Shown here one piece after another: positions 1-64,000 of a stretch of DNA of 64,000 nt. A model generated the notes under the pieces. It saw nothing but the letters and a program-made list of their open reading frames with translations. It made no database searches and had not been told where the DNA came from. Numbering within the stretch: position 1 is the stretch's first letter; each line of letters starts with the position of its first letter. The stretch covers positions 3,574 to 67,573 of the forward strand of contig DATMEX010000026.1 in assembly GCA_035556455.1 (NCBI GenBank). The letters are read 5' to 3'. Source of the DNA: Pseudolabrys sp. Lineage in GTDB: Bacteria; Pseudomonadota; Alphaproteobacteria; Rhizobiales; Xanthobacteraceae. A program made the position numbers and the translations under genes.

Positions 1-64
1 GCCCGGGGATCACCGAATAGAGAAACCCGGCGAACATGGTGGCGAAGAAGAGGGAGAGGGACAT
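1..64 (-). CDS. LysE/RhtB-family translocator, N-terminal fragment (runs off window start)
   Basis: Minus strand from ATG at 64 reads MSLSLFFATMFAGFLYSVIPG, a hydrophobic N-terminus leading into the LysE-type PG(P) motif; only 21 codons visible. Confidence 0.6.
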   Translation of the reverse strand, partial: MSLSLFFATMFAGFLYSVIPG

Positions 65-112
65 GGGGGCACACGGGCGTCGAAAGGCGTGACAGACGGT
101 AACAAACCGCTC

Positions 113-180
113 GTCCCCGCGAAAGCGGGGACCCAGAACTTTATTGATTAGAACTGGATCCCCGCTTTCGCGGGGATGAC
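113..180. repeat. REP-like palindromic doublet, family A (CCCGCGAAAGCGGG)
   Basis: GTCCCCGCGAAAGCGGGGACCCAG...CTGGATCCCCGCTTTCGCGGGGATGAC, two inverted hairpins; relatives at 34166 and 40334. Confidence 0.85.
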
Positions 181-212
181 CGGAGTTTATCGCGGCTGCT
201 GTTCTCTCCGAT

Positions 213-316
213 GCCATTCCGGGACGCTTGCGACGCAAGCGGGCCCGGAATCCATATCCCCGGTGCCGGGACTATGGATTCCGGGTTCGCGGATTTCATC
301 CGCGCCCCGGAATGAC
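213..316. repeat. REP/RIME-like element, family B (GTCATTCCGGG...CCCGGAATCC/GGATTCCGG...CGGAATGAC)
   Basis: GCCATTCCGGG...CCCGGAATCC...GGATTCCGGGTTCGCG...CCCGGAATGAC; relatives at 31193, 37258 and 42946. Confidence 0.85.
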
Positions 317-324
317 GGAAGTTG

Positions 325-2394
325 CTAGCGGCCTTCCCGCGCCCACGTCAGCGCCAGCGAGCCGACCAGCAGCAGCAGGCCAATCAGCCCGGTGAAGATC
401 GGCAACACGCCGATGCCACGCACCACAGAGACATCGCGCATCTTCATGCCGATCCAGTCGTCGCCCTTGTAGGTCGAGGCCGTGCGCACCGGCACGACAC
501 GCGGCACTTCAACGCCGCCGGTGTTTTCGGCGAGGCGGCGCACGCTGCCGCCGGTGCCGTCCGCCAGCGAAGCCAGCGTTTGGGTCGTCGAGGTCACTTC
601 CTGGAATTCGCGCGGGTTGGCAGGGCCGACATTGACCAGAGCCGTCAGCTTGCCGTCGGTGGCGCGCCACAGGCCGAGTTCGTTGGCCGGCACCTGCGAG
701 CGCCACAGGCCGGGCTCGGCCGACGACAGCTTCAGCGTCTGGCTCTTGCCCGACGGTGAGGTCAGCGTCACATCGGCGACCGCGTCGGCCATGGTTTGGC
801 GCTGCACGGTCATGTCGCGGCCGCGCACGATCAGGCGCAGCGCTTCTTCCTCGAGGTCGGGCTGCTTCATCAGCCAGTGCGACAGCCGGCGCAGCAGATC
901 GAGATGCGGCCCGCCGCCTTCATAGCCGCGCGCCCACAGCCAGATGTGATCGGACAGCATAAGCGCGACGCGGCCTTCGCCCTCGCGCGCCAGCACTAGC
1001 AGCGGCTTGCCGTCTGGGCCTTCCATCACTGGCGTGCCGGTGGTGCGCTTGGTGTTGACCAGCCGGAACCAGTTGCTCCAGTGCGGCGGATCGACGTCGG
1101 AGCCTTCGAGGGCGCGGGTCACCGGATGGCGTTTGCCGGCTTCCGAAATGCGCGCCTTGAAGCTCTGCTCGGTGACGTCGCCGGACGGTTCGGCCGGCAG
1201 GATGACATCGAGCGGCGTGCGCCAGATCGAACTCGTCGACGCATAATCGGGGCCGGCCGCGATCATCACTGCGCCGCCGTTGCGGACGTAGCGCGCGATA
1301 TTGTCGAAATAGATCATCGGCAGCACGCCCTGCCGGGCGTAGCGGTCGAAGATGATGAGCTGGAATTCGCCGATCTTCTGCTGAAACAGCTCGCGGGTCG
1401 GGAAGGCGATCAGCGACAATTCGTTGATCGGCGTGCCGTCCTGCTTCTCCGGCGGCCGCAGAATGGTGAAGTGGACGAGATCGACCGAAGCGTCGGACTT
1501 GAGCAGATTGCGCCAGGTGCGCTCGCCGGCATGCGGTTCGCCTGACACCAGCAGCACGCGCAGCTTGTCGCGCACGCCGTCGATCGAAATGACGGCGCGG
1601 TTGTTGACCAGCGTGAGTTCATTGGCCAGCGGCGCCGCCTCGACTTCGACGATGTTCGGTCCGCCATGCGGAATCTGCACTTGCATGCGGACTTCGGCGC
1701 CGCCATTGACGGTGCGCTGTTCGAGCAGTTCGCCGTCGCGCCGTACGGTCACTTGCACAGGTCCGGCAGGCGCGCCCTGATCCTCGATCTTGAAGCCGAT
1801 GGTCTGCATCTGGCCGACAATGCCGAAGCGCGGCGTCTGCGTGAGCACGACGCGGCGGTCGATCTCGTTGGCGCGCCCGGTGATCAGCGCATGCAGCGGT
1901 GCCGCAAAGCCCAGCGCTGCGGCATTCGCCGGAATGTCGTGAACGCGGCCGTCGGTGATCATCACCGCGCCGGCAATACGGTCCGGCGGCACGTCCGCGA
2001 GCGTCGAGGACAGTGCGTTGAACAGCCGCGTGCCGTCGGTCTCGCCGTCGGCGGCGCCGGCTTCGGCGACGCGCACTTCGAGCCCGGCAATGCTCTTCAG
2101 GCGGTTGAGCAAAGTCTCGCGCGCCTGTTCGGTCTGCGCCTCGCGGTCGCCGAATTCCTGGCTGGGGCTCTTGTCGATTATGACGGCGGCCACGGACGGG
2201 ATCGGGTCGCGGTCCTCGCGCGTCATCGACGGATTGGCGAGCGCCAGTACAAGCAGCGCCATCGCGATCGAACGCATCACCGCGCCGCGGCTGCGCGCGA
2301 CCAGCAGGAGTATCGACAACAGCACGGCAACGCCGAACGCCGTCCAGACGACGTATTGCGGAACCAGAGGTGCGAAGGCGATGCCGAGATTCAT
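325..2394 (-). CDS. Membrane protein with vWA-like (DKSPS, TDG) and class I glutamine amidotransferase-like domains; last gene of the MoxR operon
   Basis: ORF 325..2403, with ATG at 2394 (MNLGIAF) preferred; N-terminal TM helices, IIDKSPSQ MIDAS-like motif, VLLVSGEPHAGERTWRNLLKSD, C-terminal TM. Confidence 0.8.
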   Translation of the reverse strand: MNLGIAFAPLVPQYVVWTAFGVAVLLSILLLVARSRGAVMRSIAMALLVLALANPSMTREDRDPIPSVAAVIIDKSPSQEFGDREAQTEQARETLLNRLKSIAGLEVRVAEAGAADGETDGTRLFNALSSTLADVPPDRIAGAVMITDGRVHDIPANAAALGFAAPLHALITGRANEIDRRVVLTQTPRFGIVGQMQTIGFKIEDQGAPAGPVQVTVRRDGELLEQRTVNGGAEVRMQVQIPHGGPNIVEVEAAPLANELTLVNNRAVISIDGVRDKLRVLLVSGEPHAGERTWRNLLKSDASVDLVHFTILRPPEKQDGTPINELSLIAFPTRELFQQKIGEFQLIIFDRYARQGVLPMIYFDNIARYVRNGGAVMIAAGPDYASTSSIWRTPLDVILPAEPSGDVTEQSFKARISEAGKRHPVTRALEGSDVDPPHWSNWFRLVNTKRTTGTPVMEGPDGKPLLVLAREGEGRVALMLSDHIWLWARGYEGGGPHLDLLRRLSHWLMKQPDLEEEALRLIVRGRDMTVQRQTMADAVADVTLTSPSGKSQTLKLSSAEPGLWRSQVPANELGLWRATDGKLTALVNVGPANPREFQEVTSTTQTLASLADGTGGSVRRLAENTGGVEVPRVVPVRTASTYKGDDWIGMKMRDVSVVRGIGVLPIFTGLIGLLLLVGSLALTWAREGR

Positions 2395-2396
2395 GG

Positions 2397-2795
2397 TCAA
2401 CACACCAAGGTGCGGACGTGGCCCGCGCGCGAGTATTCAAGTATTTGGCGGTCGCGCGTGACCACTGTCATGTCAGATTGCCGTGCCGTCGCGATGATGA
2501 TGCGATCGGCGGGATCGTCGGGCGGCGAGCCGGGCAGGTTGCACGAGCCTGTCAGCACCTCAACACTCAAAGGCGGCAGCTCGGCGGCCATCTTGCCCAC
2601 GGCTTGATTGAACCAGTTTGCCACCGGCAAGGTTGCGGCCATCTTGCCTTTGCGGACGAGGTTCGCGATTTCCCAGGCGCTGATTGGCGAAACGTTCAGC
2701 TTTCGGTCGATAATGGCGGACCGCGACGCCGGCGTCATATCGGCGCCTTGGGCGATCCAGAGAACGGCGCAAGTGTCGAGGAGGAGGTCACTCAT
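2397..2795 (-). CDS. vapC: PIN-domain (VapC-like) toxin of a type II TA system
   Basis: 132 aa with the PIN acidic quartet: LLDT (D7), SAWEI, DPADRIIIATA, TRD; ATGA overlap with the upstream ORF. Confidence 0.92.
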   Translation of the reverse strand: MSDLLLDTCAVLWIAQGADMTPASRSAIIDRKLNVSPISAWEIANLVRKGKMAATLPVANWFNQAVGKMAAELPPLSVEVLTGSCNLPGSPPDDPADRIIIATARQSDMTVVTRDRQILEYSRAGHVRTLVC

Positions 2796-3163
2796 GAGAG
2801 CAATCTCCCTTCCTCAGCGTTCCAGCGCTCATCTGTCGGCATCGTCAGGTCAACACCCGGCATGACTGTGATCGTGCCCGCCATGCAGCCCCAAGGATCG
2901 CTGTCAGGCTTTGGGGCGGCCTGAGCACGGCTGAAGGTTACCTTGCGGCTCGCAAGATCAACGCTTTCCGTGCGCCAGCCGAATTTGAGCCACGCGCGGG
3001 CGTGAGAATGTCCGGTCGCGTTATTGCTCCACCATGCTTCATGCTCATAGGCGCTCTTCGGTAGCTTGAAGCCCAGAATGCGCTCGATTTCGCCGAACCT
3101 CAGGCGATGCGCGGCACCGCCAACCGAACTGAGGAACTGCGGCAAAGGCTCATATTTGCTCAT
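2792..3163 (-). CDS. Putative antitoxin: DUF7662-like N-terminal domain plus VapB-like C-terminal tail
   Basis: 123 aa, MSKYEPL...LRFGEIERILGFKLPKSA...AWWSN...AWLKFGW followed by PWGCMAGTITVMPGVDLTMPTDERWNAE; AGGAG SD 6 nt upstream; coupled to vapC. Confidence 0.75.
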   Translation of the reverse strand: MSKYEPLPQFLSSVGGAAHRLRFGEIERILGFKLPKSAYEHEAWWSNNATGHSHARAWLKFGWRTESVDLASRKVTFSRAQAAPKPDSDPWGCMAGTITVMPGVDLTMPTDERWNAEEGRLLS

Positions 3164-3193
3164 GGCAAACTCCTATCGCTTGAGGCGATAGTA

Positions 3194-3228
3194 AGTTTAA
3201 ATAGTAAGTTACTATTGTCAATAGTAAC
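3194..3228 (-). promoter_or_regulatory. sigma70-type promoter (TTGACA-N16-TAAACT) overlapped by a perfect 10-bp inverted repeat (putative operator)
   Basis: Minus strand -35 TTGACA at 3221-3216 and -10 TAAACT at 3199-3194; GTTACTATTG-T-CAATAGTAAC at 3208-3228. Confidence 0.75.
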
Positions 3229-3230
3229 AT

Positions 3231-6092
3231 TCACTGCCCCAACCGTTCGAGCAGTGCGGGGATGTGCACCTGATCGGCCTTGTAGTTGCCGGTCAGCGCG
3301 TACATCACGATATTGACGCCGGCGCGGAAAGCGAATTCGCGCTGGCGCGGCTCGCCCGGCACCAGCGGCAGCATCGCCTGTCCGTCGGGCCGCAGCGCCC
3401 AGGCGCCGGCCAGATCGTTCGACGTGATCATGATCGAGGACACACCGTCACCGGCGCGTGCCGGACGGGTCGGATCTTCCTCGACCTCCGCGGGCAACGC
3501 CTCGACCCAGAGGCGGCCGGTGGTGAAGCGGCCGGGGAAGTCCTTCATCAAGAAGAACGTCTTGTTGAGGACATGATCGGGACGGATCGGCTCGAGCTCG
3601 GGCACGTCGAGCGACGACAGGATGTCGCGCAGCGCCACCATGCCCGGGGAGCGCGTTTCGCCGTCGGCGCCGGGCGGCGCGTCGATCGCATCGCGCGTGT
3701 CGAATAGCACGGTGCCGCCTTGCTTCATATAGGTGTCGATGCGGTCGAGCGTCTCGCGCGACGGCTTGGCGGCGCGCTCGGAGATCGGCCAGTAGATCAC
3801 CGGAAAGAACGACAACTCGTCGCGCGACGGATCGAGACCGACCGGTTCGCCGGGCTCGAGCGCGGTACGCTGCGCAAGAAACAGCGACAGGCCGGAGAGG
3901 CCGGCGCGGCTGACTTCATCGACTTCGGAGTCGCCGGTGATGATGTAGGCCAGATGCGTCTGCTGCGTCGCTTTGATGGCGTAGTCGAGTTGCTGCGGCG
4001 ACAGCGGCGTGCGTTGCGGCAGACTGCCCGGAGGCATCAGTGTCGACTGCGCACGGGCCTGATGCGGCATCGCCAGCGCGGCGGCGAGCGCGAACATCGC
4101 GATGGCCGCGGTGGCGGCGCTGCGGCGACGGGCGAAGGCGGCGGCGAGGCCGCCGGCCAGCACGAAGACCACCAGCGCGTCGAGCGCGATCAGGCCGAAC
4201 GCGGCCATGAACACCGGGCCGCGCAGATCGACCGGTTCGCCGAAGCGATAAACGTCCTGCCGCGCGTTGAGCGCGGTGAAGTTGAGCGGAGCGGGGCGAT
4301 CTTCGGGCAACAGCGTATTGACGGCGACCAGGCCCTCCGGCGGGCCGTAGAAACCCGGCGGATGGTCGTTGGTGGCGCGGCCGGCAAAGCCGGCGGGCAC
4401 GGGGCGCACGGTTGCCGGCGGCGTCGTGAACGCACCGAAGCCATCGAGCACGCGCGTCGCCGGCACCGCCTGGACATTGCCGCGGGTCGCGGCGTCGCCG
4501 TCGGCGGCCGGCGTCGCGCCGGCGAGCGACACGGTCTGGCGCAACATATCGACAAAGGCGCCGGACAGCGGCAGGTCGGACCAGCGCGTATCGGCGGTGA
4601 CATGGAACAGGACGACGAGACCCTTGCCGCGCTTCTGCGCGGTGACGAGCGGCGTACCGTCGGCGAGCGTCGCCCAGGTGCGATCGGCGAGCGTCGCATC
4701 GGGCTCGGCCAGCACTTGGCGGGTGACGGTGACGTCGTTCGGTACCGCCATCGAAGCGAAGGGGCCCTCGCGCGAGAAGGCGGCGAGTTGCTGCGGCTTC
4801 TCCCAGCTTAGCGCACCGCCGAGAATGCGGCCGCCGCGGCGCAGCCGCACCGGCACGAGATCGTCGCTGCCGGCGGCGAGATGCGGCCCGGCAAAGCGCA
4901 CCAGCACGCCGCCATTCTCGATCCAGGTATCGAGCCGGCCGCGCGCCTCGGCGACATTGCCGACATCGGCCAGCACCAGCATCGGCAGGCGCTGATCGAG
5001 GAAACGGCCGATCGCTTCGGCCGGCGCCACGCTTTCGGCGAGCCGCACGTCGGCGAAAGGATTGAGCGCGCGCGACAGATAGTAGCTCGCGCCGAGCAGC
5101 GGCTGCGAACGATCGGCGGCCGAGCCCGAGACGATGCCGATGGTGCGGCGACGCCAGCGATTGTCGAGCAGCTGCACCGCGCCGGCAGAACGCTCGCCGG
5201 CGATTTCGAGCCGCGCGACATCGTTACGAATCTCGACCGGCAGCGTGATGCGGGCTTCGGCCTCGCGGTCGCCGCTACCGAAGGCAAAAGGCGCATCGCC
5301 AAGCGGCAGGCCCTTGAGGTCGATGGCGTGAACGAGGCCGTTTTCGGACACGCCGGTCTGCGCGCGCAGCACCTTCACCGTGAGCGCGCCGGCGGCATTG
5401 TCGGCGGCGGCCAGCGCATGCGGAATGGTCGTGCCGCCCGACACCACGGTCATCGGCCGCGAACCAGCGATCTGCTTGAGGCCGTCGACGAAGCCCGCGC
5501 CTTTACCCATATCGACGCCATCCGACAGCCAGACGATCTCGGCCTCCGGCGTCGTCTTGAGGAACCGATCGATCACCGGCAGCGCCTCGACGCGGTCGAC
5601 CGAATGCGGTTTCGGCTTGAGCTGCTTGACCTGCACGCGCAAGGCGCCGGCGACCTGCAGCGAGATATCGCGCGCGGTTTCCGACAGCGGCAACAGCGCG
5701 ACGCCGCGATTGTCGGCTTCGGCGCGCGCCATCAATTCGTCGGCGGTGCGCAGCCGCACATCCCAGGCCGCGGCCGCGGCCCAGCCGTCATCGACGAGAA
5801 TGAGCAGCGGCGCGTTCTTTGCCCCGGTCGCGACCGGCGGATTCCATAACGGGCCGGCGGCGGCGAGAATGACCAGCGCCGCGAGCATGAGGCGCAAGAG
5901 GATCAGCCACCACGGCGTGCGCGACGGCGTCTCTTCCTTCGGCGCGATCTCGAACAGGAGCCGCGTCGGCGGGAACGACACGACGCGCGGCCGCGGCGGC
6001 ACGAGGCGCAGCAGCCACCACAGCACCGGCAGCGACAACAGGCCGAGCAGGATCAGCGGCTGGGCGAAGGCGAGCGGGAGCGAACCGATCAT
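3231..6092 (-). CDS. BatA N-terminal / vWA-like / DUF4159 domain membrane protein
   Basis: True start MIGSLPLAF at 6092 (ATGA overlap with DUF58 stop); PLILLGLLSLPVLWWLLRLVPPRP is BatA-like; C-terminal LFFPVIYWP...RAGVNIVMYALTGNYKADQVH is DUF4159-like. Confidence 0.85.
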   Translation of the reverse strand: MIGSLPLAFAQPLILLGLLSLPVLWWLLRLVPPRPRVVSFPPTRLLFEIAPKEETPSRTPWWLILLRLMLAALVILAAAGPLWNPPVATGAKNAPLLILVDDGWAAAAAWDVRLRTADELMARAEADNRGVALLPLSETARDISLQVAGALRVQVKQLKPKPHSVDRVEALPVIDRFLKTTPEAEIVWLSDGVDMGKGAGFVDGLKQIAGSRPMTVVSGGTTIPHALAAADNAAGALTVKVLRAQTGVSENGLVHAIDLKGLPLGDAPFAFGSGDREAEARITLPVEIRNDVARLEIAGERSAGAVQLLDNRWRRRTIGIVSGSAADRSQPLLGASYYLSRALNPFADVRLAESVAPAEAIGRFLDQRLPMLVLADVGNVAEARGRLDTWIENGGVLVRFAGPHLAAGSDDLVPVRLRRGGRILGGALSWEKPQQLAAFSREGPFASMAVPNDVTVTRQVLAEPDATLADRTWATLADGTPLVTAQKRGKGLVVLFHVTADTRWSDLPLSGAFVDMLRQTVSLAGATPAADGDAATRGNVQAVPATRVLDGFGAFTTPPATVRPVPAGFAGRATNDHPPGFYGPPEGLVAVNTLLPEDRPAPLNFTALNARQDVYRFGEPVDLRGPVFMAAFGLIALDALVVFVLAGGLAAAFARRRSAATAAIAMFALAAALAMPHQARAQSTLMPPGSLPQRTPLSPQQLDYAIKATQQTHLAYIITGDSEVDEVSRAGLSGLSLFLAQRTALEPGEPVGLDPSRDELSFFPVIYWPISERAAKPSRETLDRIDTYMKQGGTVLFDTRDAIDAPPGADGETRSPGMVALRDILSSLDVPELEPIRPDHVLNKTFFLMKDFPGRFTTGRLWVEALPAEVEEDPTRPARAGDGVSSIMITSNDLAGAWALRPDGQAMLPLVPGEPRQREFAFRAGVNIVMYALTGNYKADQVHIPALLERLGQ

Positions 6093-7045
6093 GCCACGCT
6101 CCCGGTGTGCCGGCTGTTGACCGCGGTCTGGATCGAGTGCGCGCCCATGCGGCCATGCAGTGCGAACAGCAATTCGGTCGGGCCGCGGTCGGTGCGATGC
6201 ACGGTGAAGGTCCAGCCGAACGCCTCTGTCTCGGCGCGCAGCGCGGCGCGATGATTGGCGAGCAGCGCCTGATAATCGTTGCGCCAGGTCTCGGCCCGGC
6301 CGGCGGTGACGCTGCCGAGGCCTTCGGACTCGACGAACTCGACGCGGCCGGAATAGGGGAAAGTCTCTTCCGCCGGATCGCACACCTGCACGACATGCCC
6401 GCGCGCGCCATTGGCGGCGAGCTGGCCGATCATCTTGCGATATTCGGCGATCGGGCTCCACAGGTCGGAGAATATCACGACTTCGGAATAGGGCGCCGGC
6501 GCGAAGTTCGGCGGCAGGCTCGGCCGCTCGGTGGTGTCATGGATGATGCGTTGCGCCATGGTCTCGATGACATTGCGGCTGGCGGTCGGCCGCATCAGCA
6601 GCGGGATGCCGACACGTTCGCCGCCCTGCACCAGCACTTCCGAGAGCGCAAAGGATACGACCAGCGCGCGGTCGAGCTTCGACCACTCGGTCAGATGCGA
6701 CGAGAATTCCATCGACGGCGAGCGGTCGGCCCACATCCAGATCGTATGCGAGGCCTCCCATTCGCGCTCGCGCACATAGAGATGGTCGTCGCGCGCCGAG
6801 CGCCGCCAGTCGATGCGGCTGGCCGGTTCGCCGGACGTGAAGTGCCGATATTGCCAGAAGTTCTCGCCGGTGCCGGCGCGGCGGCGGCCGTGCAGGCCAT
6901 GGATCAGCGTCGCCGCGACCCGCCGCGCCTCGAGGATGAGGCGTGGAATGCGGGCGGCCAGTTTGCTGCTCTTGCCGGCCGCGGCATTGACCGGCGTCGC
7001 GCTGGTTCCTGTAACGGTCGGCTCGGCCAAAACGTTGTCCGCCAT
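6089..7045 (-). CDS. DUF58 domain protein (MoxR partner)
   Basis: Start MADNV at 7045; HGRRRAGTGENFWQYRHF, RIDWRRSAR, VREREWE and DRSPSM motifs. Confidence 0.9.
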   Translation of the reverse strand: MADNVLAEPTVTGTSATPVNAAAGKSSKLAARIPRLILEARRVAATLIHGLHGRRRAGTGENFWQYRHFTSGEPASRIDWRRSARDDHLYVREREWEASHTIWMWADRSPSMEFSSHLTEWSKLDRALVVSFALSEVLVQGGERVGIPLLMRPTASRNVIETMAQRIIHDTTERPSLPPNFAPAPYSEVVIFSDLWSPIAEYRKMIGQLAANGARGHVVQVCDPAEETFPYSGRVEFVESEGLGSVTAGRAETWRNDYQALLANHRAALRAETEAFGWTFTVHRTDRGPTELLFALHGRMGAHSIQTAVNSRHTGSVA

Positions 7046-7047
7046 GT

Positions 7048-8058
7048 TTATCCGATGCGCGACTTCAGCCGCTTGATGACATTGCCGACGGTTTCGCCTT
7101 CGGCGCGGGCGGCGAAGGTCAAAGCCATGCGGTGCTTGAGCACGGGCTCGGCCAGTTCGAGCACGTCGTCGATCGACGGCGCGAAGCGGTTGTCGAGCAG
7201 CGCGCGGGCGCGCACCGCCAGCATCAGCGCCTGCGAGGCGCGCGGGCCCGGCCCCCACGAGATGAGGCGGCCGAGATCGCCGGCTTCCTCGCCGGGACGC
7301 GCCGAGCGCACGAGCTGCAGAATGGCTTCGACGACGGACTCGCCGACCGGCAGACGCCGCACCAGCCGCTGCGCTGACAGCAGATCTTCAGACGTCATCG
7401 CCGCCTTGGCCTGGCTGTCTTCGGCGCCGGTCGTGTCGAACAGGATTTTGCGCTCGGCGACGATGTCGGGGTAATCGACGTCGATCTCCATGATGAAGCG
7501 GTCGAGCTGCGCTTCGGGCAGGGGATAGGTGCCTTCCTGCTCCAGCGGGTTCTGGGTTGCCAGCACGTGGAACGGCTTGGGCAGATCGTGCCGCGCGCCG
7601 GCGACGGTCACATGCTGCTCCTGCATCGCCTGCAACAGGGCGGACTGGGTGCGCGGCGAAGCGCGGTTGATTTCGTCGGCCATCAGAAGCTGGGCGAAGA
7701 CCGGGCCGGGGATGAAGCGGAAGCTGCGCTTGCCGGCGGAGTTCTCCTCCAGCACTTCGGAGCCGAGAATGTCGGAGGGCATCAGGTCGGGCGTAAATTG
7801 CACGCGCCGGGCGTCCAGCCCGAGCGCGATGCCCATGGTCTCCACGAGCTTGGTTTTGGCCAGACCCGGTACGCCGACCAGCAGCGCATGGCCGCCGGAC
7901 AGCACCGTGATGATGGCGCGTTCCACCACCTGCTCCTGGCCGAAAATGACGGTGCCGATGGCGTCCTTGGCGGCGCGCACATGGGCGGCCGTCGTTTCGG
8001 CCGCGCGCACGATCATATCTTCCAGCTTTTCAATGCTTTCACCGCCTGCCGACGCCAT
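7048..8058 (-). CDS. moxR: MoxR-family AAA+ ATPase
   Basis: Walker A GVPGLAKT, RVQFTPDLMPSDI, Walker B LMADEINRASPRTQSALL, ATQNPLEQEGTYPLPEAQLDRF. Confidence 0.95.
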   Translation of the reverse strand: MASAGGESIEKLEDMIVRAAETTAAHVRAAKDAIGTVIFGQEQVVERAIITVLSGGHALLVGVPGLAKTKLVETMGIALGLDARRVQFTPDLMPSDILGSEVLEENSAGKRSFRFIPGPVFAQLLMADEINRASPRTQSALLQAMQEQHVTVAGARHDLPKPFHVLATQNPLEQEGTYPLPEAQLDRFIMEIDVDYPDIVAERKILFDTTGAEDSQAKAAMTSEDLLSAQRLVRRLPVGESVVEAILQLVRSARPGEEAGDLGRLISWGPGPRASQALMLAVRARALLDNRFAPSIDDVLELAEPVLKHRMALTFAARAEGETVGNVIKRLKSRIG

Positions 8059-8276
8059 GTCTGTCCCTTTCAGCTTCCGCGGTCCGCGCCGGGCGCTCCG
8101 GCTTGTCGGGAAGCTCTTGCCCAGAGGCTAAGCAACAAATGCACCAAGCACATATGGGCACTTGTCGAATCTGCCCTCATTATTTTGCGTAGCTTACGCT
8201 ATCTTCTTGTGGCGTCGGGGATTGTCACAAAGTTGCGAACAGCCGGCGCACGCCATAGGAGAGTACGAAGGTAACA

Positions 8277-8903
8277 ATGGCGAAGACAGGGCAGGACAAG
8301 CGGCAGGATGTGGCCCCGGATGGCAAAAAGGGCGGTCTGGACGGTATCGCAGCCATGCTGCCCAAAGAGGGCGGTAAGGGACTGCCCCCCGTGCACCTGT
8401 GGAATCCGCCGTTTTGCGGCGATCTCGACATGCGAATCGCCTCCGATGGCACCTGGTTTTACGAAAAGTCGCCGATCGGCCGTATCGGTCTGGTCAAGCT
8501 GTTTTCCTCGGTGCTCAAGCGCGAGGACGACAAATATTTCCTCGTCACGCCGGTCGAGAAGGTCGGCATTATCGTCGATGACGCGCCCTTCACCGCCGTG
8601 GAACTCAAGGTCGAGAACGCGGCCGAAGGCCGCACATTGAATTTTCGGACAAATGTCGATGAATGGGTGGCGGCCGGTCCGGGCCATGCGTTGCGTTTCG
8701 AGGAGGATGCCGACAATGGCGGGCTCGCGCCTTATCTTCATGTCCGCCGCGACCTGTGGGCCAAAGTGACGCGTGCGTTGTTCTACGATCTCGTCGATTT
8801 GGGCGAAGAACGCGACGTCGGCGGCAAGGCTATGTTCGGCGTCGCCTCGCGCGGCGAATTCTATGCGATGGCCGAGGCCAGCGCCTTGCGGGAGTTGTCC
8901 TGA
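8277..8903 (+). CDS. DUF1285 domain protein
   Basis: PPVHLWNPPFCGDLDMRIASDGTWFY...LVTPVEKVGIIVDDAPF; usual position divergent from moxR. Confidence 0.88.
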   Translation: MAKTGQDKRQDVAPDGKKGGLDGIAAMLPKEGGKGLPPVHLWNPPFCGDLDMRIASDGTWFYEKSPIGRIGLVKLFSSVLKREDDKYFLVTPVEKVGIIVDDAPFTAVELKVENAAEGRTLNFRTNVDEWVAAGPGHALRFEEDADNGGLAPYLHVRRDLWAKVTRALFYDLVDLGEERDVGGKAMFGVASRGEFYAMAEASALRELS

Positions 8904-9565
8904 TGCTTGACCCGCAATCGCGGCCCGCGCCGCTCTCGGCGGCTGAGTTCTTCACGCGCGTGCGCGAGCGGCTGACGCTGGACATGCCGCACGGCATTAC
9001 CGACCCGGATTTCGTGCCGGCGCGCGGCGACCATGATGCCGAACCGGTGATGGCGAAGATCGCGCAGGTGCGGCCGATCCGTCCCGCGGCGGTGCTGATC
9101 GCCATCGTCGATCATCCCGAGCCGACGGTGCTGCTGACCCAGCGCGCGCAGCATCTGCCGGACCATCCGGGGCAGATTTCTTTTCCCGGCGGCAAGATCG
9201 ACAAGACCGATGCCGACCCGACCGCGGCGGCGCTGCGCGAAGCCGAGGAAGAGATTGGCCTGTCGCGCGATCTCGTCGAGCCGCTCGGCTATCTCGATCT
9301 CTACATGACGACGCTCGGTTACCGCATCGTTCCGTTGATCGCGCGCGTGGAGCCCGGCTTTACGCTGACGCTCAACACCGCCGAAGTGGATGTTGCTTTC
9401 GAGGTGCCGCTCGCCTTCCTGATGGCCGACGACAATATGGAAATGCATTCGCGGCCGTGGCAGGGCGTCGAGCGGCACTATTACGCCATCACGTTCGGCG
9501 AGCGTTACATCTGGGGCGTCACGGCAGGTATCCTGCGCAACATGCGGGAAAGGATCTACCGATGA
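8903..9565 (+). CDS. Nudix hydrolase, CoA pyrophosphatase (NudL-like)
   Basis: ATG at 8903 overlaps the TGA of the upstream gene; AAVLI, HPGQISFPGGK, ALREAEEEIG nudix box, IWGVTAGIL. Confidence 0.92.
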   Translation: MLDPQSRPAPLSAAEFFTRVRERLTLDMPHGITDPDFVPARGDHDAEPVMAKIAQVRPIRPAAVLIAIVDHPEPTVLLTQRAQHLPDHPGQISFPGGKIDKTDADPTAAALREAEEEIGLSRDLVEPLGYLDLYMTTLGYRIVPLIARVEPGFTLTLNTAEVDVAFEVPLAFLMADDNMEMHSRPWQGVERHYYAITFGERYIWGVTAGILRNMRERIYR

Positions 9566-9828
9566 TCCGCACCATCGCTATCGAAGTTGCGCTGTTCGCG
9601 CTGCCGTTCGTGCTCTACGCGGTGTTTCTGTGGTCGACCAAGGCCGGCGTATTCGACCCTGAGGCCTGGCCCGCGAAGCGGATCGTCTGGCTCGCCATCG
9701 CCGCGCTCGTGCTGGTGGCCGGCAGCTTCATCTATTTCGCGCAGTATGGCGGCTCCTCGCCCGGCTCGCGCTATGTGCCGGCGCATGTCGACGAGCAGGG
9801 TCGCTTCGTGCCGGGGCAGTTGCGATGA
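9562..9828 (+). CDS. Small membrane protein (DUF6111-like)
   Basis: MIRTIAIEVALFALPFVLY...YVPAHVDEQGRFVPGQLR; two TM segments, ATGA-coupled to the nudix gene. Confidence 0.75.
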   Translation: MIRTIAIEVALFALPFVLYAVFLWSTKAGVFDPEAWPAKRIVWLAIAALVLVAGSFIYFAQYGGSSPGSRYVPAHVDEQGRFVPGQLR

Positions 9829-9851
9829 CGAGGGCCGTGATGCGCTTCTGT

Positions 9852-9980
9852 TTTCCCCTCCCCACGCACGCCCTTGCGTGCGGCGGGGAGGGGTCAGGGG
9901 TGGGAGGCGCTTTCATGCGCCGGTTTCCCCCCACCCCTTACCCCTCCCCACCACGTCGCTTCGCTCCGCGGGGGGAGGGG
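9852..9980. repeat. REP-like element, family D (CCCCTCCCC...GGGGAGGGG)
   Basis: Two CCCCTCCCC/GGGGAGGGG hairpins flanking GGGGTGGG...CCCACCCC; relative at 55008. Confidence 0.75.
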
Positions 9981-9982
9981 AA

Positions 9983-11224
9983 ATGAGCGCCAATTCCCGC
10001 AAGGTTGATTTCGCCGCGTGGCCGTTCGCACCGCAGCTGTCGCGGCTGCTCGATGTGCTCGACCGCGACGGCGAGGAAGCGCGCGTCGTCGGCGGCGCGG
10101 TGCGCAACGCGCTGCTCGGCGTGCCGGTACATGACGTCGATGTCGCCACCACCGGGGTGCCGGACGAAGTCGTGCGCCGCGCCAAGGCTGCGGGCTTCAA
10201 GCCGGTGCCGACCGGCATCGAGCACGGCACCGTCACTGTCGTCATCGAGAAGCATCCCTTCGAAGTGACGACCTTGCGCACCGACGTCGAGACCTTCGGC
10301 CGTCACGCCAAGGTCGCCTTCGGCCGCGACTGGCGCGAAGATGCTTTGCGCCGCGACTTCACCATGAACGCGCTCTCGGCAACGCGCGACGGCGCGGTGC
10401 ACGACTACACCGGCGGACTCGCCGACCTCGAAGCGCGGCGTGTGCGCTTCATCGGCGACGCGCGGCGGCGTATCGAGGAAGACTACTTGCGCATTCTGCG
10501 CTTCTTCCGTTTTCACGCGGCTTACGGCCATGGTCATCCGGACGCGGAGGGTCTTGCCGCTTGCATCTATGAGCGGGAAGGTCTCGACCAGTTGTCGCGC
10601 GAGCGCGTGCGCATGGAGATGCTCAAGCTCGTCGTGGCGCCGCGCGCCGCGCCGACGCTCGCCGCGATGGCTCACGCGGGCCTGCTGCTGCGCGTGCTCG
10701 GCGGCGTGCCTTATCTTGCCGCCTTTGAGAATATGGCGAAGGCCGAAGCCGCGGCCGGCCTTGCGCCCGATGGGGCGCGCCGGCTTGGCGCGCTCGGCGT
10801 CGTCGTTACGGAAGACGCCGAACGCCTGGCGCAGAAGCTTCGTCTCAGCAATGCCGAGCACACGCGGCTGACGGCGATGGCGGAAAACTGGCGGCGGTTC
10901 TCGCCGCGGGCAGGCGAGGGCCCGGCGCGCGCCTTGCTCTATCGGCTGAAGGAGCCCGCCTACACCGACAGCGCGCTCATGGCCTGGGCCCATTCGCAGG
11001 CCTCCGACCACGATGCGCCGTGGCGCGAACTGGTGACGTTGTCGCGGCGCTTCACGCCGCCGGTGTTTCCGCTCAAGGCCGACGATTTTCTGAAGCGCGG
11101 CATCGCCAAGGGGCCGGCGCTCGGTGTGGCTTTACGCGCCGCGGAAGAGGCGTGGATCGCGGCCGATTTTCCGCTCGAGCGACCGGCGCTCGAGGCGATT
11201 GCCGATCAGGCGTCCGCGCGGTGA
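9983..11224 (+). CDS. cca: CCA tRNA nucleotidyltransferase
   Basis: VVGGAVRNAL, DVDVAT, EVTTLRTD, DALRRDFTMNAL, EDYLRILRFFRF; start MSANSRK at 9983. Confidence 0.93.
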   Translation: MSANSRKVDFAAWPFAPQLSRLLDVLDRDGEEARVVGGAVRNALLGVPVHDVDVATTGVPDEVVRRAKAAGFKPVPTGIEHGTVTVVIEKHPFEVTTLRTDVETFGRHAKVAFGRDWREDALRRDFTMNALSATRDGAVHDYTGGLADLEARRVRFIGDARRRIEEDYLRILRFFRFHAAYGHGHPDAEGLAACIYEREGLDQLSRERVRMEMLKLVVAPRAAPTLAAMAHAGLLLRVLGGVPYLAAFENMAKAEAAAGLAPDGARRLGALGVVVTEDAERLAQKLRLSNAEHTRLTAMAENWRRFSPRAGEGPARALLYRLKEPAYTDSALMAWAHSQASDHDAPWRELVTLSRRFTPPVFPLKADDFLKRGIAKGPALGVALRAAEEAWIAADFPLERPALEAIADQASAR

Positions 11225-11237
11225 GGGCCTGATAAAC

Positions 11238-11261
11238 AAAAGCCCCGGATCGCTCCGGGGC
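11238..11261 (-). terminator. Intrinsic terminator of the omp genes
   Basis: GCCCCGGA-TCGC-TCCGGGGC stem followed by TTTT on the minus strand, between convergent genes. Confidence 0.7.
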
Positions 11262-11291
11262 GTTGTTGAAATTTGCAGCCGGTGCGCGCCG

Positions 11292-12026
11292 TCAGAATTT
11301 GTACGAGACGCGCGCCAGCACCTCGTGAATGCGCGGCTTGACGTCGAAGGCGTAAATGCCCGGATCGGCGCCCGCGACGTTGTAGTTCTTCGTCTGCAGG
11401 CCGATGTAGTTGTATTCGAGGCCGATGATCCAGTTCTGCGTCAGGCCGTATTCGAGGCCGCCGCCGATGGTCCAGCCATTGTGCCATTTGGATTCGCTGC
11501 CGGCGCCCTGGTTCATGCCGGCAGTGTCGGAGACGCTGAGCTTGTTGCTCGCCCCGGCATAGCCGCCCTTGATGTAAGGCAGCCAGTTGTTGAAGGCGTA
11601 GCCGATGCGGCCGACGACGGTGAAGATACTGTTGACCCGGGTTTCGAACACGTCGTCGCCCGCGCCGAACGCGGAGTTGATCACGCTGCCCTTGATGCTC
11701 GTTCCCGAGAACGTGCCTTCGATGCCGAGGACCCACTGGTTGATTTGATAATTGCAGCCCAGTTGTCCGCCGCCGACAAAGCCGCTCTTGGTCACGCTGG
11801 CGCCGTCTCCGGGCGCGAGATCGCCGAATGCGGTCGTGTTGACCGTGTTCGTCCCTTCGGTGCGTGCCCAGCCGGCGCCGGCATGGCCGCCGATATAGCA
11901 GCCGCTCCAGTTGTACAGGATCGGCGCTTTGTAAATCGGCGCCTTCACCGGCAGATCGGCGGCTTGCACACGGCCGCCACCGAGAGTGGCGGCGGCAAGC
12001 AGACTTAACAAGACGAGTCGGCGCAT
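11292..12026 (-). CDS. Outer membrane beta-barrel protein, Omp25/RopB-like
   Basis: Signal peptide, AADLPVKAP, YNWSGCYIGGHAG, GWTIGGGLEY, terminal Phe (SYKF). Confidence 0.9.
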   Translation of the reverse strand: MRRLVLLSLLAAATLGGGRVQAADLPVKAPIYKAPILYNWSGCYIGGHAGAGWARTEGTNTVNTTAFGDLAPGDGASVTKSGFVGGGQLGCNYQINQWVLGIEGTFSGTSIKGSVINSAFGAGDDVFETRVNSIFTVVGRIGYAFNNWLPYIKGGYAGASNKLSVSDTAGMNQGAGSESKWHNGWTIGGGLEYGLTQNWIIGLEYNYIGLQTKNYNVAGADPGIYAFDVKPRIHEVLARVSYKF

Positions 12027-12082
12027 TTCGCACTCCTCGCAGTTTGACGCGCCGGTATCGCCGGGCGTTCGAGCAACGGGCG

Positions 12083-12766
12083 TCAGAACCGGTAGTTCAC
12101 GCCGGCGCGGATCACGTTGACGCGCTCCTTGGCGTCAACCTGCAGGCCCGTGTCGACGGTGTAGGTGTTGGTGCCGAAGCCGACATAGAGATATTCGAGC
12201 TTGGCCGACCAGTTCGGCAGGAAGCCCCACTCGACGCCGCCACCCGCGGTCCAGCCGTTCGGTGTTTTGCTGGTGCCGTTGGTGCCGACCGTGGGATGCA
12301 CGGTCTGGATGTTCAGCCGGCCCCAGGCCCAGCCGCCGGTGCCGTAGAGCAGGAAGTTGCCGGTCGAACCGACGGCCATGCCGACGCGGCCGCGCAATGT
12401 GCCGAGCGAGGTGAGCTTCGACTCGCAGGAGAAGGCCGGGTTCGGGCAAGCCGTGCTGCCCTTGACGTTGGCCCAGTCCCAGTCGCCTTCGAGGCCGAGG
12501 ACCCACTTCTGGATCTGGTAGTTATATCCGACGGTGCCGCCGATCAGGCCGCCGCTCGTGTTGTGGCCGGCCGTGTTGCCGCCGATCACATAGGTCCAGT
12601 CGGTGTGGCCGAAGCCGCCTCCGCCGTTGATGCCGACATAGAAGCCGGTCCAGTTATACCCCAGCGGAGCCGTGTAGAGAGGCGCTTTGACCGGGAGGTC
12701 GGCTGCGTTTGCCGCCACTCCACTCAGAAGCGTTGCACCAAGTAACGCGAAAGCAAATCGACGCAT
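12083..12766 (-). CDS. Outer membrane beta-barrel protein, Omp25/RopB-like (tandem paralog)
   Basis: AADLPVKAP, YNWTGFYVGINGG, GWTAGGGVEW, terminal Phe (NYRF). Confidence 0.9.
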   Translation of the reverse strand: MRRFAFALLGATLLSGVAANAADLPVKAPLYTAPLGYNWTGFYVGINGGGGFGHTDWTYVIGGNTAGHNTSGGLIGGTVGYNYQIQKWVLGLEGDWDWANVKGSTACPNPAFSCESKLTSLGTLRGRVGMAVGSTGNFLLYGTGGWAWGRLNIQTVHPTVGTNGTSKTPNGWTAGGGVEWGFLPNWSAKLEYLYVGFGTNTYTVDTGLQVDAKERVNVIRAGVNYRF

Positions 12767-13106
12767 TTCAGTTATCTCCCCACATTACGCGTCCTGCGCG
12801 ATGCGAAATTCCCGTTTATTGCCGCGCGCAGGAAGCGGCCTCGGACAGAGATTGAGCTGCGGCTCAATCTCCAGAGCCGGTCTGTAAATGAAGGCTAAGC
12901 GTAAGGCGGAGGTGCACTCAATACGGGAGAGTGCGTAAGTCTGGTCCGTGCGCGTGCATTTCTCGCCGCTGTTGCCGGCTTGCAACTATTTATGGTATCA
13001 AAATAGTATGGCCTATTTTAGGTAGTAGCGTTGTAGGGAGCGAAGCGATGTGCCGGACCGCCAGCGGCCCCTTGAACATTCTCTTCTGCGCCCCGATTCT
13101 TGTGCC

Positions 13107-13355
13107 ATGACGCGTCAGGATACCCCCCGCGATCTGGCCCGACGTCTCGCCCAAGCGAGCGAACGGCGCCGGCGCGAGCGCGATTCCTACCGGCGTGAGA
13201 CCTTCGCACTGCCGCGCGAGGCCGCCCGGGCCAAGGCGCGCGAGTGGTTCGACCGTTACCCCAAGGCGGCCTACATGACCGAGATCGAAAGCTGGCGTGT
13301 GCTGCCTGGCGACACCATCGAGTTCACGATGCGGCGGTTGCCGACGGCTGACTGA
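13107..13355 (+). CDS. Small hypothetical protein (82 aa)
   Basis: ATG at 13107; MTRQDTPRD...YRRETFALPREAARAKAREWFDRYPKAAYMTEIESWRVL; GC3-biased codons. Confidence 0.7.
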   Translation: MTRQDTPRDLARRLAQASERRRRERDSYRRETFALPREAARAKAREWFDRYPKAAYMTEIESWRVLPGDTIEFTMRRLPTAD

Positions 13356-13426
13356 CCGCCGGATAACGTGCATGTGTCTGCTGCGTGAAGCCTGCACCCG
13401 CTATCGTCCCTGAACAGGGGGGATGC

Positions 13427-13921
13427 ATGCGCGGATTCTGGCGAGGTCTTGCGATCTTTCTGCTGGGCGGGGTTGGCGGCGCCGGCTTCGGCGTGGCTTT
13501 AGGCTTCTTTCTATTTCCCTACGTGTTTCCGCCACCCCCGGCGACCGAGCAGATCGCGGAAGCGGACCGCGCCGCGCTCGTTGCCACCGGGACTTTCATC
13601 CACGCCAATCCGTCGGACCCCATCCACTACGGCCAGGGCAAGGTCAGCCTCTATCGCCGCGCCGTGTTCCTCGAGCCGGATTTCGAGGTCGGACCGGGTC
13701 CGGCCTATCACGTCTATCTGGTGCCCAATGCGAACGTGCGCAGCGAGGCGGGCGTCAAGGACACGATGTTCGTCGATCTCGGCCGCCTGCGCGCCTTCAA
13801 GGGCAGCCAGCGCTATTCCATTCCGGACGGCGTCGATTTGTCGAAATATCCGAGCGTCGTCATCTGGTGCGAGCGTTTCGGCGTGCTGATTTCACCGGCC
13901 GATCTTGTCGCCGCCAAATGA
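13427..13921 (+). CDS. DM13 domain protein with N-terminal TM anchor
   Basis: ATGTFIHANPSDPIHYGQGKV, GPGPAYHVYL, VDLGRLRAFKGSQRYSIP, VVIWCERFGV. Confidence 0.85.
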   Translation: MRGFWRGLAIFLLGGVGGAGFGVALGFFLFPYVFPPPPATEQIAEADRAALVATGTFIHANPSDPIHYGQGKVSLYRRAVFLEPDFEVGPGPAYHVYLVPNANVRSEAGVKDTMFVDLGRLRAFKGSQRYSIPDGVDLSKYPSVVIWCERFGVLISPADLVAAK

Positions 13922-13981
13922 CGGCGTGATATGCGGCGCGCGGCCTTGACCTGAGATGCCCGACCGGGCACGCGCGCAACC

Positions 13982-14752
13982 ATGGACATGCTTTCCGGAA
14001 TCCTCGGCGGCTTTGCCGACATTTCGCTGCTGCAGCTTGGGATCGTCGGCACGGTCGCGCTGCTGGCCGGCATTATCGGAGGCGTGTCCGGCTATGGCAG
14101 CGGCGCGCTGATGCCGCTGGTGCTGGTGCCGATGGTCGGCGCGGCGCCGGTGGTGCCGATCATCGCCATCGCCGCGCTGTTCAATAACTCCGGCCGCGTC
14201 TCGGCCTATCTGAAAAATCTCGACCGCCGCCGCGCCGCCATTGCCACTGTGACGGCGCTGCCCGGCTGCGTGCTTGGCGCCTGGGGGTACTCGCAATTAA
14301 CCGGCGCCGGTGCCGCGATCGTCATCGGCACCATGCTGATGGCGAGCGTGCCCCTGAGACGCCTTGCCCGGCGGCGCAACTGGCGCATCGACGATCGCGG
14401 CCTGGTGGTCGGCTCGGCCGGCTACGGCGTGCTGGTCGGCGGCACGGCGGGCTCGGGCGTCATCATGCTGTCGCTGTTGATGGCGGCCGGCCTCGAAGGC
14501 GCTGCCGTGATCGCGACCGATGCGATGGTGTCGATCGGCATCGGCATCGTGAAGGTCTCGGTATTCGGCTTGTCGGGCGTGCTGACGCCGCAGATTGTCG
14601 CACTGGCGCTGCTCACCGGGCTTATGTCGATGCCCGGCGCGCATTTGTCGCGCTTCATCGTTCAGCGCATGCCGATCCACGTGCACACCGCGATTCTCGA
14701 CGCGGTCGTGCTGATCGGCGGTGCGACCATGATCGCCTCCGCGCTCAGATAG
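13982..14752 (+). CDS. Sulfite exporter TauE/SafE family membrane protein
   Basis: GGVSGYGSGALMP and GGTAGSGVIM repeats; polytopic hydrophobic profile. Confidence 0.85.
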   Translation: MDMLSGILGGFADISLLQLGIVGTVALLAGIIGGVSGYGSGALMPLVLVPMVGAAPVVPIIAIAALFNNSGRVSAYLKNLDRRRAAIATVTALPGCVLGAWGYSQLTGAGAAIVIGTMLMASVPLRRLARRRNWRIDDRGLVVGSAGYGVLVGGTAGSGVIMLSLLMAAGLEGAAVIATDAMVSIGIGIVKVSVFGLSGVLTPQIVALALLTGLMSMPGAHLSRFIVQRMPIHVHTAILDAVVLIGGATMIASALR

Positions 14753-14763
14753 ACGACGACGCC

Positions 14764-14964
14764 TTAGTCCTCGTCGTCTTCTTCCTCGTCCTCGTCGTCG
14801 CCGATTTCGACCTGCTCGAGCGCCACCGCGGGGATAACGTCGCGCGACAATTCGCCCACGTCGCTCATCCAGATGCACTCGACGCCTTCTTCATCGGCCG
14901 AGACGACGGTCATGGCCGGGCCGCCGGATTTGAGAACGACAATGCTGCCTGCTGAAAAGCTCAT
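14764..14964 (-). CDS. DUF2158/YodC-family small protein
   Basis: FSAGSIVVLKSGGPAMTV...VECIW, acidic tail. Confidence 0.85.
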   Translation of the reverse strand: MSFSAGSIVVLKSGGPAMTVVSADEEGVECIWMSDVGELSRDVIPAVALEQVEIGDDEDEEEDDED

Positions 14965-15028
14965 GTGACTATCCACTTCTTTCCGATCGATATTTGCCGA
15001 ACCCTAGGCGTTCAGCGTGACAATAAAA

Positions 15029-15925
15029 TCACGGCCATTTCACGACCGGTGGCATCGACGACAGGATCGAGTCGACATTGCCGCCGGTCTTGAGGCCGAA
15101 GATGGTACCGCGATCGTAGAGCAGGTTGAATTCGACATAGCGGCCGCGGCGTACCAGTTGTTCGTCGCGGTCGGCTACGGTCCAGGGCGTCGTGAAATTC
15201 CGATCGACCAGCTTCGGATAGATGTCGCGGAAGGCGCGGCCAACGTCCTGCGTGAAGGCGAAAGTCGCGTCCCAGTCGCTCTCCAGGTAATCGTAGAAGA
15301 TGCCGCCGATGCCGCGTGGTTCGTTGCGGTGCTTGAGGTGGAAATACTCGTCGCACCAGGTCTTGAATTTCGGATAGTCGGCGATGCCCGGATGTGCATC
15401 GCACGGCGCCTGCATGGCGGCGTGGAACGCGACCGTATCCGGGTCGTCCTGCGTGCGGCGCCGATCAAGGACAGGGGTAAGGTCCGCGCCGCCGCCGAAC
15501 CAGGCTTTCGAGGTGACGACGAAGCGCGTGTTCATATGAACGGCGGGCACGTTCGGGTTCTGCGGATGCGCAATCAGTGAAATGCCCGACGCCCAGAAGT
15601 TTGGATTGTCGGCGGCGCCCGGAATCTGGCCGCGGAATTCCGGCGCGAACTCGCCATGCACGGTCGAGCAGTGGACGCCGACTTTTTCAAAGACGCGGCC
15701 GCGCATCATCGACATGACGCCGCCGCCGCCGGCAGCGCCGGTGTGGTCGGTGCGCTGCCACGGCTTGCGTACGAAGCGGCCGGCGGGATGGTCGCCGAGC
15801 GGAGCCGAGGCGGGAAGGGCGTCTTCCAGCGCTTCGAAGCTGGCGCAGATCTCGTCGCGCAGCGCCTCGAACCAGGTCCGGGCGCGAGATTTGCGGATTT
15901 CGAGATCTTCGGGTGTGGCAGTCAT
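15029..15925 (-). CDS. hemF: Oxygen-dependent coproporphyrinogen III oxidase
   Basis: [52 protein letters not shown]. Confidence 0.96.
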
Positions 15926-16377
15926 GGCGAGGGATTTAGCTGCCGCAGCGCCTCGCCGGCAACCATGGCGGTGGCAACCGCGATATTGAGCGAGCGGAAC
16001 CCGTCCCGGATCGGGATGCGCAGCCGGACGTCGGCCGCGTCGTGCACGGCCTCCGGCACCCCGGCGGACTCGCGGCCGACCATGACGATCTGGTCGTCGC
16101 CGTAGCGGTGGTCGAGGTAGGAGGTCTCCGCAGCGGTGGTCATCAAAACCAGTTTCAGCCCTTCCGTTCGCCGCCAGTCCTGGAAATCGACGAACGAGGC
16201 GTGGCGACGAATCGTCACCCGGTCGAGGTAGTCCATCCCGGCGCGCCGGAACGCACGGTCGGTCACCGGGAAGCCGGCCGGCTCGATGATATGGGCCTCG
16301 ATTCCGAGGCAGGCGCAGGTGCGCAGGATGGTGCCGGTATTCTGAGGAATATCCGGTTCGTAAAGAGCGATCCGCAT
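15922..16377 (-). CDS. trmL: tRNA (cytidine/uridine-34-2'-O)-methyltransferase
   Basis: [38 protein letters not shown] (SPOUT fold). Confidence 0.93.
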
Positions 16378-16626
16378 GGCTGTCCTCGACGCCGCCCCGG
16401 GCTGCCTAAGCGGTTCTGAGCCAACGATTTGTGCAGGGTATGGGGGCTAGACTGTGTGCGGGCTTGCGCTCGCACCGCAAGGGTGTCAATAGAACGCTTC
16501 GAAATCGCCGTTCTGCCTTGAACAGGGCCGCGCGATGCCGGTCTGCCCCGCAGCCTTTGCAGGAAGAGGTTTCCTCAAGGGCGCCGCCTGGGGCGGAAAA
16601 CCAAGCCGGGGGAGAGGGTTCAGACA

Positions 16627-17154
16627 GTGACGACCGTGTCTTCTGCGGAGCACACGCGCCGCGATTTTCTTTATGTGGCCACTGGAGCCGTCGCCGCCGT
16701 CGGCGGCGCCGCCGTGCTGGTGCCGCTGATCGCCCAGATGAATCCGGACGCCTCGACCATCGCGGCCGGCGCGCCGATCGAAGTCGATCTGGCGCCCGTG
16801 GGTGAAGGTCAGGTCATCAAGGTTTTCTGGCGCTCCAAGCCGATCTTCATCTCGCATCGGACGAAGAAGGAGATCGACGAGGCCAAGAACGTCGATGTCG
16901 CGACTCTTCCCGATCCGCAGACCGACGCCCAGCGCACCAAGCCCGGCCATGAGCCATGGCTGGTTGTCATCGGCATCTGCACCCATCTGGGTTGCATCCC
17001 GCTCGCCCATCAGGGCGAGTACGGCGGCTATTTCTGCCCCTGCCACGGCTCGGTCTATGACACCGCCGGCCGTATTCGTAAGGGCCCGGCACCGAAAAAC
17101 CTCGAACTGCCGCCCTACACATTCGTCTCCGACACCCGCATCCGGATCGGCTGA
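16627..17154 (+). CDS. petA: Ubiquinol-cytochrome c reductase Rieske Fe-S subunit
   Basis: Tat-like RRDFL; CTHLGC and CPCHGS Rieske motifs. Confidence 0.97.
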
Positions 17155-17186
17155 TCCGCAACGATTGCATTCTTGAAGGTTCGATC

Positions 17187-18410
17187 ATGAGCGGACACTC
17201 GACCTACCAGCCGCAGAATGGCTTTCTGCAATGGATCGAGAAGCGGCTGCCGATTGGCGGTCTCATTCACTCCTCTTTCATCGCCTATCCGACCCCGAAG
17301 AACCTGAACTACTGGTGGACCTTCGGCGGCATCCTGTCGTTCATGCTCGGTGTGCAGATCATCACGGGCATCGTGCTGGCGATGCACTACACGCCGCACG
17401 TCGATCTCGCCTTCAATTCGGTCGAGACGATCATGCGCGACGTCAACTACGGTTGGCTGCTGCGCTACGTGCACTCCAACGGCGCGTCGATGTTCTTCAT
17501 CGCCGTCTACATTCACATCTTCCGCGGCATGTATTACGGCTCCTACAAGGAGCCGCGTGAAGTGCTCTGGATCCTCGGCGTCATCATCTACCTGCTGATG
17601 ATGGCCACCGGCTTCCTTGGCTACACGCTGCCCTGGGGTCAGATGAGCTTCTGGGGCGCCACCGTCATCACCAACTTCTTCTCCGCCATTCCGGGCGTCG
17701 GCGAGACCGTGGTGACCTGGCTGTGGGGCGGCTATGCCGTCGGCAACCCGACGCTGAACCGCTTCTACTCGCTGCACTACCTGCTGCCTTTCGTGATCGC
17801 GGGCGTCGTCGTCCTGCACGTCTGGGCGCTGCATGTGGTCGGCCAGAACAACCCGGCCGGCATCGAGCCGAAGTCGGACAAGGACACGGTGCCGTTCACG
17901 CCCTATGCGACGGTGAAGGATGGCTTCTTCATCGTGGTGTTCTGCATCATGTATGCGTGGTTCGTGTTCTACACGCCGAACTTCCTCGGCCACGCCGACA
18001 ACTACATCGCCGCCAACCCGGCGGTGACGCCGGCGCACATCGTGCCCGAATGGTACTACCTGCCGTTCTACGCGATCCTGCGCGCCATTCCGGACAAGTT
18101 GCTCGGCGTGCTCGCCATGTTCGGCTCGATCGCGATCCTGGCCTTCCTGCCGTGGCTCGACACCTCGCGGGTCAAGTCGGCGCGCTACCGGCCGCTGTAC
18201 CGTCAGTTCTTCTGGCTGTTCGTGGCGGTGTGCATCGGGCTGGGCTGGCTCGGCTCCAAGCCGGCGGAAGGCATCTATACCCTGATCGCGCGTATCCTGA
18301 CCTTCTACTACTTCGCGCACTTCATCATTGTGCTCCCGCTGCTCGGCATCTTTGAAAAGAGCAAGCCACTGCCGAATTCGATTTCCGAATCGGTTTTGGC
18401 GAAGGCCTGA
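17187..18410 (+). CDS. petB: Cytochrome b
   Basis: [33 protein letters not shown] motif. Confidence 0.98.
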
Positions 18411-18424
18411 GCGGGAGAACGGAC

Positions 18425-19264
18425 ATGACGATGCATCGTACTTTCATCGCTCTCGCCCTGACGGCCTCGCTTGGCGCGACCGTTCTTGGCGCCGGCGTCG
18501 CTCTCGCCGCCGAAGGCCAGGTTATTCCGCCGCCGCAGAAGTGGTCGTTCTCCGGCCCGTTCGGCAAGTTCGATCAGGGCCAGCTGCAGCGCGGCTTCAA
18601 GGTCTACAAGGAAGTCTGCGCTTCCTGTCACTCGATGAGCCTGCTCTCGTTCCGCAACCTCGCGGAGCCGGGTGGCCCGGGCTTCTCCGAGAAGCAGGTC
18701 GAGGCGCTGGCCGCCGAGTACAAGATCAAGGATCTCGACGACAAGGGCGAGGCCATCGAGCGAAACGGCCGTCCGGCCGACAAATTCCCGGCGCCCTTCG
18801 CCAACCCGCTGGCCGCCGCGGCCGCCAACGGAGGCGTTGCGCCGCCGGATTTCTCGACGTTGGCCAAGGCGCGCACCTACGAGCGCGGTTTCCCGTGGTG
18901 GATCATCGACATCTTCAGCCAATATCAGGAGCAGGGTCCGGATTACATCCACGCGCTGCTGGTCGGCTATGAGGACGCCCCGAAGGGCTTCACGATGCCC
19001 CCGGGCGGCAACTACAACAAGTACTTCCCCGGCCATGTCATCGCCATGCCGAAGCCGATCAACGAAGGTCAGGTGACCTACGACGATGGCGCGCCGCAGA
19101 CGCTCGAGCAGTATTCGCACGACGTCGCAGCGTTCATGGTGTGGGCGGCCGAACCGCACATGGTGGCGCGCAAGCGTCTCGGCTTCCAGGTCATGATCTT
19201 CCTGCTCGTGCTCTCGGGCCTGCTGTACTTCACCAAGAAGAAGGTGTGGTCGGCGGTGCACTGA
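18425..19264 (+). CDS. petC: Cytochrome c1
   Basis: QLQRGFKVYKEVCASCH heme motif, YFPGHVIAMP, C-terminal TM anchor. Confidence 0.97.
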   Translation: MTMHRTFIALALTASLGATVLGAGVALAAEGQVIPPPQKWSFSGPFGKFDQGQLQRGFKVYKEVCASCHSMSLLSFRNLAEPGGPGFSEKQVEALAAEYKIKDLDDKGEAIERNGRPADKFPAPFANPLAAAAANGGVAPPDFSTLAKARTYERGFPWWIIDIFSQYQEQGPDYIHALLVGYEDAPKGFTMPPGGNYNKYFPGHVIAMPKPINEGQVTYDDGAPQTLEQYSHDVAAFMVWAAEPHMVARKRLGFQVMIFLLVLSGLLYFTKKKVWSAVH

Positions 19265-19289
19265 CACGGCGGACGTTTATCGAACGCGT

Positions 19290-19319
19290 AAAGGGCCCCT
19301 CGCGGGGCCCTTTGTTTTT
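19290..19319 (+). terminator. Intrinsic terminator after petC
   Basis: AAAGGGCCCC-TCGC-GGGGCCCTTT followed by GTTTTT. Confidence 0.85.
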
Positions 19320-19362
19320 GGGGCCGGTGCGGTAGTCTGAGCCTCTCCAGCGAAGGATCGGC

Positions 19363-20241
19363 ATGACCAAATCCGTTCTCGGCATTATCGGCGGCTCCGG
19401 CATTTACGACCTGCCGGGCCTGGAGAACGTCCGCGAGGAGCGGATCCACAGCCCTTGGGGCGAGCCATCCGGGGCGCTGCGCATCGGCGATATCGCCGGG
19501 CTGCCGGTGGTGTTCCTGCCGCGTCACGACAAGGGCCACCGGCTGTCGCCGTCCGATATCAACTACCGCGCCAATATCGATGTCTTGAAGCGCGTCGGCG
19601 TAACCGATCTGGTGTCGCTGTCGGCCTGCGGCTCGTTTCGCGAAGACATGCCGCCGGGCACCTTCGTGCTGGTCGACCAGTTCGTCGACCGCACCCATAA
19701 GCGCGAGAGTTCGTTCTTCGGCAAGGGTCTGGTCGCGCATGTGTCGATGGCGCATCCGGTATCGCCGCGGCTGCGTGAGCGCATCGCGGCGGCGGCCCTC
19801 GCCGAAGGCATCGAGCCGAAGCTTGGCGGCACCTATGTCTGCATGGAGGGGCCGCAGTTTTCGACCTACGCCGAGAGCATGACCTACAAGCAGCTCGGTT
19901 ACTCGGTGATCGGCATGACCAACATGCCGGAGGCCAAGCTCGCTCGCGAAGCGGAGATTTGTTACGCGACGGTCGCCATGGTCACCGACTTCGACTGCTG
20001 GCACCCCGACCACGACGCCGTCACGGTGGCCGAAATCGTCAAGGTGCTGCTCGGCAATGCCGACCTTGCCAAGCGGCTGGTGGCGCGGCTGGCGCGCGAT
20101 TTCCCGCGCGAGCACGAGGCCTGCCCGATCGGCTCCGACCGGGCGCTCGACAATGCGCTGATCACCCAGCCCGATGCCCGCGATCCCGAACTGATGAGCA
20201 AACTCGATGCCGTGGCCGGCCGGGTGCTCGGCAAACGCTAG
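19363..20241 (+). CDS. mtnP: S-methyl-5'-thioadenosine phosphorylase
   Basis: GIIGGSG, FLPRHDKGH, NYRANI, MEGPQFST, GMTNMPEAKLAREAEICY. Confidence 0.93.
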   Translation: MTKSVLGIIGGSGIYDLPGLENVREERIHSPWGEPSGALRIGDIAGLPVVFLPRHDKGHRLSPSDINYRANIDVLKRVGVTDLVSLSACGSFREDMPPGTFVLVDQFVDRTHKRESSFFGKGLVAHVSMAHPVSPRLRERIAAAALAEGIEPKLGGTYVCMEGPQFSTYAESMTYKQLGYSVIGMTNMPEAKLAREAEICYATVAMVTDFDCWHPDHDAVTVAEIVKVLLGNADLAKRLVARLARDFPREHEACPIGSDRALDNALITQPDARDPELMSKLDAVAGRVLGKR

Positions 20242-20258
20242 AGCGTGAGACCTGACGC

Positions 20259-20807
20259 ATGAACGAAACCCCCGTCCAAACCGAACTGCGCGATGCCGTC
20301 CGCTCGATTCCGGACTATCCAAAGCCCGGCATCGTCTTTCGTGACATCACGACCCTGCTCGGCAACGCCCGCGCCTTCCGCCGCGCGGTCGACGAACTGG
20401 TGCAGCCCTGGGCCGGCTCCAAGATCGACAAGGTCGCCGGCATCGAAGCGCGCGGCTTCATCCTCGGCGGCGCGGTGGCGCATCAGGTGTCGGCCGGGTT
20501 CGTGCCGATCCGCAAAAAAGGCAAGCTGCCGCACAAGACGGTGAGCGTCGCCTACGCGCTGGAATACGGCGAGGACATCATCGAGATGCATGCCGATGCG
20601 CTGGTCGCGGGCGAGCGCGTGGTGCTGGTCGACGATCTCATCGCCACCGGCGGTACGGCCGAGGCGGCGGTCAAGCTGCTGCGCCAGTTAGGGGCCGAGG
20701 TGCTCGCCGCCTGCTTCGTCATCGACCTGCCGGAACTGGGCGGCGCCGAGAAGCTGCGCAAGCTGGGCGTGCCGGTGCGCACGCTGATCGGCTTCGAAGG
20801 GCACTGA
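20259..20807 (+). CDS. apt: Adenine phosphoribosyltransferase
   Basis: [40 protein letters not shown]. Confidence 0.96.
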
Positions 20808-20821
20808 GCGCCGCCCGGGCG

Positions 20822-21415
20822 CTAGCCAGGCGAAGCCGCCAGCGAATAGGTGAGGTGCTGTTTCACCGCCGGCCATTCGCCGGCGATGATGCTGTAGACG
20901 ACGGTGTCGCGCAGCGCGCCGTCCGCGCCGATCTGATGGCTGCGCAGGATGCCGTCGAGCTTGGCGCCGAGGCGCTCGATGCCCCGCCGGCTGGCGCGGT
21001 TGAAAAAGTGCGTGCGGAATTCCACCGCGATGCAGTCGAGCTTCTCGAAGGCGTGCGTCAGCAGCATCAGCTTGCATTCGGTGTTGAGCGCGGTGCGCTG
21101 GACCCGCCGCGCATACCAGGTCGAGCCGATCTCGACGCGGCGGTTGGCGGCGTCGATGTTCATGTAGGTCGTCATGCCGGCGATGCGGCCCTCGCTATCG
21201 AACACCGTGAACGGCAGCATCGACCCGGTCGCCTTGAGGCCAAGCCGCCGTTCGATCTCCCTGGCCATGCCTTCGGGCGAGGGGATCGCGGTGTACCACA
21301 GCGTCCACAACTCGCCGTCCTTCACCGCCTCGATCAGGCCGTCGCGGTGTTCCGGGGCCAGCGGCGCAAGGCGCGCATGAGTGCCGTTCAGGGTGATGGG
21401 CTCTGGCCAGGACAT
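20822..21415 (-). CDS. GNAT (RimJ/RimL-type) N-acetyltransferase
   Basis: RRVEIGSTWY, NTECKLMLLTHAFE, SRRGIERLGAKLDGILRSH. Confidence 0.9.
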   Translation of the reverse strand: MSWPEPITLNGTHARLAPLAPEHRDGLIEAVKDGELWTLWYTAIPSPEGMAREIERRLGLKATGSMLPFTVFDSEGRIAGMTTYMNIDAANRRVEIGSTWYARRVQRTALNTECKLMLLTHAFEKLDCIAVEFRTHFFNRASRRGIERLGAKLDGILRSHQIGADGALRDTVVYSIIAGEWPAVKQHLTYSLAASPG

Positions 21416-21435
21416 GAAGGACCTTTGCGGCTGGT

Positions 21436-22626
21436 CTAGCGTGATGTTGATCCACCCGTGCTGTCGTCGAGCGGCGAGCGGTTGGGCAGGAAAGGTTTGT
21501 CGGCGGGCGCCGGTGCCCAGGGGCCTTGCGAGCCCGGAGCCTGCGCCGCATTGCCCGGCTGCGGTTCTGTGCTCCAGGGGCCTTGCGGCGCCTCGCCTTC
21601 GATCTGCCCTTCCTCTTGGGGCGGCGTTTCAAGAGCAATCGGTCCCGGGTCGTGGCCGCCGGCGAATTTCACCAGCGCCTCGACACGTGCATCCACGGAC
21701 GGGTGGGTGGCGAAGATATCGCTGAAACCCTGGCGCGGATTATCGACGCACATTTCCATGACCGACGAATTGGCGCTCGCCAGCTCGCCGCGGTTCTCGA
21801 TCTTGCGCAGCGCCGTGATCATGGCGTCGGGGTTCTTGGTGAGTTCGACGGCGCCGGCATCGGCGAGGTATTCGCGCCGGCGCGACAGCGCGAAGCGGAT
21901 GACGATCGACAACAGCCAGGCGACGACGATGAGGACGAGGGCAATGACGATGGCAATGGCGGCGCCGCCGCCGCCCTTGCGGTCATCGTTGCTGCGCCGC
22001 CCGCCCAGGCCGCCGAAGCGGGCGCCCTGAAAGAACAGCCGGAACACCATCTCACCGAAGAACGAGATGACGCCGGCGATCACCACCGCGATGACCAGCA
22101 TGCGCACGTCGCCGTTACGGATGTGGGTCAGTTCGTGGCCGAGCACGGCTTCCATTTCGGCGTCGTTGAGCGCGCCGATCAGGCCGCGCGTCACGGTGAT
22201 GGAATATTGCTTCTCGTTGAGGCCGGTGGCGAAGGCATTGAGGGCGTCGTCCTCGGCGATGCGCAGGCTCGGCATGGTGATGCCGCGCGAGATGCAGAGG
22301 TTCTCGAGCAGGTTATAGAGCCGCGGCTCTTCGGCGCGGGTGACCTGATGCGCGCCGGTCACGGCGTCGATCATGCGCTGATGGAACTTGTAAGCGATCA
22401 GCACCCACAGAATGGTGCCCACGGTTGCGACCGGTGCGGCGATCCTGAGGTCATGAAGGGCCGCCTGCACCAGATAATCGAGCGGCGCATCGGCCACGCT
22501 CATGGCCTCGGCCAGCAGTGCCCCGGCGAACACCAGCACATAGACCAGAAAGAACAGGCCGATCAGCAGGGCGATCGACCGGCGCCGGTTCGACTGGATG
22601 TGGGTGTAAAGACCGTAGGCGGCCAT
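21436..22626 (-). CDS. htpX: M48 zinc metalloprotease, HtpX-like
   Basis: Start MAAYGLY at 22626; NAFATG, HELTH zinc motif, SRRREYLADAGA, THPS; follows lemA. Confidence 0.9.
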   Translation of the reverse strand: MAAYGLYTHIQSNRRRSIALLIGLFFLVYVLVFAGALLAEAMSVADAPLDYLVQAALHDLRIAAPVATVGTILWVLIAYKFHQRMIDAVTGAHQVTRAEEPRLYNLLENLCISRGITMPSLRIAEDDALNAFATGLNEKQYSITVTRGLIGALNDAEMEAVLGHELTHIRNGDVRMLVIAVVIAGVISFFGEMVFRLFFQGARFGGLGGRRSNDDRKGGGGAAIAIVIALVLIVVAWLLSIVIRFALSRRREYLADAGAVELTKNPDAMITALRKIENRGELASANSSVMEMCVDNPRQGFSDIFATHPSVDARVEALVKFAGGHDPGPIALETPPQEEGQIEGEAPQGPWSTEPQPGNAAQAPGSQGPWAPAPADKPFLPNRSPLDDSTGGSTSR

Positions 22627-22677
22627 GCTGTTTCCACCTGTACGGTGCAGCGCGGGAGGGTGCGCAGCACCTTTCGC

Positions 22678-22755
22678 GTCATGGCCGGGCTTGTCCCGGC
22701 CATCCACGCCTTATGGAAGCAAGACGTGGATGCCCGGCATAAAGCCGGGCATGGC
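22678..22755. repeat. REP-like element, family C (GTCATGGCCGGGCTTGTCCCGGCCATCCACG)
   Basis: GTCATGGCCGGGCTTGTCCCGGCCATCCACG...CGTGGATGCCCGGCATAAAGCCGGGCATGGC; relatives at 36588 and 53617. Confidence 0.88.
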
Positions 22756-22784
22756 GGCTGCCGGGGACAATTCGCCCCGGGGCA

Positions 22785-23348
22785 TCAGAACTTCACGCTC
22801 GGCGCCTGCTCCAGCTGCGGCCTTGCGTCGCCGAGATCGAAGAAGGTGCGCGGGTGGAAGCCGAACATGCCGGCGAACAGCGCCGCGGGGAACTGTTCGA
22901 TGCCGGTGTTGTATTCCTGCACCGCATTGTTGAAGAAGCGCCGCGCCGCGGCCAGCTTGTTCTCGATATCGGCCAGTTCGCTCTGCAGCTGCAGGAAGTT
23001 CGTGTTGGCCTTGAGGTCCGGATAGCTCTCCGCCAGGGCGAAAAGCTGTCGCAGCGCCCCGGTCAGCATGTTCTCGGCGGCCACCTTTTGTTCGACGCCG
23101 GGAGCGGCAATCGCTGCGTTACGGGCCTGCACCACCGCTTCCAGCGTGCCGCGCTCGTGCGCGGCGTAGCCTTTGACGGTCTCGACCAGGTTCGGAATGA
23201 GGTCGTGGCGCTGCTTGAGCTGGACATCGACGTCCGCGAAGGCCTGGTTGGCGCGCTGTCGCATCGCGACCAGGCTGTTGTAGACAGAGATGGCCCAGAG
23301 AACGACGACGACAATGACGCCAAGAATGACCCAGCCGGTGGTGGACAT
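22785..23348 (-). CDS. lemA: LemA family protein
   Basis: Start MSTTGW at 23348; N-terminal TM, VQLKQRHDLIPNLVETVKGYAAHE, ESYPDLKANTNF, RRFFN. Confidence 0.95.
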   Translation of the reverse strand: MSTTGWVILGVIVVVVLWAISVYNSLVAMRQRANQAFADVDVQLKQRHDLIPNLVETVKGYAAHERGTLEAVVQARNAAIAAPGVEQKVAAENMLTGALRQLFALAESYPDLKANTNFLQLQSELADIENKLAAARRFFNNAVQEYNTGIEQFPAALFAGMFGFHPRTFFDLGDARPQLEQAPSVKF

Positions 23349-23436
23349 GGGAAGCGCTCCTGAATGAACCGGGCCACGCGGCGGTTCCGGAAGGTCCGCA
23401 GCGGCCGGAACCATCTCTAAACCTGTCCGATCACAG

Positions 23437-23524
23437 AAAAAAGGCCCCGAACTCGCGTTCGGGGCCTTTTCGCCAGACGGCTATTCGGGGGGTAAGGGGG
23501 GAGCCGCCCGACTTAACAGACGAC
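23437..23524 (-). ncRNA. Candidate small RNA: C-rich-loop hairpin plus intrinsic terminator
   Basis: Minus strand GGCGGCT-CCCCCCTTACCCCCCGAAT-AGCCGTC hairpin, then AAAAGGCCCCGAAC-GCGA-GTTCGGGGCCTTTTTT; no ORF; ECF promoter directly upstream; 5' end estimated. Confidence 0.6.
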
Positions 23525-23529
23525 TGACT

Positions 23530-23554
23530 AACCCCGGCCCCGGCGGATGGTTCC
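23530..23554 (-). promoter_or_regulatory. sigma-EcfG/sigma-T (general stress response)-type promoter
   Basis: GGAAC (23554-23550)-N16-GGTT (23533-23530). Confidence 0.6.
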
Positions 23555-23650
23555 GCGAAGCGAAGCCGTTACGGAAATTTTTTATGTGGCAGACCGCCGC
23601 AGTTCGCTGGGAACTGCATGGCGGCCATGCGGTCACGGGTGGCCAATCGC

Positions 23651-23851
23651 TTAGCGCTGATGGCCGAGCCCGATGTTGAGCTTGAGAGCCTGCTGACGGA
23701 GCGCTCCGGGCGTGCGCTTGAACTCCTTGGCGATCTTGGCAACTGGCGTGCGCGCTTTGGAATGGGCCTTCAGCTTCTTATATTCTTCGTTCGTCCATGG
23801 CCTGCGGCGGATCTTCTTAGCGGCGGCCTTCTTGGAGGACTTTTTAGCCAT
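23651..23851 (-). CDS. Small basic hypothetical protein (66 aa), possible HTH
   Basis: AAGGA SD before ATG at 23851; MAKKSSKKAAAKKIRRRPWTNEEYKKLK...VAKIAKEFKRTPGALRQQA. Confidence 0.75.
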   Translation of the reverse strand: MAKKSSKKAAAKKIRRRPWTNEEYKKLKAHSKARTPVAKIAKEFKRTPGALRQQALKLNIGLGHQR

Positions 23852-24003
23852 TCCATATTCCTTCGTCGTATTGAGAGATAAGCGGCAGTTATTCGCACAA
23901 GCGTGCGTCCTATCGCTCAAATCGCGAAATGCCAAATGTTTTTTGTTTTGCAACCGCGATTATGCGCGGCTGCAACTAGATGTTTAATAAGTGGTAATTG
24001 TAA

Positions 24004-24031
24004 CAAAAGATCGGCGGTGACCGCCGATCTT
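24004..24031 (-). terminator. Intrinsic terminator after smc
   Basis: AAGATCGGCGG-TGA-CCGCCGATCTT stem with TTTT on the minus strand. Confidence 0.7.
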
Positions 24032-24069
24032 CCAAATAATCAATATTGAACAGTGTCGGCGCTGAAACG

Positions 24070-27000
24070 TCAGCCCGCTTCTCTGAAGCGCACGGCCGCT
24101 TCGAGATCCACCGAGACGAGCTGCGAAACGCCACGCTCCGCCATGGTGACGCCGAACAGCCGGTTCATGCGCGCCATGGTAATCGGATTGTGGGTGATGA
24201 TGACGAAGCGCGTGTCGGTCGACTGCGTCATCTCGTCCAGCATGTCGCAGAACCGCTCCACGTTGTGATCGTCGAGCGGCGCGTCGACTTCGTCCAGCAC
24301 GCAGATCGGCGCCGGGTTGGTCAGGAACACCGCGAAGATCAGCGCCATGGCGGTCAGCGCCTGCTCGCCGCCCGACAGCAGCGACAGGGTCGCCGGCTTC
24401 TTGCCGGGAGGCTTGGCCAGAATTTCGAGGCCGGCCTCGAGGGGATCGTCGCTCTCGATGAGCTGCAGTTCCGCGGTGCCGCCGTTGAACAGCTTGGTGA
24501 AGAGCTGCTGGAAGTGCGTGTTGACCTGCTGGAACGAGGCCATCAGGCGCTCGCGCGCTTCCTTGTTCAGGCTCTGGATGCCGAGGCGCAGCTTCTTGAT
24601 CGCCTCGACGAGGTCGTCGCGCTCGGCGGTCAGCGAATTGTGCTGGGTCTCGACCTCGATCAGCTCTTCCTCGGCGCGCAGGTTGACGGCGCCGAGACGC
24701 TCGCGCTCGCGGCGCAGACGCTCCAGCGTGGCATCCACCTCCATGATATCGGGCAATGGATCGCCTTCGGCGAGCTCGGCGAGGGCCGCCACCGCAGCGG
24801 GCTCGACTTCGAGCATGTCGTGGATTTCGCGGGCGATGTCGGTGAGGCGGCGCTTGGAGGATTCAAAGCGCTCTTCGGCGCGGGCGGCTTCCTCGCGCGC
24901 GCGCGAGGCGGCTTCCAGCGCGGCGCGGGCGTCGCGGTCGGCCGCGGCCAGCGCGTTCTCGGCCTCCTGCAGCTTGTCGGCGCATTCGCGGCGGTCGGCC
25001 TCGGCGAGTTGGACCTCGCTGATCAGGGCCTCGCGCTTCTCGGCGAAAACTTCCGGCGCGTTGGCCAGTTCCTCGCGGTCGCGCCGGGCCTCTTCATAAC
25101 GGAGGGCCAGAGTTTCGGTCTGCGCCGCGGCGCTTTCCTGGCGCGTATACCAACCGGCTTTTTCTTCGCCGACCTGACGCAGACGGCGATCGGCGATTTC
25201 CGCTTCGCGGACGATCGCCTGCTGTTCCGCGCGCACTTCGGCGAGCGCAGCGCGCTTGCCGGTGATGTCGTCGCGCACGCCGTCGAGCTCGGTTTCGATT
25301 TCGGCGGCGGGAGCCAGCGCCGCGAGGCCTTCATCGGCGGCAGCGATGCCGGCGGTGGCTTCCTCATGGCTCGCGGTAAGGCGGCTTAGCGCTTCGCTCA
25401 GGGCCGAGACGCGGGCCGCATTGCGGTTAACTTCGCGCTCGGCGGCTTCGTGGCGGTCACGCGCGGCGTTCAATTCGCGCTGGCGCTCACGCGCAGCGTT
25501 GCGGGATTCCGTTTCGGCGGTGCCGGCGGCCGCGAGCGCAGCCTGCGCGTCTTCGCTCATCTGCTTGGCGGTATCGACTTCGGCCTTGGCGATGACAAGT
25601 TCGGACTCGATCTCGGCGAGACGCGCGCGCTCGGCGAGACGGCGCGCGGCACCGGTCGGCGCGTGCGCGGCGGCGGCAAAGCCGTCCCAGCGCCACAGAT
25701 CGCCCTCGGGCGAGACCAGGCGCTGCCCCGGCTTGAGCTGGCTCACGAGACGCGCGCCTGCTTCCTTGTCGACGACGCCGATCTGATTGAGACGACGGGC
25801 GAGCTCGTCGGGCGCGCGCACATGGGCCGACAGAGGCGTTGCGCCGCTGGGCAGCGACGGATCGGCGCTGTCCACGGTCGAGCCGATCCAGCGCATGGGC
25901 GCCGACGGATCGACCGGGGCATCGAGGTCATCGCCCAGCGCGGCGCCCAAGGCTTTCTCGAAGCCTTTGTCGACCGTGATGTTGTCCATCACCGGCGGCC
26001 ACATGTTCTTGGTCTCGACCGCCAGCACCTTCGACAAGGTCTTGGCTTCGGTTTCGAGACGCTGCACGCGGCGCTCGGCCTCCGTCAGCGGATTGCGCGT
26101 CGCTTCCAGCGCGGCACGCGCAGCCGTATGAGCGGCTTCCGCTTCGATGGCAGCGGTCTCGGCTTCGGCCAGCGCCTGCTGGATGGTTTCGACCTCGGCG
26201 GTCAGCGCGGCGAGATCGGGGCCGCTTTCGGCCTGCAGCGTGTCGAGCTCGCGGGTAATGCCGGCCATTTCGGCTTCGATCTTCCCGGCGCGCTCGCGAT
26301 GCTGACGCACCGCGGCTTCGAGCTGATTGCGCTGCGCCGTAAGATCGGCCAGGCGCGCGGTCAGTTCCGAGAATACCCGCTCGGCGGCGACCAGCGCGCT
26401 GTTGGCTTCGTCGACGCGGGCATCGACGCCCGAGCGGCGGCCGGCGCTTTCGGCGGCCTCGGCCTTGATCATTTCCTCTTCGGCGGCGAGGCGGGCAATG
26501 GCCGCTTCCGCATCCGCGACGAGCTTCTGCTCACGCTCGCTGTCGGCGGCGAACTGAACGAGGCGCTTGTCGAGTTCGCTGATGCGGTCCTTGGCGCGCT
26601 GCTCTTCGCGATCGAGTTCCTGCATCGCGACATTGAGGCGATGCAAAGCCGCGCCGGCGCGGGCTTCGGCTTCGCGCAGCGGCGGCATGCCGGCGGCGAA
26701 TTCGGCCTGACGGGTCGAGGCTTCGGCCTGCGCACCGGTGCGCTCGGCGACTTCGCGCACGCACAGATCCATCGCCGTTTGGGCTTCGACCTGTTCGAAA
26801 TTTGCGGCGGTCCAGCGCAGATGCAGCAGCGTCGCTTCGGTCTTGCGGACCTGCGCCGACACGGTGCGATAGCGGATCGCCTGCTTGGCCTGCTTGCGCA
26901 GGGCTTCCATCTGGCCGGCGAGCTGGCCGATGACATCCTCAAGACGGGTGAGGTTGGTTTCGGCGGCTTTCAGGCGCAGTTCGGCTTCATGCCGGCGGGC

Positions 27001-27522
27001 GTGCAGGCCCGACACGCCGGCGGCTTCTTCCAGAACGCGGCGGCGTTGCTCGGGCTTCGCCTGGATGATTTCGCCGATGCGGCCCTGATGGACGAGGGCC
27101 GGCGAGCGCGCGCCGGTCGAGGCGTCGGCGAACACGATCTGCACGTCGCGGGCGCGGACTTCCTTGCCGTTGATGCGATAATTCGACCCGGACTCGCGCT
27201 CGATGCGGCGGGCGATTTCCAGCGTATCGGTATCGTTGAACTGCGCCGGCGCCGAGCGTTCCTTGTTGTCGATCAGGATCGCGACTTCGGCGTTGTTGCG
27301 GGCCGGGCGGGTGTTGGAGCCGGAGAAGATGACGTCGTCCATCGAGGACGCGCGCATCGACTTGTACGAGTTCTCGCCCATCACCCAGCGCAAGGCTTCG
27401 ACGAGGTTCGACTTGCCGCAACCGTTGGGGCCGACCACGCCGGTCAGACCGGGCTCGATGACGAAATCGGTCGGTTCAACGAAGGATTTGAAACCGAGAA
27501 GACGGAGGCGAGTGAGAATCAT
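24070..27522 (-). CDS. smc: Chromosome segregation protein SMC
   Basis: GFKSF, VVGPNGCGKSN Walker A, coiled coils, hinge ALGAALGDDL, LSGGEQAL signature, LDEVDAPLD; ATG at 27522. Confidence 0.96.
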   Translation of the reverse strand: MILTRLRLLGFKSFVEPTDFVIEPGLTGVVGPNGCGKSNLVEALRWVMGENSYKSMRASSMDDVIFSGSNTRPARNNAEVAILIDNKERSAPAQFNDTDTLEIARRIERESGSNYRINGKEVRARDVQIVFADASTGARSPALVHQGRIGEIIQAKPEQRRRVLEEAAGVSGLHARRHEAELRLKAAETNLTRLEDVIGQLAGQMEALRKQAKQAIRYRTVSAQVRKTEATLLHLRWTAANFEQVEAQTAMDLCVREVAERTGAQAEASTRQAEFAAGMPPLREAEARAGAALHRLNVAMQELDREEQRAKDRISELDKRLVQFAADSEREQKLVADAEAAIARLAAEEEMIKAEAAESAGRRSGVDARVDEANSALVAAERVFSELTARLADLTAQRNQLEAAVRQHRERAGKIEAEMAGITRELDTLQAESGPDLAALTAEVETIQQALAEAETAAIEAEAAHTAARAALEATRNPLTEAERRVQRLETEAKTLSKVLAVETKNMWPPVMDNITVDKGFEKALGAALGDDLDAPVDPSAPMRWIGSTVDSADPSLPSGATPLSAHVRAPDELARRLNQIGVVDKEAGARLVSQLKPGQRLVSPEGDLWRWDGFAAAAHAPTGAARRLAERARLAEIESELVIAKAEVDTAKQMSEDAQAALAAAGTAETESRNAARERQRELNAARDRHEAAEREVNRNAARVSALSEALSRLTASHEEATAGIAAADEGLAALAPAAEIETELDGVRDDITGKRAALAEVRAEQQAIVREAEIADRRLRQVGEEKAGWYTRQESAAAQTETLALRYEEARRDREELANAPEVFAEKREALISEVQLAEADRRECADKLQEAENALAAADRDARAALEAASRAREEAARAEERFESSKRRLTDIAREIHDMLEVEPAAVAALAELAEGDPLPDIMEVDATLERLRRERERLGAVNLRAEEELIEVETQHNSLTAERDDLVEAIKKLRLGIQSLNKEARERLMASFQQVNTHFQQLFTKLFNGGTAELQLIESDDPLEAGLEILAKPPGKKPATLSLLSGGEQALTAMALIFAVFLTNPAPICVLDEVDAPLDDHNVERFCDMLDEMTQSTDTRFVIITHNPITMARMNRLFGVTMAERGVSQLVSVDLEAAVRFREAG

Positions 27523-27783
27523 ACTGAAGAACCTCAACCCGCGGCGGCGCGTGCGCCGCCTTTCGGGATTGTCGATGACTAACGAGAACTGGGTGCCGGG
27601 GCCACCGCCCGGGCGCTATACGTCGTATGCCGCATTCCACGGCACAATGAAATCTCGGGTCGGCGCAAGCAACCGACATGGGCCGCAAAAGCCCGGTTTT
27701 CCAGACTTTTCGGCTGTGGATGGAAATAAAAATACCTTTGTACCGCCGGACTACATATTGGGTCCGGCGGAACTTGGTCCGTC

Positions 27784-28452
27784 TCAGCTCTTGAGGAGCG
27801 GGTCGATGATCTTGGACATCTCGTCGACCGACAGGGCGCCGGTATACAGCTTGCCGTTGATGAAGAAGGACGGGGTCGACTGGACCTTGAACTTGTCGAC
27901 GCCGCGCTGACGCACCGCCTCGATGCCGTCCAGCACCTTCTGGTTCGAGAGGCAGGCATTGAAGGTTTCCTGGGTGAAACCGGCCTGCTTGGAGATGGTC
28001 AGCAGCGGCTCCAGCGGCTTTTCGACGGCCCAGGTGCGCTGCTGGCGGAACATGGTGTCGATGAAGGCGAAATACTTGTCCGAATTGGTCTCGGCGTTGC
28101 AGCGCGCCAGCATGAAGACGGCGGCGGCGAGGTTGTCGAGCGGGAACTCGCGGAAGATGAAGCGAACCTTGCCGGTGTCGATGTACTTCTTCTTGATGTC
28201 CGGGAAGGTCTTCTCGGTGAAGGTCGCGCAGTGCGGGCAGGTCATCGACGCGTATTCGATGACGGTGACCGGCGCTTTGGCATCGCCCAGCGCCATGTCC
28301 GGCAGGGCGTTTGGCGCCATCAACTCGGTTTCGGATACGGCGGCTTGAGCCAGCGCCGGTTCGGTCAGGGCGGGCAGACTGGACAATCCCAAGGCCGTTG
28401 CGAGGGCCACGAAAGCCGTGCTCTGGCAGAATTCACGTCGGGTCAGGCGCAA
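27784..28452 (-). CDS. DsbA-family thioredoxin-fold oxidoreductase (Tat-like signal)
   Basis: TRREF signal, EYASMTCPHC, FREFPLD, STPSFFING. Confidence 0.92.
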   Translation of the reverse strand: MRLTRREFCQSTAFVALATALGLSSLPALTEPALAQAAVSETELMAPNALPDMALGDAKAPVTVIEYASMTCPHCATFTEKTFPDIKKKYIDTGKVRFIFREFPLDNLAAAVFMLARCNAETNSDKYFAFIDTMFRQQRTWAVEKPLEPLLTISKQAGFTQETFNACLSNQKVLDGIEAVRQRGVDKFKVQSTPSFFINGKLYTGALSVDEMSKIIDPLLKS

Positions 28453-28564
28453 GGGATGTCTCCGTTACAATATTCGCGGAAAAAGCGTCCGCGCAGGGCA
28501 TTCTGCTAGCTGGACAGGACGATTGTGGCAATGGCGCGAACCTGTCCGTGTTGGGCTGCCAATC

Positions 28565-29056
28565 TCACTTTGTCTTGATAGCCGTACCCAACCGAGCCAA
28601 GGCGTCGCGCAGCGCATCGTCCTCGATTTCCGGCATCTCCGCGGCCAGCCGGGCCGTGATAGCGGGATCGGGCGGGGCGGGGCGGCGTTTCGGCGCCTTG
28701 CGCCGTAGCGGCGCCTGCCGCAGCGCCAGCCGGCCGACGGCCTGCCAACCGAAGAACCGGTTCACCCGCTCCAGGATAACCGACGACTGATGCTGGATTT
28801 CCAGCGCCATCGGCCCTTCGACCCGCAGCACCAACGTGGCCGGCTCGGCCTGTTCGACCTCCCCCACGTCGGCTTTAGGACGCGGCCAGTTGATCTTCAT
28901 CGGCTCGCTATGGGCGGCGATCTCCGCGCCCACGATGGCGGGCCAGCGGGTCAGGATTTCGGTCGAGGCAAAGCCCTGCGCCTTGAGCGCGCCGCTGAGG
29001 CTCGCCGCAGTGAACTCGGACAACGGACGGGGAAAACTGCGCGAAGGCTTGCTCAT
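28565..29056 (-). CDS. DUF721 (DciA-like) protein
   Basis: Real 3' part of ORF 28565..31342: MSKPSRSF...ILTRWPAIVG...LVLRVEGPMALEIQH...ERVNRFFGW. Confidence 0.85.
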   Translation of the reverse strand: MSKPSRSFPRPLSEFTAASLSGALKAQGFASTEILTRWPAIVGAEIAAHSEPMKINWPRPKADVGEVEQAEPATLVLRVEGPMALEIQHQSSVILERVNRFFGWQAVGRLALRQAPLRRKAPKRRPAPPDPAITARLAAEMPEIEDDALRDALARLGTAIKTK

Positions 29057-29083
29057 TTCGGTCGGCTCTAGGATCGTGCGGCC

Positions 29084-30169
29084 ATGAACGTAGCAGTCCG
29101 GGCCCCGCGGCGAAAGAAAGCGACCCCCGATCCAGCCGACCTGCTCGCCTGGTACGACCGCCACCGCCGGGTCTTGCCGTGGCGGGCGCGGAAGGGCGAG
29201 CGCACGCACCCCTACGCGGTATGGCTGTCGGAAATCATGCTGCAGCAGACGACCGTCAAAACGGTGGGGGCTTACTACATCAAATTCTTGGTCCAATGGC
29301 CGACGGTCGAGACTTTGGCGCGCTCGCCGCTCGACGACGTGCTGCGCGCCTGGGCCGGGCTCGGCTATTACGCCCGCGCCCGAAATCTGCATGCCTGCGC
29401 CATCGCGGTGGTCGAACGCCACGGCGGGGTGTTTCCGGCCGATATCGAGGCGCTGCGGGCGCTGCCGGGCATTGGCGAGTACACCGCGGCCGCTGTCGGC
29501 GCCATCGCCTTCGACCTGCCGGCGGTGCCGGTGGACGGCAATGTCGAGCGCGTGGTGAGCCGGCTGTTCGCCGTCGAGGAGGCGCTTCCGGCGGCCAAGC
29601 CCGAGATCAAGCGACTGGCCGCCTCGCTGATGCCGCCCGCACGCACCGGCGATTTCGCGCAGGGGATGATGGATCTCGGCGCCACCATTTGCACGCCGAA
29701 GAAACCGGCCTGTGCGCTGTGCCCTTTCGACGATGTTTGCATGGCGCGGGCGCGGGGCGATCAGGAGACATTCCCGCGCAAGGCGCCCAAGCGCGAAGGC
29801 AAATTGCGGCGCGGCGCCGCCTTTGTCGTGCTGCGCGCGGACGGTTACGTGCTGCTGCGCCAGCGCCCGGAAAAGGGGCTGCTTGGCGCCATGACCGAAG
29901 TGCCCGGTAGTGACTGGTCGCACGACTTCGATGTCAGCAAGGCGCTCGATGCCGCGCCGAAGCTCGGCGCCAAAGTGAAATGGCGCAAGCTCGCCGGCGA
30001 GGTGACGCATGTGTTCACCCATTTTCCGCTGGCGCTGACCGTCTTCGTCGCGCAGGTGCCGAAGACGGCGGCGGCGCCGAAAGGCGCGCGCTGGGTCGAG
30101 GTCGTCGAATTGCCCGGCGAAGCACTGCCGAACGTCATGCGCAAAGTGCTCGCGCATGCCTTGGATTAA
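29084..30169 (+). CDS. mutY: A/G-specific adenine glycosylase
   Basis: WLSEIMLQQT, WAGLGYYARARNL, LPGIGEYTA, VDGNVERV, CTPKKPACALCP Fe-S loop, C-terminal nudix-like domain. Confidence 0.96.
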   Translation: MNVAVRAPRRKKATPDPADLLAWYDRHRRVLPWRARKGERTHPYAVWLSEIMLQQTTVKTVGAYYIKFLVQWPTVETLARSPLDDVLRAWAGLGYYARARNLHACAIAVVERHGGVFPADIEALRALPGIGEYTAAAVGAIAFDLPAVPVDGNVERVVSRLFAVEEALPAAKPEIKRLAASLMPPARTGDFAQGMMDLGATICTPKKPACALCPFDDVCMARARGDQETFPRKAPKREGKLRRGAAFVVLRADGYVLLRQRPEKGLLGAMTEVPGSDWSHDFDVSKALDAAPKLGAKVKWRKLAGEVTHVFTHFPLALTVFVAQVPKTAAAPKGARWVEVVELPGEALPNVMRKVLAHALD

Positions 30170-30214
30170 TGCGCTAGATTGAGCGCACAAAAGAATCCTC
30201 AGGGGAATGAAACG

Positions 30215-31186
30215 ATGTCGCTCGATAGTAAAGCCGCCGTGCTTGCCGGCCAGTGGTCCCCCAGCCAGCGTTATCCCGATCCGCTGATTACGGCGCTCGA
30301 TCCGCGCTTCAAGAAATATCATCTGCCTTTGTCGAGCGTGGAGCGGCTCTACACCGGCACGCGCTGGGGCGAGGGCCCGGTCTATTTCGGCGATGCGCGC
30401 TGCCTGATCTGGAGCGACGTGCCCGGCAATGTCATGCTGAAATGGGACGAGGAAAGCGGGCAGGTGACGCCGTTCCGCAAGCCGTCGAACAACGGCAACG
30501 GCAACACCCGCGACCGGCAAGGCCGGCTCGTCACCTGCGAGCATCTGACGCGCCGCGTCACCCGCACCGAATATGACGGCACCATCACGGTGGTATGCGA
30601 CCGGTTCGACGGCAAGCGGCTCAATTCGCCGAACGACGTTGTGGTCAAATCCGACGGCTCGATCTGGTTCACCGATCCGCAGTTCGGCATTCTCGGCAAT
30701 TACGAAGGCGACAAGGCGGAATCCGAATTGCCGACCAATGTCTATCGCGTCGACGGCGCGACCGGGCAGGTGTCCGTGGCCGCGGAAGGCATCAACCAGC
30801 CGAACGGGCTTGCCTTCTCGCCCGATGAATCGAGGCTCTACATCGTCGAGTCCCGCGCCGAGCCGCGCAAGATATTGAGTTTCGATGTCGGCGCCGGTGA
30901 CAGGCTGTCGAACCGCAAGGTGCTGATCGACGCCGGTCCCGATGGCACGCCGGACGGCTTCCGCGTCGATGTCGACGGCAATCTGTGGTGCGGCTGGGGC
31001 ATGACGCCGGAGCTCGACGGCGTGCGCGTGTTTACGCCCGAGGGCGAGCCGATCGGCCACATCTCCCTGCCGGAGCGCTGCGCCAATGTCACGTTCGGCG
31101 GCGTCAAGCGCAACCGGCTGTTCATGGCGGCCGCGCATTCGCTTTACGCGCTTTACGTCAACACGCAGGGCGTAAGGGGAGGCTAG
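30215..31186 (+). CDS. SMP-30/gluconolactonase/LRE family protein
   Basis: WGEGPVY, NGNTRD, LNSPNDVVV, PNGLAFSPD, PDGFRVD. Confidence 0.92.
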   Translation: MSLDSKAAVLAGQWSPSQRYPDPLITALDPRFKKYHLPLSSVERLYTGTRWGEGPVYFGDARCLIWSDVPGNVMLKWDEESGQVTPFRKPSNNGNGNTRDRQGRLVTCEHLTRRVTRTEYDGTITVVCDRFDGKRLNSPNDVVVKSDGSIWFTDPQFGILGNYEGDKAESELPTNVYRVDGATGQVSVAAEGINQPNGLAFSPDESRLYIVESRAEPRKILSFDVGAGDRLSNRKVLIDAGPDGTPDGFRVDVDGNLWCGWGMTPELDGVRVFTPEGEPIGHISLPERCANVTFGGVKRNRLFMAAAHSLYALYVNTQGVRGG

Positions 31187-31192
31187 AGACCT

Positions 31193-31295
31193 GTCATTCC
31201 GGGGCTGGCCGAAGGCCAGAACCCGGAATCCAGATGCGAATACAGAGTTTGTCTCTGGATTCCGGGTTCGCGCTTTCAGCGCGCCTCGGAATGAC
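31193..31295. repeat. REP/RIME-like element, family B
   Basis: GTCATTCCGGGGCTGGCCGAAGGCCAGAACCCGGAATCC...GGATTCCGGGTTCGCG...CGGAATGAC, between convergent genes. Confidence 0.88.
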
Positions 31296-31301
31296 AGAGG
31301 G

Positions 31302-31886
31302 CTAAATCGCCGGTATCCCCGCCGCGGCGACGAGCATGGCATTCTCGGCCTGCTCGGCCTTGGTCGGCTTCTTGAGTTTGGTGGCCGCGGCCTTCTTGTT
31401 GATCTTGCGCTTGGCGATGCCGCCCAGCTTCTTGTCGGTCGCCTTTTCCTCCTTGAGGTTCATGTTGAGCACCTTGGCGACATCCGGCCGGCCGATGACG
31501 CGCGCCCAGGCGACCAAAGTGCCGTAGCGCGTAATCTCATAGTGCTCGACCGCCTGCGCTGCGGCGATCAGCGCCGCGTTGAGAATGGTCTTGTTCTCGA
31601 TCTCGCCGGCGATGTCATTGGCCTCCTCGATGATGCCGTCGATGGCCGGGCACTTGGTGCCCTGCGGCACCGACTTCATCATCTTGAATACGCGGTCGAG
31701 CCGCTTGATCTGGCCGTCGGTCTGCTTGAGGTGCACGCGGAAGCCCTTCTTGAGCTCGGCGTCGGACGCCTTCTCGATCATGTCGGGCAGCGATTTTCTG
31801 ATCTGATGCTCGGCGTAGTAGATGTCCTGCAGGGTGTGGATGAACAGCTCTTCGAAGGTGTCGATATCGGACGAAAACCAGCCCAT
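31302..31886 (-). CDS. YciE/YciF (DUF892) ferritin-like protein
   Basis: LQDIYYAEHQI, HLKQT, CPAIDGIIEE, AAQAVEHYEITRYGTL; start MGWFSS at 31886. Confidence 0.92.
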   Translation of the reverse strand: MGWFSSDIDTFEELFIHTLQDIYYAEHQIRKSLPDMIEKASDAELKKGFRVHLKQTDGQIKRLDRVFKMMKSVPQGTKCPAIDGIIEEANDIAGEIENKTILNAALIAAAQAVEHYEITRYGTLVAWARVIGRPDVAKVLNMNLKEEKATDKKLGGIAKRKINKKAAATKLKKPTKAEQAENAMLVAAAGIPAI

Positions 31887-32027
31887 GGTGAACTCTCCCT
31901 GTTGCGGCGCGGCGGCGGGTCGCTCGCGCATTTCGCACTATAAATCAAAAGCCGGGTTCCGAGTTCCCTTCCTGGCCGAAGCCCGCTAAGACTCCGGCCG
32001 GATTTTCAACCGAGTGGAGGAAGGCCC

Positions 32028-32378
32028 ATGGCCATCGAGCGTTACGATTCCAACCAGCGCATGAGCAAGTGCGTGGTGCATGGCAACACCGTCTATCTGG
32101 CGGGCATCGTCGCCAACGATCCCAAGGGCAAGGACATGACGGCCCAGACCAAGGACATTCTGGCGCAGATCGACGGCTATCTCGCCAAGGCCGGCACCGA
32201 CAAGTCGAAGCTGCTGTCGGCCAATATCTGGGTCACCTCGATGTCGGAATTCGCCGCCATGAACGCGGCCTGGGACGCCTGGGTGTCGCCCGGCAACACG
32301 CCGGCGCGCGCCACCGTCGAGGCCCGGCTCGCCGCGCCGGAATACAAGGTCGAGATCATGGTGCAGGCGGCGAAATAA
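32028..32378 (+). CDS. RidA/YoaB-like (Rid family) protein
   Basis: RMSKCVVHGNTVYLAG, FAAMNAAWDAW, PARATVEARLA. Confidence 0.92.
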   Translation: MAIERYDSNQRMSKCVVHGNTVYLAGIVANDPKGKDMTAQTKDILAQIDGYLAKAGTDKSKLLSANIWVTSMSEFAAMNAAWDAWVSPGNTPARATVEARLAAPEYKVEIMVQAAK

Positions 32379-32442
32379 GCCGCCCTGCGTCACGCAATGT
32401 CATGCCCGGCACACAGAAGGCCGGGCATGAAGGATAGGAAAT

Positions 32443-33666
32443 ATGGCTTTCGATTTCACGCCGTTGTTCCCGGCCAGCCTGCCACCACCGGCGGTGCGCT
32501 GGATCGGTGCGCCGAAATACAATTTCGTCGGCGGCAACAACGATCCGGACGAAATCCCGCTCGACGGGCTCATCGCCGCGGCGCAATCGGTCATGGCGCG
32601 CGAGGGCCGCACGCTGGCGACCTACGGTCTCAACAGCGGTCCGCAAGGCTACTGGCCTTTGCGCGAATTCCTGAGCGTAAAGCTCAACCGCGACGCCGGC
32701 ATGTCGTGCACGGCCGACGATATCCTCATCGTCTCGGGTTCGCTGCAGGCGCTCGATCTGGTCAACAGCGCGCTTTTGTCGCGCGGCGATACCGTGATCG
32801 TCGAGACGGACAATTACCAGGGCTCGCTCAACCGCTTCACCAAACTCGGCGTCACGGCCGTGGGTATTCCGCTCGACAAAGGCGGCATGCGCATGGACGC
32901 GCTCGAAGCCGCGCTCAAGGACCTCAAGGCGCGCGGCGTCACGCCGAAGTTCATCTACACCATCCCGACGGTGCAGAATCCCACCGCCACCGTGCTGGAC
33001 GAAAATCGCCGCGCCCGCATGCTGGTGCTCGCCGATGAATACGGCGTGCCGATCGTCGAGGACGACTGCTACGCCGACCTCGTCTGGAGCGGCGAGCGGC
33101 CTCCCGCTTTGCATGCCATGAGCAAGTCCGACAACGTCATCCATATCGGCTCGTTCTCGAAGTCGATCGCGCCGGCCTTGCGCGTCGGCTTCGTCGTCGC
33201 GCCATGGCAGATCATGTCGCGCATGCTGTCGCTCAAGACCGACGCCGGCTCCGGCGCGCTGGAGCAGATGGTGCTCGCGGAATATTGCAAGCCGCTGTTC
33301 GCGACGCATGTCCCGGCGCTGCGCAAGGGTCTGCGCAAGAAGGTCGAGACTTTGATGGAAGCGCTCAACGAACAATTCGGCACCGCCGCTGAATTCGACG
33401 ATCCGAAGGGCGGCATATTTCTCTGGGTCAAGCTGCCGGACGACGTCGATAGCCTGAGGCTTTATCAGGCGGCGCTGAAGGAAGGCGTGGCGATCAATCC
33501 CGGCCCTGAATGGTCGACCGACAAGGCGCACAGCCGGAGCCGCATTCGCATATGCTTCGCCAGCCCCTCGCATCAGGAAATCCGCGAGGGCATCGCGGTG
33601 CTGGCCGAGGTCTGCCGCCGCGAATTCGGCGTGCCGGCACGCAGCGCCAATGTGGCGAAGGCCTGA
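32443..33666 (+). CDS. PLP-dependent aminotransferase (class I, MocR-like catalytic domain, no HTH)
   Basis: YTIPTVQNPT, IVEDDCY, GSFSKSIAPALRVG. Confidence 0.9.
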   Translation: MAFDFTPLFPASLPPPAVRWIGAPKYNFVGGNNDPDEIPLDGLIAAAQSVMAREGRTLATYGLNSGPQGYWPLREFLSVKLNRDAGMSCTADDILIVSGSLQALDLVNSALLSRGDTVIVETDNYQGSLNRFTKLGVTAVGIPLDKGGMRMDALEAALKDLKARGVTPKFIYTIPTVQNPTATVLDENRRARMLVLADEYGVPIVEDDCYADLVWSGERPPALHAMSKSDNVIHIGSFSKSIAPALRVGFVVAPWQIMSRMLSLKTDAGSGALEQMVLAEYCKPLFATHVPALRKGLRKKVETLMEALNEQFGTAAEFDDPKGGIFLWVKLPDDVDSLRLYQAALKEGVAINPGPEWSTDKAHSRSRIRICFASPSHQEIREGIAVLAEVCRREFGVPARSANVAKA

Positions 33667-33669
33667 ATC

Positions 33670-34149
33670 ATGAATTCGCTCGCGCCGCTCGCTGAACAGA
33701 TCGCCGAACGCCTGATCGCCCGGAAGGAAACCATTGCCATCGCCGAGTCTTGGACCGGCGGGCTGGTCGCGGCGGCGCTGCTCGCAGTGCCGGGCGCCTC
33801 GGCCTATTTCCTCGGCGGCGCGGTGGTCTACACGAAGACGTCGCGCGCGGCTTTGCTCGGCATTGGCGATGCCGAGATGAAGGGGATGCGTCCTTCCACC
33901 GAGCCCTATGCGCTGCTGGGCGCGCGCACGATCCGCGACAAGATGGGGGCGACCTGGGGCCTCGGTGAAACCGGCGCCACCGGACCGACCGGCAATCGTT
34001 ATGGCGATGCCGCCGGTCACTCCTGCATCGCGGTCGCCGGCCCGGTCGAGAAGGCGATCACGCTGGAAACCGGCAGCGCGGATCGCCCGGCGAACATGGA
34101 AGCGTTCGCGAAGCGGGCGCTCGAGTTGTTGGTGGAAGTTTTGCGCTGA
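33670..34149 (+). CDS. CinA C-terminal domain protein (NMN deamidase-like)
   Basis: IAIAESWTGGLVAAALLAVPGASAYF, ETGATGP. Confidence 0.85.
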   Translation: MNSLAPLAEQIAERLIARKETIAIAESWTGGLVAAALLAVPGASAYFLGGAVVYTKTSRAALLGIGDAEMKGMRPSTEPYALLGARTIRDKMGATWGLGETGATGPTGNRYGDAAGHSCIAVAGPVEKAITLETGSADRPANMEAFAKRALELLVEVLR

Positions 34150-34165
34150 GCGGGCCGCAAACCCC

Positions 34166-34250
34166 GTTCATTCCCGCGAAAGCGGGAATCCAGTTTGTGC
34201 AAATTTCCTGGATCAGAAGTTCTGGGTCCCCGCTTTCGCTGGGACGAGCG
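34166..34250. repeat. REP-like doublet, family A
   Basis: TTCATTCCCGCGAAAGCGGGAATCCAG...CTGGGTCCCCGCTTTCGCTGGGACGAGCG; the right arm is almost the exact reverse complement of 108-140. Confidence 0.88.
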
Positions 34251-34259
34251 GATACTGGT

Positions 34260-35420
<1,161 letters not shown>

Positions 35421-35532
35421 GGACGACGCGGTCGGCTGACGCGGGACCTACAAACCGACAGGCCCGCATCATGCGCAGGCCAAGGTGAAAAAAACCTTTA
35501 TGGAAAAATTCTTTGGAGCGAATTCTGCTAGT

Positions 35533-35557
35533 TTAACCGCGAGTTAGCAGAGGTTAA
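35533..35557. promoter_or_regulatory. CtrA-box-like site upstream of ccrM
   Basis: TTAA-ccgcgag-TTAG at 35533-35547 (1 mismatch to TTAA-N7-TTAA) plus an extra TTAA at 35554. Confidence 0.65.
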
Positions 35558-35632
35558 CAGTCTGCCAAGTATTGCCGCAATCAGTCGTGCTAAAGAAGGC
35601 AATTCGGGTGGCGTGGGCAGGAGACGGCTTGA

Positions 35633-36562
35633 ATGCGTTGGGATGACTTTCGGCGCAGCGACAACGTTGAAGACGATCGCGGTGGCGGCGGTTTTGGCGG
35701 CGGTGGCGGCGGTTTCAATCTGCCGGTGGGCGGCGGTGGCCTGGGTATCGGCACGGTCGTCGTGCTCGGCCTGATCGGCTGGGCGCTCGGCATCGATCCG
35801 AGTTTGCTGATCTCCGGCGCGGAGATGCTCAACAATGGCCGGCCATCGCAACAGTATGAGCAACGTGTCGATCGGCCCGCGCAACGCACCGGCGCGCCCA
35901 AAGATGAGATGGGCAACTTCGTCGCCGCGGTGCTCGGCAATACCGAAGATACCTGGAGCAAGGTGTTTCAGGACGCCAACCAGCAATACCGCGCGCCGCG
36001 CCTGCGGCTGTTCACGGGGCAGGTGAGCAGCGCCTGCGGCATGGCGAGTTCGGCGAGCGGTCCGTTCTATTGCCCGCCGGACCGCCGCATCTTTCTCGAC
36101 ACATCGTTCTTCGATGAAATGCGCACGCGCTTTCGCGCCTGCACCGGCAAGAGCTGCGAATTCGCCCAGGCTTACGTGATCGCGCACGAAGTCGGTCATC
36201 ACGTGCAGAACCTGCTCGGCATTCTGCCCAAGGCCCGCGAGGCGCAGCAATCCGCCGGCGACCGCGCCGCATCGAACCGCATTCAGGTGCGCGTCGAATT
36301 GCAGGCCGATTGCTTTGCCGGCATCTGGGCCAACCAGTCCAACCAGCGCTGGAATTCGATCGAGGCCGGCGACATCGAAGCGGCGCTGCAGACGGCGGCC
36401 GCGATCGGCGACGATCGTTTGCAGAAGCAGGCGAGGGGCTATGTCGTGCCGGACTCTTTCACGCACGGCACCTCGGCCCAGCGTCAGCGCTGGTTCACGA
36501 CCGGCTTCAAGTCCGGCAAGGTGTCGTCGTGCAATACCTTCGCGGCGAACGCGCAGTTGTGA
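35633..36562 (+). CDS. Neutral zinc metallopeptidase (YpfJ-like)
   Basis: MRWDDFRRSDNVED, GPFYCP, YVIAHEVGHHVQN, ELQADC, SFTHGTSAQR. Confidence 0.92.
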   Translation: MRWDDFRRSDNVEDDRGGGGFGGGGGGFNLPVGGGGLGIGTVVVLGLIGWALGIDPSLLISGAEMLNNGRPSQQYEQRVDRPAQRTGAPKDEMGNFVAAVLGNTEDTWSKVFQDANQQYRAPRLRLFTGQVSSACGMASSASGPFYCPPDRRIFLDTSFFDEMRTRFRACTGKSCEFAQAYVIAHEVGHHVQNLLGILPKAREAQQSAGDRAASNRIQVRVELQADCFAGIWANQSNQRWNSIEAGDIEAALQTAAAIGDDRLQKQARGYVVPDSFTHGTSAQRQRWFTTGFKSGKVSSCNTFAANAQL

Positions 36563-36587
36563 GCGCGGCGTAGCGACAATACTCGGT

Positions 36588-36675
36588 GTCATGCCCGGCC
36601 TTGTGCCGGGCATCCACGCCTTAAACTGGCTGGCCTCGTGAAGTCGTGGATGGCCGGGACAAGCCCGGCCATGAC
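36588..36675. repeat. REP-like element, family C
   Basis: GTCATGCCCGGCCTTGTGCCGGGCATCCACG...CGTGGATGGCCGGGACAAGCCCGGCCATGAC. Confidence 0.88.
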
Positions 36676-36687
36676 GGAGAATAGGAA

Positions 36688-37251
36688 ATGCCCGGTATCG
36701 ATGAATCCAAGCAGTTCGTGCCGCTCAAGATAGCCGTGCTCACGGTGTCGGACACGCGCGAACTGGCCGACGACAAGTCCGGCAACACTTTGGTCGAGCG
36801 CATCCGCGCCGCCGGGCACATGCTGGCTGAGCGCTCGATCGTGAAGGACGAGGTCGATGCCATCCGCGGCAAGGTGAAGGCCTGGATCGAGGACAAGTTC
36901 ATCGACGTGGTGATCTCGACCGGCGGCACCGGCTTCACCGGCCGCGATGTGACGCCGGAAGCGGTCGAGCCCTTGTTCGAGAAACGCATGGACGGCTTCT
37001 CGACCTTGTTCACGATGGTGAGCTATCCGAAGATCGGCACCTCGGCGATCCAGACCCGCGCCACCGCCGGCGTCGCCAACGCGACTTATATCTTCTGCCT
37101 GCCGGGCTCGCCCGGCGCCTGCAAGGATGCCTGGGACGAGATCCTCGTGCACCAGCTCGACTATCGCTACCGGCCGTGCAACTTCGTTGAGATCCTGCCG
37201 CGGCTCGACGAGCATTTGCGGCGGCCGAAGGCGCAGGGCGCGACGGCCTGA
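36688..37251 (+). CDS. moaB: Molybdenum cofactor biosynthesis protein B
   Basis: IAVLTVSDTR, STGGTGFTGRDVTPEA, CLPGSPGAC. Confidence 0.93.
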   Translation: MPGIDESKQFVPLKIAVLTVSDTRELADDKSGNTLVERIRAAGHMLAERSIVKDEVDAIRGKVKAWIEDKFIDVVISTGGTGFTGRDVTPEAVEPLFEKRMDGFSTLFTMVSYPKIGTSAIQTRATAGVANATYIFCLPGSPGACKDAWDEILVHQLDYRYRPCNFVEILPRLDEHLRRPKAQGATA

Positions 37252-37257
37252 GTAACG

Positions 37258-37359
37258 GTCATTCCGGGATTCGCCGAAGGCGAGCACCCGGAATCCAGAA
37301 ACGCATTCGGGTGTAGAGAGTTGGATTCCGGGTTCGCGCTTCGCGCGCCCCGGAATGAC
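37258..37359. repeat. REP/RIME-like element, family B
   Basis: GTCATTCCGGG...CCCGGAATCC...GGATTCCGGGTTCGCGCTTCGCGCGCCCCGGAATGAC, between convergent genes. Confidence 0.88.
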
Positions 37360-37366
37360 AATGTAA

Positions 37367-38338
37367 TTACAGTTCCAAATCCCAGAACTCCGCCACGACA
37401 TTCTGACCGAAGCTCATCTTGTTCTGGCTCGAGGACAGGGTGAAGCCGCGCTTCTGGTAGCAGCGGCGCGCCGCGGTCAGGCATTCGTGCGTCCATAAAG
37501 TGATGGCGCGATAGCCCTTGGCGCGGGCAAAGGCGATGCATTCGTCGGTGAGGCGCTGGCCGAGACCGAGGCCGCGCGCCGTCTCCGATACGATGAGCAG
37601 GCGGATGCGCGCGACGCCGGGCTTGTCATCCTTCACCAGCATGACCGAGCCGACCGGCTCGCCATCCATCTCGGCGATCCAGCAGCGCTCCATCGCCGGA
37701 TCGAAGTTTTTGGCGAAGTCGGCGACGATCTGCGCGACCAAGGCCTCGAATGAACTGTCCCAATTGTATTCGCGCGTATAGACGCGGCCGTGCTCGGCGA
37801 CGATCCAGCCAAGATCGCCGGGCTTGAGATCGCGCAAGGTATAAGTCCGCTCTGGGAGTGAGGCACCGTCTCGTCCGAGCAATGTTTCGATGGTGCCCAT
37901 GGCGCGCACCAGTTCGCTCTGTTCCCGCTCGCTGAGCGCGGCCAGCATTTCGGCGACGTCGTGGTCGGAGCGCTTCTCGGCCGGCGCAAAGAACTTACGG
38001 CCCTGCGCGGTCAGGGACAGGTGACTCTGCCGCGCGTCGTTCTTCGACGTCGTGCGCTTGATCAGGCCGCGCTTTTCGAAATTGCGCAGCACCCGCGACA
38101 GATAACCGGCGTCGAGATCCAGCGCCTGGCCGATATCCTTCGCCGTCGGTTGCGCGACGCTCGGATGCGCCAGTTCGTGCAGCACGCGCATTTCGCCGAG
38201 CGAGTAGGGCGTGTCGAGATAGGTTTTGCGCAGGAGGCCGATCTGGCGCGTGTAGAAGCGATTGAAGCCGCGCACCGCGGCGACGTGTTCGGGCGCAATG
38301 TCGGCTTCGGCTTTCGAGGATGGTCCGGCGGCAGGCAT
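37367..38338 (-). CDS. Bifunctional MarR-type HTH regulator / GNAT acetyltransferase
   Basis: VRGFNRFYT, LDAGYLSRVL, DARQSHLSLT, then ARGLGLGQRL GNAT motif A. Confidence 0.9.
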   Translation of the reverse strand: MPAAGPSSKAEADIAPEHVAAVRGFNRFYTRQIGLLRKTYLDTPYSLGEMRVLHELAHPSVAQPTAKDIGQALDLDAGYLSRVLRNFEKRGLIKRTTSKNDARQSHLSLTAQGRKFFAPAEKRSDHDVAEMLAALSEREQSELVRAMGTIETLLGRDGASLPERTYTLRDLKPGDLGWIVAEHGRVYTREYNWDSSFEALVAQIVADFAKNFDPAMERCWIAEMDGEPVGSVMLVKDDKPGVARIRLLIVSETARGLGLGQRLTDECIAFARAKGYRAITLWTHECLTAARRCYQKRGFTLSSSQNKMSFGQNVVAEFWDLEL

Positions 38339-38380
38339 GGCCGCAGCGTCAGGCAACTAGTTGACAAAGTCAAGCAAGTC

Positions 38381-38956
38381 TCAGGCGACCCGCCGGGCCC
38401 CGGCCCCGAGCTGCGCAACCTTGCGGCCGAGCTGAGCCAGCAGCCTCGCCTCGGCCTCGGCCTGCGCGGGGTGGCCGCCGACCGCCTCGTACAGGGCGCG
38501 CGAAATGATCAGGCCCTGATCCGGCGACGGCTTGCGGCCGGTGAACACGGCGCGGGCCAGTGCAATGACGTCGCCAAGCCCCGGCTGCGCCGAGGTGGTG
38601 GCAGTGGCGCGGAACACCGCGGCGCGCGGGGCGCTGTCGGCAAAGGAGGCCGCCTGCATGAAGGTCTCGCTGGCCCCCGTCCAGTCGGCGTCGAGCACGA
38701 TTCCGGCGCGCAGGAACATCAGCCAGGGTGTCCGCGTGCTCAGCGCGGCGGCCTTGAGCCGCTCGCCCAGCGGCGCATCCGAGGCGATGAAGCGGCAGCC
38801 CGCGATATCGGCGACTTCGGCGGTGGCGTCCTTTGATCCAGCGTCCGCGACCACGACCTCGGTGACGAGACCGGACATCGCTCCCGGCACCAGCGCCGAC
38901 AAAGTCGGCACCAGAGCGTGCTCCGATTCGTGCGTGGCGACGATGACGCTGAGCAT
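38381..38956 (-). CDS. GT-A (family 2-like) glycosyltransferase-like protein
   Basis: MLSVIVAT, EVVVADAGSKD; FLRAG where a DxD-type motif is usual. Confidence 0.7.
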   Translation of the reverse strand: MLSVIVATHESEHALVPTLSALVPGAMSGLVTEVVVADAGSKDATAEVADIAGCRFIASDAPLGERLKAAALSTRTPWLMFLRAGIVLDADWTGASETFMQAASFADSAPRAAVFRATATTSAQPGLGDVIALARAVFTGRKPSPDQGLIISRALYEAVGGHPAQAEAEARLLAQLGRKVAQLGAGARRVA

Positions 38957-39074
38957 GGCCCCCCAAGGCGGCAACAAGCGGAACACAACCACTGTCCCCA
39001 AGGTTGCTACCACATCATGTGCGGAAGGGAAGGCGGGCCACGAAAGGCAGAGCGCGCCAAAAAGCCGGCACAAT

Positions 39075-39089
39075 GTTCTTGTTATGTTC
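39075..39089. promoter_or_regulatory. Alphaproteobacterial LexA (SOS) box
   Basis: GTTC-ttgttat-GTTC, an exact GTTC-N7-GTTC ending 24 bp before the ATG at 39114. Confidence 0.8.
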
Positions 39090-39113
39090 GCATTTCGTGA
39101 CTAGGTAAGGACC

Positions 39114-40325
39114 ATGGCTCAACGACCTGCAGCCTTGAAACGCCCGCCGGCGGACCCCGATCGGACCGCCATTTCCGACCGCGGAACGGAGCTGCCCTCC
39201 GCGCCGGCGGGTGCAAAGGGCGAGCGCGTCGACGATCTCACCGGCTTGCTCGGCGTCGTGGTCGAGCACGAGCGCCGCCGCGGCCGTGGCGCGCAGTCGA
39301 ACGCCTCGGGCCGCTACGAGCCGCATGCCCGCATCGCCTTCGACGACGGCTGGCGCTCGCTGGAAGAGTTGCCGCCGTTCCAGACCACCGTGCAGGTCGA
39401 TACCACCCGCAAGGTCATCACCCGCAACCAGTCGCCGGACATCGGCTTCGACCGCTCGATCAATCCCTATCGCGGCTGCGAGCATGGCTGCGTCTATTGC
39501 TTCGCCCGGCCGACGCACGCGTATCTCGGCCTGTCCCCGGGGCTCGATTTCGAATCCAAGCTATTCGTCAAGCCGGAGGCAGCCGACCTCCTTGAACGTG
39601 AGCTGTCTTCGCCGAACTATTCGCCGAAGGTGATCGCGATCGGCACCAATACCGACCCGTATCAGCCGATCGAGCGGCGCTACAAGGTGATGCGCCGCAT
39701 TCTCGAAACGCTGGACCGCGCCGGCCACCCGGTCGGCATCGTGACGAAATCGGCGCTGGTGACGCGCGATCTCGACATCCTCGCGCGCATGGCAGAGCGC
39801 AACCTCGTCAAGGTGGCGCTGTCGGTGACGACGCTCGATCCGGTGCTGGCGCGCAAGATGGAGCCGCGCGCGGCAACGCCGATGAAGCGGCTCGAGGCCT
39901 TGCGGCAGCTGTCGCAGGCTGGCGTGCCGACCACGGTGATGGTGGCGCCGATCATCCCGGCGCTGAACGACAGCGAGATCGAACGCATCCTCGACGCGGC
40001 GGCCGCCGCCGGCGTGAAGGAGGCGGGCTATGTCATGCTGCGCCTGCCGCTCGAAGTGCGCGACCTGTTCCGCGAATGGCTGGAAGCCAACTATCCCGAC
40101 CGCGCCGGCCATGTGTTCAAGCTAGTGCGCGAAATGCGCGGCGGCAGGGACTACGACTCCGAATGGGGCACGCGCATGAAAGGCAAGGGGCCTTACGCCT
40201 GGCTGATCGGCCGCCGTTTCGAGCTTGCATGCGAAAAGCGCGGTCTCAACGTCGCCAAGCGCAGGCTATCGACCGAGCACTTCAGGCATCCTAAGGCGAA
40301 CGACGCGCAGATGAGTTTGTTTTAG
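39114..40325 (+). CDS. PA0069-family (SplB-like) radical SAM protein
   Basis: RRRGRGAQSNASGRYE, NPYRGCEHGCVYCFAR (CxxxCxxC), TNTDPYQPIER. Confidence 0.9.
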   Translation: MAQRPAALKRPPADPDRTAISDRGTELPSAPAGAKGERVDDLTGLLGVVVEHERRRGRGAQSNASGRYEPHARIAFDDGWRSLEELPPFQTTVQVDTTRKVITRNQSPDIGFDRSINPYRGCEHGCVYCFARPTHAYLGLSPGLDFESKLFVKPEAADLLERELSSPNYSPKVIAIGTNTDPYQPIERRYKVMRRILETLDRAGHPVGIVTKSALVTRDLDILARMAERNLVKVALSVTTLDPVLARKMEPRAATPMKRLEALRQLSQAGVPTTVMVAPIIPALNDSEIERILDAAAAAGVKEAGYVMLRLPLEVRDLFREWLEANYPDRAGHVFKLVREMRGGRDYDSEWGTRMKGKGPYAWLIGRRFELACEKRGLNVAKRRLSTEHFRHPKANDAQMSLF

Positions 40326-40333
40326 GTTTCTGC

Positions 40334-40434
40334 GTCGTCCTCCGCGAAGGCGGAGGACCCAGCGCTGTTTTCCGCGAAAGCGCTGGATCGCCCGCCTTCG
40401 CGGGCGATGACGAGGTTTCGCGGGCGATGACGAG
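40334..40434. repeat. REP-like doublet, family A variant with duplicated right end
   Basis: GTCCTCCGCGAAGGCGGAGGACCCAG...CTGGATCGCCCGCCTTCGCGGGCGATGAC; TTCGCGGGCGATGACGAG repeated at 40397 and 40417. Confidence 0.8.
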
Positions 40435-40507
40435 TCCTGTCCCCACTATCCACCCGCGGACGTGAATAGGGTTGAACGGGGCCCCGAGTCGGGCGTAGGC
40501 ATCGCCC

Positions 40508-41332
40508 ATGGCTCCCGCCCCGAAAAAGAAAGCCGCGGCGAAACCGGCCGCGAAGTCTGCCGGCAAACCCGCGGCCAAACCCGCGGCCAAGGTTGCAGGC
40601 AAGGCTGTCGCCAAGGCTGCCGCCAAGGTTGCAAGCAAGCCGCAATTGCCGCTGGCTGAGCCGGCTCTGCGGCCGACCTTCCGGCGCGAGCGCCGCGCCT
40701 TCAAGGCGGGCATCTTTCCGGTCGCCGGCTGCGACGAGGCGGGGCGCGGACCGCTGGCCGGGCCGGTGGTGTCCGCCGCCGTCATCCTCGATCCCGACCG
40801 CATCCCGCGCGGGCTCAACGATTCCAAGAAGCTCGACGCCGAAGCGCGCGAGAAGCTTTACGACAAGATCTGCGCGACGGCGCAGGTTTCGGTCGCCTTC
40901 GCCTCGGTCGATCGCATCGATCGCGATAATATCCTGCGCGCCTCGCTGTGGTCTTCGGCGCGTGCCGTGAAGGCGCTGCCGGTTCGGCCCAAGCTCGTCT
41001 TTATGGACGGCAACATGAAGATCGACTGCGGCTGCGATTGCGAGGCCGTGGTCTCGGGCGACGCGCTGGTGCTCTCGGTGGCGGCGGCCTCGATCGTCGC
41101 CAAGGTGACGCGCGACCGCTACATGAAGCGGCTGGCCGAAGCCTATCCGGGCTACGGCTTCGAGCGGCACATGGGCTACAGCGTGCCCGAACATTTCCGA
41201 GCCTTGCAGGCGCTCGGCCCGACACCGCACCACCGCCGCTCCTTCGCGCCGGTGGCGGCCAAGTTCGCCGCAATGGGCGAGCGGCTGGAGGATGTGCCCG
41301 ACGAGGCGCTCGCGGCCGTGTTGCCACTTTAG
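40508..41332 (+). CDS. rnhB: Ribonuclease HII with Lys/Ala-rich N-terminal extension
   Basis: [47 protein letters not shown]. Confidence 0.95.
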
Positions 41333-41400
41333 GCGGCGTTCTTTATTGCTTTGCTTGCTTCGCTCTGCCCGCTTGCGGGTAGAGGCAACGAGCAGGCCCA

Positions 41401-42939
41401 ATGCACCACGTCTCCCTGATCATCGAATTCCTGCGCGGCCGGCCCAAGGTCGTGTTCTGGTTCGTGGCGCTGTCGCAGGGCGTGCTGTGGTCACTGATCC
41501 CGACGCTGTTCTTTTCATCGCCGCCCGGCGACGTGCCGCTGGTGCTGGCGGTCGGCCGCGAATTCATGCTCGGCAGCTATCTCGGTCCGCCGCTGGCGTT
41601 CTGGCTGGCCGAGATTGCGTTCCGCGGCGCCGGCATGTTCGGCCTCTATGCGCTGTCGCAGGTCTGTATCGTTGTCGCGCTGTGGGCCGTCTTCACGCTC
41701 GGCCGCTCGGTGATCGGCACGCGCCATGCCGTGCTTGCCATCCTGCTGATGGTCGGCATTGCCGCCTTCACGGTGCCGAGCCCCGCTTTCGGCCCGGCGG
41801 TGCTCGCCATTCCGTTGTGGGCGCTGGCGCTGATGCATTACTGGCGCGCGCTCGGCGAGGGCAGGCGCGGCAGCTGGTTTCTCGTTGCCGTCGATCTCGG
41901 CCTGCTGCTGCTCACGCATGACGCCGGAGTCGTGCTGGTGGTGCTGATGATCGTGTTCACCCCGCTGACGCGGCGCGGTCGCGAGGCGCTCGGCCATCCC
42001 GAACCGTGGCTGGCGCTGCTGTTGCTCGCCGTGGTGATCGCGCCCTATGCCGCCTGGCTGAGCCGGTTCTGGCCGCAGGTCGCCGCGACGCTTCAGGAAG
42101 CCGCGGCGGGCGTATCAGCCTTGCGGCTCACCGGTGCGCTGGTCGCGGTGCATCTCGGCCTGCTGCTGCTCGCCATGCTCTCGACCGGCATCGGCCGCGG
42201 CCGCAATGAGCGCGCACCGGAGATCGACCGCAGTCCCGCCGAGCCGGCAGCGCGCGCCTTCGTCTATTTCTTCGCGCTGGCGCCGGCGCTGGTCGTCATC
42301 GCGCTGGTGCTGATCGGCGAGCGCGTGCCGCAAGCCGCGCTGCTGACGTCATTCGGCGCGCTGACGACATGGTCGGTGCTGGCGCCGCTCGCCCTGTTGT
42401 CCGGCATGGCGGTGGTGCTCGTCGCCGGCAACCGCGTGCTCATCTACCGCGAGCGGCTGGTGTCGTCGTCATGGTTGGCGCTGCTGGTGGCGCCGCCGCT
42501 GCTGCTCGCCTTGAGCCTGCTCGTCGTGCCGTGGACCTTCGCGCGCGATACCCGCCTGGCACAGCCGTCCGGCGCCGCGGCGCAGTTCTTTGCCGACACC
42601 TATCAGCGCCGCACCGGCAAGCCGCTGCAGTATATCAGCGGCGACGCGAGACTGGCGCCGCTGATTGCCATGATGGCGCCGGGCGGGCCGGAAGGCCGGC
42701 CGCATGTGTTCTTTGCCTGGGCGCCGCAGCGCAGTCCCTGGGTCAGCGTCGATGACATTGCGGCCCATGGCGGCGTGCTGGTCTGGCCGGCGGCTGCGAA
42801 CAACGCCGTGCCCGAGGATCTGCGCACGCAGTTTCCCGGTCTGGTGCCGGAACTGCCGCGTCAGTTCGATCGCGCCGTGCAGGGCCGCCTGCCGCCGATC
42901 CGCATCGGCTGGGCGGTGCTGCGCCCGCCGGCGCAGTAG
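41401..42939 (+). CDS. GT39/ArnT-like polytopic glycosyltransferase
   Basis: Many TM segments; GPPLAFWLAE N-terminal motif and a soluble C-terminal domain. Confidence 0.75.
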   Translation: MHHVSLIIEFLRGRPKVVFWFVALSQGVLWSLIPTLFFSSPPGDVPLVLAVGREFMLGSYLGPPLAFWLAEIAFRGAGMFGLYALSQVCIVVALWAVFTLGRSVIGTRHAVLAILLMVGIAAFTVPSPAFGPAVLAIPLWALALMHYWRALGEGRRGSWFLVAVDLGLLLLTHDAGVVLVVLMIVFTPLTRRGREALGHPEPWLALLLLAVVIAPYAAWLSRFWPQVAATLQEAAAGVSALRLTGALVAVHLGLLLLAMLSTGIGRGRNERAPEIDRSPAEPAARAFVYFFALAPALVVIALVLIGERVPQAALLTSFGALTTWSVLAPLALLSGMAVVLVAGNRVLIYRERLVSSSWLALLVAPPLLLALSLLVVPWTFARDTRLAQPSGAAAQFFADTYQRRTGKPLQYISGDARLAPLIAMMAPGGPEGRPHVFFAWAPQRSPWVSVDDIAAHGGVLVWPAAANNAVPEDLRTQFPGLVPELPRQFDRAVQGRLPPIRIGWAVLRPPAQ

Positions 42940-42945
42940 TTTCAC

Positions 42946-43046
42946 GTCGTTCCGGGGCTGGCCGAAGGCCAGAACCCGGAATCCAGCAACACATTCAGAG
43001 CCTGTTTCTGGATTCCGGATCGACGCTTCGCGTCGTCCGGAATGAC
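42946..43046. repeat. REP/RIME-like element, family B
   Basis: GTCGTTCCGGGGCTGGCCGAAGGCCAGAACCCGGAATCC...GGATTCCGG...CCGGAATGAC; left arm nearly identical to the copy at 31193. Confidence 0.88.
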
Positions 43047-43049
43047 GGA

Positions 43050-44060
43050 TCAGTGATAGCTCTCGCCCTCGCGCACCTTGCCGCGGAAAATCCAGTACAC
43101 GAAGATGACGTAACCGATGACCATCGGCAGCAGGAACAACGTGCCGATCAGCATGAACACCTGGCTGCTCGCGGAGGCCGCGGTGTCCCAGATCGTCAGT
43201 GACGGCGGCACCAGATACGGATAGTTCGAGATCACCAGCCCGACATAGCCGAGCATGAACAGCGCGATCGACGCCAGGAACGGCGGCACTTCGCGGCCGC
43301 GCTCGATCCAGTGCCAGCAGGCGAAGGCGATGAGCGCAGTGATCGTCGGCACCGGCCACAGGAAATAGAAGTTCGGCAGCGAGAACCAGCGCTCGGCGAT
43401 GCGCGGTTCGGCGAACGGCGTGTAGGCGCTCACCGCCGCCATGCAGACCAGCACCGCGATCAGCCAGTACTTGGCCTGCGATTGCGCGCGCGCCGCGACC
43501 TTGCCGTCGGTTTTCATATGAAGCCAGGTGGTGCCGAGCAATGCATAACCGGCGATCAGCGACACGCCGCACAGGAACGAGAACGGCGTCGCCCAGTCGA
43601 AATGACCGCCGGAGAATTCGCCTTTGGTGACCGTGATGCCCTGCACCAGGCCGCCGAGGATGACGCCCTGGGCGAAGGCCGCCACCACCGAGCCGACCGT
43701 GAAGGCGAAGCTCCAGCCGGTCTTGCTGTGCGACACGGTGCGGAATTCGAAGGCGACGCCGCGAAACACCAGCGCCACCAGCATCACGATCACCGGGATA
43801 TAGAGCGCCGGCATGATCACCGAATAGGCGCGCGGGAAGGCGACGAACAGGCCGACGCCGCCGAGGATCAGCCAGGTCTCGTTGCCGTCCCAGAACGGCG
43901 CGATGGTGCGCATCATCTGATCGCGTTCGGTCTCGCTCTTGGTGAACGGAAACAAGACGCCGATGCCGAGATCGAAGCCGTCGAGGACGATATACATCGC
44001 CACCGCGACGCCGATCAGCGCGGCCCAGATCAGCGGGAGATACATTTCCATGGAAGCCAT
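43050..44060 (-). CDS. cydB: Cytochrome bd (Cio-type) oxidase subunit II
   Basis: LDGFDLGIG, PFWDGNETWL, FRGVAFEFR, YPYLVPPSLTIWD. Confidence 0.95.
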   Translation of the reverse strand: MASMEMYLPLIWAALIGVAVAMYIVLDGFDLGIGVLFPFTKSETERDQMMRTIAPFWDGNETWLILGGVGLFVAFPRAYSVIMPALYIPVIVMLVALVFRGVAFEFRTVSHSKTGWSFAFTVGSVVAAFAQGVILGGLVQGITVTKGEFSGGHFDWATPFSFLCGVSLIAGYALLGTTWLHMKTDGKVAARAQSQAKYWLIAVLVCMAAVSAYTPFAEPRIAERWFSLPNFYFLWPVPTITALIAFACWHWIERGREVPPFLASIALFMLGYVGLVISNYPYLVPPSLTIWDTAASASSQVFMLIGTLFLLPMVIGYVIFVYWIFRGKVREGESYH

Positions 44061-44075
44061 GGCGCGTCCCCTTCC

Positions 44076-45467
44076 TCAGATGTCGCGATCGGCGGGCTTG
44101 GCGGCCGCCATGCGGTTGCCGGCGAGGAAGCCGGCGTCGTCCGCGCCGTGGCCGCCATTGTCGGGCCCCAGATTGATCAGCTGGTTCATGTAATAGATGC
44201 CGAACGAGAACACGATGCCGTAGGCGACGATGAACAGCGCCAGGGTGCCGAGCACTGTGGCGCCGGGCACGGGCGACACGCCGTCGGCGGTTCGCAGGAT
44301 ATTATAGACGAGCCAGGGCTGACGGCCGCTTTCGGTGACGACCCAGCCGGCGATCACGGCGACGAAGCCGGCCCACCAGGTGTTGGCGACGATGCGCAGG
44401 AACCAGCGCGTCTCGAACAAGGTGCCGCGCCACCACAGGAAAGCGCCGTACAGCGCGGCCGCGATCATGAAGAAGCCGATCGCCAGCATGATCCGGAAGG
44501 CGAAGAATACCGATACGACCGGCGGCCGCTGATCCGGCGGCACGCTGGTCAGACCGGGGATCAGGCCGTTCCATGAATGTGTCAGAATGAGCGATGAGCC
44601 GTGCGGGATCGAAATCTCGAAGCGGTTCTTCTCGGCCTTTTCGTCGGGCCAGGCGAAGATATGGAAGTCGGCGGGCTTGGAGCCGTCCCAGTGGCCTTCC
44701 ATGGCCGCGACCTTGATCGGCTGATGTTTGAGCGTGTTGAGGCCGTGCTGGTCGCCGATGAACAGCTGCAGCGGCGCCAGGATCACGGCGAGACCGATGC
44801 CCATGCGCAGCATGGTGCGGCCTTCGCGCAAGTGGCGGCCGGCGAGCAGGAAGCGCGCGCCGACCCCGATCACGACGAAAGCCGTCGTGAGATAGGCCGC
44901 GTTCAGCATATGCGCGAAGCGATAGGGGAAGCTCGGGTTGAAGATGATCTTGAGCCAGTCGACCGGCACCGCGACGCCGTTCTCGATGGCGTGGCCGGCC
45001 GGCGTCTGCATCCAGCTATTGGCGGCGAGAATCCAGAACGCCGAGCTCATGGTGCCGAAGGCGACCACGGCGGCGGACAACGTGTAGAGCCACGGCGGCA
45101 CGCGGCTGAAGCCGAACAGCAGAATGCCGAGGAAGGTTGCTTCGAGGAAGAAGGCCGCCAGCACTTCGTATCCGAGCAGCGGGCCGATGACATCGCCGGA
45201 GAAGGCGGAGAAGCGACTCCAGTTGGTGCCGAACTGATAGGACAGCACGATGCCGGAAACGACGCCCATGGCGAAGGACACGGCGAAGATCCGCACCCAG
45301 AAGCGCATCAGGCGCTGATAGCGCTCCTCGCCGGTGTAGACCCACAGCCCGCCAAGCGTGGCGAGCCAGGCCGACAGGCCGATGGTGAAGCTGGGAAAGA
45401 TGATATGAAAGACGACGGTGAAGGCGAATTGCAGGCGAGCGAGCAGGACTGGATCGGCATCCATCAT
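44076..45467 (-). CDS. cydA: Cytochrome bd (Cio-type) oxidase subunit I
   Basis: LARLQFAFTVVFHIIF, FFLEATF, QPIKVAAMEG, GWVVTESGRQPW. Confidence 0.95.
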   Translation of the reverse strand: MMDADPVLLARLQFAFTVVFHIIFPSFTIGLSAWLATLGGLWVYTGEERYQRLMRFWVRIFAVSFAMGVVSGIVLSYQFGTNWSRFSAFSGDVIGPLLGYEVLAAFFLEATFLGILLFGFSRVPPWLYTLSAAVVAFGTMSSAFWILAANSWMQTPAGHAIENGVAVPVDWLKIIFNPSFPYRFAHMLNAAYLTTAFVVIGVGARFLLAGRHLREGRTMLRMGIGLAVILAPLQLFIGDQHGLNTLKHQPIKVAAMEGHWDGSKPADFHIFAWPDEKAEKNRFEISIPHGSSLILTHSWNGLIPGLTSVPPDQRPPVVSVFFAFRIMLAIGFFMIAAALYGAFLWWRGTLFETRWFLRIVANTWWAGFVAVIAGWVVTESGRQPWLVYNILRTADGVSPVPGATVLGTLALFIVAYGIVFSFGIYYMNQLINLGPDNGGHGADDAGFLAGNRMAAAKPADRDI

Positions 45468-45667
45468 TGCGATCTCCCGGCGGCCGCCCCCACGCGCGAC
45501 CACGGCTTGAATTTACGCCAGCTCTATATCTGAATCCAGCGCGGCGAGTTATGCAGCTGGCGTTGTTCCGACCTGCGCGGTTCGATGCAAATGGTACTTA
45601 ATGCCGGATATCGGGTAGTTGGGTGTCTAATGCGCCGACATGACGCATGGCGCGATCGAGGACGAGC

Positions 45668-46099
45668 ATGAGCATCTGGTCATCCTGGCAGGTCTGGGCG
45701 GTGCTGTCGGCGATGTTCGCCGCGCTCACGGCGATCTTCGCCAAGGTCGGCATCGAGAACATCAATTCCGACTTCGCCACCTTCATCCGCACCATCGTCA
45801 TCCTGATGACGTTGGCGCTCATTCTGTTCGCCACCGGACAATTCCAGTCGCCGGGCAGCGTCACGCCGCGCACTTATGTCTTTCTCGTGCTGTCGGGGCT
45901 GGCGACCGGCGCGTCGTGGATCTGTTACTTCCGCGCGCTCAAGATCGGGGAGGCGGCCAAGGTCGCGCCGATCGACAAGCTCAGCGTGGTGCTGGTCGCG
46001 ATCTTTGGCGTCATCTTCCTGGGCGAACGGCTGTCGGGACCGAATTGGCTCGGCGTCGCCTTGATCGCGGCGGGGGCGGTATTGGTGGCGTATCGTTAG
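45668..46099 (+). CDS. Single-domain EamA/DMT family membrane protein
   Basis: FAALTAIFAKVG, SWICYFRALK, APIDKLSV. Confidence 0.88.
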   Translation: MSIWSSWQVWAVLSAMFAALTAIFAKVGIENINSDFATFIRTIVILMTLALILFATGQFQSPGSVTPRTYVFLVLSGLATGASWICYFRALKIGEAAKVAPIDKLSVVLVAIFGVIFLGERLSGPNWLGVALIAAGAVLVAYR

Positions 46100-46102
46100 G
46101 TT

Positions 46103-46172
46103 CGTAGCCCGGGTGTAGCGTAGCGAAACCCGGGTCCGCCGTTCCCGGATTTCGCTACGCTCATCCGGGCTA
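46103..46172. repeat. REP-like doublet, family E (GTAG-type)
   Basis: GTAGCCCGGGTGTAGCGTAGCGAAACCCGGG...CCCGGATTTCGCTACGCTCATCCGGGCTAC, between convergent genes. Confidence 0.8.
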
Positions 46173-46186
46173 CAAAGGCCACGCTG

Positions 46187-46999
46187 CTATCCGTTCTCCA
46201 GCGCCTTCTTGATCGCCAGCAGATCGCGCCAGGCGAAGCGCTTCTGCAATGGCGAGCGCAGCAGGAAGGCCGGATGGAAGGTGGCGATAGCCTTGATGTC
46301 GCGCTTGCCGGTGTTGAAAGTGACCCAGCGGCCGCGCGCTTTCGTGATCGGCTCCATCAGTCCGAGCAAGGTCTGCATCGACGGCTTGCCGAGGCAGACC
46401 AGGACATCCGGATCGACCAGTTCGATCTGTCGCAGGATGAAGGGCAGGCAGACCGCCGACTCATGCGGACTCGGATCGCGATTGCCGGGCGGCCGCCACG
46501 GCACGATGTTGGCGATGTAGGCCGAGGTGCGGTCGAGCCCGATCGCCTTGAGCATCTGGTCGAGCAGCTTGCCCGAGCGGCCGACGAAGGGCAGGCCCTC
46601 GATATCCTCGTCGCGGCCGGGCGCTTCGCCGACCAGCATGATCCGCGCCTCCGGGTTGCCGTCGGCGAACACGGTGCGCGTCGCCGTCGCCTTCAGCGCG
46701 CAGCCGTCGAACTTCTCCAGGATGGCGCGCAGCTCGTCGAGCGTCGCCGCGCTCCTGGCCGCCGCGCGTGCCGCATTCGCGGCTTCGTCGGGCGCTTGCG
46801 GTGCCGGCCGTGCCGCGGGAGCGGCGGCGACCGGAGCGGCCTCGCGCACGAGGGCGGGCCGGTCGGGCGCTTTCGGCGGGGCCGGGGCCTCGACCGCGGC
46901 AAAACGGTCCACCGGCTCCTCGCCGACAAAGGCATCGGCCCCGGCGTCGAGATAGAACTCGATCAGGTCGCGCGCGTTGAGGTCGGGGAATTCCGTCAT
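46187..46999 (-). CDS. Uracil-DNA glycosylase family 4
   Basis: GCALKAT, VGEAPGRDED, PFVGRSG, WRPPGNR, TFHPAFLLR. Confidence 0.93.
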   Translation of the reverse strand: MTEFPDLNARDLIEFYLDAGADAFVGEEPVDRFAAVEAPAPPKAPDRPALVREAAPVAAAPAARPAPQAPDEAANAARAAARSAATLDELRAILEKFDGCALKATATRTVFADGNPEARIMLVGEAPGRDEDIEGLPFVGRSGKLLDQMLKAIGLDRTSAYIANIVPWRPPGNRDPSPHESAVCLPFILRQIELVDPDVLVCLGKPSMQTLLGLMEPITKARGRWVTFNTGKRDIKAIATFHPAFLLRSPLQKRFAWRDLLAIKKALENG

Positions 47000-47140
47000 C
47001 TGGTTATTCTAGCACAACGAAATCGTATGGCCGGGCGATTGCCCACGCTGTGCAAAAATGTTCAATAGAAGCGTTATGAACTGCGTTTCGGGGGCAGAGG
47101 CAGCGATTTTCGCGCCGTTCGCCCATTTCAGGAGGCCTCG

Positions 47141-48790
47141 ATGACCGATCTGCCCGCCCGCGAAGCTATGGAGTTCGACGTCGTCGTGGTCGGCGCCGGC
47201 CCCGCCGGCCTCGCCGCGGCCATCCGCCTCAAGCAGATCAATGCCGACCTCTCGGTGGTCGTGGTCGAGAAGGGTTCCGAGGTCGGCGCGCACATCCTGT
47301 CCGGTGCGGTGATCGACCCGTCCGGGCTCGACGCCCTGCTGCCGGACTGGCGCTCGGAAGACACGCCGATCAAGACCAAGGTCACCGACGATCGCTTCTA
47401 CTGGCTCGGCCATAGCGGCGCGGTGCGCCTGCCGAACATCATGATGCCGCCGCTGATGAACAATCACGGCAACTACATCGTCTCGCTGGGCGATGTGTGC
47501 CGCTGGCTCGGCACCAAGGCCGAAGGCCTCGGCGTGGAGATCTATCCGGGCTTTGCCGCCGCCGAAGTGCTGTACGACGACAAGGGCGCCGTGGTCGGCG
47601 TCGCCACCGGCGACATGGGCATCGGCAAGAGCGGCGAGCCGAACGCCAATTTCACGCGCGGCATGGAGCTGCGCGCCAAGTACACATTGTTCGCGGAGGG
47701 CGCGCGCGGCAATCTCGGCAAGCAGCTGCTGGCGAAGTTCAATCTGCAGGACGGCCGCGAGCCGCAGAAATTCGGCATCGGCCTCAAGGAGCTGTGGCAG
47801 GTCGCGCCCGGCAAGCACAAGAAGGGTCTGGTGCAGCATTCCTTCGGCTGGCCGCTCGACAATTCGACCGGCGGCGGCTCGTTCCTCTATCACTTCGACG
47901 ACAATCTTGTGTCGGTCGGCTTCGTCGTTCATCTCAACTACAAGAACCCGTACCTGTCGCCGTTCGAGGAATTCCAGCGCTTCAAGACGCATCCGGCGGT
48001 GCGCGACACCTTCGAAGGCGGCAAGCGTTTGTCCTATGGCGCGCGCGCCATCACCGAAGGCGGCTACCAGTCGGTGCCGAAGCTGACCTTTCCCGGCGGC
48101 GCGCTGATTGGCTGCGACGCGGGTCTCGTCAACGTGCCACGCATCAAGGGCAGCCACAACGCCGTGCTGTCCGGCATCATGGCAGCGGAAGCGGCGAGCG
48201 CCGCGCTCGCCGCGGGCCGTGCGCATGACGAACTCAGCGACTACGAGAACGGCTGGCGCGATTCCAAAATCGGCAAGGACCTCTGGCGCGTGCGCAACGC
48301 CAAGCCGCTGTGGTCGAAGTTCGGCACCTATATCGGCATCGCTCTCGGCGGTCTCGACATGTGGACCAACACGCTCGGCTTCTCGCTGTTCGGCACGCAG
48401 AAGCACGGCAAGCCTGACTTTGCGACGCTCGAGCCGGCGGCCGATAGCAAGCCCATCGACTATCCCAAGCCGGACGGCAAGCTGACCTTCGATCGTCTGT
48501 CATCGGTGTTCCTGTCGAACACCAATCACGAGGAAGACCAGCCGCCCCATCTCAAGGTCAAGGACATGGCCTTGCAGAAGTCGTCAGAGCACGACGTGTT
48601 CGCCGGTCCGTCATCGCGTTACTGTCCGGCCGGCGTTTATGAGTGGGTGGAAGAGGCGGGCAATCCCAAGTTCGTCATCAACGCGCAGAACTGCGTCCAC
48701 TGCAAAACCTGCGACATCAAGGACCCGAACCAGAACATCACCTGGGTGCCGCCGGAGGGCGCGGGCGGCCCGAACTATTCGGGGATGTGA
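47141..48790 (+). CDS. Electron transfer flavoprotein-ubiquinone oxidoreductase
   Basis: GAGPAG FAD motif, AHILSGA, C-terminal CPAGVY and CVHCKTCDIKDP 4Fe-4S ligands. Confidence 0.96.
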   Translation: MTDLPAREAMEFDVVVVGAGPAGLAAAIRLKQINADLSVVVVEKGSEVGAHILSGAVIDPSGLDALLPDWRSEDTPIKTKVTDDRFYWLGHSGAVRLPNIMMPPLMNNHGNYIVSLGDVCRWLGTKAEGLGVEIYPGFAAAEVLYDDKGAVVGVATGDMGIGKSGEPNANFTRGMELRAKYTLFAEGARGNLGKQLLAKFNLQDGREPQKFGIGLKELWQVAPGKHKKGLVQHSFGWPLDNSTGGGSFLYHFDDNLVSVGFVVHLNYKNPYLSPFEEFQRFKTHPAVRDTFEGGKRLSYGARAITEGGYQSVPKLTFPGGALIGCDAGLVNVPRIKGSHNAVLSGIMAAEAASAALAAGRAHDELSDYENGWRDSKIGKDLWRVRNAKPLWSKFGTYIGIALGGLDMWTNTLGFSLFGTQKHGKPDFATLEPAADSKPIDYPKPDGKLTFDRLSSVFLSNTNHEEDQPPHLKVKDMALQKSSEHDVFAGPSSRYCPAGVYEWVEEAGNPKFVINAQNCVHCKTCDIKDPNQNITWVPPEGAGGPNYSGM

Positions 48791-49080
48791 GGCCGGGGCG
48801 GAGCCGTCGGCGAACGCGTTCCGCGCAGCTCGACGCTCAGCATCCATTCGGCGGCCTTGATCAACCGCGCGCGCTCGCGCCAGTCCGCTTTCATCCATTG
48901 CTTGGTCAGCAGAAGGCGCGCCGTCTCCAGGACCGGGGTGGATGTGCCTTGTATCTGGCGCAGCCGCATCAGCTGCTCGAAAAGCCGGGCGCGCTCCTTG
49001 TCGATCCGGCCCTGGTCTGTCGGCGTCCGCGGCGGATGCTTCTTGGAGTGGATGAGCTGCGGGCGGTCGGAATTCGGCAC
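48775..49080 (-). CDS. Hypothetical protein (101 aa)
   Basis: GGGAGG SD before GTG at 49080; helical, charged sequence; 16-nt convergent overlap with ETF-QO. Confidence 0.5.
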   Translation of the reverse strand: MPNSDRPQLIHSKKHPPRTPTDQGRIDKERARLFEQLMRLRQIQGTSTPVLETARLLLTKQWMKADWRERARLIKAAEWMLSVELRGTRSPTAPPRPHIPE

Positions 49081-49221
49081 GGTCGAACCTCCCCGTCATG
49101 TGGCGCGGGGATTCGCACGCAAAAGACGAGTGCTTCGACGCTACCGAGGGTGGCGTAGCGCGGCGGTGAGCAAGTCGGCTCTGGGCGTAAAAATTCCGTA
49201 ACAGCGGTTCGGCAGGCCCTG

Positions 49222-49926
49222 TTACCGGGCTTCGCTTCCGCTCGCCAGCCGGTAGCCGACGCCCAGTTCGCTGATGAGGATCTGCGGCTGCTTCGGATTC
49301 TTTTCGATCTTGGCGCGCAGCCGGCGAACGAGAATCCGCAGATAATGCGAGTTGTCGATGTGGCGCACGCCCCACACCTCTTTCATCAAGGTGTTGTGCG
49401 TCACGACGTTGCCGGCGTGCTGGGCAAGCACCTGCAACAGGCGATACTCCTTGGGCGACAGCGTGACGCGCTCTTCGTCGAGGAATACGGCCCGGTTCGC
49501 CAGATCGATCGAGAGCGAGCCGGACTTGACGACCATCTCGCCATGGTCGGTTCGCGTTTGCCGGCGGATGGCCGCTCGCGCCCGCGCCACCAGTTCGACC
49601 ATGCTGAACGGCTTGACCACGTAATCGTCGGCGCCGCTTTCGAGCAGTTTGACCTTGTCCTCGTCGCTGGCGCGCACCGACAGAACGATGATCGGCACCG
49701 TCGACCAGGCGCGCAGGCGCTCGACGATGTTGCTGCCGTCGATGTCGGGCAGATTGAGATCGACCACGATGAGATCGGAACGGCGCAAGGTGGCGGCGCG
49801 CAACCCTCCCTGGCCGGTCGGCTCCTCATGCACCGCGAAGTGCTCCATGTCGAAGCCGGCGCGTAGAAAGCGCCGGATCTGCGGATCGTCATCGATGATC
49901 AGGACGGACGGGCGGCTGTCATTCAT
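49222..49926 (-). CDS. OmpR-type response regulator, KdpE-like
   Basis: LIIDDD, VVDLNLPD, GADDYVVKPF, winged helix ...ISELGVGYRL. Confidence 0.92.
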   Translation of the reverse strand: MNDSRPSVLIIDDDPQIRRFLRAGFDMEHFAVHEEPTGQGGLRAATLRRSDLIVVDLNLPDIDGSNIVERLRAWSTVPIIVLSVRASDEDKVKLLESGADDYVVKPFSMVELVARARAAIRRQTRTDHGEMVVKSGSLSIDLANRAVFLDEERVTLSPKEYRLLQVLAQHAGNVVTHNTLMKEVWGVRHIDNSHYLRILVRRLRAKIEKNPKQPQILISELGVGYRLASGSEAR

Positions 49927-51028
49927 CGGCATTCTCGTCGGCGGCAGGTTGTGTCTTCACCGGAAGTTCGAGACGAAAAGTCGTTCCTGTCCCATGATCG
50001 GGAACAAGCGCGCGGATGCGGCCGCCGCAGGCTTCAATCAGCGCGCGGGCGATCCATAGGCCAAGCCCGGATCCGGGTATATTCGTGGCATGGGCCGCGC
50101 CGCGATAGAAGCGCTCAAATATCTTTTCGAGCTCGGCATTCGCTACGCCCGCGCCCTGGTCGCTGACATCGATGCGGATCGCCGCGCCGGCCTGCTCGGC
50201 TTTGATTGCGATTGGCGAGCCGGCAGGAGAATATTTTATCGCATTCTCGATGATCTGACCCAGCGCGGACTGGATGAGGGTGGCGTCGATGTAGGCCAGC
50301 GGCAGGTCGTCGGCGATCGACAGGTTGACGGGGCGCTCGGCGAGCGCGCGGCGTTTGCTGGACAGGGCGCCGCTGATCAGATCTTCGGGGTCGACCCACG
50401 CCATGCGGGGCCGCAGCCCTTCGCTGCTGATGCGCGTGGCATCGAGCAAATTCTGGATGTCGCCATTGAGCCGATCGGCCTCGTCACGAATGACGTGGAC
50501 CAGAGAGGCAAGGTGCTCGTCCTTTTCGATCTCGCGCGATTGAGCCAGGATGGATGCCGAGCCGGTGATCGCCGCCAGCGGCGTGCGCAGGCCGTGCGAC
50601 ACCGACCCGATCAAGGCGTCGCGCAGGCTCTCAGCCTGGGCGCGGATCCTGGCCTCGCGAGCGGCGATGGCGATGCGCCCCGTGATGGCCGCAACTGCAA
50701 TGAACAGCACGATATCCGCGATCTGGGCCGGACTTTGAACGCGCAGATCGAAGAAGGGCGCGTAGAAGAAATAGGCGACACCCGCAATTCCCGACAGTCC
50801 GGCGAAAACGGCGGGTATCGCGCCCCAGCGCAACGACGCGATAATGACCGGGATCAGGTAGACGATCGTCACATGCTGGATCGGCAGCCACACGAAGGCC
50901 GCCGCGAGAAGCACGGTCAGGAGCGCGACGATGGTCAGGGCGACGAGAATGCCGGCGAGTTGTTCGCGCAGCCAGCGCCCCCGCGGACTGCCGAGGAATG
51001 CCCGGAGATCGAATAACATGGCGCGCAT
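49919..51028 (-). CDS. Sensor histidine kinase with KdpD-type TM (DUF4118) domain, lacking the N-terminal KdpD/USP domains
   Basis: Four TM segments with YFFYAPFFDL; H-box VSHGLRTPL, ENAIKYS, DQGAG, FERFYRG, GSGLGL. Confidence 0.88.
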   Translation of the reverse strand: MRAMLFDLRAFLGSPRGRWLREQLAGILVALTIVALLTVLLAAAFVWLPIQHVTIVYLIPVIIASLRWGAIPAVFAGLSGIAGVAYFFYAPFFDLRVQSPAQIADIVLFIAVAAITGRIAIAAREARIRAQAESLRDALIGSVSHGLRTPLAAITGSASILAQSREIEKDEHLASLVHVIRDEADRLNGDIQNLLDATRISSEGLRPRMAWVDPEDLISGALSSKRRALAERPVNLSIADDLPLAYIDATLIQSALGQIIENAIKYSPAGSPIAIKAEQAGAAIRIDVSDQGAGVANAELEKIFERFYRGAAHATNIPGSGLGLWIARALIEACGGRIRALVPDHGTGTTFRLELPVKTQPAADENADE

Positions 51029-51475
51029 TGGACGTCGGTGACCCTTGTGCCGGCGTCAACATGCACGATCATCCGGTCTTTCAACAGCGTGCGTTGGCCG
51101 GCGACCGTTGCGGCCTGGAAGTCTGCCCCCGGCAAAGTGGCGCTGGTTCCGGAGGTGTCTGGACGAGAGAGCGGGGCGGGCGCGGTCTCCGCGTGCTGCC
51201 GGCATCGGAACGCGACTGGCGGAAACGTTGCATAAATATCACGCGCCACGATGAGGCCACCGAATCGGCCCTCTTTTCTTACGGTCAGGCGGTACGGTTG
51301 TGAGGTCAGATCAGGCCTGCCGGCCATGCTGCTGCCACACCGGGGCATTCAAGCTGGGGGTGGGGGCCCCTTGGCGTACGACTGGGCTATTCTTGCGGTT
51401 GCGGCGCAAAAGGGTCATTCTGAATCTGACCTCAGCGAGTCAGCGCGGTGTTTCGCGCGGCCGCTCATCGGAGCA

Positions 51476-53587
51476 ATGCCAGTGAAATCATCGAGCCGGT
51501 TCCGGGCTGTTGCGGCAGGTGCCGCCGTTGCTGCTTTTGCGGCTGCTTCTGTTATTGCCGTGCCGGCCTCGGCCACCGCGCAGGCCTCGCGACCGCCCGC
51601 GCCGTCCGGTCAGATCGATCTGTCGGGACTGACCGCCTCCGGCAGCTATCTCGCCGCCCGCCATGCCGGCCGCCAGCAGGATGCGCTGGCCGCCGCCACC
51701 TATTATCGCGCGGCGCTGCGGCGCGACCCGAAGAACCTCGAACTGCTCGATCGCGCCTTCATTTCGCTGCTCGTCGGCGGCGACGTCGGCGAGGCGGTGA
51801 AGTTCGCCGAACGCGTTGCCCAGACCAATAAGTCGGACCGCGCGGCGCGGCTTGTGCTCGGGGTGCACGATCTCAAGGTCGGTCATTTCGCCACAGCGCG
51901 GCGTAGCCTTGCGCAATCCGTGCGTGGCCCGATCACCGATCTGACGGCGGCGCTGCTGTCGGCCTGGAGCCAGGCCGGCGCTGGCGATACCAAGGGCGCG
52001 GTGGCGACGATCGACCGCCTGACCGGCCCCGAATGGTACGGCATCTTCAAGGATCTGCATGCCGGCCTCATTCTCGATTTCGCCGGCGATGCCAAAGAGG
52101 CGGGCAAGCGTTTCGAGCGCGCCTACAAGCTGGATTCCTCGGCCCTGCGTGTCGTTGAGGCCTATGGCGGCTGGCTGTCGCGCAACAAATCCGCCGAAGA
52201 GGCACTCGCGGTCTATGTCGCGTTCGACAAGATACTGCCGCGTCATCCCCTCATCATACAGGCGATGGGCAAGTTGAAGCCGGCGGATGCCGGCGCGCCC
52301 AAAGCGGCTGAAGCGAAGCCGGCTGAAGCGAAACCGGTTGATGCCAAGCCGAGCGTACCGCAGCTTGCCGCTGACCGCACGTTGTCGCGCGGTATGAGCG
52401 GCGCCGACGTCACCGCCTTGCAGACGCGCCTCGGTCTGTCGGCCGATGGCCGCTTCGGCGCGCAGACCGTCACCGCCCTGCGTGAGTTCCAGTCGCGCCA
52501 CGGGCTGAAAGCCGACGGCGTCGCCGACGCCAGGACCATTGCCAAACTGAACGAGGGCGATGCACCGGCCGTGGCGACCGCCAAGGCCGGTACGAAGGCC
52601 GGCACCATTCCGCTGATGGTCACCAATGCCCAGGCCGGCGCGGCGGAAGCGCTTTACGGTCTCGGTGCCTCGCTCGGCCGCCGCGGCGGCGAAGACCTCG
52701 GCCTCGTCTATCTGCAACTGTCGCTGTATCTGACGCCGCAGCACGAACTCGCGCTGCTGTCGCTCGCCGATCTCTACGAGGCGATGAAGAAGCCGGACAT
52801 GGCGATCAAGGTCTACGAGCGCATTCCGCATTCTTCGGCGCTGCACCGGAACGCCGCCATCCAGATGGCCGCCGATCTCGATGCGCTGGAGCGCAGCGAG
52901 GAAGCGCAGAAGCACCTCGAGGAGTTGATCAAGGACGATCCGAAGGATCTCGAGGCGACGCTTGCGCTCGGCAATCTGCTGCGCGGCCACAAGAAGTTCT
53001 CCGAATGCGGCGACGTCTACTCGAAGGCGATCGACCTGATCGGCACGCCGGACAAGGCCCACTGGACCGTCTTCTACTTCCGCGGCATCTGCTACGAGCG
53101 CTCCAAGCAGTGGCCGAAGGCGGAAGCCGATCTGAAGAAGGCGCTCGAGCTGTTCCCCGATCAGCCGCACGTCCTCAATTATCTCGGCTACTCCTGGATC
53201 GATCAGGGCGTGAACCTCGATCAGGGCATGGAGATGATCAAGAAGGCGGTCGCGCAGCGGCCGGACGATGGCTACATCGTCGACTCGCTCGGCTGGGCCT
53301 ATTACCGCCTCGGCAATTACGAGGAGGCGACCAAGGAGCTCGAGCGCGCCATCGGCCTCAAGCCCGAGGATCCGACCATCAACGATCACCTCGGCGACGC
53401 CTACTGGCGCGTCGGCCGCAAGCTGGAAGCGACCTTCCAGTGGAATCACGCCCGCGACCTCAAGCCCGATCCGGAAGAGCTGCCGAAGATTCTGGAGAAG
53501 CTGCGCGTCGGCCTGCCCGACGAGACGACGTCGCAGGCCAATTCGACCGACAAGCCGGCCGCGCCCAAGCCGGGCAATGGCGGGTGA
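51476..53587 (+). CDS. Exported TPR protein with an internal peptidoglycan-binding module
   Basis: Signal peptide, SGSYLAARHA, multiple TPRs (YFRGICYER, VLNYLGYSW, DSLGWAYY); insert LSRGMSGADVTALQTRL..DGRFGAQTVTALREFQ. Confidence 0.88.
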   Translation: MPVKSSSRFRAVAAGAAVAAFAAASVIAVPASATAQASRPPAPSGQIDLSGLTASGSYLAARHAGRQQDALAAATYYRAALRRDPKNLELLDRAFISLLVGGDVGEAVKFAERVAQTNKSDRAARLVLGVHDLKVGHFATARRSLAQSVRGPITDLTAALLSAWSQAGAGDTKGAVATIDRLTGPEWYGIFKDLHAGLILDFAGDAKEAGKRFERAYKLDSSALRVVEAYGGWLSRNKSAEEALAVYVAFDKILPRHPLIIQAMGKLKPADAGAPKAAEAKPAEAKPVDAKPSVPQLAADRTLSRGMSGADVTALQTRLGLSADGRFGAQTVTALREFQSRHGLKADGVADARTIAKLNEGDAPAVATAKAGTKAGTIPLMVTNAQAGAAEALYGLGASLGRRGGEDLGLVYLQLSLYLTPQHELALLSLADLYEAMKKPDMAIKVYERIPHSSALHRNAAIQMAADLDALERSEEAQKHLEELIKDDPKDLEATLALGNLLRGHKKFSECGDVYSKAIDLIGTPDKAHWTVFYFRGICYERSKQWPKAEADLKKALELFPDQPHVLNYLGYSWIDQGVNLDQGMEMIKKAVAQRPDDGYIVDSLGWAYYRLGNYEEATKELERAIGLKPEDPTINDHLGDAYWRVGRKLEATFQWNHARDLKPDPEELPKILEKLRVGLPDETTSQANSTDKPAAPKPGNGG

Positions 53588-53616
53588 TATTGCGCCTACC
53601 GCGAACATTTAACTCC

Positions 53617-53728
53617 GTCATGCCCGGCCTTGTGCCGGGCATCCACGTCTTTGGGCTAGGCTAAGGCGTGGATGGCCGGGCATAAGGGCGTTTACGCCCG
53701 TCTTCGACGGACTATGCCCGGCCATGAC
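53617..53728. repeat. REP-like element, family C, with composite right arm
   Basis: GTCATGCCCGGCCTTGTGCCGGGCATCCACG...CGTGGATGGCCGGGCATA[AGGGCGTTTACGCCCGTCTTCGACGGAC]TATGCCCGGCCATGAC. Confidence 0.85.
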
Positions 53729-53744
53729 GAAAAGGGTGTTCGAC

Positions 53745-54617
53745 TTGCCTGCACCTTTCACCGACACCGCCCGCGCCAAGATCAACCTGACCCTGCGCAT
53801 CGTGGGGCGGCGCGCCGACGGCTATCACGAGCTCGAAAGTCTCGTCGTCTTCGCCGATCTCGCCGACACGCTGACGCTTGAGCCGGCCGCGCATACGTCG
53901 CTCGACATCGCCGGGCCTTTTGCCGGCGCCATCGATGCAGCCAGCGATAATCTTGTCCTCAAGGCGTTCAATGCGCTCGCCGCGCTGGCGCCGGGCCTCA
54001 AGGGCGGGCGCTTCCGCCTCGACAAAAATATTCCGGTGGCGGGCGGCGTCGGCGGCGGCTCGGCCGATGCGGCGGCGGCCTTGCGCCTCGCCGCGCGCCT
54101 CAACGGCATCTCGTTCGACGATGCGCGGCTGATGACCGCGGCGTTGCGCACCGGCGCCGACGTGCCGGTGTGCTTTGCCTCGCGCGCCTGCGTCATGACC
54201 GGCGTCGGCGAGCGCCTGTCGCCGCCGCTGCCTTTGCCGGAACTGCCGGCGCTGCTGGTCAATCCCCGTGTCGGCGTGCCGACCCGCGACGTCTTTGCCG
54301 CACTGGCCAAATCCGGTTCACCGAAGGACAGCGGCCCGCTCGGCATCGTTCCGCGCGACGCCGAAGGGCTCATCGATTATCTGCGCCGGCACGGCAACGA
54401 TCTGACGGCGCCAGCCATCTTCTGCGCGCCGGTGATCGGTGACGTGCTCAAGGCACTTGAAGCCCAGCCGGGCGTCCGGTTGGCGCGCATGTCGGGCTCG
54501 GGCGCCACCTGCCTGGCGCTGTTCGCCAAGGCGGCCGAGGCCAAAGCGGCCGAGGTGGCTCTGACCGCCCGGTATCCGGGCTGGTGGGCGGCGGCGACGA
54601 TTCTCAATGGCAAGTGA
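53745..54617 (+). CDS. ispE: 4-(cytidine 5'-diphospho)-2-C-methyl-D-erythritol kinase
   Basis: AKINLTL, YHELESL, KNIPVAGGVGGGSADAA, GADVPVC, MSGSGAT; start TTG 53745 (alternative ATG 53724). Confidence 0.94.
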   Translation: MPAPFTDTARAKINLTLRIVGRRADGYHELESLVVFADLADTLTLEPAAHTSLDIAGPFAGAIDAASDNLVLKAFNALAALAPGLKGGRFRLDKNIPVAGGVGGGSADAAAALRLAARLNGISFDDARLMTAALRTGADVPVCFASRACVMTGVGERLSPPLPLPELPALLVNPRVGVPTRDVFAALAKSGSPKDSGPLGIVPRDAEGLIDYLRRHGNDLTAPAIFCAPVIGDVLKALEAQPGVRLARMSGSGATCLALFAKAAEAKAAEVALTARYPGWWAAATILNGK

Positions 54618-54704
54618 TGCCTTGAATTCCTCGCCTTTGCCGGGAACTGTTGCCGCCTGCGTGATTTGCCGGTACAGCGGCGGCGTTCCTAACGGAGAAT
54701 TTCC

Positions 54705-55001
54705 ATGAACTGGCGATGGCTGGCGATTGTTGCGACAGGTCTTGCCGTGTTCGGCGCCTCGGTTGCCGAACCGGCTTTCGCGGCCAAGGCCAAGAAGAAG
54801 ACAAAGGTCGCCCGGTCCGTTTGTCAGGACAATGTCGGCGGTCCGACCTTCCGCGGCATCTGGTTCAATGGCGAACCGCGGCCCAATGGCTGCGCGCCGC
54901 CGGTTTATTACGGCAGCCGCTTTATCGGCCAGGATCCCGATCCGTTCATCCGCTCGCAACTGCTGCGCCAGCCCGAGACCGGCTTTACGATCACGAAGTA
55001 G
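54705..55001 (+). CDS. Small secreted hypothetical protein (98 aa, two Cys)
   Basis: GGAG SD, signal peptide ending PAFA, GQDPDPFIRSQL motif. Confidence 0.75.
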   Translation: MNWRWLAIVATGLAVFGASVAEPAFAAKAKKKTKVARSVCQDNVGGPTFRGIWFNGEPRPNGCAPPVYYGSRFIGQDPDPFIRSQLLRQPETGFTITK

Positions 55002-55007
55002 TTGCTC

Positions 55008-55123
55008 CTTCACCTCTCCCATAGGGAGAGGTCGACCGCCGTAAGGCGGTCGGGTGAGGGGTTACGAACTATCGAGCTCACATACCCCCTCACCCCAGCC
55101 CTCTCCCCACAGGGGAGAGGGAG
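55008..55123. repeat. REP-like element, family D
   Basis: CCTCTCCCATAGGGAGAGG...GGGTGAGGGG...CCCCTCACCCCAGCCCTCTCCCCACAGGGGAGAGGG, between convergent genes. Confidence 0.8.
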
Positions 55124-55166
55124 CGCGCCAAGTTTGCCGCGCTTAAGGTGAGAAGTCTCCGACGGC

Positions 55167-56174
55167 TCAATACGCCCGCGCGATGCAGAACGCGACCGTC
55201 TCTTCCAGCGCCGTCTTGATCTCGCAGTCCGGCACCAAGGCCAGCGCTTCGGTGGCGATCGCGCCGTAGTGCCGGGCGCGGCCGAGCGTATCCTCGATGG
55301 CGTGATGCTTGGTCATCAGGCCGATGGCGTGATCAAGATCGCCGTCCTCGACCTTGCCTTCGCCGAGCGTGCGATTCCAGAAGGCGCGTTCGCTGTCCGA
55401 GCCGCGGCGGAACGACAGCACCACCGGCAGCGTGATCTTGCCCTCGCGGAAATCGTCGCCGACATTCTTGCCGAGCTTGGCCGACTTGCCGCCGTAGTCG
55501 AGCGCGTCATCGACGAGCTGGAAGGCGATGCCGAGATTCATGCCGTAGGAGCGGCAGGCGGCGATCGCCGCCTTGTCGCGGCCGGCCAGCACCGGGCCGA
55601 CCTCGCAGGCCGCCGCGAACAGTTCGGCGGTCTTGCCGCGGATCACGGCCATGTATTCGTCTTCGTTGGTGGCGGTGTTCTTGGCGGCGCCAAGCTGCAT
55701 CACCTCGCCCTCGGCGATCACCGCCGCGGCCGAGGAGAGAATGTCGAGCGCCGTGAGGTTGCCGACCTCGACCATCATCTTGAAGGCTTGGCCGAGCAGG
55801 AAGTCGCCGACCAGCACGCTGGCCTCGTTGCCCCACAGCATCCGCGCGGCCTGCTTGCCGCGGCGCATGTCGCTCTGATCGACGACGTCGTCGTGCAGCA
55901 GCGTCGCGGTGTGCATGAATTCCACGGCTGCGGCGAGCTTGATGTGGCCGTCGCCGCTGTAGCCGGTGAGCTGCGCCATGGCCAAGGTCAGCATCGGCCG
56001 CAGGCGCTTGCCGCCGGACGAAATCAGGTGGTTGGCCACCTCGGGGATCATGGTGACGTCGGAGCCGGTACGGTCGAGAATCGTGGCGTTGACGCGTTCC
56101 ATCGCCGGGGCGAGCTGCTTGACCAGCCGCTCGATCGAGCCCTGCGGATTTTCAAAGGGGACCACAACGGCCAA
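55167..56174 (-). CDS. ispB: Long-chain polyprenyl diphosphate synthase
   Basis: GGKRLRP, LLHDDVVD (FARM), RRG, FQLVDDALD (SARM), GKITLP; TTG start at 56174 behind AAGGAG. Confidence 0.93.
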   Translation of the reverse strand: MAVVVPFENPQGSIERLVKQLAPAMERVNATILDRTGSDVTMIPEVANHLISSGGKRLRPMLTLAMAQLTGYSGDGHIKLAAAVEFMHTATLLHDDVVDQSDMRRGKQAARMLWGNEASVLVGDFLLGQAFKMMVEVGNLTALDILSSAAAVIAEGEVMQLGAAKNTATNEDEYMAVIRGKTAELFAAACEVGPVLAGRDKAAIAACRSYGMNLGIAFQLVDDALDYGGKSAKLGKNVGDDFREGKITLPVVLSFRRGSDSERAFWNRTLGEGKVEDGDLDHAIGLMTKHHAIEDTLGRARHYGAIATEALALVPDCEIKTALEETVAFCIARAY

Positions 56175-56302
56175 GACGCATTCTCCTTGAGGCACTTAGG
56201 GCGGAATTTCCGGCCCTCGACGACGGGCAAAGGCGAGCATAGAAACGCTGTGCTAAAGCAGCAAGACCTCGCCGAGTCACGAGGTCGGGAGCAGGGGCGG
56301 CA

Positions 56303-57295
56303 ATGGACGAACGCACGGACGGTACCGTGACCGGGGATACCGGGGCGCGGCAGGCCCTTCGGGTCGCCGTGCTTGTGCCCTGTTACAACGAAGCGGCGGC
56401 CATCGCCAAGGTGGTGGCTGATTTCCAGGCGGCCCTGCCGGACGCCGTCATCTACGTCTTCGACAACAATTCGACCGACGATACTGCGACGATTGCGCGC
56501 GCCGCCGGCGCCGTGGTGCGCAAGGAGATGCACCAGGGCAAGGGCTTCGTGGTGCGCCGCATGTTCAGCGACATCGAGGCCGATATCTACGTGCTGGTCG
56601 ACGGCGATGCGACCTATGACGCGCCGAGCGCGCCGAAGATGATCGACCTTTTGCTGCGCGACCACCTCGATATGGTGGTCGGCCAGCGTATCGACCAGGA
56701 AGTGGCGGCCTATCGCGCCGGCCACCGCACCGGCAACTGGCTGCTGACAACCTTCGTCGCCACCGTGTTCGGCCCGACTTTCAATGACATGCTGTCGGGC
56801 TACCGGGTGTTCTCGCGCCGCTTCGTCAAATCGTTCCCGATGCTGTCCGGCGGCTTCGAGATCGAAACCGAACTGACGGTGCACGCGCTTGAACTCGGCC
56901 TTGCGGCCGCCGAAGTCGAAACGCCTTATTACGCGCGGCCGGAAGGCTCGACCTCCAAGCTCAATACCTGGCGCGATGGCTTCCGCATTCTGTGGACCAT
57001 CGTGCAGCTTTATCGGAGCGAACGGCCGTTTGCGTTCTTTGGCGCCGCCGGTGCCGTACTGGCGCTGATTTCGGTCGGCCTCGCGATCCCGATCGTCATC
57101 ACCTTCCTCGAAACCCATCTGGTGCCGCGGCTGCCGACCGCCATCCTGGCGATGGGTCTGATGCTCCTTGCCTTCCTGTCGATTGCCGTCGGCCTCGTGC
57201 TCGACACCGTCTCGCGCGGCCGCCGCGAGATGAAGCTGCTGGCCTATCTCAATCACCGCGCGCCGGGTGATGAGCGGCGCCGCGCGGACCTTTGA
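56303..57295 (+). CDS. GT2 glycosyltransferase (DPM synthase-like) with C-terminal TM helices
   Basis: VPCYNEA, VFDNNSTD, LVDGDATY, DMLSGYRVFSR, FEIETE. Confidence 0.92.
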   Translation: MDERTDGTVTGDTGARQALRVAVLVPCYNEAAAIAKVVADFQAALPDAVIYVFDNNSTDDTATIARAAGAVVRKEMHQGKGFVVRRMFSDIEADIYVLVDGDATYDAPSAPKMIDLLLRDHLDMVVGQRIDQEVAAYRAGHRTGNWLLTTFVATVFGPTFNDMLSGYRVFSRRFVKSFPMLSGGFEIETELTVHALELGLAAAEVETPYYARPEGSTSKLNTWRDGFRILWTIVQLYRSERPFAFFGAAGAVLALISVGLAIPIVITFLETHLVPRLPTAILAMGLMLLAFLSIAVGLVLDTVSRGRREMKLLAYLNHRAPGDERRRADL

Positions 57296-57297
57296 CG

Positions 57298-57528
57298 ATG
57301 AAAGAAATTCTCCGCACCAACGACGCCGTGCTGGTTTCCGTCGTGACCGCGCTGCTCGATGGCGCTGACATTGGCCACATGGTGCTCGACCAGAACATGA
57401 GCGTGCTCGAAGGCTCGCTCGGCGTGCTGCCGCGCCGCGTGCTGGTGGCGGACGACGAGTTCGACGCCGCGCGCCGGCTGCTCATGGACGCCGGGCTCGC
57501 CCACGAATTGCGTCCGCATAACCCGTAA
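57298..57528 (+). CDS. DUF2007 domain protein
   Basis: ILRTNDAVLVS, VLDQNMSVLEGSLG, PRRVLV. Confidence 0.85.
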   Translation: MKEILRTNDAVLVSVVTALLDGADIGHMVLDQNMSVLEGSLGVLPRRVLVADDEFDAARRLLMDAGLAHELRPHNP

Positions 57529-57533
57529 GCGAT

Positions 57534-58289
57534 ATGAGCGCCGCAATCGAAACCACCGACGACGCCGTGCTCGGCGGCCGGCTGCGGCTGCTGCAGCCCA
57601 AACGCGGCCATCGCGTCGGCCATGACGCCATTCTGCTGGCGGCGGCGACAGGCGGCCATGCCGGCGAGCACGCGTTCGACTTCGGCGCCGGCGTTGGCGG
57701 GGCCGGGCTGGCGCTGGCATGGCGCGTGCCGGGGCTGCGTGTGAGCCTGATCGAGATCGATCCGGCCCTCGCTGCGCTGGCGCGCGAGAACGCCCGCCGC
57801 AACGGCATGGCCGATCGCGTTCAGGTCATGGCCGGCAATGTCGAGGATGTCGCGGCGCTCGGCCTCAAGGAGGCCAGCGCCGATCATGTGCTGATGAATC
57901 CGCCCTTCAACGATCCCGCCACCCAGCAGAGTTCGCCCGACGCGGGGCGGCGGCTGGCGCATGTGGCGGATGGCGACGTGTTGAAGCGATGGCTGGCGAG
58001 CGCGGCGTGGGTCTTAAAGCCGCGCGGCACGGTGACCCTGATCTGGCGCGCGGCCGCGCGCGATGCTGTGCTCGCGGCGCTGACGCCGGCCTTTGGCGAT
58101 GTCGTCGTCATGGACGTCATGCCACGGCCCGGCGCGCAGGCCATTCGCGTGCTGGTGCGAGCGGTCAAGGGCGGAGCGGGGCGGCTACCTGATCCGCCGC
58201 CGCTGGTGCTGAATGAGGAGGGCGGCAAGCCCTCAGTTGCCGCCGAGGCGGTGCTGCGCGAGGCAAATCCCCTCGCGCTCACCCGCTAG
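57534..58289 (+). CDS. SAM-dependent methyltransferase, tRNA1(Val) A37-N6 (TrmN6/YfiC)-like
   Basis: LLQPKRGHRVGHDAILL, DFGAGVG, LMNPPF. Confidence 0.85.
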   Translation: MSAAIETTDDAVLGGRLRLLQPKRGHRVGHDAILLAAATGGHAGEHAFDFGAGVGGAGLALAWRVPGLRVSLIEIDPALAALARENARRNGMADRVQVMAGNVEDVAALGLKEASADHVLMNPPFNDPATQQSSPDAGRRLAHVADGDVLKRWLASAAWVLKPRGTVTLIWRAAARDAVLAALTPAFGDVVVMDVMPRPGAQAIRVLVRAVKGGAGRLPDPPPLVLNEEGGKPSVAAEAVLREANPLALTR

Positions 58290-58405
58290 CGGCGCCGGTC
58301 GCCGCGGATTTGCCCGCGAACGCGATCGAAGGTGCCATCGGCGAAAGCCGACAAGGTCGTCACGGCGCCGATCAGCAGGAATAGAATGGCGAGCTTCGGA
58401 TCCAT
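58286..58405 (-). CDS. Small single-TM protein (39 aa), absent from the ORF track
   Basis: MDPKLAILFLLIGAVTTLSAFADGTFDRVRGQIRGDRRR*; GGGAG SD; stop overlaps the methyltransferase stop (CTAG). Confidence 0.65.
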   Translation of the reverse strand: MDPKLAILFLLIGAVTTLSAFADGTFDRVRGQIRGDRRR

Positions 58406-58611
58406 TTTTGTTTGCTCCCTCTTTCCCAGCCACCTGAAGTTAAATCCGTGTATCGCAGTGCACAAATCATCTTATAGTAAAAAACGCGCAACTTTCGGTG
58501 ATGGCAACTCCTGCGAATGTCGCAGTCGTCCATGCGCGCTCTTACCTGAGTACCGTTCGTCTGCCTCTGCTGCGCTTTGACTAAGCGGCCTCTGGCTGGG
58601 TAACTAATGCC

Positions 58612-59493
58612 ATGGCCTCATTCGTCGAAACGCTGCTCGCCCCCTTTAACGCTTTGATTCCGGCCCGGTTCCGCTCGGACAGCCCGGTCGTGCCGGTGGT
58701 GCGGCTGTCCGGCATGATCGGCGTGAGTTCGCCGCTGCGGCCGGGCCTGACCTTGGCCGGCCTGACGCGCACCCTCGATCGCGCCTTTGCCGTGCCGCGC
58801 GCGCGGGCGGTGGCGCTGGTGATCAATTCGCCGGGCGGCTCGCCGACGCAGTCGCACCTGATCTTCCGCCGCATCCGCCAGCTTGCCGAGGAGAAGAAGC
58901 TCCCGGTCCTCGCCTTCATCGAGGATGCGGGCGCTTCGGGCGGCTACATGCTGGCCTGCGCCGCCGATGAGATCATCTGCGACGACTATTCCATCGTCGG
59001 CTCGATCGGCGTCATCGGCGGCTCGTTCGGCTTTCAGGAGCTGATGAAGAAGATCGGCGTCGAGCGCCGCATCTATACGTCGGGCGAGCGCAAGGCGATG
59101 CTCGATCCGTTCCGCGAGGAAAACCCCGAGGACGTCGCGCGCATCAAGGCGATCCAGGCCGACATCCATGCCCACTTCATCGAACTGGTGAAGAAGCGCC
59201 GCGGGACCAAGCTCAAGGGTGACGACAAGGTGTTGTTCTCCGGCGAGTTCTGGACCGCCGACAAGGCCATCGATCTCGGCCTTGCCGACAGCCGCGGCGA
59301 ACTGCGCTCGGTGCTGCGCGAGCGCTATGGCGACAAGGTGCGCACCCCGGTCATCGCCACGGAACGCGGCTTCCTCGGCCGCCGGCTGATGGGCTCGCGT
59401 TTGCCCGACATGGTGCGCGGCCGCGGCGGCTTCGCCGACGATCTCATGACCGCGCTGGAAGAGCGTGCGTTATGGTCGCGCTACGGGCTGTAA
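58612..59493 (+). CDS. S49 family peptidase (SppA-like)
   Basis: INSPGGSP, GASGGYMLA, SIVGSIGVI, FSGEFW. Confidence 0.92.
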   Translation: MASFVETLLAPFNALIPARFRSDSPVVPVVRLSGMIGVSSPLRPGLTLAGLTRTLDRAFAVPRARAVALVINSPGGSPTQSHLIFRRIRQLAEEKKLPVLAFIEDAGASGGYMLACAADEIICDDYSIVGSIGVIGGSFGFQELMKKIGVERRIYTSGERKAMLDPFREENPEDVARIKAIQADIHAHFIELVKKRRGTKLKGDDKVLFSGEFWTADKAIDLGLADSRGELRSVLRERYGDKVRTPVIATERGFLGRRLMGSRLPDMVRGRGGFADDLMTALEERALWSRYGL

Positions 59494-59566
59494 TTGCGCG
59501 CGTTTCCCGTCGCGAAATAGCCCAGATTGTTCCGGACCATCGCCGGATCGAACCCCAGGAGCCGAC

Positions 59567-59770
59567 ATGCCCGCGATTCTGTTTTCGCCTCTGGTGAAGT
59601 GGACGCTTGCCGCCGTAGGCGGTGCGATGGTCGTGCAGTGGGCGGTCAAGGAAGCCCGCCGCATCAACGACGAACTCGAGGCGCAGCGCCGTGTGCGGGT
59701 GCGCATCAAGGATCGCGAGAATCGCCCGACCTTGCGGCGCGATCCTGTGACCGGCGAGTATCGGCCCTAA
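59567..59770 (+). CDS. Small membrane-anchored hypothetical protein (67 aa)
   Basis: AGGAG SD; MPAILFSPLVKWTLAAVGG...PTLRRDPVTGEYRP. Confidence 0.75.
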   Translation: MPAILFSPLVKWTLAAVGGAMVVQWAVKEARRINDELEAQRRVRVRIKDRENRPTLRRDPVTGEYRP

Positions 59771-59827
59771 GCGATCGGCAATTGAGATTGAGTAAGGGCG
59801 GGTATGAGGGCTGGATGAGCCGGCGCG

Positions 59828-59914
59828 TCAGCGCGCCGTGCCCGGGCTGCCGGTGACGAGTGCGCCGAAGAACAGCGCCAGAAACACCATCCCGATGACC
59901 TGAAAAGTCAGCAT
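59828..59914 (-). CDS. 28-aa hydrophobic peptide, absent from the ORF track
   Basis: MLTFQVIGMVFLALFFGALVTGSPGTAR*; one TM helix; weak AGGG SD. Confidence 0.5.
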   Translation of the reverse strand: MLTFQVIGMVFLALFFGALVTGSPGTAR

Positions 59915-60147
59915 TGAATATCCCTGCAACCTTTTCTTCAGCCTGTCTCAGTTGTGTCTTTATCGGGCCGGTTTCAAGATAAGCTGAAGGTATAGGTTAC
60001 AACTGTCTCGATCCGGCCTCTTGTGACGGAGGCTTGTCCGGCAGCTTGACCCCAATTGGGGCCGCCGATAGGGTCCCGCCGCGCCGTTACCCTTTGAAAT
60101 CAGTAACAAACGGCCGCCGGAAAACCCCTGACAGGCCCGAACGTTCC

Positions 60148-61077
60148 ATGCCCGCTGCGCAAGCCAATCTCGACCCGTCGCGCTCATTCCAGGGCCTGAT
60201 CCTGGCGCTGCAGGAATTCTGGGCCGGCCAGGGCTGCGTCATTCTCCAGCCCTATGACATGGAAGTCGGCGCCGGCACCTTCCACCCGGCCACCACCTTG
60301 CGCGCGCTGGGCCCGAGGCCCTGGAACGCCGCCTATGTGCAGCCCTCGCGCCGGCCCAAGGACGGCCGCTATGGCGAGAATCCGAACCGGCTGCAGCACT
60401 ATTATCAATTCCAGGTGATCCTGAAGCCGTCGCCGCCGAACATCCAGCAGCTCTATCTCGACTCGCTGAAAGTGATCGGCATCGCCTCCGACCTGCACGA
60501 CATCCGCTTTGTCGAGGACGACTGGGAAAGCCCGACCTTGGGCGCCTGGGGTCTCGGCTGGGAATGCTGGTGCGACGGCATGGAAGTGTCGCAGTTCACC
60601 TACTTCCAGCAGGTCGCCGGCGTCGAGTGCGCGCCGGTCGCCGGCGAACTGACTTACGGTCTCGAGCGCCTCGCCATGTATGTGCAGGGCGTCGATCGCG
60701 TCTACGATCTCAACTTCAATGGCCTCGACGGCGACAGACGAGTCACCTACGGCGACGTCTTCCTGCAGGCCGAGCGCGAATATTCGAAGCACAATTTCGA
60801 AGTCGCCGACACCGGCATGCTGTTCGAGCAGTTCAAAATGGCCGAAGCGGCCTGCAAGAAATATCTCGACGCCGGCTACAACGCCGAGCGCACGCATCAT
60901 GGCATGGCCTTGCCGGCCTACGACCAGTGCATCAAGGCGAGCCACGTTTTCAACCTGCTCGACGCCCGCGGCGTCATCTCGGTCACCGAACGCCAGAGCT
61001 ATATCCTGCGCGTGCGCGAACTCGCCAAGGAATGCGGGCAAGCTTGGTTGAAGACCGAAGCCGGTGGGGCACAATGA
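60148..61077 (+). CDS. glyQ: Glycine-tRNA ligase alpha subunit
   Basis: [53 protein letters not shown]. Confidence 0.97.
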
Positions 61078-61673
61078 GCGGCGCGAAGACACTTTTGCAG
61101 TTGGCCGGCGTTACGCCGTCCGTCGCCCGTTTGTCCGAGGCGGCGGTGGTGATCATCGACGCGCAGAACGAATATGTCAGCGGCCGTCTGCCGCTCGCCG
61201 GCGTCGATGCCGCGCTGGCGCACATTGCCGATCTGCTCAAGGCGGCGCGCGCGGCCGGCGCGCCGGTCATTCACGTCGCCCAGCGCGGCCGTCCCGGCGG
61301 GCTGTTCGATCCGGACAGCGAGAATTTCCGGTTCGCTGCGCAGGCCGCCCCCACCGGTTCGGAAGCGGTCGTCGAAAAGCCGCTGCCGAATTCCTTCGCC
61401 AAGACCGATCTCGATGCGAAACTTCAGGCGACCGGCCGCAAGAGTTTGATCGTCGCCGGGTTCATGACGCATATGTGCGTCAGCGCGACCACGCGGTCGG
61501 CGCTCGACCACGGCTACAGCGTCACCGTGCTCGCCGACGCGACGGCGACACGGCCTTTGCCCGATCCGCTCGGCGGCGCCGATCTGCCGGCCGACCAGAT
61601 ACACCGCACGGCCCTGGCCGAACTCGCCGACCGCTTCGCGACCGTGGCGCGCATCGCCGACATCAAAGCCTGA
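61074..61673 (+). CDS. Isochorismatase-family cysteine hydrolase
   Basis: IIDAQNEY (D), EKPLPNSF (K), AGFMTHMCV (C) triad; ATGA overlap with glyQ. Confidence 0.9.
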
Positions 61674-61778
61674 TCGCGCCTTCCCCACCGCCGGTTCGAA
61701 GCGTTCTCGGGAGCAATCCCGGCGCGGACAGGCCGCCTACGGCATTATCGAAACATTCACCAAGCGCTGGCCCGCACC

Positions 61779-61804
61779 GGAACGGTGACGGTGCGCTGTT
61801 CGTT
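61779..61804 (+). promoter_or_regulatory. sigma-EcfG-type promoter
   Basis: GGAAC (61779-61783)-N17-CGTT (61801-61804), 52 nt before the ATG at 61857. Confidence 0.6.
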
Positions 61805-61856
61805 GTGTCGTCGCAAACCGGGGGCTGCACGACGAAGCTGACGAGACGACAGAGTA

Positions 61857-62069
61857 ATGAGGGCGACCTGGTTTGAAGTTGTACGTGAAGGCAATGCCTG
61901 GGTGGTGCGGTCGCAGTCGGTGGAATACGGGCGCTTCTGGACGGAGATGGAAGCCTTTCATGTCGCGGTCGCGCAGGCGCGCGCCCTGAAGAGCAAAGGC
62001 CGGCGGGCGCAGGTGCGGGTGGTGCGCGATCCGCAGCAGGCCAACCGCGTTTATCTGGACGTGCCCTGA
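61857..62069 (+). CDS. Small hypothetical protein (70 aa, DUF2188-like)
   Basis: WFEVVREGNAWVVR...EAFHVAVAQARALKSKGRRAQVRV. Confidence 0.65.
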   Translation: MRATWFEVVREGNAWVVRSQSVEYGRFWTEMEAFHVAVAQARALKSKGRRAQVRVVRDPQQANRVYLDVP

Positions 62070-62219
62070 GTTCGCGGGCGATGAGTTCTGGCGAGAGACG
62101 GTCGGGGGCAGAATGCTTCCGGCCGTTTCGATTCATCGCCGGGCGGGGCGGCAGGTGACAATCCGGCCGCTCCCTGCTACCTGCGGACGCTCCCAATCCA
62201 GCCTTCGCGACGGCCCAAA

Positions 62220-64000
62220 ATGCCCGACCTTCTGCTCGAACTGTTCTCCGAAGAAATTCCCGCGCGCATGCAGGCGCGGGCCGCCGATGACCTGAAAAAG
62301 GTGGTCACGGACCGGCTGGTCGCGGCAGGTCTCGTCTATGAGGGCGCCAAGGCTTTCGCCACGCCGCGGCGTCTGGCGCTCACCGTGCAGGGCGTGCCGG
62401 CGCGCCAGCCCGACCTCAAGGAAGAGCGCAAGGGCCCGAAAGTGGGCGCACCGGAGCAGGCCATCGCCGGCTTCATGAAGGCCGCCGGGCTCACCTCGAT
62501 CGACCAGGCCAAGGTGCAGGCCGACAAGAAGGGCGACTTCTATGTCGCCATCACCGAGAAAAAGGGCCGCGACGCCACCGAAGTCATCGCCGAGATGATC
62601 CCGGAGATCGTTCGCACTTTCCCGTGGCCGAAGCAGATGCGCTGGGGCGCGGATTCCGCCAAGTCCGGCGCGCTGACCTGGGTGCGGCCGCTGCATTCCA
62701 TCATCGCCACCTTCGGCCCCGAGACCGAGGACCCGGTGGTGCTCGCGTTCGACATCGGCGGCATCAAGGCCGGCAACGAAACGCGCGGCCATCGCTTCAT
62801 GGCGCCCGCGTCGTTCAAGGTGCGGCGCTTCGACGATTACGTCGCGGCGCTGGAGAAAGCCAAGGTCGTGCTCGATCCGGCGCGGCGCATGGACATCATC
62901 CGCACCGACGCGAAGAACCTCGCTTTCGCGCAGGGTCACGAACTCGTCGAGGACGAAGGCCTCACCGCCGAAGTCGCCGGCCTCGTCGAATGGCCGGTGC
63001 CGCTGATGGGCTCCTTCGACAAGGACTTCCTCAACATCCCCGGCGAAGTCATCCGCTCGACCATCCGCGCCAACCAGAAATGTTTCGTGCTGCGCGATCC
63101 GTCGTCGAGCAAGCTGGTCAACAAGTTCATCCTCGTCGCCAACATCGAAGCGACCGACGGCGGCAAGGCCATCGTCGCCGGCAATGAGCGCGTCATCCGC
63201 GCGCGCCTGTCGGATGCCAAGTTCTTCTACGAGACCGATCTCAAGACCAAGCTCGAAGATCGCCTGCCGAAATTCGAGTCCATCGTGTTCCACGAAAAGC
63301 TCGGCACCCAGGCCGAGCGTATTGCGCGCATCGTCTCGCTCGCCGGGCAGCTCGCGCCTCTCGTCGGCGCCGATGCGGCGAAGGCCGAACGTGCGGCGCA
63401 GCTCTGCAAGGCGGATCTGCTCACCGAAGTGGTCGGCGAATTCCCCGAATTGCAGGGCCTGATGGGCCGCTACTACGCCGAGGCGCAGAACGAGGACGAA
63501 GCCGTCGCCCATGCGATCGAGGATCACTACCGGCCGAAGGGCCCGGAGGATCTGGTGCCGGCCGATCCGGTGTCGATCGCGGTGGCGCTCGCCGACAAGA
63601 TCGATACGCTTGTCGGCTTCTGGTCGATCGACGAGAAGCCGACCGGCTCGAAGGATCCTTATGCGCTGCGCCGCGCCGCGCTCGGCGTCATCCGCATCAT
63701 CATCGACAATCAGCTCCGCCTGCCGCTGCATCGTCTGCTGTGGCGTCACTTCGGCGCGGTGGCGCGCGACGAGGCGCTGGCCTCGGCCTTCGCCGCGCTG
63801 CATCCGATCCATGACGACATCGCCAATATCAGCGCCACCGATATCGAGCTGGCGATGAAGCTCGAAGTGCTGGTGTCGGCCAAGGAGCGCAGCGTTGTGT
63901 CGCCGAAGCTGATCGAGGCGCACTCCTTCGTCGGGCCGACGCGCGATCTCATCGCCTTCTTCGCCGATCGCCTCAAGGTGCAGTTGCGCGAGCAGGGCGC
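62220..64000 (+). CDS. glyS: Glycine-tRNA ligase beta subunit (runs off window end)
   Basis: [67 protein letters not shown]. Confidence 0.97.

Follow-up and report, generated by a model that had tools for sequence, protein, structure and literature searches.

The 67-bp gap at positions 3164-3230 of the window, by which we mean the whole 64,000-nucleotide stretch of Pseudolabrys sp. DNA that was analysed, is most likely the promoter and autorepression operator of a type II toxin-antitoxin (TA) operon that is read from the minus strand. That type II TA operons repress themselves through repeats in their promoters is textbook biology, and an element of this kind is well known; the novelty lies in the putative DNA-binding module and in how its sites are laid out. 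An earlier note on this DNA had taken the region for an operator in front of TA genes, and its reading as the promoter and operator of a bicistronic antitoxin-PIN operon is borne out by repeats that lie over both the -35 and the -10 elements and that are conserved in 38 species.

The gap lies between the stop codon of an upstream 1076-aa gene and two overlapping genes, all on the minus strand. The genes concerned are as follows.

3231-6461, minus strand: 1076-aa gene upstream of the cassette, with Pfam matches to BatA and DUF4159
2792..3163, minus strand: antitoxin gene, 123 aa; Pfam DUF7662 covers residues 4-79, and a variable linker leads to a conserved tail
2397..2795, minus strand: PIN-domain (VapC-like) toxin gene, 132 aa, whose start overlaps the antitoxin stop (ATGA)
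325-2403, minus strand: next gene, 692 aa, whose start is overlapped by the PIN stop

The antitoxin gene comes first and the toxin gene second, and the two are translationally coupled through their 4-nt ATGA overlap. DUF7662 is the only Pfam match of the antitoxin (residues 4-79, E 6.5e-16), and its conserved tail reads DPWGCMAGT..DLT.P...WNAE; no match to the AbrB, RHH, Phd/YefM or HTH-Xre classes was returned by Pfam, and NCBIfam was also empty. The toxin is a PIN-domain protein (PF01850, E 3.4e-9) in whose translation the acidic active-site residues D7, E42, D95 and D114 are present. Searches with Rfam, PADLOC and NCBIfam gave no matches. The genome, which comprises 4.70 Mb in 89 contigs at 64.4% G+C, carries one DUF7662 gene, and most close protein relatives bear the name Pseudolabrys. 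The TA cassette lies within a conserved host operon, formed by a same-strand run of DUF58, BatA/DUF4159, the TA pair and the 692-aa gene.

In the coding direction (minus strand), the sequence of the gap is GTTACTAT-TGACA-ATAGTAAC-TTACTAT-TTAAAC-TTACTAT-CGCCTCAAGCGATAGGAGTTTGCC-ATG. A promoter scan of 1.3 kb yielded a single sigma-70-like site, on the minus strand and with 10 of 12 matches, against a mean of 0.2 sites in shuffles of the region. Transcription is predicted from the -10 hexamer to start at about 3187. The elements of the control region are these.

3221..3216, minus strand: -35 hexamer TTGACA, from the promoter scan
3199..3194, minus strand: -10 hexamer TAAACT, from the promoter scan, after a 16-nt spacer
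3221..3227, minus strand: half-site A, coding-strand sequence TTACTAT, directly adjoining the -35 on its 5' side
3209..3215, minus strand: half-site B, coding-strand sequence ATAGTAA, in the opposite orientation to A and directly 3' of the -35
3201..3207, minus strand: half-site C, TTACTAT in the window, in the promoter spacer
3188..3194, minus strand: half-site D, TTACTAT, from the last base of the -10 through the predicted start
3208-3217 and 3219-3228: arms GTTACTATTG and CAATAGTAAC of a perfect 21-bp palindrome with 1 nt between them, comprising sites A and B with their flanks and centred on the -35
3200-3216: second perfect palindrome, AATAGTAA-G-TTACTATT, comprising sites B and C and having one arm in common with the first
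3170..3174, minus strand: Shine-Dalgarno sequence AGGAG, read from the sequence, 6 nt before the ATG at 3163

The heptamer TTACTAT/ATAGTAA is therefore present four times within 40 bp, in the order -> <- -> ->, with spacings of 20 bp from A to C and 21 bp from B to D, which correspond to about two turns of the helix; the centres of the two palindromes are 10 bp apart. The repeats that the earlier note had listed are all in place: the perfect inverted repeat at 3208-3228 that contains the -35 TTGACA, the 10-mer ATAGTAAGTT at both 3188-3197 and 3201-3210, of which the first copy covers four of the six bases of the -10, and ATAGTAA for a third time at 3221-3227. That list was incomplete, in that it missed the inverted fourth heptamer at 3209-3215 and the second palindrome at 3200-3216, and the layout is corrected here from two independent palindromes to four heptamers arranged around the -35 and -10. 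As we read it, the palindrome is unlike the boxes of known global regulators, namely the CtrA site TTAA-N7-TTAA, the alphaproteobacterial LexA box, the Fur, Irr and RirA boxes and the DnaA box.

This clustering of heptamers is exceptional. ATAGTAA occurs 6 times in the 64-kb window, where 0.22 copies are expected, and 4 of the 6 are in the operator gap. Throughout the 4.70-Mb genome there are 60 copies of the heptamer on both strands, and the operator gap is the only place with at least two of them within 60 bp. The 19-bp palindrome is likewise unique in the 4.7-Mb genome. Since the motif cluster has no counterpart in the genome, it is not part of a regulon, and the operator would be a single-target site. 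A second genomic site with 2 mismatches to the palindrome (C81:196742) is at the level expected by chance and does not lie beside a DUF7662 gene.

A scan of relatives that used one genome per species returned 49 loci, 40 of which encode full-length antitoxin relatives. The antitoxins of L001-L039 are 62-82% identical to that of the window over the best aligned segment, and that of L040, from Caulobacter, is 46% identical. A full-length PIN orthologue follows the antitoxin gene in L001-L038, L040 and L044, with the same gene order as in the window, and in L039 the PIN match extends over residues 24-132 only. Except for L038, all of L001-L039 adjoin the same upstream gene, which ends in '...ERLGQ*'.

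Conservation was counted over the gaps of 38 distinct species loci that occupy the same genomic slot; these gaps are 65-82 bp long and align as one architecture. Site A has at most one mismatch in 37 of the 38 loci and site B in all 38, with column identities to the majority base of 0.97 and 0.96, respectively. At site C, 34 of the 38 loci have at most one mismatch to one of two forms that occupy the same position (26 TTCATAT and 8 TTACTAT), and column identity is 0.77. The form is exactly TTACTAT in the window, L012, L026, L028 and L018 (the last with G for T just after it), and GTACTAT, with one mismatch, in L022; the second palindrome, AATAGTAA-N-TTACTATT, exists only where site C is TTACTAT. 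Site D has at most one mismatch in 28 of the 38 loci. Spacing is also largely preserved, at 8 bp from B to C in 32 of 38 loci and 13 bp from C to D in 21 of the 28 loci that have site D. The centres of A and B are 12 bp apart in 27 of 38 loci, with a range among species of 10-13 bp, a variation that is unusual for a rigid dimer site.

Over the same 38 loci, column identity is 0.53 in the variable -10 region and 0.46 in the 4 nt before site A, and in the neighbouring antitoxin gene the 4-fold degenerate positions of invariant codons stand at 0.48. Given that sites A and B are nearly invariant while neutral positions are saturated, the heptamers must be under strong sequence-specific constraint. 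The -35 that lies between these two sites is exactly TTGACA in 20 of 38 relatives and is thus less conserved than its flanks, so contacts with RNA polymerase alone do not explain the pattern. The earlier note had proposed TTACTAT/ATAGTAA as the half-site recognized, cooperatively, by the DUF7662-like domain. Its role as a recognition element is upheld by the 96-97% invariance of A and B, by the uniqueness of the cluster and by its absence wherever the cassette is absent, and we infer DUF7662 as the binder from the separate evidence given below.

The relationship between operator and cassette is evident in eight further loci (L042-L049) that occupy the same slot but have only an ORF of ~60 aa that keeps the antitoxin tail (DPWGCMAGT...W). 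These loci have no DUF7662 part, their PIN gene is missing or survives as a fragment, and the AT-rich operator is missing as well, with a gap that is much shorter or has no heptamers. The operator comes and goes with the TA cassette. However, the toxin and the promoter have decayed along with DUF7662, and this co-loss consequently does not single out DUF7662 as the binder. A further tail-only match, L041, is preceded by a different sequence.

We consider it probable that the antitoxin or the TA complex binds the heptamers and represses the operon. In VapBC systems, the N-terminal domain of the antitoxin binds promoter repeats, and the toxin serves as a co-repressor that acts cooperatively through a VapB4C4 octamer (PMC3378870, PMC5389673). 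The present operon resembles vapBC of Salmonella LT2 and Shigella pMYSH6000 (with vapO1 and vapO2), FitAB and Caulobacter crescentus VapBC1 in being a bicistronic antitoxin-PIN unit with repeats over the -35 and -10, and in having an antitoxin of two parts, an N-terminal DNA-binding domain and a C-terminal tail that wraps the toxin (both roles being putative here). It differs in that those antitoxins are AbrB or ribbon-helix-helix proteins whereas the N-terminal domain here is DUF7662, and in that vapO1 and vapO2 are two separate inverted repeats whereas the present operator is made of four 7-bp units in the order -> <- -> ->. A second parallel is offered by AbiEi and Rv2827c of the type IV abiE systems, in which a winged-helix N-terminal domain binds several repeats over its own promoter and start and autoregulates, and whose homologues differ in repeat number and in the type of cooperativity (PMC7319586). 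The multi-repeat promoter is alike, and the candidate winged helix here comes from a model with non-significant matches; unlike our case, the AbiEi system has 23-bp repeats and a DUF1814 nucleotidyltransferase as its toxin, and there is no detectable sequence relation to DUF7662.

Under the mechanism that we propose by analogy with VapBC, a sigma-70-type promoter is bracketed by four TTACTAT heptamers that would be read by the winged-helix-like N-terminal DUF7662 domain of the antitoxin, while the C-terminal tail would hold the PIN toxin. Toxin dimers would probably bridge antitoxins such that several sites are filled together, and filling of multiple sites would exclude RNA polymerase.

The DUF7662 domain is the most likely binder of the heptamers on the basis of its modelled fold, its fusions to nucleases and its co-occurrence with the repeats. 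Our literature searches returned no mention and no published description of DUF7662, and the domain has neither a sequence relative in the PDB nor a weak Pfam link to any HTH family. An AlphaFold2 model of the domain (pLDDT 88, pTM 0.76; the antitoxin tail, 81-123, is of low confidence) has the order H6-14, E18-22, H23-30, H36-45, H53-60, E63-69, E74-79, which resembles the winged-helix topology (helix-strand-helix-helix-strand-strand) apart from one extra helix. The best PDB matches found with Foldseek are nearly all winged-helix proteins, among them the CodY DNA-binding domain, DNA-bound MarR-family regulators, Stn1 WH, SarA and RepE, at query-normalised TM scores of 0.45-0.52 and E values of 0.18 or worse (best 0.18-0.6), which are not significant. 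The fold looks winged-helix-like, and matches of this non-significant kind are suggestive.

Furthermore, DUF7662 forms the N-terminus of two plasmid-encoded HNH_2 endonucleases (from Caballeronia and Paraburkholderia) and the C-terminus of a haloarchaeal plasmid protein that NCBI annotates as a GIY-YIG nuclease. In these fusions the domain is positioned where a DNA-targeting module would sit. The antitoxin is comparable to them in this respect and unlike them in that the partner of its DUF7662 domain is an antitoxin tail and not a nuclease. The family as a whole comprises 4,635 representative clusters at 50% identity (E up to 0.001). Some of its proteins carry 7-10 tandem copies of the domain, an arrangement that is atypical of a simple repressor domain.

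Genes for DUF7662 proteins are found well beyond the lineage of the window. A genome search with PF24698 detected the domain in 14 of 401 genomes drawn at the level of the phylum and in 46 of 401 drawn at the level of the order. Among the 41 distant loci examined, 24, from other genera, have a PIN gene after a gene that encodes the DUF7662 domain, a variable linker and a tail, and 17 encode DUF7662 without PIN. Many of the distant DUF7662-PIN tails share the pattern G.mkGt...DLT.P...W, and the regions upstream of these genes are AT-rich and rich in repeats around TTGAC. At least two copies of [AT]ACTAT are present within 100 nt upstream in 6 of the 24 DUF7662-PIN loci (shuffle mean 0.19, maximum 2 in 500), compared with none of the 17 DUF7662 genes without PIN and none of the control regions 400-500 nt upstream. 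Without regard to sequence, some hexamer occurs at least three times upstream in 9 of the 24 DUF7662-PIN loci (shuffle mean 0.58) versus 1 of the 17 without PIN.

Some of these distant arrangements are close in form to that of the window. In L074 (TAGTAACTATTGACT...AACTATAACTATAGTTAC) and L079 (GGTACTATTGACA...GTAACTAT) the motif abuts the -35, with GTAACTAT or GTACTAT next to TTGAC just as site A is in the window. The region upstream in L059 has GATAGTA-ATA-TACTATC, and that in L056 has four AACTAT copies over both strands (two AATAGTT, one AACTATT and one AACTAT). The ACTAT core is common to only a subset of distant DUF7662-PIN operons; other upstream regions carry ACATGT or TGTACA repeats (L070, L073, L084), CACACAC repeats (L075, L080, L088) or TCATATGA twice (L076). 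Inverted symmetry was considered as a family-wide rule and rejected, with a best-inverted-repeat test that was clear only in L058 and borderline in L056 and L059. Short repeats in multiple copies, rather than inverted symmetry, are the rule across the family. The motif search upstream of homologous DUF7662 genes that the earlier note had suggested thus gives a divided answer, with related [AT]ACTAT repeats in 6 of 24 PIN loci and different repeats in other lineages.

The leader of the operon contains an additional inverted repeat, CTATCGC-TTGAG-GCGATAG at 3173-3191, which the earlier note had described correctly, including the overlap between one arm and AGGAG. As RNA it takes the following form.

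3173..3191, minus strand: 7-bp hairpin CUAUCGC-CUCAA-GCGAUAG with a 5-nt loop, from arms at 3173-3179 and 3185-3191 (CTATCGC/GCGATAG in the DNA)

The 5' arm overlaps site D, and the first 2 nt of the Shine-Dalgarno sequence lie within the 3' arm. The hairpin is found in its canonical form in 18 of the 38 loci, with loops of 5-7 nt and unrelated sequence. On the full alignment 79% of the cells pair, and the covariation score is 0.259 as compared with 0.186 for shuffles (reached in 0 of 500) and 0.06-0.15 for slid partners. Twelve loci have CGC/GCG as their inner triplets, four have CGT/ACG and one has TGC/GCA, and the intermediates CGT/GCG and TGT/GCG are found in L012 (Rhodopseudomonas sp. BR0M22) and L029, respectively; at the innermost position, 14 loci have C-G, 6 have U-A, 3 have U-G and 2 have G-U. 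Because the four CGT/ACG loci are scattered on the tree of the TA genes, each beside CGC lineages, about four independent compensations are implied. Moreover, the intermediates pair as G-U when read as sense RNA, whereas the opposite strand would have A-C mismatches, which points to an RNA stem of the sense strand. These substitution patterns support the view that the 7-bp hairpin is a sense-strand RNA structure that selection has kept in one clade.

The predicted folds depend on where the RNA begins.

RNA from 3187: no hairpin, dG -6.0, z -0.4
RNA from 3191: 7-bp hairpin at the 5' terminus, dG -11.6
RNA from 3200 or any start upstream of it: GGAG buried in a 14-bp stem, dG -14.3

An RNA of 81 nt folds into two hairpins (dG -23.9, z -5.1). 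The 14-bp stem would form between the -10 region and the bases that follow the Shine-Dalgarno. It had seemed promising in single folds but was rejected after a comparison of cognate with non-cognate partners (means of -11.48 versus -11.18 kcal/mol, p = 0.21), and for this reason only the 7-bp inner stem is claimed. The predicted start at about 3187 falls inside the 5' arm, so the full stem would be present only in read-through transcripts or in those that start earlier. Alternative promoters from which the RNA would include the whole hairpin are, by our own reading of the sequence, weak (GTGAAT-17-TAACTT and GTTACT-16-TCATAT, about 6 of 12 positions). A scan of the locus for terminators found none between the BatA/DUF4159 gene and the TA pair, and since the downstream host gene must be expressed through the cassette, read-through transcripts that contain the whole stem are likely. 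The hairpin would most plausibly act on RNA that reads through from BatA/DUF4159 or that begins at an earlier start, where it would limit ribosome access or protect the 5' end. Several divergent loci without site D, among them L033 and L036, have unrelated hairpins over the Shine-Dalgarno sequence, and these predicted structures would fit a role at the level of RNA. On balance, we lean slightly towards the hairpin functioning as RNA, and regard an effect on translation in particular as doubtful. The proposal in the earlier note that the leader hairpin tunes translation has fared unevenly: the compensatory changes favour the hairpin, whereas a predicted start inside its 5' arm leaves the tuning doubtful.

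Several other explanations for the conserved repeats deserve to be weighed. It is unlikely, in our estimation, that CTATCGC/GCGATAG is kept by a mutational process or by a role at the level of DNA, such as quasi-palindrome correction or a further protein site, rather than by its function as RNA. Such an origin would accommodate the predicted start inside the 5' arm, and the outer CTAT/ATAG bases are constrained in any case by site D and the Shine-Dalgarno sequence. However, loop length (5-7 nt) and loop sequence vary freely, which a protein site of fixed spacing would forbid, and both the strand asymmetry of the L012 and L029 intermediates (sense-strand G-U, other-strand A-C mismatch) and the approximately four independent compensations argue for pairing in RNA. 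The converse proposal, that the palindromes of the operator are RNA hairpins in read-through transcripts of the operon, with a function in processing, stability or insulation instead of protein binding to DNA, appears to us very unlikely. It draws on the lack of a terminator between the upstream gene and the cassette, on the two hairpins predicted for the 81-nt RNA, on the variable A-B spacing of 10-13, which would be the loop length, and on the downstream hairpin that clearly evolves as a base-paired structure. That same hairpin provides the counterexample, in that a true hairpin compensates whereas sites A and B are invariant in sequence without compensatory changes. In addition, the heptamer is repeated in direct orientation at C and D, which a stem does not need, and a related heptamer abuts TTGAC in L074 and L079 as site A does in the window.

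Protein binding to the DNA might also be the work of something other than the antitoxin. A different, host-encoded regulator could bind the heptamers, with DUF7662 serving, for example, in sensing or in protein-protein contact, and we judge this quite unlikely. The non-significance of the winged-helix matches, the tandem arrays of 7-10 DUF7662 copies and the location of the cassette inside a conserved host operon that a host regulator could control are compatible with such an arrangement. It is opposed by the uniqueness of the motif cluster in the genome, which leaves the operator without membership of a regulon, and by the appearance and disappearance of the cluster with the TA cassette. Related repeats also precede unlinked DUF7662-PIN operons in other genera and genomic contexts, and DUF7662 is fused to DNA nucleases. 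Finally, the repeats could be functionless leftovers of an inserting element, for instance a recombination site or a terminal repeat, as might be suspected of a palindrome that lies at the upstream boundary of the cassette and starts 2-17 nt past the preceding stop codon. We find this highly improbable given 96-97% heptamer identity at A and B across 38 species in which neutral sites are saturated, the lack of a matching repeat at the opposite boundary of the cassette, where the stop codon of the toxin runs into the following gene, and the placement of the sites exactly on promoter elements.

With autorepression through the heptamers as the preferred reading, the switch itself is ordinary, and its value lies in a conserved 7-bp candidate DNA target for the uncharacterised DUF7662 family. 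The operator variants across lineages offer a natural set from which a first DUF7662 recognition code might be drawn, and the answer would also bear on how HNH and GIY-YIG nucleases are targeted. Furthermore, the cassette resides in a conserved host operon and is inherited vertically across a bacterial family while decaying in some members, which makes it a useful case for how a TA module and its control region are kept or lost.

A more ambitious, joint reading can be put forward tentatively, and we regard it as possible but rather doubtful as a whole. DUF7662 would be a large family of sequence-specific DNA-binding domains that act as repressor heads in widespread VapB-type antitoxins and that guide HNH and GIY-YIG nucleases to their targets. 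Part of their specificity might be legible in residues 51-56, where the helix that follows WWSNN begins. If this were true, and with the cassette fixed inside a host BatA/DUF4159 operon in the lineage of the window, its operator and leader hairpin would also gate the downstream host gene.

The residues just after the invariant WWSNN track the type of repeat in a comparison based on a small, phylogenetically uncorrected sample. Within that small and uncorrected sample, GHS[HQ] accompanies ACTAT or CATATG sites (the window, L056, L059 and L076), NSVIT or NSAIT accompanies GTA(A)CTAT (L074, L079, L083 and L087), and NNVMT, or NSTMT in L070, accompanies ACATGT or CACAC repeats. L089, which is also an ACTAT locus, reads SHVQ.

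The type of repeat found in the promoter is tracked by the antitoxin residues that follow the invariant WWSNN motif, as judged from the window and the distant DUF7662 genes L053-L089, which form a small sample uncorrected for phylogeny. The stretch concerned is as follows.

window about 2996-3019, minus strand: antitoxin residues 49-56, compared at the same positions in L053-L089

Within this small and phylogenetically uncorrected set, GHS[HQ] after WWSNN is accompanied by ACTAT or CATATG repeats, NSVIT by GTA(A)CTAT repeats, and NNVMT by ACATGT or CACAC repeats. For example, the antitoxin of the distant DUF7662-PIN operon L076 carries the helix GHSHARAW, identical to that of the window protein, and ATCATATGAT occurs twice in the 100 nt upstream of this operon. 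The core of ATCATATGAT is also the core of TTCATATGAA, the sequence that stands in place of operator site C in the majority of the window locus's orthologues.

Only one further near-match to the 19-bp palindrome exists in the window's own genome (G000), namely ATACTATTTGTTATGGTAA, with 2 mismatches.

G000 contig C81:196742-196760, outside the window: ATACTATTTGTTATGGTAA near-match

We rejected this site as a second copy of the operator, given that it is expected at chance level and that no DUF7662 gene adjoins it. Adjoining the operator itself, at window 3232-3256, is an imperfect inverted repeat, CACTGCCCCAAC / GTTCGAGCAGTG (83% complementary), which falls within the final codons of the gene upstream. 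Being in coding sequence, it is probably incidental.

The toxin-antitoxin cassette is wedged inside a same-strand run of genes in the window (DUF58, BatA/DUF4159, the cassette and a 692-aa membrane protein). No terminator precedes it in the window (the upstream gene ends at 3231-3233), and the toxin stop overlaps the start of the following gene (2397-2403). Therefore, the promoter and operator of the cassette may also affect the downstream host gene.

In eight species (L042-L049), the same slot, flanked by the BatA/DUF4159 gene on one side and the 692-aa gene on the other, holds only an ORF of 59-77 aa.

about 2420-2630 in each of L042-L049 (L047 2423-2611; L049 2435-2626): tail-only ORF

The head of this ORF is Lys-rich or degenerate, and its tail is the conserved antitoxin sequence DPWGCMAGT..DLT.P..W. 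DUF7662, the operator and an intact PIN gene are all missing from the slot at these eight loci. The short ORF may be a decaying relic, or else a tail-only antitoxin that is kept against PINs encoded elsewhere.

DUF7662 also occurs in other architectures. It forms the N-terminus of HNH_2 endonucleases of Caballeronia and Paraburkholderia, and it lies at the C-terminus in a haloarchaeal protein that carries a GIY-YIG nuclease annotation; all of these fusions are encoded on plasmids.

L095 1501-2742: plasmid locus of a DUF7662-nuclease fusion
L097 1444-2274: plasmid locus of a DUF7662-nuclease fusion
L096 898-1731: plasmid locus of a DUF7662-nuclease fusion

Furthermore, single proteins of 769-1314 aa (P0121-P0124) carry 7-10 copies of DUF7662 in tandem, which would be an unusual arrangement if the domain were simply a repressor.

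Follow-up and report, generated by a model that had tools for sequence, protein, structure and literature searches.

Introduction

By its design, the closest studied relative of the RNA described here is GsrN of Caulobacter. GsrN is sigma-T dependent and stabilised by Hfq, and it acts on G-rich mRNA sites, the katG leader among them, through six tandem cytosines in its 5′ loop; processing of the RNA leaves a stable 5′ isoform (Tien et al. 2018, PMC5869019). Its BLAST homologues are confined to the Caulobacteraceae (PMC5869019). Further 'GsrN-like' genes have been predicted near the general stress response (GSR) locus in Rhizobiaceae, Rhodopseudomonas palustris and Bradyrhizobium diazoefficiens, the criteria being a near-consensus EcfG site, proximity to sigT/ecfG-nepR-phyR and intergenic transcription (Tien et al. 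2018, Fig. 9, PMC5869019).

Three features, namely the promoter, the loop and the published target sites, identified the Rfam family RF01529 (CC3552) as GsrN of Caulobacter crescentus (ccna_R0081). The complement of those sites was used to locate the corresponding Caulobacter vibrioides locus (L259), which displays GGAAC-N16-CGTT, is matched by RF01529 at 88 bits and contains ACGCCCCCCGACUUGA. Two C-rich 8-mers of GsrN are CCCCCCGA, within its loop, and CCCCCCUU, within its linker.

Here we analyse an element found on the minus strand of a 64,000-nucleotide stretch of a Pseudolabrys sp. genome (the window), located between smc and lemA. Judged from its sequence, the element is genuinely an sRNA gene, and its conservation is very high; the promoter is of EcfG type and the C-rich loop is bipartite. 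It constitutes a new sequence family of a kind of RNA that is already known and predicted.

Anatomy and fold of the element

The features of the locus are collected in Table 1. A GGAAC box is followed, after a spacer of 16 nt, by GGTT, and about 17 nt of unpaired 5′ sequence separate the latter from stem 1 of the sRNA. Stem 1 is formed by the pairing of GUCGGGCGGCU with AGCCGUCUGGC, three of its pairs being G-U, and a GAAAA spacer separates this stem-loop from the terminator hairpin, GGCCCCGAAC-GCGA-GUUCGGGGCC. When 91 nt were folded, the minimum free energy (MFE) and centroid structures were identical and contained exactly two hairpins, leaving unpaired both C6 runs of the loop, which are also conserved. 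The fold has a predicted energy of -44.3 kcal/mol, with z = -4.9 relative to dinucleotide shuffles, and none of 200 shuffles was as stable. A simple terminator scanner missed the terminator hairpin that is clear in the folds, probably because the A-tract pairs with the U-tail. There is no conserved ORF in the RNA body, and a coding reading was rejected, the sole overlapping ORF beginning upstream of the promoter and not being conserved.

Table 1. Positions of the features discussed in the text, numbered along the window
Feature	Positions	Strand	Remarks
smc	24070..27537	-	Pfam SMC_N, 6e-61; upstream neighbour, same strand
66-aa ORF	23651..23851	-	very basic product (MAKKSSKKAAAKKIRRRPWTNEEYKKLKAH...); between smc and the sRNA; no Pfam match
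ORF overlapping the element	23481..23636		rejected as coding
Whole element	23437..23554	-	promoter to terminator
-35 box GGAAC	23550..23554	-	EcfG-type promoter; invariant in 28/28 genus homologues
-10 box GGTT	23530..23533	-	CGTT in most relatives; GTT invariant
Predicted sRNA transcript	23437..23523	-	~85-87 nt; 5′ end predicted 7-9 nt past the -10 box
Stem-loop 1	23472..23512	-	11-bp stem presenting the loop; arms 23512-23502 and 23482-23472
Loop CCCCCCUUACCCCCCGAAU	23483..23501	-	19 nt, two C6 runs; proposed seed
Rho-independent terminator	23437..23466	-	10-bp GC-rich stem, GCGA loop, U6 tail; hairpin 23466-23443, U6 23442-23437
Terminator-lemA gap	23349..23436	-	88 nt; holds 8-bp inverted repeat GGTTCCGG...CCGGAACC
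lemA	22785..23348	-	Pfam LemA, 4.5e-59; downstream neighbour, same strand
M48 (HtpX-like) peptidase gene	21436..22707	-	Pfam Peptidase_M48, 1.3e-30; after lemA
AGGGGGGA	13416..13423	+	at the ribosome-binding site of the DM13-type gene, 3 nt before ATG
DM13-type gene	13427..13921
EcfG-type box GGAACGTTCGGGCCTGTCAGGGGTT	60123..60147	-
28-aa hydrophobic ORF	59828..59914		product MLTFQVIGMVFLALFFGALVTGSPGTAR

A first-pass annotation, made from the letters of the window, had read on this strand GGAAC-N16-GGTT, a C-rich loop and a terminator ending in U6, and both the sequence reading and the fold bear this out. The stem-loop it had drawn is likewise a genuine hairpin of the fold, the stem being of 11 and not of 7 bp. 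Its view of a stand-alone sRNA gene running from promoter to terminator, in which the promoter is of EcfG type and a C-rich loop is exposed, is supported. The comparison with Rfam that it had suggested was also run, and no family matches: at the gathering cut-off and at E<=10 only terminator-like chance matches were returned.

Conservation and distribution

More than 120 genomes of Pseudolabrys type carry the element, and so do members of at least eight other genera in the GTDB family to which the window genome belongs. One carrier is a cultured strain, Pseudolabrys sp. Root1462 (locus L072). In BLAST searches a 131-nt region was found in 28 of the 37 genus genomes, the window genome included, and no match was obtained in 24 other families of the order. 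The exact loop pattern is present at 119 loci at least in species-representative genomes (GTDB species), and among the matches listed almost all are labelled Pseudolabrys or uncultured Alphaproteobacteria or Rhizobiales. The 19 nt of the loop are nearly invariant across more than 120 genomes. No description of the element was found in the literature searched.

A covariance model built for the element, R1, gives 97 bits on the window sRNA and 80-102 bits in relatives. At E<=1e-5 it matches 42 of 251 genomes of the family, belonging to 18 of its 62 genera, the weakest of these matches being possibly false. The stronger ones, in at least eight other genera, display the GGAAC-N16/17-(C)GTT box, the stem, the C-run loop and the terminator; their loops contain two C-runs (three in one genus), and loops and stems differ in detail, as in CCCCCCUCCCCCCGA or CCCCUCGUCUCCCCAACCCCCC. 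In other families of the order R1 returned terminator-like noise only, with one possible distant relative (family f47). The best match outside the family, of 39.6 bits, is locus L151 of a genome (G277) from another family of the order. A stem bearing the loop UAUUCCCCCCGUCCCCCGGA is present, as is a terminator, the upstream box being only degenerate (GAGAAC-N16-CGTC), and the locus is possibly a distant relative.

Two copies of the sRNA (L040 and L075) are located on different contigs of the MAG MFD02134.bin.1.196, which may reflect a real duplication or a binning artefact. A weak second match of R1 in the window genome (contig C83, 24 bits) corresponds to the terminator of a 3′ UTR and was discarded as a paralogue. 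Another RNA candidate was noticed at G000:C83 ~6250-6420 (minus strand), where a long hairpin with a C-rich apical CCUCAGCCCCCCAGCCCC is followed by a terminator; it reaches -73.8 kcal/mol over 160 nt, and a GGAAC box was not seen upstream of it.

Both helices of the element are under constraint. In an alignment of 42 sequences, 96.8% of the cells of the whole proposed structure are paired and 58 cells carry double changes, compared with 17.9 in shuffles, while pairing falls to 30-48% when the 3′ partners are displaced by one to three columns. Stem 1, paired in 98.5% of the cells across the 42 sequences, varies at seven pairs, one side at a time and via G-U intermediates, for instance from U-G to C-G or U-A; an A on the 3′ side always stands opposite U and never C. 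In the terminator, compensatory double changes affect 8 of 9 pairs across relatives. As read from these alignments, the pattern is that of a structured RNA with a selected promoter and fits neither a coding region nor a hairpin due to chance.

The promoter and the general stress response locus

The promoter boxes are conserved to a degree that their surroundings are not. In an alignment of 28 sequences GGAAC and GTT are invariant, whereas the 16-nt spacer and the flanks vary freely. An exact GGAAC-N16/17-GTT motif, ending 26-31 nt before the first C-run, is present in 116 of 125 unique homologues, and the boxes are retained even in distant genera whose loop and stems differ. Within the window the motif alone is not significant (6 matches versus 2.3 expected), so that the case for a promoter rests on the comparative evidence.

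In the window genome nepR (PF18557) is located on contig C49, with ecfG adjoining and phyR divergent, while the sRNA gene lies on contig C26. The same GGAAC box precedes nepR and phyR, the nepR-ecfG promoter being GGAACCAATTTTCATCCAGCGGGTT and the phyR promoter GGAACTTTTTTGCGGCGCTGACGTT, and the nepR and sRNA promoters have GGAACCA and the GGTT variant in common. This layout of the nepR, ecfG and phyR promoters is the classical autoregulated arrangement. It shows that the box is in use at the GSR core of the window genome; EcfG may read the sRNA promoter too.

Two other boxes of this type were observed. Beside the GSR locus, at G000:C49:47261 (plus strand), the box GGAACCAGCCTGCCGGGCTCGCGTT directly precedes a gene for a small secreted protein (MRKPLTALAAVAIAAAVAAPVGSQAQ...), downstream of phyR and of a histidine kinase gene. 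Within the window, some 220 nt ahead of the 28-aa hydrophobic ORF, there is a second good box of EcfG type (Table 1), and the unit comprising this ORF may belong to the general-stress regulon.

Comparison with GsrN and other sRNAs

RF01529, whose gathering cut-off is 50 bits, had no match at E<=10 in positions 23300-23700. Its best score in the whole genome, 22.6 bits, was obtained on another contig and is below the 50-bit cut-off, and nothing above 23 bits appeared in the window genome together with 20 relatives. The folds also differ: GsrN, of about 106 nt, has a long outer stem that encloses a C-rich stretch and an inner hairpin, and its second C-run is in the linker, whereas the Pseudolabrys sRNA presents both C-runs in the apical loop of a simple hairpin. 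Hence the element stands outside the GsrN family in sequence and in structure. On the other hand, the two RNAs share: (i) the C-rich 8-mers CCCCCCGA and CCCCCCUU, both of them present in the single Pseudolabrys loop; (ii) at the sequence level, a consensus sigma-T/EcfG promoter directly upstream; (iii) in the predicted fold, an exposed loop with six tandem cytosines; and (iv) a gene away from the GSR locus, in C. crescentus as in Pseudolabrys. The failure of RF01529 and the sharing of both 8-mers fit the description of a functional analog, not necessarily a homolog, under which the element had been entered. In its design the Pseudolabrys sRNA would work as GsrN does.

Set beside the GsrN-like sRNAs of Tien et al., the Pseudolabrys sRNA belongs to their class and probably fulfils their role; it resembles them in its near-consensus EcfG site and differs from them in its address, on a contig other than that of nepR (C26 versus C49). 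MmgR/suhB (RF00519) and EcpR1 (RF02500) of Alphaproteobacteria are similarly short, terminator-ended sRNAs with C-rich or anti-Shine-Dalgarno-like loops; however, they have other promoters and other loop sequences, and their models score at chance level (11.9 bits with a cut-off of 41 and 15.2 bits with a cut-off of 60, respectively).

Genera that do not carry the smc-lemA copy have RNAs of like build, with a GGAAC box upstream, at 1-6 kb from nepR. The loop of these sister elements is AUUCCCCCUGCCCCAUU in two Bradyrhizobium-like genomes and UCCUUUCCCCCCUCCCCCCGUGC (pattern ..CCCCCCUCCCCCCG..) in another genus, and both fold into the same two-hairpin shape. They share with the smc-lemA sRNA the EcfG box, the 5′ hairpin, the C-rich loop and the terminator, whereas the stems, the terminator sequence and the address differ, and R1 gives them 15-24 bits only. 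They are probably of the kind drawn by Tien et al. for Bradyrhizobium. The loop UCCUUUCCCCCCUCCCCCCGUGC hardly differs from the CCCCCCUCCCCCCGA loop that some of the smc-lemA copies have, which suggests that the smc-lemA and nepR-linked RNAs descend from a single ancestral RNA whose gene moved, convergence being the alternative.

Search for targets

G6 tracts are scarce in the window genome, with 420 occurrences compared with about 10,400 expected from base composition. About 64% of them are outside genes, as crudely called, and roughly two dozen are placed just before start codons. Since the tracts are rare and mostly outside genes, the candidate target set is small. A share of the rare G6/C6 tracts is accounted for by a repeated intergenic palindromic element, of pattern …AACCGGGGTGGGGGG…CCCCCCACCCCCGACCCCTCCCCACCAC…GCGGGGGGAGGGGA…, that occurs in at least six copies on contigs C5, C11, C44, C47, C81 and C83, outside the window; transcripts of it, should there be any, could pair with the loop of the sRNA.

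The leader of the DM13-type gene had been put forward in the first-pass annotation as a possible target. The G6 of that site does form part of a real Shine-Dalgarno region. However, the gene is accessory, just 7 of the 41 genomes of the genus having it, and the 8-mer occurs in the window genome only, so this leader was dismissed as a core target. A livH-like permease was rejected too: its ribosome-binding site holds the 12-mer GGGUAAGGGGGG, the genome's best perfect complement, yet 40 other genomes of the genus lack this gene junction. When every 5′ region was ranked with RNAduplex, the results were noisy and long interrupted duplexes prevailed.

Ten candidate leaders were then compared in eight other species, where those of rpsH, ctaE, gatB, lysR, coxS, tadE, alaS and flgF have no conserved complement and only those of fliJ and murA keep one. 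The conserved UUCGGGGG of the fliJ leader is equally present in genera without the sRNA, and it thus gives no specific support to fliJ as a target. At the murA ribosome-binding site, a G-run of at least four is found in 20 of 22 sRNA-bearing genomes (9/9 from Pseudolabrys and 11/13 others) versus 3 of 13 sRNA-less ones (Fisher p = 8e-5), the sRNA-less genomes having mostly a plain GGAG. The sRNA-bearing genera may form one clade, and shared ancestry could produce the same pattern; the co-occurrence of the murA G-run with the sRNA is for this reason a weak lead. No target, among DM13, livH, fliJ and murA, cleanly passed the conservation test.

Proposed mode of action

We propose, with a probability of about 0.7, that the element encodes an independent, EcfG-dependent, base-pairing sRNA of about 85 nt, whose C-runs would pair with G-rich mRNA sites in the manner of GsrN. 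Under general stress the PhyR-NepR-EcfG switch would free sigma-EcfG, which would read GGAAC-N16-GGTT, and transcription would stop at the strong intrinsic terminator. The predicted RNA would consist of an unpaired 5′ tail, the 11-bp stem with its 19-nt loop, the A-rich spacer and the terminator hairpin with its U-tail. A-rich spacers and U-tails are typical contact points of Hfq; hfq is encoded in the window genome, and the presence of both parts indicates that the sRNA is probably Hfq-assisted. The C-runs would most likely act as seeds on the rare G-rich stretches at or near the ribosome-binding sites of mRNAs, and the pairing would alter the translation or the stability of the target mRNAs. 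The general stress response would in this way gain a post-transcriptional arm, comparable to the one that GsrN provides in Caulobacter. The location away from the GSR locus, unlike that of most predicted GsrN-like genes, counts against this proposal.

The fixed position ahead of lemA leaves room for a role in cis, in which the element, with EcfG initiating transcription at its promoter, would be a leader of the lemA-M48 peptidase operon, the terminator a conditional attenuator and the short RNA a by-product. Indeed, among 116 loci with room for it, 115 have lemA downstream of the element, on its strand and no more than 600 nt away, and the order smc-sRNA-lemA-M48 peptidase holds in other genera too. 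Furthermore, in the window genome the gap to lemA is of only 88 nt and holds no recognisable promoter, the right arm of its inverted repeat forming a mis-spaced GGAAC-N14-GTT. However, most relatives have a conserved promoter-like element, TTGCCG-N17-ATCTAG, between the terminator and lemA, which is missing from the window genome and its closest relative; a contribution in cis to lemA is accordingly conceivable in the window genome. The very stable terminator has no competing, antiterminator-like pairing in the MFE and centroid structures, the two structures considered in this attenuator test, and in the Bradyrhizobium-like and several other genera of the family that lack the RNA, lemA is retained but preceded by a different sequence. 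The like-built RNAs of sister genera lie near the GSR locus and not near lemA, and the invariant 19-nt loop is better explained by pairing in trans. Its terminator being strong, no alternative fold having appeared and the sister elements lying elsewhere, the RNA is taken to be primarily stand-alone, and we consider the leader explanation unlikely. It is still less probable that the region is the mere 3′ end and terminator of the smc transcript, with boxes that are coincidental or non-functional, and we give this very little weight. The gene smc is upstream of the sRNA in 108 of 115 loci and in most relatives stops about 120 nt before the loop, from which it follows that smc transcripts probably end at the sRNA terminator. 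Yet a plain terminator region would not need the constraint seen on stem-loop 1, and neither GGAAC nor GTT changes, their distance being fixed, in more than 100 species and several genera, amid bases that vary. In the window genome, moreover, a separate small ORF stands between smc and the element. Of 122 related loci only about 10 have this ORF there, and it is thus a lineage-specific insertion.

An RNA that binds a protein through its C-rich loop, as a decoy or scaffold and with no mRNA pairing, would account for a near-invariance of 19 nt, far more than one short seed needs, and for the conserved mRNA target that was not found. The target search was shallow, however, and no candidate partner binding C-rich RNA is linked to the locus; GsrN, in addition, base-pairs through its C-rich loop (PMC5869019). 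We regard this alternative as quite improbable. The base-pairing, EcfG-dependent sRNA is the reading we retain. A bolder version of it, in which C6-UUA-C6 would be a two-seed clamp that throttles envelope synthesis via the murA G-run, with avoidance of G6 in the genome and with lemA-M48 as an envelope-stress module possibly under regulated read-through, is speculative and unlikely to hold as a whole. If it did, the murA G-run would replace the normal GGAG Shine-Dalgarno sequence in exactly the lineages carrying the RNA, and the scarcity of G6 would in part be avoidance of off-target pairing.

Concluding remarks

Pseudolabrys and its uncultured relatives abound in soil, and we know of essentially no experimental genetics for these bacteria. 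The sRNA is among the most conserved non-coding features of this group and would merit an Rfam family. It leaves unchanged the accepted view of how such RNAs work, adds evidence that EcfG-driven RNAs with C-rich loops are general in Alphaproteobacteria and suggests that the location of the gene can move while the design stays constant. For the Pseudolabrys group, it would provide an entry point to the post-transcriptional arm of the general stress response.
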